Virus record (IMG/VR): IMGVR_UViG_3300038805_000124
Reading direction: 5' to 3' (one strand)
Length of the DNA stretch: 31,572 bases
Source: a virus
Every line of letters begins with the position of its first letter. The first letter of the stretch is position 1. Shown here one piece after another: positions 1-31,572 of the stretch. The notes under the pieces are model-generated. The model was not told the origin of the DNA. It worked only from the letters and a program-made list of their open reading frames with translations, and ran no database searches. Position numbers and translations under genes: made by a program.

Positions 1-127
1 GATACATCGCTCACTGCGGCGGACTTTGCGAAGTTCAGGAATTATATCTACGACAGCTCGCAAATTTTCATCCGCGCCGGCTATGCTTACCAGGATGCCA
101 ACTTCATGTGCAGCGAAGACGGAGATG
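1..127. repeat. Terminal direct repeat, copy 1 (identical to 31446..31572); most likely a circular-assembly overlap
   Basis: By eye, bases 1-127 (gatacatcgctcactgcgg...gaagacggagatg) recur exactly at 31446-31572. The repeat lies inside one continuous open reading frame. Confidence 0.9.
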
Positions 128-1071
128 TGCTCTACAAGAACACAGCGGTAGATTCGCACGGAATCAATATCTACAAGGCTGACGGAACTTATGTCCGCCT
201 GGTAGCGGAGAGCTGCTACGGAGTAACGAAGTTCGATGTGGCGGCGGTAGTGAAGAGCTGGTTCAACAAGGAGCTTGCTGAATTTGGAGAAGATAACATC
301 ACAATGGACAAGGCTCTGTCGATTCGCTATAAGATGACAGTCGCAGGAGTGACATACACTTTTCTTGCGGTCAACGCAGTAGCTCAGATAGGCGAAGACG
401 CAGATATGGCAGGCTATGACGGCAAGGTCCTAACTAAGTTCTCGCGCATCGATTACTACGAAGGCTATCCGCTCGACTATGCCATTCTTGTTTCCAGCAC
501 TGGCGAAGCGCAGTACGAGCTCGGAGAACTCAAGCAGCTTGCAGTGTCGCGCGTGAGAATTGACAATGCGGCGGTGGAGCTATGGACTGAAAGCGCAAAC
601 GAGAATATCCAGGACGAGGAAGGTAACAGCATTTATATTCTGCCGAAGCTCGACATTCCGGTCTTCGTGCACTGCAATCCGAGCAAGCCGTTTTATGTGC
701 GCTGGATAAATCAGCTCGGCGGAGTTGACTACTTCATGTTCGCGCGCCAGCAAAAGCATGCTCCCTCTGTCAAGTCAGTAGCGACATACGAACAGTTCAT
801 CGAAGACCCACAAATAGCCAAATCGAATATAAAAACCTATTCGCTTACTACGGAGAATAATATAACCGTCGGGGCGGAACTGCTCAGCGAGACGGACTTT
901 CAGGCGCTGCGCTGGATAGCCTTTGCTCGCGAAATCGAATACTACGATGAGAAGCTCGCCAAGTGGATAGAACTGTCGGTCTCCAAGTTTGACGGAAGCT
1001 ATAATACCGGCAATGAGACGCATTCCGTGGAAGTGACATTTGCGCTGCCTAATATCAATGTTCAGTTCTGA
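1..1071 (+). CDS. C-terminal part of the same ~483-aa virion (tail/baseplate-associated) protein; function not recognised
   Basis: Frame 1 is open from base 1 (DTSLTAADFAKFRNYIYDSS...) to the stop at 1069-1071. It lies immediately upstream of the 830-aa tail gene with a 6-nt gap. Confidence 0.7.
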   Translation, partial: DTSLTAADFAKFRNYIYDSSQIFIRAGYAYQDANFMCSEDGDVLYKNTAVDSHGINIYKADGTYVRLVAESCYGVTKFDVAAVVKSWFNKELAEFGEDNITMDKALSIRYKMTVAGVTYTFLAVNAVAQIGEDADMAGYDGKVLTKFSRIDYYEGYPLDYAILVSSTGEAQYELGELKQLAVSRVRIDNAAVELWTESANENIQDEEGNSIYILPKLDIPVFVHCNPSKPFYVRWINQLGGVDYFMFARQQKHAPSVKSVATYEQFIEDPQIAKSNIKTYSLTTENNITVGAELLSETDFQALRWIAFAREIEYYDEKLAKWIELSVSKFDGSYNTGNETHSVEVTFALPNINVQF

Positions 1072-1077
1072 TGAGCT

Positions 1078-3570
1078 ATGAAGGAGCAATTTTATATTAA
1101 CGGCGTTCTTATGGACCAGGCGAGCGGCAAATCCGCTTCGCTGGTGTATCAATCTCCATTCTTCACGGATATAGATGCGATCGTGAGCAACCGCACCAAT
1201 TCTGTGGACTTTCCGGCAACGGAGAACAATCTTGCTGCTATCCAGCAAGCGCAGCTCTCCGCCGGCACAAGCAAATTCGCATACCGCAAGCACAGCGCAC
1301 TTTACTTCCGCGACGGAGTTCAGATCTTCTCCGGCTTCGGAACACTTCTTAGCATAACGCCGGCTCACGTAAAATTCTCTTTCACTTGGGGTAATGTCAA
1401 CGCCTTCAAGAAGCTGCTTGACATCAGGCTGAGAGATTTGCAGACTGATGCGGATTATATTGCTTGGAACGATAGCGCCATTCTGCAAAGTGATTATTAC
1501 CCTACGAATGTGGTCTACCGCAAGTCCGGCTATCACGGCACGCAGTACAAGAGCGTAGGGCATACGCACCCGATGCTAAAAGTGTCTGATATCCTGACAA
1601 GGCTCCAATCGCAAAGCGGAGTGACATTTTCCGGCACCAATGTCTTCAGCAATCTCGCTATACCTTTGCTGCACCGCAATGCAGACGATAAGGCGAAAGC
1701 CGCTCAAGGAATAAACCTTATAGCCGGAAAGATTTCAAACACTCAAATCCACTATCAACATAAGTGGATGTTCGGGTGCGATACCGGTTCCGGCGACCGA
1801 GATATGCGCAATCAATTCATAGCTGGCGGCAACTGCTTCGATGTGACGGACTATAATAAAATACGCATTGTTCTGAAGGCAGACTCGAGGTTCAAGACAT
1901 ACCGTACAGCTCCGGCAAGCATTCCGGTAATAGTGCGCGGAATCAATCTGTATGCTACAGATGCTAACGGCAATATAGATGAGCTCATCCAGCAGTTGAG
2001 CATGCCGTGGAATGACTTGACTCCTGACGGCACTCGGGTACAATATTCGGTTGAGGAAGATAGAGTTTTCGACATCGATTTGAATTGGCAAAGCGGCGGC
2101 AGTTCCGGCAAATATAACTACATCCAGCTTGTGCCGATGATTCTTGGCACAGCATACGATTGCTCCGTCTATGATGTGGATATGGATATAGATATCGTTT
2201 GCGACTATGACAAAGAGCAGCAGGTAGTATTCGGCGGTATCTATCCGCTCTATGCGAATTTGCCGGACTGGACAGCATCGCAACTGCTTAAAAATCTGAT
2301 GAAGATTTGCGGCGTGTTTGCAGTATGCCCTGATGCCAATACTATCCGCTTCCTGAGCATCGACTCGCTTTATGCGAATCGCAGCAGCGCCCTCGATTGG
2401 ACCGATAAACTGATGCTCACAGAAGCGGTAAAGCCGAGCGAAATCACTCCGACATTCGGCTCCTACGCACAAAGGAATATCTGCAAGTGGGCGGTAGACA
2501 AGACAAATCTTCAGACATTCGACGGAGCTTTAACTGTGGACAATGAAACTCTGGTCGCAGAGAAAGATTTGTTCTCGCTCGACTTCGCCGGCACTGACTA
2601 TCAAGTCTCTGGAGACAATGAGTTGCTCCGGATAGACTGCTATTCCGTCAATCCGAATGGAGACGAGGAAGCCGAAGTATTTACGGAAGTCACTCCGCGG
2701 ATCTTTGAGGTCGCCGGCCGCCTGGCATACTTCTCCGGTCTTGACTTTACAAATATCGCAACCGGCGCATACCGCACATATCAGCAAACAATCGCGCAGC
2801 CGCGAGTGCTCAAAGTGAGCGTACTTACGGACGTACTCGACCTGAAAGACCTGGATATGTCAGTTCCGGTCTTCTCTTTCGCTCTTGGGCATTACTACGC
2901 GATTAACAAGCTCACAACGAAAGACGCTTACACAGCGGAAGCGGAACTCCTTCAGCTTGGCAGTCTTGACGCATCGGGCCAAGATTATGATGCATTCAAT
3001 AATTTGCAGGTGCTGCGCAACGAAGACGGAAATTACTACGCATCCATCTCGTCCCTTAGCGGCGCAGCCCTTAACAATCTAATTGCAGACAACAATTACC
3101 GCGTAGTTCTGCTCCGTCATGGCTATGCTCGGCGCGGCAAGAGCTTCCAGTACATAGATTCTCGCGGCGTACTGATATGGAGCCATACGCACCGAACCAA
3201 TCAGTACAGATACGACCGGAAAGGGCTTCAATGGCGCATTATCGGCTATGACATTCTTTACCAGGGAAAGCAGGGCGTTCACTCGCAGCAGGTGCGCACC
3301 GGTTATTATGACGGCAGCACCCTCGTCTGCCGCCTTAAAGAGACAATCGCTTTACCGCCGATGCGCACCCAGCAGAAACATTTCGTTACGCGAGACGGAC
3401 ACATACGCAACCGCGCTTGCGACGGACTTAACGAGCTCTTTATTGCTTTATATCGTAAAGAGAAAAACAAATGGGTGCGAGTGAGCAATATAGTTCAGGT
3501 GCGAGGCAGGAATACCGCCAAGACTAAGATTTGGGAGTTTGAAGAGAGCAATATAGTCTTTGAAGCATAG
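1078..3570 (+). CDS. Large tail / host-interaction structural protein (830 aa)
   Basis: Long uninterrupted ORF tightly packed after the previous structural gene. Its size and position next to the tape-measure-like gene fit a tail tip or baseplate protein. No catalytic motif recognised. Confidence 0.55.
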   Translation: MKEQFYINGVLMDQASGKSASLVYQSPFFTDIDAIVSNRTNSVDFPATENNLAAIQQAQLSAGTSKFAYRKHSALYFRDGVQIFSGFGTLLSITPAHVKFSFTWGNVNAFKKLLDIRLRDLQTDADYIAWNDSAILQSDYYPTNVVYRKSGYHGTQYKSVGHTHPMLKVSDILTRLQSQSGVTFSGTNVFSNLAIPLLHRNADDKAKAAQGINLIAGKISNTQIHYQHKWMFGCDTGSGDRDMRNQFIAGGNCFDVTDYNKIRIVLKADSRFKTYRTAPASIPVIVRGINLYATDANGNIDELIQQLSMPWNDLTPDGTRVQYSVEEDRVFDIDLNWQSGGSSGKYNYIQLVPMILGTAYDCSVYDVDMDIDIVCDYDKEQQVVFGGIYPLYANLPDWTASQLLKNLMKICGVFAVCPDANTIRFLSIDSLYANRSSALDWTDKLMLTEAVKPSEITPTFGSYAQRNICKWAVDKTNLQTFDGALTVDNETLVAEKDLFSLDFAGTDYQVSGDNELLRIDCYSVNPNGDEEAEVFTEVTPRIFEVAGRLAYFSGLDFTNIATGAYRTYQQTIAQPRVLKVSVLTDVLDLKDLDMSVPVFSFALGHYYAINKLTTKDAYTAEAELLQLGSLDASGQDYDAFNNLQVLRNEDGNYYASISSLSGAALNNLIADNNYRVVLLRHGYARRGKSFQYIDSRGVLIWSHTHRTNQYRYDRKGLQWRIIGYDILYQGKQGVHSQQVRTGYYDGSTLVCRLKETIALPPMRTQQKHFVTRDGHIRNRACDGLNELFIALYRKEKNKWVRVSNIVQVRGRNTAKTKIWEFEESNIVFEA

Positions 3571-3576
3571 AAAAAA

Positions 3577-3647
3577 GCTACACTTAAACTTTTAAAAGAA
3601 TAGGTGTAGCCGCCACCGACGAGGTCGGTGCACGCTCCTCACGGAGC
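3577..3647 (+). terminator. Three consecutive stem-loops in the 122-nt intergenic gap (possible terminator, processing site or small structured RNA)
   Basis: GCTACAC 3577-3583 pairs with GTGTAGC 3604-3610. CACCGAC 3614-3620 pairs with GTCGGTG 3624-3630 (loop GAG). GCTCC 3634-3638 pairs with GGAGC 3643-3647 (loop TCAC). No U-tract follows. Confidence 0.35.
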
Positions 3648-3692
3648 CCTTATGACACAAAGGTACAGAAAAATTTTAATAACGCAAACAAT

Positions 3693-6600
3693 ATGGCAAA
3701 CGAAACGAAACAAACTCTGCTCGAAGTAAAGCTGAATCTCTCAGAAGCAATTCAGGAAATGGCGCAGTATCAACAAGCGATTGACGATATCAGCGTGGAG
3801 ATGCAGAAGCTGACTGCTCAGTACAAGAACGGAGAGAAGACGCGCGAGGAGTATAATCAAGAGATGATACGCCTTAAGGAGACACAAAAAGCCTATAAGA
3901 AGGAGATGCGCGAACTGTCTCGCGTTACTCAGAATCAGATTATCTCGCAGCAGAAATATGCCGGCACACTGAAGGGCATGTGCGCGGAGCTCTCCGTAGC
4001 CAAAGACAAGCTCCGAGCGATGAAAACCACCGATCCGGGCTGGGAGCAGCAGCGTGAATATGTCGAGAAGCTCAACGAAAAGATTAAGGAAGTCGAGCAG
4101 AGCTATGGAGTGTACCAGCGCGATGTCGGACACTACCGCACCGGCATGCAGAAAACCAAGGAGGCAATCGCAGAGACGGTAGCCGAAATGCAGAAGCTCA
4201 TCTCGGAGCATAAGGCTGACTCCGAAGAGATGCAGAAGTGCTCCGAACAGCTGGAGAATTACAACAACCAGCTTGCATCGCAAGGAAGGAACAGCATTGA
4301 AGCAGCGACCAACGGAGTCTCCGGACTTGTAGGCGCGCTCGGCTTTCTGACTATCGCATTCGGCGAGGACACCGCAGAGGCGGCAAAGATGCAGGAGCTT
4401 GTGAAGAAGCTCTCCATAGGCATTGCAGTTTTATCCGTGGCAATGCGGCTGTACCAGGCAGTTGAGAAAAAAGGGATCATCCAGAAAATAGCGATGAACT
4501 TCCAGGTCCGCCAAGCTACGAAAGGTTTTATCCAGGAGGCAGCGGCGGAGACCGGAAGCACAGCCGCCAAAGTTGCCGGAACAAAGGCCACAAACGCGCT
4601 TAACAAGGCGATGAGCGCTAATCCGGTGGTATTTATCGTCGCAGCGGTTCTTGCGCTTGTAAGCGGACTTGTGGCGCTTGTGGCATGGCTTGTAAAATCT
4701 ACGAACGCGCAGAAAGCCGCCAATGAAGCGCAGAAGGCATACGAAGAGCATCTGCGCAAGTCGGAGAACGCTCTTGCCGCTCTTGAAGCAAGGGAAGCAG
4801 CTCGCGCTATCAATATCTCCAAGCGCTACCAGGACGAAATAGCGCAAATGATGAAAAGCGGTGCATCCGCTGAAGCGATAAACAAGCGCAAGCAGGAAAT
4901 GGAAGCATCGCTCCTTAAGAACGAAATTGCATCAGCCAGGGAGCGGCGCAAGCTCGAGGAGGAAAATCACAAGTTCGCGCTCAGGAACTTCGAGGCACAG
5001 AAAGCACTTCTTTCGGAGCTCATCCGCAAGAAAGGCGCAGACGCGAGGAAGACCAAGGAGCAGCAGACCGCAGTAAATGAAGCGTACAAGACCTATCTCG
5101 GACACCTCAACGCGATGAATGAAGCAGTCGCTGCGATTAACAATGCGGAGTTCAAAATCATTGAAACAAGCTACAATGCTCGCACGGCTGCATCAGATAA
5201 AGCCTATAATAGGGCAATAGGGAATCTTGACAAATTGAGCAAGCTCCGGCAGGAGTATTATAAGCGCCAATCTCTTCTCGATTATGACTACACCAAAACC
5301 GCCGAACAGAATGAGCAGCAGCGCTGGAAAGCATCCATGCTCTACGAGCAGCGCATCTTCATGGAGAATCAGAATACGGCGAAGAAGAAGCTGGAGGAAG
5401 ATAGGAAGTATGGAAAAATCACGATAGAAGAATATGAAAATCAGCTCAAGATTCTTGCATCAGAATACAAGACTTTTCAGGAGCAGCAAGCGTATGACAT
5501 CGCGGAACACCAGCGCGGAATTATCGAAGAGGCGGTCAGGCTCGCCGGTGGAGCATCTCTTGATGCGCAGCTCTCTGAAATGCGCAGCAAGTATGCCGAT
5601 GCACGCGAGGCAATAAGGTCCGATATGGAGATGTCAGAGGAAGAGAAGAACTTCTATCTCCGCCAGATGACAGAGCGCCAGGCTGAAGAAGAGCGCGCTA
5701 TCAGGCTGGCAAACGAGAAGCAGATTGCCGATAATATCAGCAAGATTGCCGATGAGCGCTATAAGGGAGATCTCCGGCAGTTCTCGGTTGAGGAGACGGA
5801 GCGCTTGCGAATGGAAATCGAAAAAAACAAGCAGATAATCGCTGAAAAAAAGAAAGCCGGTCTGGCCACTTATCAGGAAGAAGCGGCTCTTGCCGGCAAG
5901 GAAGCGGATCTCCGCGAAGCGCAACTCGATAGAGATTATCAACTTGCCTGGGAGAGCAAGGAAGATCAGTACCGGCTCCAAAAAGAATATCTCGAAAAGG
6001 AGATTGAACTGTACGAGGAAGGCTCTTCCGCACGCGCTGCACTCGAAGAGTCTCTTGCAGAGCTCGTCGCAAACTACAATTTGCAAAAGATTGAAGCGGT
6101 CCAAATGTACGCTGACAGCGCCTTTGAGATAGCCGGCAATCTTGGCGCAATGATGACGAGCTTGGAAAGCAAGCAGCTCTTGAGCTACGAAAAAGACAAT
6201 GACGCCAAGAAGGCAGCACTCGACAAAAGACTGAAAGCCGGTCTTATATCGCAGCGCCAGTATGACAAGCAAGTGGCAGACCTGGAAGCCGACCTCGACA
6301 AGAAGAAAGCGGAAATCGAGCGCAAGCAAGCAATCCGCTCCAAAGCGCTCTCAGCGATGCAGATTGCCGTCAACACTGCAGCTGCTATCATGCGTATATG
6401 GGCCGAAGTTCCAAAAATGGACTTCGGTGCATCCACCGGAGTTCTTACGGCTCTTGCGGCCGCCACCGGAGCAGCTCAGCTTGCGGCAGTTCTGTCGGAG
6501 CCGGTTCCGACCGCTCGCATCGGTGGACTTGTGAAGGGAGGCACTCACGAGCAGGGAGGTGTGCTTGTGAATACCGAGGGAGGGGAGCGTATAATAGCCA

Positions 6601-6878
6601 AGGATGCATCGGCCGCATTTCCGGAGTTGCTCAATCTTATCTCTTACATCGGTAAGAATGCATCTATACCGAATACCGGCTATGCCGCTGCCGCTATCGG
6701 AAGCCGGAGCCAGGAGCGCGACACCAAAGGCGCTCCGCTCGACTACGATATCCTGGCGCGGAAGATAGGCGAGCGAGTGAGCGAAGCGCTTAGCGCCAAT
6801 CCGCCGCATATTGCCATAGACCAGTACGAAAGAGCGCGCCGCGAATATGTGCGCGTCGAAGACAGCGCGAAATTATAA
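3693..6878 (+). CDS. Tape-measure-like protein (1061 aa; could instead be an internal or ejection protein)
   Basis: Longest ORF in the genome. Long E/K/Q/A-rich coiled-coil-type sequence. Central hydrophobic segments (VSGLVGALGFLTIAFG, IGIAVLSVAMRL, NPVVFIVAAVLALVSGLVALVAWLV) are typical of tape measure proteins. Confidence 0.55.
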   Translation: MANETKQTLLEVKLNLSEAIQEMAQYQQAIDDISVEMQKLTAQYKNGEKTREEYNQEMIRLKETQKAYKKEMRELSRVTQNQIISQQKYAGTLKGMCAELSVAKDKLRAMKTTDPGWEQQREYVEKLNEKIKEVEQSYGVYQRDVGHYRTGMQKTKEAIAETVAEMQKLISEHKADSEEMQKCSEQLENYNNQLASQGRNSIEAATNGVSGLVGALGFLTIAFGEDTAEAAKMQELVKKLSIGIAVLSVAMRLYQAVEKKGIIQKIAMNFQVRQATKGFIQEAAAETGSTAAKVAGTKATNALNKAMSANPVVFIVAAVLALVSGLVALVAWLVKSTNAQKAANEAQKAYEEHLRKSENALAALEAREAARAINISKRYQDEIAQMMKSGASAEAINKRKQEMEASLLKNEIASARERRKLEEENHKFALRNFEAQKALLSELIRKKGADARKTKEQQTAVNEAYKTYLGHLNAMNEAVAAINNAEFKIIETSYNARTAASDKAYNRAIGNLDKLSKLRQEYYKRQSLLDYDYTKTAEQNEQQRWKASMLYEQRIFMENQNTAKKKLEEDRKYGKITIEEYENQLKILASEYKTFQEQQAYDIAEHQRGIIEEAVRLAGGASLDAQLSEMRSKYADAREAIRSDMEMSEEEKNFYLRQMTERQAEEERAIRLANEKQIADNISKIADERYKGDLRQFSVEETERLRMEIEKNKQIIAEKKKAGLATYQEEAALAGKEADLREAQLDRDYQLAWESKEDQYRLQKEYLEKEIELYEEGSSARAALEESLAELVANYNLQKIEAVQMYADSAFEIAGNLGAMMTSLESKQLLSYEKDNDAKKAALDKRLKAGLISQRQYDKQVADLEADLDKKKAEIERKQAIRSKALSAMQIAVNTAAAIMRIWAEVPKMDFGASTGVLTALAAATGAAQLAAVLSEPVPTARIGGLVKGGTHEQGGVLVNTEGGERIIAKDASAAFPELLNLISYIGKNASIPNTGYAAAAIGSRSQERDTKGAPLDYDILARKIGERVSEALSANPPHIAIDQYERARREYVRVEDSAKL

Positions 6879-6890
6879 TGCTACGCAGCT

Positions 6891-7142
6891 ATGACTGTCT
6901 ATGAACTGGCAACAAGCATTCCACCGGAGCAGCGCAGAATGATGACGGATGCTGGCATTCTGAACGCTTCGACGGAGCGCTATATTGCAATTTTCGAAAA
7001 GTTCGCGGAATTCAGGGCGTCAGGTTTATCCAAAATGGAATCTTATGCGGAAGTGTCGCACAGCTGCTTTACATGCGAGGAGAATGTCCGAAAAATAATA
7101 AAGCGAATGGAGAAAAAAGTGCAGCCGGATTGTATGGGATAA
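6891..7142 (+). CDS. Small hypothetical protein (83 aa) with a C-terminal HTH-like segment
   Basis: Compact ORF between the tape-measure-like gene and the head operon. The segment SYAEVSHSCFTCEENVRKIIKRMEKK resembles the recognition-helix end of small phage transcription activators. Similarity judged by eye only. Confidence 0.4.
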   Translation: MTVYELATSIPPEQRRMMTDAGILNASTERYIAIFEKFAEFRASGLSKMESYAEVSHSCFTCEENVRKIIKRMEKKVQPDCMG

Positions 7143-7174
7143 ACATTTACCAACATTATACGGTTTTATATCAT

Positions 7175-7182
7175 TATTTTTG
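7175..7182 (+). promoter_or_regulatory. Candidate Bacteroidota-type -7 promoter box (TATTTTTG = TAnnTTTG)
   Basis: Exact match to TAnnTTTG in the intergenic region, 40 nt upstream of the protease/scaffold ATG. Confidence 0.3.
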
Positions 7183-7190
7183 TCAAGGAA

Positions 7191-7207
7191 TGCGTATAGC
7201 ATACGCA
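7191..7207 (+). promoter_or_regulatory. 17-bp palindrome/hairpin TGCGTAT-AGC-ATACGCA; second copy at 27276..27292
   Basis: Perfect 7-bp inverted arms with a 3-nt spacer, flanked by AA on the 5' side and AAAT on the 3' side, as in the second copy. Located 15 nt upstream of the head-operon ATG. Confidence 0.5.
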
Positions 7208-7221
7208 AAATATAATTTCAG

Positions 7222-8433
7222 ATGATTACCATAAAACTTCACGATGTAATAGCCAACGAGGACAATCGCTGGTGGTACAGCTGGGACGACGAAAGCGGAG
7301 TGTTCTCGCTCGAGTTCGTCCAGAAGCTCTTTGAGGGCAATCCGGACGAGACAGACTTTAAGTTCGATATTCATTGCCCTGGCGGCGAGGTGGAGGAAGG
7401 TCTTGCGATCTATGACTATCTGCGCACTTCCGGAAAGACTATTCATATGAATATTGAGGGAGCGTGTCACTCCATGGCAGTATGCCTTCTGCTCGCGGCT
7501 CCAAGAGAATATCGGTCCGCTAATCCAAACGCGCTTGCGCTCATTCATAAAGTCTGGGGTTATGCATATGGCGGTACCGCCGATGAGCTCGAGGCGGCTG
7601 CCGAAGAGACACGGATGCTCCAATACAAGATTCTAAACATCTATGCAGATCGCACCGATAAAACTTACGAGGAACTTCAGGAAATCATGAACGAGGAGAA
7701 GCAGCGCACAGCTCAGGAACTCCTCTCCTGGGGATTCATTTCGAAGATAAATTCATACAATACAAACTTAAAACAATCTAAAACAATCGCTATGAACATC
7801 AAGCAAATTAAAAAATCTGCCAATGCTCTGCTCAACAAGATCGGCGCTCTGCTCGGCGGCTCATACAACTATGAGTTCGTGGATGCGGAAGGCGAGGTAT
7901 TGTTCACTACAGAAGGCGATTCCGCCGAACTTACGGTCGGAATGGCTGCATCTCCCGACGGAACATTTGTCATTGCTGACGGCAGAACCGTGACTATCGC
8001 CGAGGGCGTTATCACCCAAATCCAGGAAGCCAGTGCTGAAAATCACGAGTTCACATCCGAAGACGGCACCGTGCTTTTTACCACCGAAAGCGAAAGCGAT
8101 GAGCTTACGGTCGGAATGGCTGCATCTCCCGACGGAGAGTTCACTCTTCCTGACGGCCGCGTAGTTGTTATCGCAGAAGGCGTTATTACCGAAATCCGCG
8201 AAGCGTCTGCAGATCCGGAAGAGGTAGAAAATCTCCGGAGTGAAAATGTGCAGCTCCGCGAAGCTCTCTCAGAGGCTCAGAATCTCATCCGCGAGATGAA
8301 GAAGAACATCAAGAGCAACTATGTGCCTGGCAACAGAGTGTCCAGCGCCCAGTCGAACAGGGGCAACAAGCAGCTCTCTCGCGAAGAGAGGAAGAGCGCC
8401 GTAAAGGAGGCCCTTAAAGCAACGAAGAAGTAA
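7222..8433 (+). CDS. ClpP-family (S14) prohead protease fused to a scaffold-like C-terminal domain
   Basis: ClpP-like motifs: GACHSMAVCLLLAAP (Ser-Met active-site context), ALIHKVWGYAYGGTADE (His region) and FDIHCPGGEVEEGLAIYDYL. The C-terminal half is acidic and coiled, with a 58-aa tandem duplication. It lies directly upstream of the capsid gene. Confidence 0.8.
   Translation: MITIKLHDVIANEDNRWWYSWDDESGVFSLEFVQKLFEGNPDETDFKFDIHCPGGEVEEGLAIYDYLRTSGKTIHMNIEGACHSMAVCLLLAAPREYRSANPNALALIHKVWGYAYGGTADELEAAAEETRMLQYKILNIYADRTDKTYEELQEIMNEEKQRTAQELLSWGFISKINSYNTNLKQSKTIAMNIKQIKKSANALLNKIGALLGGSYNYEFVDAEGEVLFTTEGDSAELTVGMAASPDGTFVIADGRTVTIAEGVITQIQEASAENHEFTSEDGTVLFTTESESDELTVGMAASPDGEFTLPDGRVVVIAEGVITEIREASADPEEVENLRSENVQLREALSEAQNLIREMKKNIKSNYVPGNRVSSAQSNRGNKQLSREERKSAVKEALKATKK
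7873..8220 (+). repeat. Tandem 174-nt (58-aa) duplication inside the protease/scaffold gene
   Basis: The units 7873-8046 and 8047-8220 encode EFVDAEGEVLFTTEGDSAELTVGMAASPDGTFVIADGRTVTIAEGVITQIQEAS and EFTSEDGTVLFTTESESDELTVGMAASPDGEFTLPDGRVVVIAEGVITEIREAS. A 33-nt core is identical at 7930-7962 and 8104-8136. Confidence 0.85.
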
Positions 8434-8454
8434 CAACAAAAAATATCTACTATT

Positions 8455-9735
8455 ATGGCAAGTATTCTTTCATTCAGCAACTTTACTTTCACTGCTGAAC
8501 AAATTCGAGACATCAACGAGCTTGTCTTCGATGAGCTCCTTCATGCTCCTGACATCAATTTTATCCACCAGCTGTTCTCCGGCGTGGTGTACGATAAGGA
8601 GATCGGCTTCATCGGCGGCTCCGGACTCGTAGGTAAAGCCGGTCAAGGTTGCAATCCTACCGCTCAGTCCTGGTCTATCAACACCCGAAAAGTAACATGG
8701 CAGCCTAAAGAGTGGGAGGTGTTCATTTCCGAATGTGCAGAGGACCTTAAATCCACCGCTGCTGTTTACGCTCTCAATAGAGGCACGCGTGTAGACGATC
8801 TCACTGACACCGACTATATGGCAATCGTGGTGCAAGTGCTCACGAACGCCGTCAAGGACTTCCTCTATCGTCTGATATGGTTCAATGATACCGATGCCGA
8901 AAACTACCATGAAAGCCAGCTGCCGAAAGCTGCGCTCACTGAGCAGACAGTCGGCCAGCAACTCGTCGGAACCGTATATGTTGAGGTTAAGTCAACTGTT
9001 ACCGGAGCTGTTAAGTGCGCATTTGCAAATGGCACTATCATCTATCTCTCCGGAACCGCCTCAACCGGCAATGCTGTCGCAGATACGAACTACTATTCCA
9101 AGGACACGAGCGACAAAGTCACAGTTGTTGACGGCGGCATCATAACCGTAGGAGTCGACAAGACATATTTCAATATCATCGACGGTCTGTTCAAGCAGCT
9201 CGAAGCTGCCGTAACCGGCGGAGCTCCTACAGTCTCAGTCACGGCTAACGCAAAGACCTCTAAGAGCGCTCAAATGTCCGCTATGAATGCGGCTGCCGCA
9301 TACTCGCTCCTCAGCGATATGTACTACAAGGCACCGGTGGAGATGCGCGGCAAGAAAGAGAATATGATGTTCATCGTCACTCAGTCTATCGCTGACGCAT
9401 ACCAGCAATATCTCACGGACAAAGGAATCGAAAGCACTTACAAGAATCTCGTAGACGGCATTCAGTCGCTTACTTTCCTCGGCGTGCCTGTTATTCCTAT
9501 GCCTATCTGGGACAGCCTTATCCAGAGCTACAATGATCTTGGCACCACCTACTACAAGCCGCATAGAGCGGTTCTTGTGGAGAAAGCGAATCTCGCGGTT
9601 GGAACTCCTTCCGAAGAGGCGTACGGCGAGTTCGATATCTGGCACGACAAGACTTCTCGCAAGAACTATATTCTCCTCAAGGATAAGCTCGATGCGAAGC
9701 TCCTGAACGACAAGCGTCTCGTATACGGCTATTAA
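8455..9735 (+). CDS. Major capsid protein (426 aa)
   Basis: Lies immediately downstream of the protease/scaffold gene. The size fits an HK97-fold capsid protein. A strong intrinsic terminator follows it. Confidence 0.7.
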   Translation: MASILSFSNFTFTAEQIRDINELVFDELLHAPDINFIHQLFSGVVYDKEIGFIGGSGLVGKAGQGCNPTAQSWSINTRKVTWQPKEWEVFISECAEDLKSTAAVYALNRGTRVDDLTDTDYMAIVVQVLTNAVKDFLYRLIWFNDTDAENYHESQLPKAALTEQTVGQQLVGTVYVEVKSTVTGAVKCAFANGTIIYLSGTASTGNAVADTNYYSKDTSDKVTVVDGGIITVGVDKTYFNIIDGLFKQLEAAVTGGAPTVSVTANAKTSKSAQMSAMNAAAAYSLLSDMYYKAPVEMRGKKENMMFIVTQSIADAYQQYLTDKGIESTYKNLVDGIQSLTFLGVPVIPMPIWDSLIQSYNDLGTTYYKPHRAVLVEKANLAVGTPSEEAYGEFDIWHDKTSRKNYILLKDKLDAKLLNDKRLVYGY

Positions 9736-9760
9736 GAATCGTGTATCGTCACTATAACCG

Positions 9761-9798
9761 GAGCGCAGTCGCGGATATCTGCCTCTGCGCTCTTTTTT
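9761..9798 (+). terminator. Rho-independent terminator after the capsid gene
   Basis: GAGCGCAG 9761-9768 pairs with CTGCGCTC 9785-9792, followed by TTTTTT at 9793-9798. Confidence 0.75.
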
Positions 9799-9823
9799 AA
9801 AACGAATAAAAAAATAAAGCAAT

Positions 9824-10396
9824 ATGAACTGCGGAAATTTATCCAAGAATCTCGTTCTCGCTGCGTGCAAGAACTCGCTCGCCTCGATTGAAGCCGACAT
9901 TGTTCTACTCAACTTCGACGAAGTGGATCGCGATGCCAGCTCTCTCTCCGGCAATGTGCTTTCCACGCTTACGATGAAGGCATCCCAATTCGGCTATCGC
10001 TACACTTCGCACAAGAACGCTTTCGAGGCGACTGTCGCTCTTAACAAGGGTACGTACATCAACTCGTTCGTGCATGGCGCGGTAGTGCGCGTATTTTCCA
10101 AGTCTCAAAATACCAAGGATGAGCTCAATAAGCTCGCCAATGGTAAAGTAATCGCGATCGTCAAGAACAGCGATTCGCAAAATGATGAGACGAAATACGA
10201 AGTTTACGGCTGGGAGAGCGGACTCAGAATGTCAGACCTTCAGGCAGCAAGCTCTGATGCTGACGGCGTTCTGTACACATTCAATCTTGCGAGCGAAGAC
10301 AATGCTCGCGAGAGCCAGCTGCCTCTCAGTTTCTACAGCACTTCGCTCGAAGCTACCGAAACTGCCCTAGAGTCATTAGTCTTCGACGGCGCTTAG
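9824..10396 (+). CDS. Putative major tail (tube) protein (190 aa)
   Basis: The size and sequence style (NLVLAACKNS...ADIVLLNFDEV..., KYEVYGWESGLRMSDL, LASEDNARESQLP) resemble siphovirus tail tube proteins. Recognised by eye only. Confidence 0.4.
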   Translation: MNCGNLSKNLVLAACKNSLASIEADIVLLNFDEVDRDASSLSGNVLSTLTMKASQFGYRYTSHKNAFEATVALNKGTYINSFVHGAVVRVFSKSQNTKDELNKLANGKVIAIVKNSDSQNDETKYEVYGWESGLRMSDLQAASSDADGVLYTFNLASEDNARESQLPLSFYSTSLEATETALESLVFDGA

Positions 10397-10402
10397 CCAG
10401 CA

Positions 10403-10903
10403 ATGACTCTCGACGAATATAAGGCGCGATACAGCGGACTGTCGGAGAGGGAAGTGAGCGGCCTCGTTCATTCCAGCTCCGAGTTCCGCGCCGCCACAGA
10501 AGCATTGTATGAGTCTTACTTCCGTCAGCAGATAAATACAAGCTGCGGAGATTGCTGGAAAGACGCCTACATCTTGCTTCTTACGAAAAAAACAAACAAG
10601 GATATGGAAACAGAAATGAAATTCACTCTCAAAGCCGGCGCACTCCTTCGCGATGTGCGCAATATGAATGACAGCTCTCGGCTCGCCACTCGGCTCAACC
10701 TGACTGACGACCTGGCGCTCTATCATCTCGGCACGAATCCGGACTATATCAAATTCTTCTCGAAATATCCGGCCAACTGGCGCGAGCTCGCTAAAAAATA
10801 CATCTCCAAGCTGGACGCTCCGGAAGATGTGGAAGAGAAGAAAGCGGCACCAACGGCAGCCGCTCCGAAAAAATCGAAGAAGAGCACGCGCAAGCAAAAA
10901 TAA
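10403..10903 (+). CDS. Hypothetical structural-module protein (166 aa) with a basic Lys/Ala/Pro-rich tail
   Basis: Well-packed ORF starting 6 nt after the previous stop. No family recognised. Confidence 0.5.
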   Translation: MTLDEYKARYSGLSEREVSGLVHSSSEFRAATEALYESYFRQQINTSCGDCWKDAYILLLTKKTNKDMETEMKFTLKAGALLRDVRNMNDSSRLATRLNLTDDLALYHLGTNPDYIKFFSKYPANWRELAKKYISKLDAPEDVEEKKAAPTAAAPKKSKKSTRKQK

Positions 10904-10926
10904 ACGAGCTGCCGTCGCAATTAGAG

Positions 10927-10966
10927 TTCGGTTGCTTGGAAGAGCATTCTGAGCAGCCGAATTTTT
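10927..10966 (+). terminator. Rho-independent terminator candidate
   Basis: TTCGGTTGC 10927-10935 pairs with GCAGCCGAA 10953-10961 (one G-U pair), followed by TTTTT at 10962-10966. Confidence 0.55.
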
Positions 10967-10985
10967 GATAAAAAGAAAAAAAACA

Positions 10986-12263
10986 ATGAAAGTTTCGAGA
11001 TTAAAATCAGAGAAGCGCCTGGACACTTACAGCAATCGCGGTTTGGGAATACAAACATACGGAGAGTACAATGACTTTCCGCAGCGAATCGCTGAGATAG
11101 TGGAAGCGTCTGTTACCGGCAACTCGTGCACATCTATTTACACGAAGTTCATTGTCGGCCGCGGTTTCGCAGACGCAGATTTTTATGCGGCGGTATGCGA
11201 CAGCAAAGGCACGACGGTGGATGCGCTGCTTCAGTCGGTAGGCGAAGATTATGCTCGCTTCGGAGGTTTTGCAATTCATGTCAATTATAATGCTTTGCAT
11301 GAAATTGTCTCTGCATCTCACTTTCCGTTCGAATGGTTGAGGTTCGAAAATTTGGATGAGGAGGGCAACTTCAACCGGCTCGCTGCGCATCCGGACTGGG
11401 GCCGGCGCTATACCAAGCTCCGTCAGTTCCGTCAGAAAGACATAGAGCATTTTCACTTTTTTAATTCCGATCCGGAAGTGATTGATGCAGAAGTCGCGGA
11501 AGCCGGCGGCTGGAACGGCTACAAAGGGCAAATTTTCTACTTCTCGAATAAAGGGCAGAAAGTTTATCCTACACCGATTTTCGAAGCGGCTGTGACGGAT
11601 ATGTCCAACGAGGAAGGACTCTCGAACATAACTCAGCGAAACGTAAAGAATAACTTTTTGCCGTCCGGAATGGTCGTTGACTACGACAATACTTCGAATT
11701 CCGAAAAGCAAGAGGAGGAGACGAAGGAAGAGCTGCGCGAGTTCCAGGGAGACATGAATGCCGGCAAGCTGCTCTACATCAACATAAAGAACGGAGAGCA
11801 AAAGCCGGACTTCGTTCCGTTCGTCGGAAAGAACTTCGATAGGGATTTTGAGCAAGCAGAGAAAAAAACTCCTCAAATTATCGGACGCGCATTTTCGCAG
11901 CCACCTATATTGAGGGCCGAAGATGTGGGCGCTAACTTTGGAGCGGATCTGATGCGAAACGCCTACGACTACTACAACTCTATAACAGAAAGCGAGCGAG
12001 ACATTCTCTCTCGCGTATTCAAGCGTATTTTCGACTTATGGCACGATCCGGCTATCAATGTGGAGAAGAATTATAAGATAGTGCCGAAGTACTATCGCGT
12101 CAACGCAACTCTTGCGGAGCGCCTCGCGCAGAACATCGACAAGGTGCTTGAGCTGCTTGCTGACAAGGACATGAGCGAACGCGCAAAATTCGTCATCCTT
12201 TCAGTCGTTTACGGAGTCGAGGAGGATGAAATCAATGAACTGCTTGAAGGACTAAGGACATGA
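10986..12263 (+). CDS. Portal protein candidate (425 aa from the ATG at 10986; the track's 10965 start is a TTG inside the terminator)
   Basis: Portal-like size. The segment EELREFQGDMNAGKLLYINIKNGEQKPDFVPF resembles the conserved F-x-G-x-x-NAGK block of HK97-type portals. Its stop overlaps the start of a connector-like gene (ATGATGA). Confidence 0.55.
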   Translation: MKVSRLKSEKRLDTYSNRGLGIQTYGEYNDFPQRIAEIVEASVTGNSCTSIYTKFIVGRGFADADFYAAVCDSKGTTVDALLQSVGEDYARFGGFAIHVNYNALHEIVSASHFPFEWLRFENLDEEGNFNRLAAHPDWGRRYTKLRQFRQKDIEHFHFFNSDPEVIDAEVAEAGGWNGYKGQIFYFSNKGQKVYPTPIFEAAVTDMSNEEGLSNITQRNVKNNFLPSGMVVDYDNTSNSEKQEEETKEELREFQGDMNAGKLLYINIKNGEQKPDFVPFVGKNFDRDFEQAEKKTPQIIGRAFSQPPILRAEDVGANFGADLMRNAYDYYNSITESERDILSRVFKRIFDLWHDPAINVEKNYKIVPKYYRVNATLAERLAQNIDKVLELLADKDMSERAKFVILSVVYGVEEDEINELLEGLRT

Positions 12264-12838
12264 TGATAACCGTTGAAGATATCCGGAAGATCCGCCAGAT
12301 CGCCGGCAATATTAAGGAAGACCGCGTTAACATTTATATCCATGAGGCGGAACTGCTGGATATAGCGCCGGTTATTGGCGCGGAGCTTTATGAGAAGCTC
12401 CGCAATATCGGCGAAATAACGCTGGACGATGCCGGCACTCGTCTGCTCGATGAGACCGGCGAGAATGCTATCATCGTAGCGGATGAGAATGAACTTCCGC
12501 TCAACGAATACAAGCTGCTGAACGGTGGATATTATGAAGACAATAACGGAGTGAAATGCCGCTTCGAGGGCGTAAAAACAGCGCTGGCATATTTTGCTTA
12601 TGCTCGCTTTATTCGCAATCATCCGGTAGCTGTCACTCCTTTCGGAGTTGTATCGAAGCTCGGCGACGAGTCTTCGAACGCAGATGCCAGGACGGTTGCC
12701 GCCGTGAGCGCCGATGCTCGCAGAATCGGCGAAATGTACCTTACGGAAGCGATGCGTTTCTGGGGCATTGTGGAGAGTTGCCGAAGCAACAAGGGAGTGC
12801 AGACACACCGACGCCGTTTCATCCCTATAGGAGATTAA
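12260..12838 (+). CDS. Head-tail connector/adaptor-like protein (192 aa)
   Basis: The N-terminus ITVEDIRKIRQIAGNIKEDRVNIYIHEAELLDIAPVIG resembles gp6-type head-tail connector proteins. Translationally coupled to the portal candidate. Confidence 0.4.
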   Translation: MMITVEDIRKIRQIAGNIKEDRVNIYIHEAELLDIAPVIGAELYEKLRNIGEITLDDAGTRLLDETGENAIIVADENELPLNEYKLLNGGYYEDNNGVKCRFEGVKTALAYFAYARFIRNHPVAVTPFGVVSKLGDESSNADARTVAAVSADARRIGEMYLTEAMRFWGIVESCRSNKGVQTHRRRFIPIGD

Positions 12839-12870
12839 AAAAATGAATCAAAACAATAAAATTTATCAAT

Positions 12871-13464
12871 ATGGCTGGTAAAAAATTCGCTGCTGACTTC
12901 GAGCGTATAGACGAAGTTAAATCCAATGACAAGGTGCTAATCCAGGATTCCGGAACCGGCATCGTGAAATATGCCACACCGGCACAAATAAACGCAATGT
13001 TCGACCAGCTTGTAGCTGACATTCAGACCGCTATCGATGCGAAGACGGACGCTGAAGCTGCATTCTTGGCAGCTCTCGGGGCGAAAAGCGATGCTGAAGC
13101 GGCGAAGAGCGATGCTGTAACCGCTAAAACTGACGCTGTCTCTGCGAAGACGGCTGCGGAGACTGCGGCGAACGATGCTGCGAATGCGCTTGCCGGAGTG
13201 AACGAAGAGCTCGCCGCTCTCGCCGCTCTTGTTGACAATGCCGGCGACCATAAGGCTATCTCCTACGATGCCGAGGAAGCCTACAAGGTCTGCGGCTTCC
13301 GGACGGTCATCTCCGGAGCCGGTGTTCCGTCGCTTGAAACCATTCCTCTACAGTTCGGCATACCGGCATTTATCGGACAGCTCTACATCGACACAAGCGC
13401 CGCTTCCGGAGGCTTGTATTATGCGGTTGGAACTTCATCAATTTCGGACTGGAAAAACGCTTAA
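12871..13464 (+). CDS. Fibre-like protein with an Ala-rich repeat shaft (197 aa)
   Basis: The central tract DAKTDAEAAFLAALGAKSDAEAAKSDAVTAKTDAVSAKTAAETAANDAANALAG is a degenerate repeat. The C-terminal GQLYIDTSAASGGLYYAVGTSSISDWKNA looks like a fibre tip. It lies directly upstream of the DGR target. Confidence 0.5.
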   Translation: MAGKKFAADFERIDEVKSNDKVLIQDSGTGIVKYATPAQINAMFDQLVADIQTAIDAKTDAEAAFLAALGAKSDAEAAKSDAVTAKTDAVSAKTAAETAANDAANALAGVNEELAALAALVDNAGDHKAISYDAEEAYKVCGFRTVISGAGVPSLETIPLQFGIPAFIGQLYIDTSAASGGLYYAVGTSSISDWKNA

Positions 13465-13476
13465 AAATAGAAAAAT

Positions 13477-14673
13477 ATGGCAAATACGATTGTAAAATAC
13501 CCAAAAGTAGGCGACATCCTTTGCTTGGATGAGAACAATATAAAAAAATATATCGCCCTCGATACTTTCGAGGCGCTCCCTGCCGGCTGGACTGCGGTCG
13601 GAGTAGTAGCGCACCGCCAAGGCAACAAGGCGATAGTGGTGCACAAGACGAGCTCCTCGCGGAAGTGGGCCGATGTGTTCCGCTGGTACCTAACCGGCAA
13701 CGCCATGACGGACGGGGCGGCCCATACGGAGAACTTCACCGCTAACTCCGTTTCCGTGCCGGTTACCTGGCAGACCTCTTCGCTCTCCGCGTTCGCCGAG
13801 GCACTGAACTCCGCCATTGCCGGCCAGGACTTCGGGGGGCACTCCTACCGCGCTCTCTACGATGCGGCAGAGGATAAGGTCATCGTCATACACGACACTT
13901 ATATTACCTACATAAGTCCTACTATGTCGGGCGTTACCTTCAACCGCCTTATTGGCGAGGACACTCCTATGGATGTCAATATATTCGGCATCAACGGAGT
14001 AGGCATAGAATACAAGGGCCTCAACTGGCGTAAATATTACGAACATATCAAGACAGCGACTTCGAGCACTCTCAACCCGACATCTCCGATAACATCGCTC
14101 GGCACTTATCCTCTCAGCTACGCTTCTTATTCGTCTGAAATCGGAGCTTACGCTCGGAATATCTACGGAGACGGAGAGGAGAACTACGAGAGATATCTTC
14201 GCGACTACATGGCGCGCTTTCCTTCGCATCGCGGAGCGCTCGCGGAGCGCTTCCGGAGCGGCAAGGACAACACCTACAAGCTCGCCGGCAAGACTTACAT
14301 AGCGAGCGACAGTTCGCTTAAGCCGCTTTATCCGGCGGCCGAATACTGCGCAGCCGTAGGTTACGACTCCGAAGGGCTGGAGGTCGGAAACTGGTACCTG
14401 CCTTCCATATATGAGATTTTCAAAATCTGGAGCAAACTCACTTACGGCCTGGCCGGCGTTTCGCGCCAGAACTCCGATGCGGTCAACCGCTCGCTGTATG
14501 CTATCGGCGGCTCCGCGATATCTCTTGGCAGCAATGCTTGGAGCAGTTGTAGGTACTACTCGCTCAGCGCTTGGCACTACAGTCTCGCTGGATGTGCAAG
14601 CAGCTACGGTTGCGGCGACATCAACTGGGCCGTGCCCTGCATGCTTTTGGACCTGAGCGAAAGCGAAGTATAA
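13477..14673 (+). CDS. DGR target protein with a C-terminal C-type-lectin-fold / DUF1566-like variable domain (398 aa); likely receptor-binding
   Basis: The C-terminus AAEYCAAVGYDSEGLEVGNWYLPSIYEIFKIW...GSNAWSSCRYYSLSAWHYSLAGCASSYGCGDINWAVPCM matches the DUF1566/CLec pattern (yC...W.LPs..E). The last ~40 codons are the VR. Confidence 0.85.
   Translation: MANTIVKYPKVGDILCLDENNIKKYIALDTFEALPAGWTAVGVVAHRQGNKAIVVHKTSSSRKWADVFRWYLTGNAMTDGAAHTENFTANSVSVPVTWQTSSLSAFAEALNSAIAGQDFGGHSYRALYDAAEDKVIVIHDTYITYISPTMSGVTFNRLIGEDTPMDVNIFGINGVGIEYKGLNWRKYYEHIKTATSSTLNPTSPITSLGTYPLSYASYSSEIGAYARNIYGDGEENYERYLRDYMARFPSHRGALAERFRSGKDNTYKLAGKTYIASDSSLKPLYPAAEYCAAVGYDSEGLEVGNWYLPSIYEIFKIWSKLTYGLAGVSRQNSDAVNRSLYAIGGSAISLGSNAWSSCRYYSLSAWHYSLAGCASSYGCGDINWAVPCMLLDLSESEV
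14526..14643 (+). repeat. DGR variable repeat (VR)
   Basis: Aligns without gaps to 15205-15322, with 104 of 118 positions identical by hand alignment. The shared GC-rich 3' block GGCCGTGCCCTGCATG (14628-14643) is IMH-like. Sequences diverge immediately after it. Confidence 0.9.
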
Positions 14674-14685
14674 GATTTAACTCTT

Positions 14686-14714
14686 GCGGCGGTTGTCCGT
14701 AAGGCTGCCGCCGC
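14686..14714 (+). promoter_or_regulatory. GC-rich hairpin downstream of the VR (DGR target-recognition cruciform and/or terminator candidate)
   Basis: GCGGCGG 14686-14692 pairs with CCGCCGC 14708-14714. The loop contains cc-GTAA-gg. It starts 43 nt after the VR end and 13 nt after the target-gene stop. Confidence 0.45.
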
Positions 14715-14723
14715 TTGGCTTTA

Positions 14724-15128
14724 ATGCGAGCGAAAAAAATGAAAGACAAGGCGGGAATATATGTGGATTTGTACAACATGCGTAAGCTTCTCAAGAGGGC
14801 GCAGTTCGCGATGTCGAAAGCTGATAGAATTATCTACGGAACGCCGGTGCTTGTGAAGAACGGAGAGGTGCTTGCAGACTTTGTCCTCGCGTACGATTTC
14901 GCGGACGAGCGAGACAAGTATATCCGGAAGATGTGCGCGGATTTCGAAGTGCTGAAATTAGACCTTAGAATTATCGCCGAGGACAATGTGCTGAAGTGCC
15001 CCGACCCTGAGAATGCTCGCATGAAGCCGGAAACGCTGAAGATTGAAATTTTCGAACTTGTCGCAAGAATTGACGAAGGTATAACCAAATGGCGGAAAAG
15101 TGTCAAAGGCAAGATTGCGCCCGCTTAA
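14724..15128 (+). CDS. avd: Accessory variability determinant (Avd)-like protein (~134 aa; start uncertain among TTG 14715, ATG 14724 and ATG 14739)
   Basis: Small, basic, predicted helical protein lying exactly between the VR-bearing gene and the TR, as in canonical DGRs. The sequence style (LLKRAQFAMSKADRIIYGTPVLVKNGEVLADFVLAY...KYIRKMCADFEVLKLDLRIIAE) fits a four-helix-bundle Avd. Confidence 0.6.
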   Translation: MRAKKMKDKAGIYVDLYNMRKLLKRAQFAMSKADRIIYGTPVLVKNGEVLADFVLAYDFADERDKYIRKMCADFEVLKLDLRIIAEDNVLKCPDPENARMKPETLKIEIFELVARIDEGITKWRKSVKGKIAPA

Positions 15129-15204
15129 GAGCGCAACGGACTGATAGAATTAAAGGGGCGCCCGCCGTCATTTACGGCTATGAGCAAGACAGTGGCGCTC
15201 AGTG

Positions 15205-15322
15205 TGGCAGCAATGCTTGGAGCAGTTGTAGGTACAACTCGAACAACGCTTGGCAATACAGTAACGCTGGATGTGCAAGCAACAACGGTTTCAGCAACAT
15301 TAACTTGGCCGTGCCCTGCATG
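15205..15322 (+). repeat. DGR template repeat (TR), non-coding template
   Basis: 118 bp ending 18 nt upstream of the RT ATG. Contains 8 AAC codons in the VR-equivalent frame, 7 of which differ in the VR. Confidence 0.9.
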
Positions 15323-15340
15323 AATTGATTTAACAAAGTA

Positions 15341-16585
15341 ATGGTAAAAACGAGCAACTTCATAAGCGCCTACTATGTTACCAGGCAGAACAAGCGGCGG
15401 AGCGCTGACTCCGTCGAGTTCGAACTGCACTGGGAGCGGAACATAGCGCGGCTGATGAGCGAGCTCGCGGACCATTCCTTTGCGCCGACCGCCTATACTT
15501 TTATTGCATCGAGGCCCCGACCTCGCGAGGTCTTCGCCTGTGAAATGGCGCTCAGGGTGGTGCACCATTATATCGACATGCGTCTCAGGCCGCTGCTGGA
15601 AGAAGAGCTGACGGACAGAACTTACAACAATAGGATTGGCTATGGCGGCAACGAAGCTGTAAATCAGGTTATCTCCGACATATACGAGGTTTCGAAAGGT
15701 TTTACTTGTGATGCGTGGATAATAAAAATGGACCTTAAAGGGTATTTTCCGAACGCGGACCAAGACATAGTGTACCGGCAGCTCTCCGGACTTGTGGAGC
15801 GAAAATACAAGGGCGATGACAAGGACCTGCTGCAATATATGATAGCGCGCAGCGTTTACTCCTTTCCTGCCAGGCATTGCTACCGGAAGTCGCCGCTCTG
15901 GAAGTGGCAATATATCGAGCCGAGCAAGAGCCTATTCCGCAAGCCTGACGGCATCGGCGGAGCCATAGGGCATCTCATCTGGCAGAACGCAATGAATTAC
16001 TACCTCAACGATATCGACCATTATATCCTCGACGAGTGTGGGCTGAAATATGTTCGCTTCGTTGACGACATGGTAATAGTGACGGACAACAAGGAGTGCA
16101 CCCTCGCTCTTGTGGCGGACATCCGCAAACGCCTCGCCGCGCTCGGATGCGAGCTGCAACCTTCCAAGTTTTATTGCCAGCATTACACGAAGGGCGTTGA
16201 GTTTATCGGCTCTCATATAAAGCTCGATAGGGTGTATGCCGGCAATAGAGTTATCCATAACGCCAGGCGGACAATCCAGAAGCACAACAGAAATATAAAA
16301 ATCAGGAATATCGAGCACTTCCTCGCATCGATGAACTCGTATCTCGGCATTTTCAAGACGCGGAACGAATACGGAACAATTCGAAATCTCCTTTGTGAGG
16401 TCTCTCCGGAGTGGAAGCGGTATGTCAGCTTCGACTACCGGCGGAAGTGCTTTAGAGCCAACAAAGGATATACGCATAGGGAGATTTTATCTCGCAAATA
16501 CAATTTGAAATTTAAAAAACATAAAAATCATGACAACGACAGAACAAATAGCTACGTTGGAGTCGCGCCAGCTGGAGCTGCTTAA
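15341..16585 (+). CDS. DGR-type reverse transcriptase (414 aa)
   Basis: YVRFVDDMVIV is a YxDD catalytic box. PRPREVFACEMALRVVHHYI is typical of the DGR RT N-terminus. IGGAIGHLIWQNAMNYYL corresponds to the DGR-type LGxxxSQ region. LASMNSYLGIFKTRNEY matches the thumb region. Confidence 0.9.
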   Translation: MVKTSNFISAYYVTRQNKRRSADSVEFELHWERNIARLMSELADHSFAPTAYTFIASRPRPREVFACEMALRVVHHYIDMRLRPLLEEELTDRTYNNRIGYGGNEAVNQVISDIYEVSKGFTCDAWIIKMDLKGYFPNADQDIVYRQLSGLVERKYKGDDKDLLQYMIARSVYSFPARHCYRKSPLWKWQYIEPSKSLFRKPDGIGGAIGHLIWQNAMNYYLNDIDHYILDECGLKYVRFVDDMVIVTDNKECTLALVADIRKRLAALGCELQPSKFYCQHYTKGVEFIGSHIKLDRVYAGNRVIHNARRTIQKHNRNIKIRNIEHFLASMNSYLGIFKTRNEYGTIRNLLCEVSPEWKRYVSFDYRRKCFRANKGYTHREILSRKYNLKFKKHKNHDNDRTNSYVGVAPAGAA

Positions 16586-16787
16586 GGCTATGCGACAATC
16601 AGACGCGCACGCTTCAAAGTGCACCAAGCTCGGCAAGAGCTTCGCGGAAGAGTATCCGGAGGAACATGCCGCCTACGCTGCTGCGAACGACGAGTACAAC
16701 GGTAACGAAACAGCCCTCTATGCGCTTTACAACGAGCGTTACGCTGAAATGGAGGCGGAAATTGAAGCTCGCGAAGAAGAAATTTAA
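16530..16787 (+). CDS. Hypothetical acidic helical protein (85 aa)
   Basis: ATG in an A-rich context. Overlaps the RT 3' end by 56 nt. No family recognised. Confidence 0.45.
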   Translation: MTTTEQIATLESRQLELLKAMRQSDAHASKCTKLGKSFAEEYPEEHAAYAAANDEYNGNETALYALYNERYAEMEAEIEAREEEI

Positions 16788-16798
16788 AGGTCAAGAAA

Positions 16799-17074
16799 AT
16801 GAAGGAATTTATTTTGAAATACATCGGCCGAACGGACCTGCTCCTGCATGCGCTCGGCATCTACTTTATTGCCACTTTTCTCGCGAAGGCTTTTATCTGG
16901 TGCGGAATGGGAGAAGTGCTCGCCAAGGTGCTTGCTATTGTCATTGCCATAGCCGTAGGGCTGTGGAAGGAATTTATCCATGACAAGAAAAAAGGCAAAG
17001 GCAAGTTCGAGGTTGCGGATTTGATTGCCGACGGATTTGGAATTGTGTTATCTATTTTGGTTATGTTTTTCTAA
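16799..17074 (+). CDS. Holin-like small membrane protein (91 aa)
   Basis: Three hydrophobic segments (LLLHALGIYFIATFLAKAFIW, VLAKVLAIVIAIAVGLW, LIADGFGIVLSILVMFF) with a charged KKKGKGK loop. Located upstream of the endolysin. Confidence 0.55.
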   Translation: MKEFILKYIGRTDLLLHALGIYFIATFLAKAFIWCGMGEVLAKVLAIVIAIAVGLWKEFIHDKKKGKGKFEVADLIADGFGIVLSILVMFF

Positions 17075-17090
17075 TTTTTTTTGCGCCGTT

Positions 17091-17681
17091 ATGGAAAATG
17101 TAGGTGGAGTTATCTCTCTCGCGGAAGCTATCAGTGATTATGGTATATCAATAATGATGAACGCTATCTTCTTGACAGTGATATTGTTTGTTCTGGGGTG
17201 GTTTAAGAAACTGATTGACAAGACTTTGGATGCGAACACAACACAGATGTCGGAGCTTATCGAAACGACACACGCACAGACCGTCTTATTGGATGATATA
17301 GCGGGGGGCTTGCGGCCAAGAACGCTCATGCAGATAAGAGATATATACAACATATACTTCTCCTATGCGGTGGAACAGATGTGCCTTATAGTCAAGCGTA
17401 TGCGCAAGGAAAATCACTTGGCTGACAAAAAGGCCACCTCCGAAAAGGTAAAATTGCTTCTCGATAATATCCACAACGAAAGGAACGCCCATTTCGAAAA
17501 CCACACATATAGGGGCAGAACACTCAAAGACTACACGAATGATGAGTGGAGAGATTGGGCATATACTGCGGTAATGAAGGAAATATACCGCAAGACCGAC
17601 AATGAGGACAGTCTAAGAAGCAACATAAAAGCCCTCTATAACAAAATAAAATACGATTTTGACGAGAGGCTCAACAAATAA
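17091..17681 (+). CDS. Membrane-anchored lysis-module protein (196 aa from the ATG at 17091)
   Basis: N-terminal TM segment (ISIMMNAIFLTVILFVLGWF) followed by a soluble helical domain. Lies between the holin-like gene and the amidase. Confidence 0.45.
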   Translation: MENVGGVISLAEAISDYGISIMMNAIFLTVILFVLGWFKKLIDKTLDANTTQMSELIETTHAQTVLLDDIAGGLRPRTLMQIRDIYNIYFSYAVEQMCLIVKRMRKENHLADKKATSEKVKLLLDNIHNERNAHFENHTYRGRTLKDYTNDEWRDWAYTAVMKEIYRKTDNEDSLRSNIKALYNKIKYDFDERLNK

Positions 17682-17682
17682 A

Positions 17683-18309
17683 ATGCGTGAAATGAAAATA
17701 CTTATCGACAATGGGCATGGCGTTAACACCGCCGGCAAGCGCAGTCCATATTCAGGCTACGGAGCAAAGCCGGCTCTCGAATTGCTGGAATATCGGTGGG
17801 CGCGAGAGATTGCGGCAAAAATATATCTGGAGTTGAGGCAGCAAGGCTATGACGCGGAGCTGCTCGTTACCGAAGATCAAGATATCGACCTCGCTACTCG
17901 CTGCCATAGAGCCAATCTGACATGCAATGTCCTGGGTAAAAACAATGTCATACTGATTTCCATTCATGGCAATGCGTTCGGCAACGGTAGAACTTGGAAC
18001 TCAGCTCGCGGCTGGAGTGCATATACAACTCCTGGCACAACGAAAAGCGACACTCTTGCGGAGTATCTCTATAGGGCTGCCGAGGAGAACTTCGCCGGCA
18101 TGAAGATACGCCGCGATCTGACTGACGGAGACTCTGATTTGGAAGCATCATTTTATATTCTTAAATATACTTTATGTCCGGCAGTGCTGACTGAGAACTT
18201 TTTTTACACCAATGTCGACGACTGCAAATATATGCTCTCGGACGAAGGTAAGAAGGCAATAGTCAAGACGCATGTCGACGGCATTATACGATATATAGAC
18301 TCGCTGTGA
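17683..18309 (+). CDS. N-acetylmuramoyl-L-alanine amidase (Amidase_3-type endolysin; 208 aa from the ATG at 17683)
   Basis: KILIDNGHGVNTAGKRSP, VILISIHGNAF, RGWSAYTTPG and CPAVLTENFFYTN are the conserved blocks of MurNAc-LAA amidases. Confidence 0.8.
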   Translation: MREMKILIDNGHGVNTAGKRSPYSGYGAKPALELLEYRWAREIAAKIYLELRQQGYDAELLVTEDQDIDLATRCHRANLTCNVLGKNNVILISIHGNAFGNGRTWNSARGWSAYTTPGTTKSDTLAEYLYRAAEENFAGMKIRRDLTDGDSDLEASFYILKYTLCPAVLTENFFYTNVDDCKYMLSDEGKKAIVKTHVDGIIRYIDSL

Positions 18310-18367
18310 AGCGCGTAAAAGTCCGCTCTTTGTAGTTTTCATGCTTTGATTGGTTATTGGTTAATTT

Positions 18368-18410
18368 TCCGGCGGACTGGAGCTTCGCGGACTTGCTCCA
18401 GCTCTCCGGA
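18368..18410 (+). terminator. Extended stem-loop after the endolysin gene (no U-tract)
   Basis: TCCGG 18368-18372 pairs with CCGGA 18406-18410. CTGGAGC 18377-18383 pairs with GCTCCAG 18395-18401. Confidence 0.4.
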
Positions 18411-18424
18411 ATTAATATATAAAT

Positions 18425-18916
18425 ATGAAAAAGCGAATTTTTGTAGCTGCGCTGAATCTTCTCTTTATCGCAACAATTGTGCTGCTCGGCTATCGCGCTG
18501 GCCGAAGATCCATAATTGTAAGAGAAACAAGAGATACGCTTTATGTAGAGAGCACAATTCACGACACGGTCCTTCTTGTGAAGCATAAGACGCATATCCG
18601 CGTAGACACTTGCTATCTTGCTGTTGCCGATTCAGCGGATAGCGCTGACTCGGTGCATGTGGAAGTGCCGATTGAACAGAAGACCTACGAGACGGAGAAC
18701 TATAAGGCCGTCATCGAGGGATACCGGCCGCAGCTTATCTCTATGGATATCTATCAGAAAACAAAGATTATAACTGTTACCAAAGAGGCAGAGCCGCGTT
18801 CGCGCTGGCATATCGGCTTCGCGTTCGGAGCGACCACCGGTATTTTTTACACGCCTGCCGGTTGGCAGCCAGGAGTGGGAGCCGGCTATACGGTCGGAAT
18901 AGCATATAATTTTTAA
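18425..18916 (+). CDS. Lysis-module envelope protein (163 aa): N-terminal membrane anchor and Gly-rich C-terminus ending in Phe; spanin-like candidate
   Basis: The N-terminus is MKKRIFVAALNLLFIATIVLLGY. The C-terminus RWHIGFAFGATTGIFYTPAGWQPGVGAGYTVGIAYNF resembles an outer-membrane beta-signal. Confidence 0.45.
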   Translation: MKKRIFVAALNLLFIATIVLLGYRAGRRSIIVRETRDTLYVESTIHDTVLLVKHKTHIRVDTCYLAVADSADSADSVHVEVPIEQKTYETENYKAVIEGYRPQLISMDIYQKTKIITVTKEAEPRSRWHIGFAFGATTGIFYTPAGWQPGVGAGYTVGIAYNF

Positions 18917-19032
18917 GTCCGCGCTTAACTGCCGGTATTCCGCACGCCTTCGAGCGCAATGAGCGATAGAGATTCCTTTTTCTCGCAAAATTTTCTTGAC
19001 ATGTAAACCTTTCATGGCTAATAGGTTAGTTT

Positions 19033-19160
19033 AATTGATTTGTGAAATTACAAATAAAAGTTTGATATTTCACAAATAAAAGTTTGTAGATACAAAAATT
19101 TGTTGTACCTTCGTTCCGTATGTTTAGTTTTAAACACCGAACAAAGATATACAAATAAAC
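19033..19160. promoter_or_regulatory. Early-region control sequence: inverted repeat plus 22-bp-spaced direct repeats in an AT-rich 291-nt gap
   Basis: TGTGAAAT 19041-19048 is inverted with ATTTCACA 19067-19074. ACAAATAAAAGTTTG occurs at 19050-19064 and 19072-19086. Degenerate copies are ACAAAAATTTG at 19092-19102 and ACAAATAAA at 19151-19159. Confidence 0.5.
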
Positions 19161-19207
19161 TGAAAATTAAACAATTAGATACTCCAAACCAATAAGCAAA
19201 AATAAGT

Positions 19208-19678
19208 ATGGCAAGAACAAGACACACAAGAATCGAAAGCAGAGTGGCGGTACATCGCGTCCTTATGGATGTGTGGCAAGCCAAGCACACCGGCAAGAAA
19301 TTCACACTTGCTAATCTCTGCCGCAAGTACAACTGCGGCAACATTAACGGCGCTATCATCAAGGAAATGGATTTCAGTAAGGTACCTGAGTATTCAGACG
19401 CGGTAGCTGTACTGAAAGCCAACTCGGAATATAAGCGCAGCTGCAATGTAGGCACTCGCAGGAGCGCAAGGGAAGTTCTCTCCGCCGCTCGCTCTGAAAG
19501 CGAGGTGGAGGCAGGCGAGAAGGAAATCGCCGCGAAGCTCTTCCAGGAGCAAAAGCCGGAACTCTCCGGACTCGACCTCAAGCCGGATGAAGACTCTCTC
19601 TTTCCGGAGCAGACGCTCGTCGTCAAGGCTATAGCAATTTGTCAGCGCGCCGGCTATGTCGTTAGCCGTCCGCTTTAA
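19208..19678 (+). CDS. Early hypothetical protein (156 aa)
   Basis: First ORF after the regulatory gap. No family recognised. Confidence 0.5.
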   Translation: MARTRHTRIESRVAVHRVLMDVWQAKHTGKKFTLANLCRKYNCGNINGAIIKEMDFSKVPEYSDAVAVLKANSEYKRSCNVGTRRSAREVLSAARSESEVEAGEKEIAAKLFQEQKPELSGLDLKPDEDSLFPEQTLVVKAIAICQRAGYVVSRPL

Positions 19679-19700
19679 GAAACATCAAAACACTATCAAT

Positions 19701-19907
19701 ATGGCAAGAATATATAAAACACCATTCCAAAAAAAGAAGGAGTTAAGAGACTCCCAGATCTACAACGACTATCAAATGGCGATCACTGCAGATCCGCAGG
19801 CAAGCCGCACGGCGGTGCGCAATTATCTCATGGATAAGTACACTATCGGCTCGACAGCCACATTCTACGCGATACTGCATAGAGTCGAAAAAAGATTTTC
19901 GCAATGA
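19701..19907 (+). CDS. Small early hypothetical protein (68 aa from the ATG at 19701)
   Basis: ATG in an A-rich context (MARIYKTPFQKKKELRDSQIYNDY...). The track's earlier start overlaps the previous gene. Confidence 0.45.
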   Translation: MARIYKTPFQKKKELRDSQIYNDYQMAITADPQASRTAVRNYLMDKYTIGSTATFYAILHRVEKRFSQ

Positions 19908-20071
19908 CACTCATTGAAGCTCGCAAGGTTATGCAGGAGTGCACCACTGCTCTCCAGGAACTCCACTCCTCGGACAGCCCATTGGTGGCAGCTCATAGAG
20001 TGGCTCTCGATGCGATAGACTTTGCAATAAGGACCAATAATATTCAAGGCGATGAAGCAGATTCTGTATAA
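19904..20071 (+). CDS. Small hypothetical protein (55 aa; below the ORF-track cutoff)
   Basis: Start/stop overlap (ATGA) with the previous gene. The hand translation MTLIEARKVMQECTTALQELHSSDSPLVAAHRVALDAIDFAIRTNNIQGDEADSV fills an otherwise unexplained gap. Confidence 0.35.
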   Translation: MTLIEARKVMQECTTALQELHSSDSPLVAAHRVALDAIDFAIRTNNIQGDEADSV

Positions 20072-20285
20072 AATCTCATTCCGAACGATTGCCGGCTCTG
20101 TTCTCGGCATTGCATCGGTCTTTGGCGGCCTTATAAGCTGCGCCGGCGGCGATGCTTACGGCATATTCGCTATGCTCGGACTGATCGTATCTCTTCTTCT
20201 CGGTTGCGCTGCATACCGTCTCATTGTTTGCGGACTACTCCGTCGGGAACCGCTCGCTCGCCGTATGTATCACTTCTATAAATAA
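20052..20285 (+). CDS. Small membrane protein (77 aa, two TM segments)
   Basis: The hydrophobic stretches are IAGSVLGIASVFGGLISCAG and IFAMLGLIVSLLLGCAAYRLIVCGLL. Confidence 0.45.
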   Translation: MKQILYKISFRTIAGSVLGIASVFGGLISCAGGDAYGIFAMLGLIVSLLLGCAAYRLIVCGLLRREPLARRMYHFYK

Positions 20286-20292
20286 CATCGTT

Positions 20293-20622
20293 ATGTGTGA
20301 ATTATGTCATGGAATTAACTCGCATGATTGTCCGATATGCGGAGATCATCACCGCGAGATAGAATGCCCCGAGTGCGGCGGAGAATGCTGGGTTTACGAA
20401 GCGTTTGATGTCATTAGCAGGCGTTCAATCAGAGTGTCGGCCGAAGAGTATGAGAAGCTCCTGGATACAGAATTGGAAGCTTTACAGCAAAGCCGTAACC
20501 TCTGCAAGGGAGATATGCACAGATGCCCGAGGTGCGACGGCTACGGCTATGTAATTCCCGATCCGGACGATTACTTTGACGAACTTGCGGCAGAAGAAAA
20601 ATACCGCGAAAAATATGGATAA
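20293..20622 (+). CDS. Cys-rich zinc-finger protein with four CxxC pairs, DnaJ-type CxxCxGxG-like (109 aa)
   Basis: The pairs are CELC, CPIC, CPECGGEC and CPRCDGYG. Confidence 0.5.
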   Translation: MCELCHGINSHDCPICGDHHREIECPECGGECWVYEAFDVISRRSIRVSAEEYEKLLDTELEALQQSRNLCKGDMHRCPRCDGYGYVIPDPDDYFDELAAEEKYREKYG

Positions 20623-20623
20623 A

Positions 20624-20869
20624 ATGAAGAAAACTAACATTCCCGACGACCTTATGACTTTGTCGGAAGTAGCCGCTATGACAGCTCTCTCGCGCAATTA
20701 TCTCTATCATATCTACAAGAAGCAGATTCCGCACTATATGTTCGGAACCACGCCGAGATTCTCTCGGAAGGAAGTGCTTGCGTGGATAGAATCAAAACGC
20801 GTCTATTCCAAAAAACAAACGACGGCCGCAGCACATTCATATTGCATAACCGGCAAGCGGCCTCAATAA
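20624..20869 (+). CDS. HTH_17 / AlpA-Xis-type DNA-binding protein (81 aa; an alternative start is the ATG at 20615)
   Basis: LMTLSEVAAMTALSRNYLYHIYKKQIPHYMFGTTPRFSRKEVLAWI matches the MerR-superfamily excisionase-like HTH pattern (helix-turn-helix ... F.r.el..W). Confidence 0.6.
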   Translation: MKKTNIPDDLMTLSEVAAMTALSRNYLYHIYKKQIPHYMFGTTPRFSRKEVLAWIESKRVYSKKQTTAAAHSYCITGKRPQ

Positions 20870-20910
20870 CAAAAAACCAAAATCCAATAATCAAATAAAA
20901 CTACAAAATT

Positions 20911-21762
20911 ATGGCTTATGTCAAATCAACGCAGGAAGTAAAAACTTCCAATCTCGCAAAGTTCAATGCGGCTTTGCGAGCAGAAAAAACGCAGGCAATG
21001 GTCCTGATATCACTTCGCGGCAAGGCGGATGAATACTTCCGGAACATCGCTTCGGCGGTTGCCAACAATGCGGAACTGCAGAAGTGCGATCCGGTTACGC
21101 TCATTTGTGGCGGGCTCCAAGCCGCGCAGCTGCAGCTCCCTCTCGGTAGCGGACTCGGCTTTGCCTATCTTATTCCTTTTAAGAACAACAAGAAGAAAAT
21201 CTACGAGGCGCAGTTCCAGCTCGGCTATAAAGGGCTCATCCAGCTCGCTATCCGCTCCGGACTCTTTGCGGAAATCAACTGCGGAGAAGTATACGAAGGA
21301 GAGCTCTCCGACTTCAATCGCATCGCCGGCACATTCAAGCTGGACGGAGAGCGTAAGTCCGATAAGATAGTCGGCTATTTTGCTTATTTCCGCCTCAACA
21401 ACGGCGACACTCCGGAGAACTGCTTCTCCAAGTCGCTCTATATGTCAGCCGACGAGGTTGAAAAGCACGCGAAGCGCTATTCGCAGACATATTCGAGCCA
21501 GTACGAAAGCACGCGCAACTCGTCCAAATGGACCACCGATTTCGACGCTATGGCTCGTAAGACTGTATTAAAGCTCTTGCTTTCGCGTTACGCACCCATG
21601 TCTGTGGAAATTCAGAAGGCGGTCGCATCCGACCAGGCGGTTGTTCGCGAGGACGGAGTGCTGGACTATGTAGACAACGAGCAGCCGGACGAACAGGCGC
21701 AAATTGAAGAGAAGAAAGAGGCGATGCGCACTAATGCCGGCGAAACACCTACGCTGCTGTAA
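20911..21762 (+). CDS. recT: RecT-family single-strand annealing protein (283 aa)
   Basis: Typical RecT blocks are present: LPLGSGLGFAYLIPF, AQFQLGYKGLIQLAIRSG, VGYFAYFRLNNG and DFDAMARKTVLKLLLSRYAPMS. Confidence 0.8.
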   Translation: MAYVKSTQEVKTSNLAKFNAALRAEKTQAMVLISLRGKADEYFRNIASAVANNAELQKCDPVTLICGGLQAAQLQLPLGSGLGFAYLIPFKNNKKKIYEAQFQLGYKGLIQLAIRSGLFAEINCGEVYEGELSDFNRIAGTFKLDGERKSDKIVGYFAYFRLNNGDTPENCFSKSLYMSADEVEKHAKRYSQTYSSQYESTRNSSKWTTDFDAMARKTVLKLLLSRYAPMSVEIQKAVASDQAVVREDGVLDYVDNEQPDEQAQIEEKKEAMRTNAGETPTLL

Positions 21763-21764
21763 TT

Positions 21765-23825
21765 ATGCACAAGTATGCGCAATTATCAGGAGATGAACTT
21801 GAAAATCATCTCAGCTATTATCTCGTCAACTCTTGGAGCTACTCTTCCGTCAGTTGCTTCTGCCGGAACGAGAAGGCTTTCGAAATGCAGTATATCTATA
21901 GGGAGCGTTCAAGGCGTTCCGTCTCCTCTATTGCCGGAAGTGCATACCATAAGGCTCTTGAGTTGTATTTCCGCAGCTTCTCCGATGAGCGGCAGGAACT
22001 CGTGGACCTGACTACGACAGCTTACGATTATATCGACAACGTGCCGGCTAACGATTGGAAACTCAGTAAGAGATATCCGACCGTGGAGAATGCGCTCGCA
22101 GAAGCGACCAAAAGCGTCAATTCTCTGCTGCAGAACTTCACTTCCGAGCTGAGGGTCTATCTTAAGGATGTCAAGCGCATAATTGACATTGAGCAAAGAT
22201 ATGAGCAGTGGGTAACGATTGACGGAGTGGACATTCCGCTTCCGCTTCATCTCATTATAGACCTGGTGGTCGAGCTCAACGACGGCCGCATCGTCATCAT
22301 AGACCACAAGAGCAAGTCGGCATTCACAGATCCGGACGAGATCGCTCTCACTCACGGCAAGCAAGCGATAACTTATGTTATCGGCTGGGAGGCAGGAAAT
22401 GAAGGGCAGAAAGTGTCCGAGGTATGGTTTATCGAGAACAAAATCAGCAAGAACAAGGACGGCTCCGCGCAGATACGCAAGCATTGTATAGTTATGGATG
22501 ACGACACGCGCCGGCTCTACGAAACGCTGCTCTATGAGAGCGTCAGAAGAATGCTCCAGGCGGTTTCCGATCCTGACTATGTATATACTATCAACGACAC
22601 TGACTATCTGGCAGACAAACCGACATTATACGACTTCTGGACGCGAACTCTTATCTCCGAAGTGGATGACTTTCCGCAGCTGCCTGAGAACAAGAAGCCG
22701 CTCATCGCAAAGCGCTTGAAGAAAATTAAAGATTCGTCGCTCGCGATGATCTCACCACAAATCATAACCACCTTCCGCGACAAGGCGGCATCATTCATAA
22801 CATTCGACTATTCAAAAACAAATATGACTAACGAAGAAAAAATTGAGCATCTGCTCAGAACATTCAATATAAGCGTGCAAGTCGCTCATAAAATTGACGG
22901 ATTTTCATGCGATACCTATCTATGCGAAGCAGCTGCCGGCGTTAAGCTCGACAGCATCCGCAGATACTCTCTTGACATAGCTAACGCCCTCGATGTGGCT
23001 TCCGTTCGCATTCCTGGAGAGCTCGTTATATATCACAAGAAGAGTTATCTCGCAATCGAGGTAAATAAGGCTCGTGAGCGGAATTTGCTTTGGGATCAGA
23101 GATATGCCGACGGCTATAAGATACCTCTCGGCCTGGATAATTACAACAAGAAGGTAATCTGGAACCTCGACAATCATTCCACTCCGCACATGCTTGTATG
23201 CGGCGCTACCGGCAGCGGCAAGTCCGTCTGCATACGCTCCACTATCGAGTTCGCTCTTGTTTCCGGCATTAAGCGCATATTCATAATGGACCCAAAATAT
23301 GAATTTACGAACTACGCCGGTGATGAGCGCATCAAGGTGCTGAACGAAATCCACGACATTGAGATGCAAATGAAAAGCCTGGTGGACAATATGAATGCTC
23401 TTGTAAGGTCCGGCAGAAGCCACAAGACGCTCATCATATTCGACGAATACGCGGACGCTATCTCCCAGGCGCGCAAGGGTAGAGAACTCGATATAGAGGG
23501 CATCAAGGAAGACGGCACGATAGGAGTTATCGGAAGAGATAGGAGCCTCGGGGAGAACTTGCAGATTCTTCTCCAGAAGGGGCGCTCTTCAGGCTTCCGC
23601 ATTCTTGCGGCAACGCAGCGCGCATCCGTTAAGGTCATCAACGGAGACGCCAAGGTTAACTTTCCGGTGCTCGTATGCTTCCGCGTTCCGAAGGCGGCCG
23701 ACTCTCGCGTCGTTATCGATGAAGACGGAGCGGAGATGCTCACCGGACACGGCGACGGACTCATCAAGTCTCCGGAGTACAACGACACTGTCGTTCGCTT
23801 CCAGGGCTTCTTATACGACAAGTAA
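21765..23825 (+). CDS. Fusion protein: N-terminal RecB/Cas4-like PD-(D/E)XK nuclease plus C-terminal FtsK/SpoIIIE-type ATPase (686 aa)
   Basis: Nuclease motifs: IIDLVVELNDGRIVIIDHKSKS (D...D-x-K) and GKQAITYVIGW (QxxxY). ATPase motifs: PHMLVCGATGSGKSVCIRS (Walker A), TLIIFDEYAD (Walker B), GFRILAATQRASVKVINGDAKVNFPVLVCFRV and DSRVVIDEDGAEMLTGHGDGL. Confidence 0.75.
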   Translation: MHKYAQLSGDELENHLSYYLVNSWSYSSVSCFCRNEKAFEMQYIYRERSRRSVSSIAGSAYHKALELYFRSFSDERQELVDLTTTAYDYIDNVPANDWKLSKRYPTVENALAEATKSVNSLLQNFTSELRVYLKDVKRIIDIEQRYEQWVTIDGVDIPLPLHLIIDLVVELNDGRIVIIDHKSKSAFTDPDEIALTHGKQAITYVIGWEAGNEGQKVSEVWFIENKISKNKDGSAQIRKHCIVMDDDTRRLYETLLYESVRRMLQAVSDPDYVYTINDTDYLADKPTLYDFWTRTLISEVDDFPQLPENKKPLIAKRLKKIKDSSLAMISPQIITTFRDKAASFITFDYSKTNMTNEEKIEHLLRTFNISVQVAHKIDGFSCDTYLCEAAAGVKLDSIRRYSLDIANALDVASVRIPGELVIYHKKSYLAIEVNKARERNLLWDQRYADGYKIPLGLDNYNKKVIWNLDNHSTPHMLVCGATGSGKSVCIRSTIEFALVSGIKRIFIMDPKYEFTNYAGDERIKVLNEIHDIEMQMKSLVDNMNALVRSGRSHKTLIIFDEYADAISQARKGRELDIEGIKEDGTIGVIGRDRSLGENLQILLQKGRSSGFRILAATQRASVKVINGDAKVNFPVLVCFRVPKAADSRVVIDEDGAEMLTGHGDGLIKSPEYNDTVVRFQGFLYDK

Positions 23826-23839
23826 ACAGGCTTTCCGCA

Positions 23840-24622
23840 ATGGCAAAAGACACATACTTTTTTCCGCATGATTACCATGCCAGGCACGATCCGAAGCTCC
23901 AGTTGTTACTTATGGAGCACGGACTTGCCGGCATTGGTGCATACTGGTGCATCGTGGAAATTCTCTACGAGAATGGAGGTATTTGTCGCAAATGCGATAC
24001 TCGTGCGATAGCATTCGGATTGCACTGCGATGAAGAGCTGATTGTAAGTGTACTTGAAAATTTCGATTTATTCGACAAAACCGAAGAAGGCGACTACTTT
24101 TCTCCTTCCGCCGACGAAAGGAATGCGCAGCGTGCGAAAATCGCTGAAATGCGTTCCAGGGCCGGCAGGAAGGGGAATGAAGTCCGCTGGGGAAATCACA
24201 AGGTCGCAAATGCGACAAAAAATATCGCAAATGCGACGGTTGTGAATCGCAAAACATCGCTAGGAAAGGAAAGGAAAGGAAATAATATAAAGAATAAAGA
24301 AAATATAAAAGAAAAAGAAATCGATTTGTCTTTTGTGTCAGATGACAGCTATCGCCCGATCGTAGCAGATTGGCTCGAATATAAAGCGGCGCGGCGCGAA
24401 AAATACAAGGATGCGAGATCTCTCGCAGCGATGTATAAGAAGCTCGTGGGTTTTTCCGGAGGAGATCCGGCGGTCGCGCGGCAAATCATAGACTACTCAA
24501 TGGCAATGAACTACTCAGGATTTTTTGAACCTAAAAACAATAAAAATGGACTTTACACCGGAGGAACTGATTCGGCTTGCCACCTCGACGATAGGGAGCG
24601 AGAATATCCGTCAACGATTTAG
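23840..24622 (+). CDS. Replisome organizer / replication initiation protein with a DUF4373 (Lin1244/Lin1753-like) N-terminal domain (260 aa)
   Basis: The N-terminus YFFPHDYHARHDPKLQLLLMEHGLAGIGAYWCIVEILYENGG matches the DUF4373 signature. It lies directly upstream of a DnaC-like loader. Confidence 0.6.
   Translation: MAKDTYFFPHDYHARHDPKLQLLLMEHGLAGIGAYWCIVEILYENGGICRKCDTRAIAFGLHCDEELIVSVLENFDLFDKTEEGDYFSPSADERNAQRAKIAEMRSRAGRKGNEVRWGNHKVANATKNIANATVVNRKTSLGKERKGNNIKNKENIKEKEIDLSFVSDDSYRPIVADWLEYKAARREKYKDARSLAAMYKKLVGFSGGDPAVARQIIDYSMAMNYSGFFEPKNNKNGLYTGGTDSACHLDDREREYPSTI
24204..24282. repeat. Iteron-like repeats followed by (GGAAA)x4 inside the replisome-organizer gene (origin candidate)
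   Basis: TCGCAAATGCGAC occurs at 24204-24216 and 24225-24237. Partial copies are TCGCAAAA at 24247-24254 and TCGC at 24257-24260. GGAAA x4 lies at 24263-24282, followed by an A-rich tract to about 24320. Confidence 0.5.
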
Positions 24623-25277
24623 CGTAGGCGTGTCATGCGAGCAGATGTATGCACTCATGACGGAAGCGTACAAGGTGGAGTGCAAGCATCGCGGAATGAC
24701 ATTCGTAGACGACGAACCGACAAAGGAGCGTCTGCAAAGCTGCGCCGACTGGCTGACGAACTCTCGCAAGAAGTTCGGGCTGCTTCTTTACGGCGGAGTG
24801 GGCAATGGTAAGAGCACAACGATGCGAGCGATCGCGAGAAGCTGCAGCAGCCTTAAGGACGCTGCGCGCAAGACACTTGAATATAACCACTTGAAAATGA
24901 CTTCGGAGCAGCGTCGGACATACGAGAATATTCTGTATAACACACCGGACTTCGCAATAATTACCGCTCAGATGATAGCTGCATACGCTAAAGATGCAAA
25001 AGACGGAAATCTTGACAACTGGACCAAGGTGCAGCGCACCGCCTATCTGGCTATTGACGATCTCGGCTGTGAGCCGGTAGCCGTAAAGAATTACGGCACG
25101 GAGGTCACTCCGGTAACCGATATTCTCTACCAGCGCTACGACACTCTCGCTCCGACTATCATAACGACAAACCTCGATAAGAAAGACATTCGCGGTCGTT
25201 ACGGCGACAGAGTTGCGGACCGCTTCAATGAGATGTTCGAACTTATCGGCTTCAAAACGAAGTCCTACAGAAGATAA
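24546..25277 (+). CDS. DnaC/IstB-like AAA+ helicase loader (243 aa from the ATG at 24546; the ATG at 24645 is also possible)
   Basis: Motifs: LLLYGGVGNGKSTTMRAIA (Walker A), AYLAIDDLGCEP (Walker B) and TIITTNL (sensor 1). Confidence 0.75.
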   Translation: MDFTPEELIRLATSTIGSENIRQRFSVGVSCEQMYALMTEAYKVECKHRGMTFVDDEPTKERLQSCADWLTNSRKKFGLLLYGGVGNGKSTTMRAIARSCSSLKDAARKTLEYNHLKMTSEQRRTYENILYNTPDFAIITAQMIAAYAKDAKDGNLDNWTKVQRTAYLAIDDLGCEPVAVKNYGTEVTPVTDILYQRYDTLAPTIITTNLDKKDIRGRYGDRVADRFNEMFELIGFKTKSYRR

Positions 25278-25296
25278 TTTTAAAAAAATAAAAGCA

Positions 25297-25812
25297 ATGA
25301 ATAAAAAACAACTTGACAAGCTCCGCATTAAGGAGTTTCCGCAGGAGCTTACAGACATTTTCACTCCGCACGAGGAAGAAGACGAGTTCGGCTACTATTC
25401 CACCGGACTGTTCCGCTACAAAAGCAAAAGCGTCTTCGTTAACATCGAGAACGGTAAGTGGCATCTTTCCGCAGATGCAAGGCGCACACTCAGCTACTAT
25501 GAGCTTAAAGACTTGCGTTATAGGTTTATGCCGAACCGTATCTCCGTGGCGCAGATATTTCCGCCCAGAGATGAGTTCGTGAACATCAATGAAACTTGCT
25601 TCCACTTATGGGAGGTATCTCCGGACGATTCGCCGGCAGAGTCTATTTTGGCGCTTGTCTCTGTAGTGGAGCGCGCCAAGTCCGTACTGAAGGCATCTTT
25701 GGAAAATCCGAAGAATGCAGATCAGAACATGGAATACTTCAGAGGTAAATACATCGCCTACGATGAAGTCAGCGGTGTAATATCTCAGATATTCTTTCCT
25801 AAACGAAGCTAA
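25297..25812 (+). CDS. Hypothetical protein (171 aa from the ATG at 25297)
   Basis: ATG in an A-rich context (aaaaaataaaagcaATG). No family recognised. Confidence 0.5.
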   Translation: MNKKQLDKLRIKEFPQELTDIFTPHEEEDEFGYYSTGLFRYKSKSVFVNIENGKWHLSADARRTLSYYELKDLRYRFMPNRISVAQIFPPRDEFVNINETCFHLWEVSPDDSPAESILALVSVVERAKSVLKASLENPKNADQNMEYFRGKYIAYDEVSGVISQIFFPKRS

Positions 25813-25823
25813 TAATATCTACT

Positions 25824-26108
25824 ATGAACGCAATTACAATGATTCTGACAACAATAATTGTCCTTATAGTGCTCGCGCTGGCGCTCTTCGGGCTGCTGGC
25901 GGCTGCAAGCTGGATAGCCGGCTATCGCTATGAGATACCGGCAGACAGCATTGATGCAATCGAAGAAGCAGTCGAGGATATGCGCGACCACTACCGTACC
26001 GTTGATAATCCGGATAAACAGACAACTGCTCTCAATGAGATTTGGGAGCAAGTCCAAATAATTAAAGATTTAGAAAATGAAAAATCTGACAATCAAAGTG
26101 AAGTATGA
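25824..26108 (+). CDS. Small membrane protein (94 aa, N-terminal TM segment)
   Basis: The hydrophobic N-terminus is ITMILTTIIVLIVLALALFGLLAAASWIAGY. Confidence 0.5.
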   Translation: MNAITMILTTIIVLIVLALALFGLLAAASWIAGYRYEIPADSIDAIEEAVEDMRDHYRTVDNPDKQTTALNEIWEQVQIIKDLENEKSDNQSEV

Positions 26109-26250
26109 TGTGGGAGACATCGTCTGGGCCGCAGCCTACAGCGACTTTCATAAGCCCGCACCGGCGAAGTGTAAAATTTCGACAATCAGTATTCTTTACG
26201 AAAGAAAGATAGCAAAAATATGCAGACAAATAATGAGATTTAAATTTTAA
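26077..26250 (+). CDS. Small hypothetical protein (57 aa; below the ORF-track cutoff)
   Basis: Hand translation: MKNLTIKVKYDVGDIVWAAAYSDFHKPAPAKCKISTISILYERKIAKICRQIMRFKF. It overlaps the previous gene by 32 nt and fills the gap before the exonuclease. Confidence 0.3.
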   Translation: MKNLTIKVKYDVGDIVWAAAYSDFHKPAPAKCKISTISILYERKIAKICRQIMRFKF

Positions 26251-26255
26251 AAACT

Positions 26256-26821
26256 ATGAAGATTTTTATTTCGACCTGGAAACTACCGGAGTGAATCCGC
26301 AGGTGCATGGCATCCACCAGATATCCGGTATGATTGAAATTGACGGCGAAATCAAAGAAAAATTTGATTTCCATGTGGCTCCGAATCAGCACGCCTTAAT
26401 TGACAAGGAAGCGTTGAAAATCGCCGGCGTTACTCATGAGCAGATTCTCGCATATCCGCCGATGAGAGAGGTTTACCGCAAAATCATCGCCATGCTGTCA
26501 AAGTATGTCGATAGGTATGATAAGACCGATAAGTTCTTTCTCTGCGGTTATAATAACGCCGCGTTTGACAATCAGTTCTTCCGTGGCTTCTTCGCGCAGA
26601 ACTACGACAACTATTTCGGTTCTTGGTTCTGGAGCAATTCGCTCGATGTCATGGTACTGGCTACGCTCGCTCTTGCAGACAAACGTGCCAAGCTGCAGAA
26701 TTTCAAACTGGCAACCGTGGCGGAGGCCATGGGTGTAAAGGTTGAGGAGGCAGATCTCCATGACGCTATGTATGATATCTACCTGACTAAGGAGATATTC
26801 GATAAAATTCGAAATCAATAA
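26256..26821 (+). CDS. DnaQ-like DEDDh 3'-5' exonuclease with an apparent -1 frame change at the T5 run 26263-26267 (slippage, indel error or pseudogene)
   Basis: Exo I FDLETTG (26270-26290), Exo II GYNNAAFDNQF and Exo III HDAMYD are all in the frame of ORF 26291..26821. That frame has no ATG, GTG or TTG between the stop at 26234-26236 and the GTG at 26291. The ATG at 26256 (MKIF) is in another frame. Confidence 0.65.
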
Positions 26822-26842
26822 ATCTAAGCGAGCTATTTTTTA

Positions 26843-27259
26843 ATGAAAAAAGTCCGAACGAAGCGCGCGCCCAGCCGCGTGATGAAAGCAGTGAAGATAG
26901 GGGAGGAGACGCGGCTGGCGCAGAGCGGCGGAGACTTCTTCACACTGCTCGTGGAGCAGCAGCTCGGAGCGCGCTGCCTTAGAGAACTTCAGTTCGATGC
27001 GAAGAGGAAGTTCCGCTTTGACTACGCGCTTCCTGACTATAAGCTCGCAATAGAGATTGACGGCGGCATCTGGAAGCAAGGCGGCGGAAGGCATAACAGA
27101 GCATCCGGCTGGCTGGTGGACCAAGAAAAAATGAATCTCGCAGTATCGCAAGGCTGGCGCATTCTGCACTTCACTCCGCAGCAGCAGAACACAATGGCAA
27201 CGCTGGAGCTTATACGCAGCTCCATGAGATTTCGCAGCGAGGAAATAAAATCGGGCTAA
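26843..27259 (+). CDS. PD-(D/E)XK endonuclease-like protein, DUF559/Vsr-like fold (138 aa)
   Basis: FRFDYALPDYKLAIEIDGGIW...GGRHNRASGWLVDQEKMNLAVSQGWRILHFT fits the D...(E/D)xDG core plus the C-terminal GW-x-hL-x-F pattern of this family. Confidence 0.55.
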   Translation: MKKVRTKRAPSRVMKAVKIGEETRLAQSGGDFFTLLVEQQLGARCLRELQFDAKRKFRFDYALPDYKLAIEIDGGIWKQGGGRHNRASGWLVDQEKMNLAVSQGWRILHFTPQQQNTMATLELIRSSMRFRSEEIKSG

Positions 27260-27275
27260 AATTTTAACAATCAAA

Positions 27276-27292
27276 TGCGTATGCCATACGCA
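27276..27292 (+). promoter_or_regulatory. 17-bp palindrome/hairpin TGCGTAT-GCC-ATACGCA; second copy of the 7191..7207 element
   Basis: Same 7-bp arms and same AA and AAAT flanks as at 7191-7207. Followed by a T-run (27296-27302), so it could also act as the terminator of the preceding gene. Confidence 0.5.
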
Positions 27293-27301
27293 AAATTTTT
27301 T

Positions 27302-27309
27302 TAACTTTG
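27302..27309 (+). promoter_or_regulatory. Candidate Bacteroidota-type -7 promoter box (TAACTTTG = TAnnTTTG)
   Basis: Exact consensus match 6 nt upstream of the ATG at 27316, which implies a nearly leaderless transcript. Confidence 0.3.
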
Positions 27310-27315
27310 TACAAA

Positions 27316-27627
27316 ATGGGAAAGAAGCGCACAATTGTAAAACTCGCTCCGAAGATGAATATCTTCCAGCGGCTGATATGGAAATTCAAGTACAATCGCA
27401 CTCCTCAAGTGCAGGTAGTGCGAAAGTCCGGCTTTAATTGGCGGGTCTTCACAAGGAACAACTCTCGCGCAGTATGGGTTTACCGCGAAACACTTAAAAA
27501 CAAGAAGGCTGTTCAGGCGATGCAGTTCGTCAAGGCAAAATACCGCGGATATGTCTTCTACATGCCTGAAAGGGCTTTCGCGAAAGCGGCGGCAGCATTA
27601 AACAAGAAGAAAAATGAGCAGTACTAA
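27316..27627 (+). CDS. Small basic hypothetical protein (103 aa from the ATG at 27316)
   Basis: MGKKRTIVKLAPKMNIFQRLIWKFKYNR... Its end overlaps the terS start. No family recognised. Confidence 0.45.
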   Translation: MGKKRTIVKLAPKMNIFQRLIWKFKYNRTPQVQVVRKSGFNWRVFTRNNSRAVWVYRETLKNKKAVQAMQFVKAKYRGYVFYMPERAFAKAAAALNKKKNEQY

Positions 27628-28171
27628 AGAGAAAAAAGCGAAACTGTCAGCTAAAGAGGAGCGATTTTGTTATGAGTACATTTTGCACCTCAACGCGAGT
27701 AAGGCGGCAATCGCCGCCGGCTATGCCGCGAAATCTGCTCGCATAACCGGCTGCAGGCTGCTAACAAAGCCTAACATTAAAAGCAGGATTGCCTATTTTA
27801 AGGATAATCTTGCTGAAGCATCCGGCATATCCGCTCTTCGGATTTTGAAGGAGCACGAGAAGATTGCGTTTGCCAACGCCGGACAGATAAGGCGCAGCTG
27901 GCTGACGATGAAGGAGTTCAACTCTTTGACTGAAGACGAGAAGGCAATCATCCAGGAGATTACAACAAGGACGACCAAGCATGGAACCGAGCTGAAGATT
28001 AAGCTGTATGACAAGCAGCGAAGTCTTGACAGCATAAATCAGATGCTTGGCTACGACGCTCCTATTAAAGCTGAGATAACCGGCAAGGACGGCAAAGACT
28101 TGATACCGGCTCGAATACTTACGAAAAAAGAAGCGGTAGAGCTTCTGCAAAAACTTGAAGATGAGTTCTGA
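27614..28171 (+). CDS. terS: Terminase small subunit (Terminase_2 family, 185 aa)
   Basis: KEERFCYEYILHLNASKAAIAAGYAAKSARITGCRLLTKPNIKSRI is the characteristic N-terminal HTH block of this family. Overlaps the terL start. Confidence 0.85.
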   Translation: MSSTKEKKAKLSAKEERFCYEYILHLNASKAAIAAGYAAKSARITGCRLLTKPNIKSRIAYFKDNLAEASGISALRILKEHEKIAFANAGQIRRSWLTMKEFNSLTEDEKAIIQEITTRTTKHGTELKIKLYDKQRSLDSINQMLGYDAPIKAEITGKDGKDLIPARILTKKEAVELLQKLEDEF

Positions 28172-29612
28172 TATACACGATATCGATATCATTAAGACAT
28201 GGTGCTTGTCCGGCATGCTGAACTTTACGCGGTACTTCTTCAAGAAGAGATACAATCGAAAGTTCATAGTGGGCAAGCATCACGAATTGATATCCAATGC
28301 CCTGGATAAGGTTATATCAGGCGAAATAAAGAAGCTGATGATAAACATCGCACCTCGTTACGGCAAGACCGAATTGGCGGTAAAGAATTTCATAGCGCAA
28401 GGGCTTGCAATCAATCCGGCTGCAAAATTCATTCATCTGTCTTATTCTGACGATTTGGTGCGTGACAATTCGGCGGATGTGCAGGCGATAATGAATACAC
28501 CGGAGTACCGGCGATTATTCGACGCTGCACCTTTATCGAACAGCTCAAAGAAGTGGTACACCAAAGAGGGCGGCGGTTTGTACGCAGTATCGAGCGCCGG
28601 TCAAGTTACCGGATTCGGAGCCGGCCTGGTGGATGATGCCGGCGATGAGAATGAAGAGGAAATGCTGGACGAATTTATGCCGTATGTCGACAATTCTTCC
28701 TTTGGCGGAGCAATCGTCATAGATGATCCGATAAAGCCCGACGATGCGCTTTCCGACACGCAGAGGAACAAGGTCAACAACAAGTTCGATACGACCATTC
28801 GCAACCGCGTTAACAGCAGGAATACGCCGTTAGTGATAATTATGCAGCGCTTGCACCAGTACGACCTTTGCGGCTATCTATTGGAGACGGAACCGGAAAA
28901 ATGGACCGTTCTTTCGCTTCCATGCATTTATACCGATGAGAAGGGAAACGAGAAGGCTTTATGGGAGTTCAAGCATACTTTGGAAGAGCTCCGCGAGCTG
29001 GAGCGCATCAACTCTTATGTCTTCGAGACGCAGTATATGCAGAATCCAAAGCCGCTTGAAGGACTTATGTACCAGGAGTTCCGAACATACGACACACTGC
29101 CGACCGGAAGCTATCGCATCAAGAACTACACCGATACTGCCGATACCGGCGCTGACTATCTTTGCTCCATTACATACGCTGAGTTTGACACAGCGCTCTA
29201 TGTGCTGGATGTACTGTATACGAAAAAACCTATGGAGTATACGGAGCCGGAGACTGCAAGAATGCTTACCAATAACGCAGTGGCGTCGTGCATCGTTGAG
29301 GCGAACAGTGGCGGCCGCGGCTTCCGTCGCAACGTGGAGAGGTGCTGCCGCGAGCTCGGCAATAATCAAACTCGTTTCCAGGATTATACACAGACGCTCA
29401 ACAAGCAAGTGCGGATTTTCTCGCACTCCGCAGAAGTGAATAACCTGGTCTTTTTTCCTACCGGCTGGAATCATCGCTGGAGAGAATTTTACGATGCCAT
29501 AACAAGCTACCAAAAGGAAGGAGGCAACGCGCATGACGATGCTCCTGATGCGCTTACCGGACTTGTAGAGCACCGCGACTCTCGGCAGACGAGCCGCTTT
29601 TCACGAACTTAA
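28161..29612 (+). CDS. terL: Terminase large subunit (483 aa from the ATG at 28161)
   Basis: INIAPRYGKTE is a Walker A-like motif. AIVIDDPIKPDD is a Walker B motif. The C-terminal nuclease region carries the acidic motifs YTDTADTGADY and NAHDDAPDAL. Confidence 0.85.
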   Translation: MSSDIHDIDIIKTWCLSGMLNFTRYFFKKRYNRKFIVGKHHELISNALDKVISGEIKKLMINIAPRYGKTELAVKNFIAQGLAINPAAKFIHLSYSDDLVRDNSADVQAIMNTPEYRRLFDAAPLSNSSKKWYTKEGGGLYAVSSAGQVTGFGAGLVDDAGDENEEEMLDEFMPYVDNSSFGGAIVIDDPIKPDDALSDTQRNKVNNKFDTTIRNRVNSRNTPLVIIMQRLHQYDLCGYLLETEPEKWTVLSLPCIYTDEKGNEKALWEFKHTLEELRELERINSYVFETQYMQNPKPLEGLMYQEFRTYDTLPTGSYRIKNYTDTADTGADYLCSITYAEFDTALYVLDVLYTKKPMEYTEPETARMLTNNAVASCIVEANSGGRGFRRNVERCCRELGNNQTRFQDYTQTLNKQVRIFSHSAEVNNLVFFPTGWNHRWREFYDAITSYQKEGGNAHDDAPDALTGLVEHRDSRQTSRFSRT

Positions 29613-29628
29613 AAAAAGCTGACAATAT

Positions 29629-30054
29629 ATGACACTGCTGGAAAAAATTAAAACTATCGCTGAAGCTGCATGTCCTGGCTATCACTTCATATTCGAAACT
29701 ACCAGGATGATGAATGTAGAAGCTGATGACTCTCCGTTTCCGTGCATCTTCATGGATGAATACTATGAAAGCGGCTACGCATATCGCTATGGTTGGAAGC
29801 GAACAGCGCGGCTGGAACTGTCATTCATGAAGCTCGCGGAGATGCAGGGCGATGCTATTGAGCGCGAAGCTCTGCGAGACGAGATTAGAGCTGAAGCTGT
29901 TAAGTCCTTTCTTGAAGCGCTCGAAGCATCTGGTTACTTCGAAAGTATCGAGCAGAACGGTACCGCTATCTCTTCTCCCAACGAACCGCCGCGCTTTGAT
30001 GCCAATGCCGTATCTGTATTTTTGCGGCTGACAGTGACTTTCCGAGATTGCTGA
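29629..30054 (+). CDS. Hypothetical head-tail joining module protein (141 aa)
   Basis: Positional inference only (after terL and before an HK97 gp10-like ORF). Confidence 0.4.
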   Translation: MTLLEKIKTIAEAACPGYHFIFETTRMMNVEADDSPFPCIFMDEYYESGYAYRYGWKRTARLELSFMKLAEMQGDAIEREALRDEIRAEAVKSFLEALEASGYFESIEQNGTAISSPNEPPRFDANAVSVFLRLTVTFRDC

Positions 30055-30058
30055 TGCC

Positions 30059-30544
30059 ATGGCAAGAATAGTCTTACATAAAATCAACTTCGAGGGCAGC
30101 GACTTCACATACGGAAGCCGCATAGCTCTCGGGGAGATATTCGGCCAGGAAGATATATCTGAATATCAAAAATTCAAGGCTGCATTCCGCGAGCTGCACG
30201 GCTTTTCAGCCAGGCTGCTTCCAGTGCGCCGGAGAGTCAAGGTTTTCGGGCATATAATCGACGGATTGAAGGCATGGATAGATAAAGAGCAGCAGCTTCT
30301 CCAATATACTCCTTCCAGCGACGAGCTTGCCGCCGGTGTGAAAGAGCTCGGCGAGAAGGTAGGCAATATGTCGACTATCAAGGCGCTCGCGAAAGCGTAC
30401 TCCAAAGATCCGGACGAGATACTCCGCTGGGATTATGCCAAAGTGTTCGGCATTCTCTATACGGACCTGGAAGAGCGCAAGTATGAGAAAAAATTAAACA
30501 AGCGTATCTATGGCAGAACTGGAGCTGGCAAATACACGGATTGA
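30059..30544 (+). CDS. Hypothetical structural-module protein (161 aa)
   Basis: Tightly packed ORF. No family recognised. Confidence 0.4.
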   Translation: MARIVLHKINFEGSDFTYGSRIALGEIFGQEDISEYQKFKAAFRELHGFSARLLPVRRRVKVFGHIIDGLKAWIDKEQQLLQYTPSSDELAAGVKELGEKVGNMSTIKALAKAYSKDPDEILRWDYAKVFGILYTDLEERKYEKKLNKRIYGRTGAGKYTD

Positions 30545-31052
30545 CGCGCTTGTGGAAGATGCGCTCGAGAAGTGCATCTCACAAATCAAAGCCAATTCCA
30601 AGAGAGCCGGCCAAGTGGCGACCGGCAAGACACTGAAGTCTCTGGAGTGGCGGCTTGAAAGGGCAGGAAACGACTATGTGGCGACAATCCTCGGGCGGAA
30701 ATACTTCGGTGCGCTTGAGACCGGAAGAGGCGTCTACCAGGGCGGAAAAGCGGCAATAAAGGAATTTAACGATGCGCTTGTGGAGTGGTTCAAGGCTCGC
30801 GGCATTCACTCCGAGATGAATGACGAACAGCTGCGCCTCGAAGCGAACCGGCTCCGCTGGTATATCAACCGTTATGGCACTCGTCTCTATCAAAGAGGCG
30901 GACGCAAGGATATCTTCACGCCGGCAGTGGAAGGGTTTATAGAGACACTGCAAAAGCAGCTTGCGGTCTTCTTTGAAAAACAAATATCGGACATGTTCAC
31001 GCAAGGGTTCCAGGGATTCGGAAATTCCGAGCTTTCAGTTCAATCGCAATAA
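30510..31052 (+). CDS. HK97 gp10-like tail-completion / head-tail joining protein candidate (180 aa)
   Basis: The N-terminal pattern SKRAGQVATGKTLKSLEWRLERAGNDYVATILGRKYFGALETGRG resembles the gp10-family block. Recognised by eye only. Confidence 0.35.
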   Translation: MAELELANTRIDALVEDALEKCISQIKANSKRAGQVATGKTLKSLEWRLERAGNDYVATILGRKYFGALETGRGVYQGGKAAIKEFNDALVEWFKARGIHSEMNDEQLRLEANRLRWYINRYGTRLYQRGGRKDIFTPAVEGFIETLQKQLAVFFEKQISDMFTQGFQGFGNSELSVQSQ

Positions 31053-31064
31053 AAAAGTAATGCT

Positions 31065-31572
31065 ATGTATAATCTTCTTCGCACTAACTATCTGGACGCA
31101 TTCGGCACTGCCGAGAAAGCCGCTGACAATGCCGCCGGCGGAGTCGCTTTATGGGAGCTGCCGAGCGAAATGCGCCGCGCGTACAATCCGATAATTGTAA
31201 CTCGCACGAAATATCTGCATCTTATTCGCGGCACTTATGAGCCGAGCTATGCTCCGGTTCCGAATTTTATCAAAAAGACAGCAGCGCGCAAAATAGGCTT
31301 TGACGCAGCTCTTTCCAGCAGCATACGCATTTGTGTTAAGTTGACGGATGATTCATACGCTGTCGACACGGTCGGTTCCGGACGCACCGAATGGACATTC
31401 AGTGATATCTCCAACGATATAGCGGAAGTGGTAGGAGCTTCGTTCGATACATCGCTCACTGCGGCGGACTTTGCGAAGTTCAGGAATTATATCTACGACA
31501 GCTCGCAAATTTTCATCCGCGCCGGCTATGCTTACCAGGATGCCAACTTCATGTGCAGCGAAGACGGAGATG
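31065..31572 (+). CDS. N-terminal part of a ~483-aa virion (tail/baseplate-associated) protein that continues across the circular junction into 1..1071
   Basis: The ATG at 31065 (MYNLLRTNYLDAFGTAEK...) stays open to the window end. The frame is identical to ORF 106..1071 once the 127-bp overlap is collapsed. The ORF track misses it because there is no stop before the window edge. Confidence 0.7.
   Translation, partial: MYNLLRTNYLDAFGTAEKAADNAAGGVALWELPSEMRRAYNPIIVTRTKYLHLIRGTYEPSYAPVPNFIKKTAARKIGFDAALSSSIRICVKLTDDSYAVDTVGSGRTEWTFSDISNDIAEVVGASFDTSLTAADFAKFRNYIYDSSQIFIRAGYAYQDANFMCSEDGD
31446..31572. repeat. Terminal direct repeat, copy 2 (identical to 1..127)
   Basis: Same 127-nt string as the window start. 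The window ends exactly where the repeat ends. Confidence 0.9.

Follow-up and report, generated by a model that had tools for sequence, protein, structure and literature searches.

Diversity-generating retroelements (DGRs) are known from Bordetella phage BPP-1, the prototype, and from Bacteroides-type gut phages. The hairpin that follows the variable repeat (VR) of BPP-1 is spaced from it by about 4 bp. The requirement for this hairpin is one of structure and not of sequence, and the published pattern for DGR hairpins consists of a distance of 4-34 bp and a GRNA loop (PMC3240598). The signature motif of DGR reverse transcriptases (RTs) is [I/V/L]GxxxSQ, and residues R74 and I181 of the BPP-1 enzyme (bRT) promote adenine mutagenesis (PMC7826257). 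In vitro, bRT variants gave 0.4-3% non-adenine changes, described as within error of the wild type (PMC7826257), and Wu et al. found non-adenine changes in 23% of DGRs. The closest annotated relatives of the locus described here belong to the Bacteroides uniformis phages Bacuni_F1, F2 and F4 (MT635598, MT806186, MT806185; Hedzet et al. 2021), in which differences confined to the VR beside the RT correlate with the host strain (PMC8143477). Chromosomal DGRs also diversify Bacteroides fimbrial (type V pilus) tip proteins of the BACOVA_04982 type (4eps).

Here, a window of 31,572 nucleotides, which is the whole stretch of viral DNA that was analysed, was examined for such an element. The phage genome is circular with a length of ∼31.4 kb, and its host belongs to the Bacteroidota (Bacteroidales-type). 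We conclude with high confidence that this genome carries a complete and probably active DGR.

Organisation of the locus

An earlier note on this DNA had proposed that all four DGR parts are present in canonical order, and each part passed an independent test. The three open reading frames were reproduced, with that of avd encoding 137 or 134 aa depending on the start. The locations of the features are shown in Table 1. The target gene follows the portal gene, a DUF6712 gene and a short fibre-like gene, while tape-measure and baseplate genes do not adjoin it.

Table 1. Features of the DGR locus; positions are those of the window.
Feature	Position	Strand	Basis or detail
Exchangeable module with the whole DGR (predicted)	13201..17665	+	99.3% identity in L027
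DGR target gene, 398 aa	13477..14673	+	Pairwise match, family matches, structure
Variable repeat (VR)	14526..14643	+	Target residues ~351-389; 104/118 identical to TR
GC-rich block common to VR and TR, start of IMH-like region	14628..14643	+	Sequence comparison
Mini-hairpin GCGAAAGC	14657..14664	+	DNA folds of VR-downstream sequence, 13 loci
Conserved GC-rich hairpin, GTAA (GNRA-type) loop	14686..14714	+	Covariation
Divergent Avd, 134 aa from ATG; TTG at 14715 also possible	14724..15128	+	Remote homology, fold
Template repeat (TR)	15205..15322	+	33 adenines, 8 AAC codons
DGR reverse transcriptase, 414 aa	15341..16585	+	Pfam, PHROG, PDB matches; motifs

The module extends from the C-terminal third of the fibre-like gene through the target, avd, TR and RT to three small downstream ORFs. 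In the related locus L027 it matches the window while the flanking genes are unrelated to those of the window; judged from these alignments, the 4.5-kb DGR module is portable and common to two phage backbones. When further copies were sought by exact pattern, IMG/VR yielded one match and the JGI metagenome contigs yielded none. A second, remote VR was not found on either strand, including by an adenine-masked scan, and the window as a whole gave no matches to Rfam and no tRNAs.

Template and variable repeats

The TR and VR form the top direct repeat of the region (88% identity), and a base-by-base comparison gave the count of identities that the earlier note had obtained by hand. The adenine bias that it had claimed was likewise borne out when the repeats of the window and of 31 related loci were aligned by machine: 11 of the 14 mismatches in the window lie at TR adenines (Fisher one-sided p = 3.9e-5; the TR has 85 non-adenine positions), and the other three are at TR thymines (T>G at 14612, T>C at 14622 and T>G at 14627). 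In the VR, seven of the eight AAC codons are replaced by codons for Y, L, S, L, S, Y and D, exactly as claimed. As is typical of DGRs, the VR is situated at the 3' end of the target gene, AAC is enriched, and the TR adenines fall mostly at the first two codon positions (18, 12 and 3 at positions 1, 2 and 3, respectively). The VR had been described as the last ∼40 codons of the target; the position was right, although nine codons remain between its end and the stop.

Both repeats finish with the same GC-rich sequence, GGCCGTGCCCTGCATG, and diverge thereafter, and the TR ends 18 nt 5' of the RT start codon; both observations had been made earlier and were reproduced. Immediately after the 16-nt block the VR has a fixed CT, where the TR has AA. 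This boundary, with AAY in the TR and CTY in the VR, recurs in 15 of 16 TR/VR pairs inspected and in most loci of the genome set.

Reverse transcriptase and accessory protein

The RT matched Pfam RVT_1 (6e-15) and PHROG 1423 (3e-53). Among solved structures, its sole significant relative was the BPP-1 DGR RT (8ub7_A, 3e-15); the 5hhl/5hhj chains, named 'Retron-type reverse transcriptase', scored 1e-3 to 3e-3, and the PDB search found no further RT below 0.01. The sequence matches thus place the enzyme in the DGR clade and not among group II intron, retron or defence RTs, in agreement with the expectation that it would not group with intron or retron enzymes. The reported YVRFVDD box was found at residue 237 with the catalytic box intact, and the bRT residues R74 and I181 have their counterparts in R62 and I209. 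The signature at residues 209-215 reads IGHLIWQ, a pattern (IGxxxWQ) in which W takes the place of S while I and Q are kept. This W is kept clade-wide (L004-L017), and the TR/VR mismatches there are purely at adenines, which indicates that IGxxxWQ is compatible with function.

The Avd protein of the window had no match to PF22296 or PF05635 even at E <= 10, and neither it nor the target gave direct matches in Pfam, NCBIfam, PHROGs, PADLOC or PDB. A sequence search of the PDB with the Avd family profile retrieved no Avd. PF22296 was matched by four of the 19 family members (best 1e-10), and the AF2 model (pLDDT 87.5) shows four long helices in a bundle, with 2gsc, 8ub7_B (TM 0.67/0.73) and 2rld as top Foldseek matches, at E-values of just ∼0.02. 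The protein has a pI of 9.39, its gene sits between the target and the TR, and an exact copy of it occurs on 41 contigs. Transitive homology, predicted fold, charge and position therefore support the assignment of this ORF as an Avd resembling bAvd and the four-helix bundle of the 23S rRNA IVP. The earlier description of a helical, Avd-like ORF of ∼134 aa is thus upheld by remote homology and fold, and not by a direct PF22296 match.

Target protein and its neighbour

The target is composed of N-terminal beta-rich domains followed by a C-terminal DUF1566/Lcl_C-like domain that bears the VR. A direct sequence search with the target found nothing in Pfam, PHROG or PDB, and Lcl_C (PF07603) was matched neither by the full protein nor by its C-terminal 157 aa, even at E <= 10. 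The DUF1566/C-type-lectin-like C-terminus put forward earlier therefore failed at the level of direct profiles but was recovered by other means. Residues 287-376 align pairwise with the DUF1566 target of Bacuni_F1 (E 4e-7), which itself matches Lcl_C, and five of the 45 members of the target family match PF07603. The AF2 model (pLDDT 96.5) had phage DUF1566 proteins among its BFVD matches with a probability of 1.0; its best PDB match was BACOVA_04982 (4eps, E 2e-3, TM ∼0.2 over the full length), and the Lcl C-terminal domain (8q4e) appeared at E 0.42. The structure search further showed a resemblance of the N-terminal domains to sheath or flagellar-cap decoration domains. The neighbouring fibre-like gene had a weak tail-fibre match (E 0.002).

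Membership of the Tentaclins was considered and rejected. These proteins have an N-terminal C-lectin domain followed by Ig domains (PMC10743442), whereas the lectin-like domain and VR of the target are C-terminal.

Hairpins downstream of the variable repeat

A GC-rich hairpin lies 42 nt 3' of the VR, directly before avd. Eight of its 12 pairs carry compensatory changes (seven loci), and its paired cells amount to 90.5%, compared with 69% in shuffles. The covariation score was 0.615 versus 0.217, with none of 500 shuffles reaching it and slid controls at <=0.18. No hairpin comparable to it was found downstream of the TR. As is typical of DGRs, an IMH-like GC-rich end of the VR is thus combined with a GC-rich inverted repeat after the VR only. 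The covariation agrees with the BPP-1 requirement for structure and not sequence, and the hairpin probably marks the recipient site, as a candidate target-recognition hairpin or cruciform, although its distance and its GYAA loop (GTAA in the window) are outside the published pattern. The mini-hairpin nearer to the VR is weak in the window; its counterpart in relatives is a hairpin of 5-7 bp with a GAA-type loop. A counterpart of the BPP-1 priming spacer was also sought in the 160 nt after the TR, where RNAalifold over 11 loci gave zero pairs.

Related loci and natural variation

The same TR/VR layout, with near-exclusive adenine mismatches, was observed in all 15 viral relatives that include the upstream region. 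In the viral set, 17 of 18 loci carry an RT, and L012 and L003 are without the full upstream region. Among the genomic relatives the layout was present in 16 of 17 loci, with 277 mismatches at adenines and 10 at other bases. Across the 31 related loci, adenines account for ∼96-100% of the mismatches.

In 14 near-identical targets, residues 352-384 are hypervariable while residues 199-351 and 385-398 are invariant, and the TR is identical in 11 of the 12 near-identical loci retaining one. The flanks hardly vary: the copies compared have the same 200 nt downstream of the VR and, with one exception, 2-4 differing sites in the 600 nt upstream. The prediction that variation would be specific to the VR and to adenine-matched sites was approximated with 19 near-identical loci from other assemblies, which hold 14 distinct VRs, and came out as expected: 160 of the 189 changes in these VRs are at adenine sites and 29 are not. 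The four parts, the adenine-specific pattern, the constancy of the TR beside a hypervariable VR and the clade-wide conservation of the layout are direct observations.

Non-adenine changes make up ∼15% in the lineage versus about 2-3% in distant relatives (Fisher p = 4e-7 for the first nine VRs), with an estimated rate at non-adenine positions of about 2.4% per site in the lineage VRs. Nearly every VR copy contains them at a comparable frequency; six of the 29 are synonymous. Two possible sources were rejected. A knock-on effect from a neighbouring adenine was not supported, given that 12 of the 29 events lie 5' of an adenine compared with 20 of 67 sites (p = 0.35), and the S-to-W change in the RT motif does not explain them, as distant W-bearing relatives mismatch 100% at adenines.

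Three independent cassette deletions were found among near-identical phages, and the RT of the distant relative L014 contains a stop codon. In a first contrast, three contigs with the same cassette deletion shared one VR and five phages with intact cassettes had five. This contrast was discarded as evidence of activity, since phages with an intact RT also share VRs: L050 and L051, and likewise L052 and L053, have identical VRs across two samples, the sample accessions being of the same series. Diversification is therefore not fast enough for every sample to differ.

In the near-identical phage L024, four clustered TR changes (A89G, A92G, A93G and T96A) are mirrored in its own VR, which shows information transfer between the two repeats. 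It is doubtful, though conceivable, that gene conversion or self-homing wrote a selected VR variant back to the TR and gave later diversification a new starting point; the TR would then not be a fixed master. If true, the write-back, the T-biased non-adenine changes and IGxxxWQ together would amount to a broader mutational repertoire and a two-way relation between TR and VR.

Discussion

The persistence of VRs across samples despite an intact RT, the repeated loss of the cassette and the RT stop codon of L014 would suit a decaying DGR whose parts are present but whose copy no longer homes, so that the VR drifts by ordinary point mutation. The three non-adenine mismatches of the window point in the same direction, two of them being non-synonymous (F379C and L384W) and unique to this copy. 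However, the RT frame is full length with its catalytic box intact and its key residues conserved, and the TR is byte-identical to those of ten other loci retaining one. The even frequency of the non-adenine changes and their synonymous fraction make them look like a by-product of the same local process rather than drift after inactivation; their rate is also near that of the bRT variants, and such changes are familiar from other DGRs. Inactivity is accordingly judged very unlikely. It is barely credible that the RT is of a non-DGR type (group II intron, retron or defence) standing beside a repeat derived by chance or recombination. Its best NCBIfam match is indeed a group II intron RT/maturase model, and PADLOC gave weak matches to DRT models, but these are far below the family cut-offs (63.5 vs 300 bits) and cover palm motifs only. 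Group II intron or retron RNA was not detected at Rfam gathering scores, the best solved relative is a DGR RT, and adenine-specific TR/VR pairs occur in 31 related loci.

The target probably acts as an adhesin or receptor-binding protein exposed on the virion, and the benefit of the DGR would then be host-range switching or diversification. A functional DGR might instead diversify a decoration or adhesin for mucus glycans or other cells, or a defence component, and we regard this as an unlikely though serious competitor. The position of the gene behind the portal, DUF6712 and fibre-like genes, away from those for tape-measure and baseplate, and the decoration-like N-terminal domains are consistent with it, and alternative ligands have been proposed for other phage DGR targets (PMC10743442). 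Against it stand the correlation of Bacuni VR differences with host strain and the composition of the module, in which the target is accompanied by the C-terminal third of the fibre-like gene, suggesting that the two proteins cooperate.

For the complete DGR that we favour, a mechanism can be proposed with an enzymology modelled on BPP-1 by homology. A transcript containing the TR would be reverse-transcribed by the RT together with Avd, with G, C and U copied mostly faithfully and random bases placed opposite adenines. The cDNA would then take the place of the VR in the target gene, with transfer halting at the common GC-rich block and the TR left unchanged, and the GC-rich hairpin would probably flag the recipient site. 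The expected result is massive variation at about 20 surface residues of the C-terminal lectin-like domain.

This DGR is real but ordinary, extending a family already described from Bacteroides-type gut phages. It gives the Bacteroidota phage set one more complete and well-documented element and leaves the current understanding of DGRs unchanged. It defines a clade of >30 loci from gut and rumen metagenomes with an Avd invisible to the Pfam bAvd model and a variant RT motif, and pipelines that require the bAvd model and the RT signature could miss or under-call this clade. The constant TR, hypervariable VR, recurrent cassette loss and portable module make this phage a convenient natural model in which the maintenance, loss and exchange of DGRs can be studied.

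Comparison with known systems

The locus contains the four components of the BPP-1 DGR in unchanged order (mtd-avd-TR-brt in the prototype) and shares with it a homologous RT with the counterparts of R74 and I181 conserved, an Avd predicted to be a basic four-helix bundle, a GC-rich block that ends both VR and TR, and a GC-rich hairpin after the VR only. Unlike the Bordetella phage, its target is of the DUF1566/Lcl_C type and has no sequence similarity detected to any solved structure. The imperfect IMH/IMH* repeat of BPP-1 has no equivalent here, as VR and TR are unrelated past the GC block. Because the TR ends so close to the RT gene, a priming spacer, if present, would extend into the RT reading frame, and a conserved structure was not detected there. 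The hairpin is also more distant, with a GTAA loop, whereas the BPP-1 consensus loop is GAAA (PMC3240598).

The variable region lies within a C-terminal DUF1566-like domain, as in the BACOVA_04982-type tip proteins, to which the structural match is weak; the present target differs from these in being phage-encoded and in its N-terminal domains. The Bacuni phages are the nearer comparison. They have the same order of target, avd, TR (within a spurious ORF), RT, small ORFs and lysin, a DUF1566/Lcl_C-type target gene with the VR at its 3' end, adenine-specific mismatches and a Bacteroidota host. The RT identity is just 36-38%, however, and the Bacuni Avd matches PF22296 at 5e-36, in contrast to that of the window. 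The Bacuni phages also have a canonical RT motif (IGNLFSQ), a second, remote VR that the window is without, and a target of 253 aa, compared with 398 aa and extra N-terminal domains in the phage described here.

Repeat architecture and adenine bias

The window holds a complete and very probably functional diversity-generating retroelement (DGR) of the phage/DUF1566-target type, and the earlier note was right in proposing a complete element from the sequence alone. The VR and the TR formed the top direct repeat of the region, and a base-by-base comparison gave 104 of 118 identical positions, with the 14 mismatches located at TR adenines (11) and TR thymines (3). Against a TR composition of 33 A and 85 non-A, the adenine bias of the mismatches gave a Fisher p of 3.9e-5. 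The TR adenines occupied codon positions 1, 2 and 3 in 18, 12 and 3 cases, and of the eight AAC codons in the TR, seven differ in the VR, where they specify Y, L, S, L, S, Y and D. The two repeats shared the 3' end GGCCGTGCCCTGCATG and diverged directly after it, while the TR ended 18 nt before the RT start. All of the observations reported in the earlier note (the ORFs, the repeat and its identity count, the adenine mismatches, the AAC recoding, the shared end, the 18-nt spacing and the YVRFVDD box) were confirmed.

Features of the DGR region and deletions in near-identical phages (window coordinates)
Feature	Position	Strand	Remarks
Target ORF, 398 aa	13477-14673	+	ORF calling
VR	14526-14643		
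Second hairpin 3' of the VR	14686-14714		12 pairs, GTAA/GCAA loop, 42 nt from VR
Avd ORF, 137 aa (from 14715) or 134 aa (from 14724)	14715/14724-15128	+	ORF calling
TR	15205-15322		
RT ORF, 414 aa	15341-16585	+	ORF calling
Deletion in L020	14954-16443		direct repeats GAAGTGCT; removes Avd C-terminus, TR and RT
Deletion in L028, L029 and L030	15052-16504		direct repeats TTGAAATTT; removes Avd C-terminus, TR and RT
Deletion in L021	15652-16234		repeats ATGGCGGCAA vs ATGCCGGCAA; removes RT catalytic core

Reverse transcriptase and related loci

The RT carried the YVRFVDD box at residue 237 and matched Pfam RVT_1 (6e-15) and PHROG 1423 'reverse transcriptase' (3e-53). Across all PDB structures, its sole significant solved relative was 8ub7_A (3e-15), a 328-aa reverse transcriptase from a diversity-generating retroelement ribonucleoprotein entry, with the match covering the N-terminal and palm/thumb regions; the next matches, chains of 5hhl and 5hhj ('Retron-type reverse transcriptase'), reached only 1e-3 to 3e-3. 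The NCBIfam group II intron, retron and Drt models and the PADLOC defence-RT models recovered palm motifs only, far under their cut-offs, and a scan of the whole window at Rfam thresholds detected neither group II intron nor retron RNA. In the 8ub7_A alignment, R62 and I209 of the window RT, invariant in the 10 of 10 clade members compared, corresponded to R74 and I181 of bRT, the RT of Bordetella phage BPP-1, the two residues whose role in promoting adenine mutagenesis has been demonstrated (PMC7826257). At the DGR signature [I/V/L]GxxxSQ the window RT reads IGHLIWQ (residues 209-215, window 15965-15985), and the serine-to-tryptophan change was common to all clade members, at 37% to 70% identity.

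An IMG/VR scan with the window RT returned 18 loci, of which 17 carry an RT (37-70% identity) and one, L020, has just the last 37 RT residues left. One locus begins at the RT (L012) and one has a partial upstream region (L003); in all 15 others, the TR lay directly 5' of the RT and the VR ~650-780 bp farther upstream, at an ORF end. Mismatches were adenine-only in 11 of these 15 loci; in L006 and L007 a 3-nt indel was the sole addition to the adenine mismatches, and L010 had two non-A mismatches and an indel. A scan of species-representative genomes revealed 17 further loci, hosted by Bacteroidales, Prevotellaceae, Marinilabiliaceae and a few Fibrobacter-binned MAGs, mainly from gut and rumen samples. 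A TR/VR pair was identified in 16 of the 17, with 277 adenine and 10 non-adenine mismatches in total.

The related locus L014 (5001-6239; RT 48% identical) presented an in-frame stop codon in the RT, yet its 14 TR/VR mismatches were adenine-only. Either recent inactivation of this copy or an error in sequencing may explain the stop.

Accessory and target proteins

The Avd call was the weakest claim of the earlier note. Neither PF22296 nor PF05635 matched the window Avd ORF even at E <= 10, unlike the Avd of Bacuni_F1, a Bacteroides uniformis phage with a related DGR, which matched PF22296 at 5e-36; the alignment of the window Avd with the Bacuni Avd reached E = 0.008 only. The homologue search retrieved 28 proteins, and an exact copy of the 134-aa Avd was found on 41 contigs. 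One homologue, 36% identical, bears a PF22296 annotation, and four members of the 19-member Avd alignment matched this family (best 1e-10). The alignment-based model (pLDDT 87.5) displayed four long helices, and its top PDB folds were two four-helix-bundle proteins, 2gsc and 2rld (S23 ribosomal protein family by its label), together with chain B of the BPP-1 DGR ribonucleoprotein (TM 0.67/0.73), with Foldseek E-values of ~0.02 only. The protein is basic (pI 9.39), and Avd proteins are generally basic, with a mean pI of 9.5 (PMC5758913). Despite the lack of a direct family match, the 134-aa ORF was accepted as a divergent Avd on the basis of the transitive PF22296 matches, the fold and the pI.

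The target gave no direct sequence match in Pfam, NCBIfam, PHROGs, PADLOC or the PDB sequences, but its proposed DUF1566/lectin-like C-terminus was supported by homologues and structure. Residues 287-376 align to the Bacuni_F1 target (E = 4e-7), which itself matches Lcl_C (former DUF1566), and Lcl_C was matched by five of 45 target homologues. The target model was highly confident (pLDDT 96.5), with the VR falling on its last five β strands. Its best PDB structure match, at E = 2e-3 only, was 4eps, a Bacteroides ovatus fimbrial protein and known DGR target (PMC8143477). Comparison with a library of viral structures gave matches to several phage 'DUF1566 domain-containing proteins' and to tail-fibre proteins, with probability 0.92-1.0. 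The match to the Legionella Lcl C-terminal domain (E = 0.42) is by itself no evidence. The possibility of a tentaclin was ruled out by the reversed domain order.

The 197-aa gene beside the target showed a weak tail-fibre match (E = 0.002). It contains five copies of a 21-nt periodic repeat (window 13029-13166), encoding a heptad-like segment rich in alanine, aspartate and lysine; the related contig L026 has another sequence in place of this segment and a product of 218 aa.

Population variation

The target's 90%-identity cluster comprised 56 sequences. In 14 members, residues 352-384 were hypervariable, and residues 199-351 and 385-398 were without any variation. Other assemblies supplied the DNA of 18 near-identical loci, giving 19 with the window. 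Twelve loci retain a TR, which is identical in 11 of them, and 14 distinct VRs occurred among the 19 loci, with 160 adenine and 29 non-adenine differences from the TR. The first nine distinct VRs showed change rates of 0.34 per A site and 0.022 per non-A site, with at least one change at 29 of the 33 TR adenines. Among the nine copies compared, the 200 nt 3' of the VR did not differ, and the 600 nt 5' of it held two to four differing sites in all copies except one. The VR-specific, adenine-matched polymorphism that the earlier note proposed to check in reads was seen here as variation between samples (19 loci).

The sole variant TR in the population, in locus L024 (4929-5046, equivalent to window 15205-15322), carries A89G, A92G, A93G and T96A within 8 nt, and the mirroring of these four bases in the locus's own VR is direct evidence that TR and VR are coupled. 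The variant TR may have arisen by gene conversion from the VR, by self-homing into the TR, or by a mutation of the TR with homing afterwards; a simple chimera made in assembly is improbable, since the TR combination with A99 unchanged is absent from the VR.

The three mismatches at T in the window, which give F379C, a silent change at I382 and L384W, were unique to its copy, with TR-templated L384 found in 13 of 13 other cluster members and TR-templated F379 in 11 of 13. Non-A changes made up ~15% of VR changes in the window lineage vs ~2-3% in distant relatives (p = 4e-7, first nine VRs). Across the 14 VR copies including the window, they were T-biased (18/29) and recurred at TR positions 29, 34/35, 58, 76, 86/87 and 96/97. 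Six of the 29 were synonymous, in favour of a locally acting mutational process over selection; enrichment beside adenines was not significant for these 29 changes. At ~2.4% per non-A site, the inferred rate resembles the 0.4-3% of BPP-1 bRT variants in vitro, which was called within error of wild type (PMC7826257), and according to Wu et al. 23% of DGRs have non-A changes (PMC5758913). The changes are read as RT infidelity or integration errors and not as an argument against a DGR.

Recipient site and hairpins

Of 16 TR/VR pairs compared, 15 had a fixed AAY in the TR after the shared GC block and CTY, which encodes leucine, at the same place in the VR, with Bacuni_F1 as the single outlier; most genome-scan loci also had this difference. 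Since this site is never randomised, it probably lies just beyond the transferred segment and marks its 3' boundary. The first hairpin 3' of the VR, strong in several relatives, was shrunk to GCGAAAGC in the window. In the second, eight of the 12 pairs were preserved by two-sided changes across seven loci, and covariation was 0.615 vs 0.217 in shuffles, with 0 of 500 shuffles as high and slid partners at <=0.18. No comparable hairpin was found 3' of the TR, nor any conserved structure after it. Homing in BPP-1 requires a hairpin in a structure-dependent, sequence-independent manner (PMC3240598), and the second hairpin fits this type, although its 42-nt distance and GTAA/GCAA loop are both outside the published pattern of 4-34 bp and a GRNA loop (PMC3240598).

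Genome context and cassette exchange

An exact 127-bp terminal direct repeat (window 1-127 and 31446-31572) shows that the window is a complete assembly of ~31.4 kb, either circularly closed or from a terminally redundant genome. It encodes a tape-measure protein, head maturation protease, virion structural proteins, portal, RecT-like protein and amidase, and contains no second VR. A 4.5-kb block (13201-17665), comprising the C-terminal third of the fibre-like gene, the entire DGR and three small ORFs, and ending near the lysin gene start (17659), was 99.3% identical in phages with unrelated genes on both sides, which have other head/portal genes and a Peptidase_M15_3 lysin in place of the window's Amidase_3. 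The near-identity of this block amid unrelated flanks demonstrates that the DGR moves as a cassette from one phage backbone to another. Three independent cassette deletions were observed in near-identical phages, each flanked by short direct repeats and each leaving an orphan VR. Contig L022 stops precisely at breakpoint 15051, which suggests that deleted and intact forms coexist in its sample.

An 85-aa ORF (16530-16787), without a family match, shares 56 nt with the 3' end of the RT gene but is read in a different frame; it was called in all related contigs and is kept through all three deletions. Two ORFs lie between the DGR and the amidase (16799-17681), one of 91 aa containing several hydrophobic segments, the other of 218 aa (PHROG 19698, unknown function); they may be holin-like lysis genes.

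Comparison with known systems

We infer host-range diversification as the function of the element. Its kind is already known, the closest described and nearest annotated relatives being the Bacteroides uniformis phages F2, F4 and Bacuni_F1, with 36-38% RT identity. The gene order is the same, namely the DUF1566 target, Avd, a spurious ORF spanning the TR, the RT and then the amidase, whereas the Bacuni_F1 RT keeps the signature serine (IGNLFSQ) where the window clade has tryptophan. The VR differences among the Bacuni phages were tied by their authors to differences in host strain (PMC8143477).
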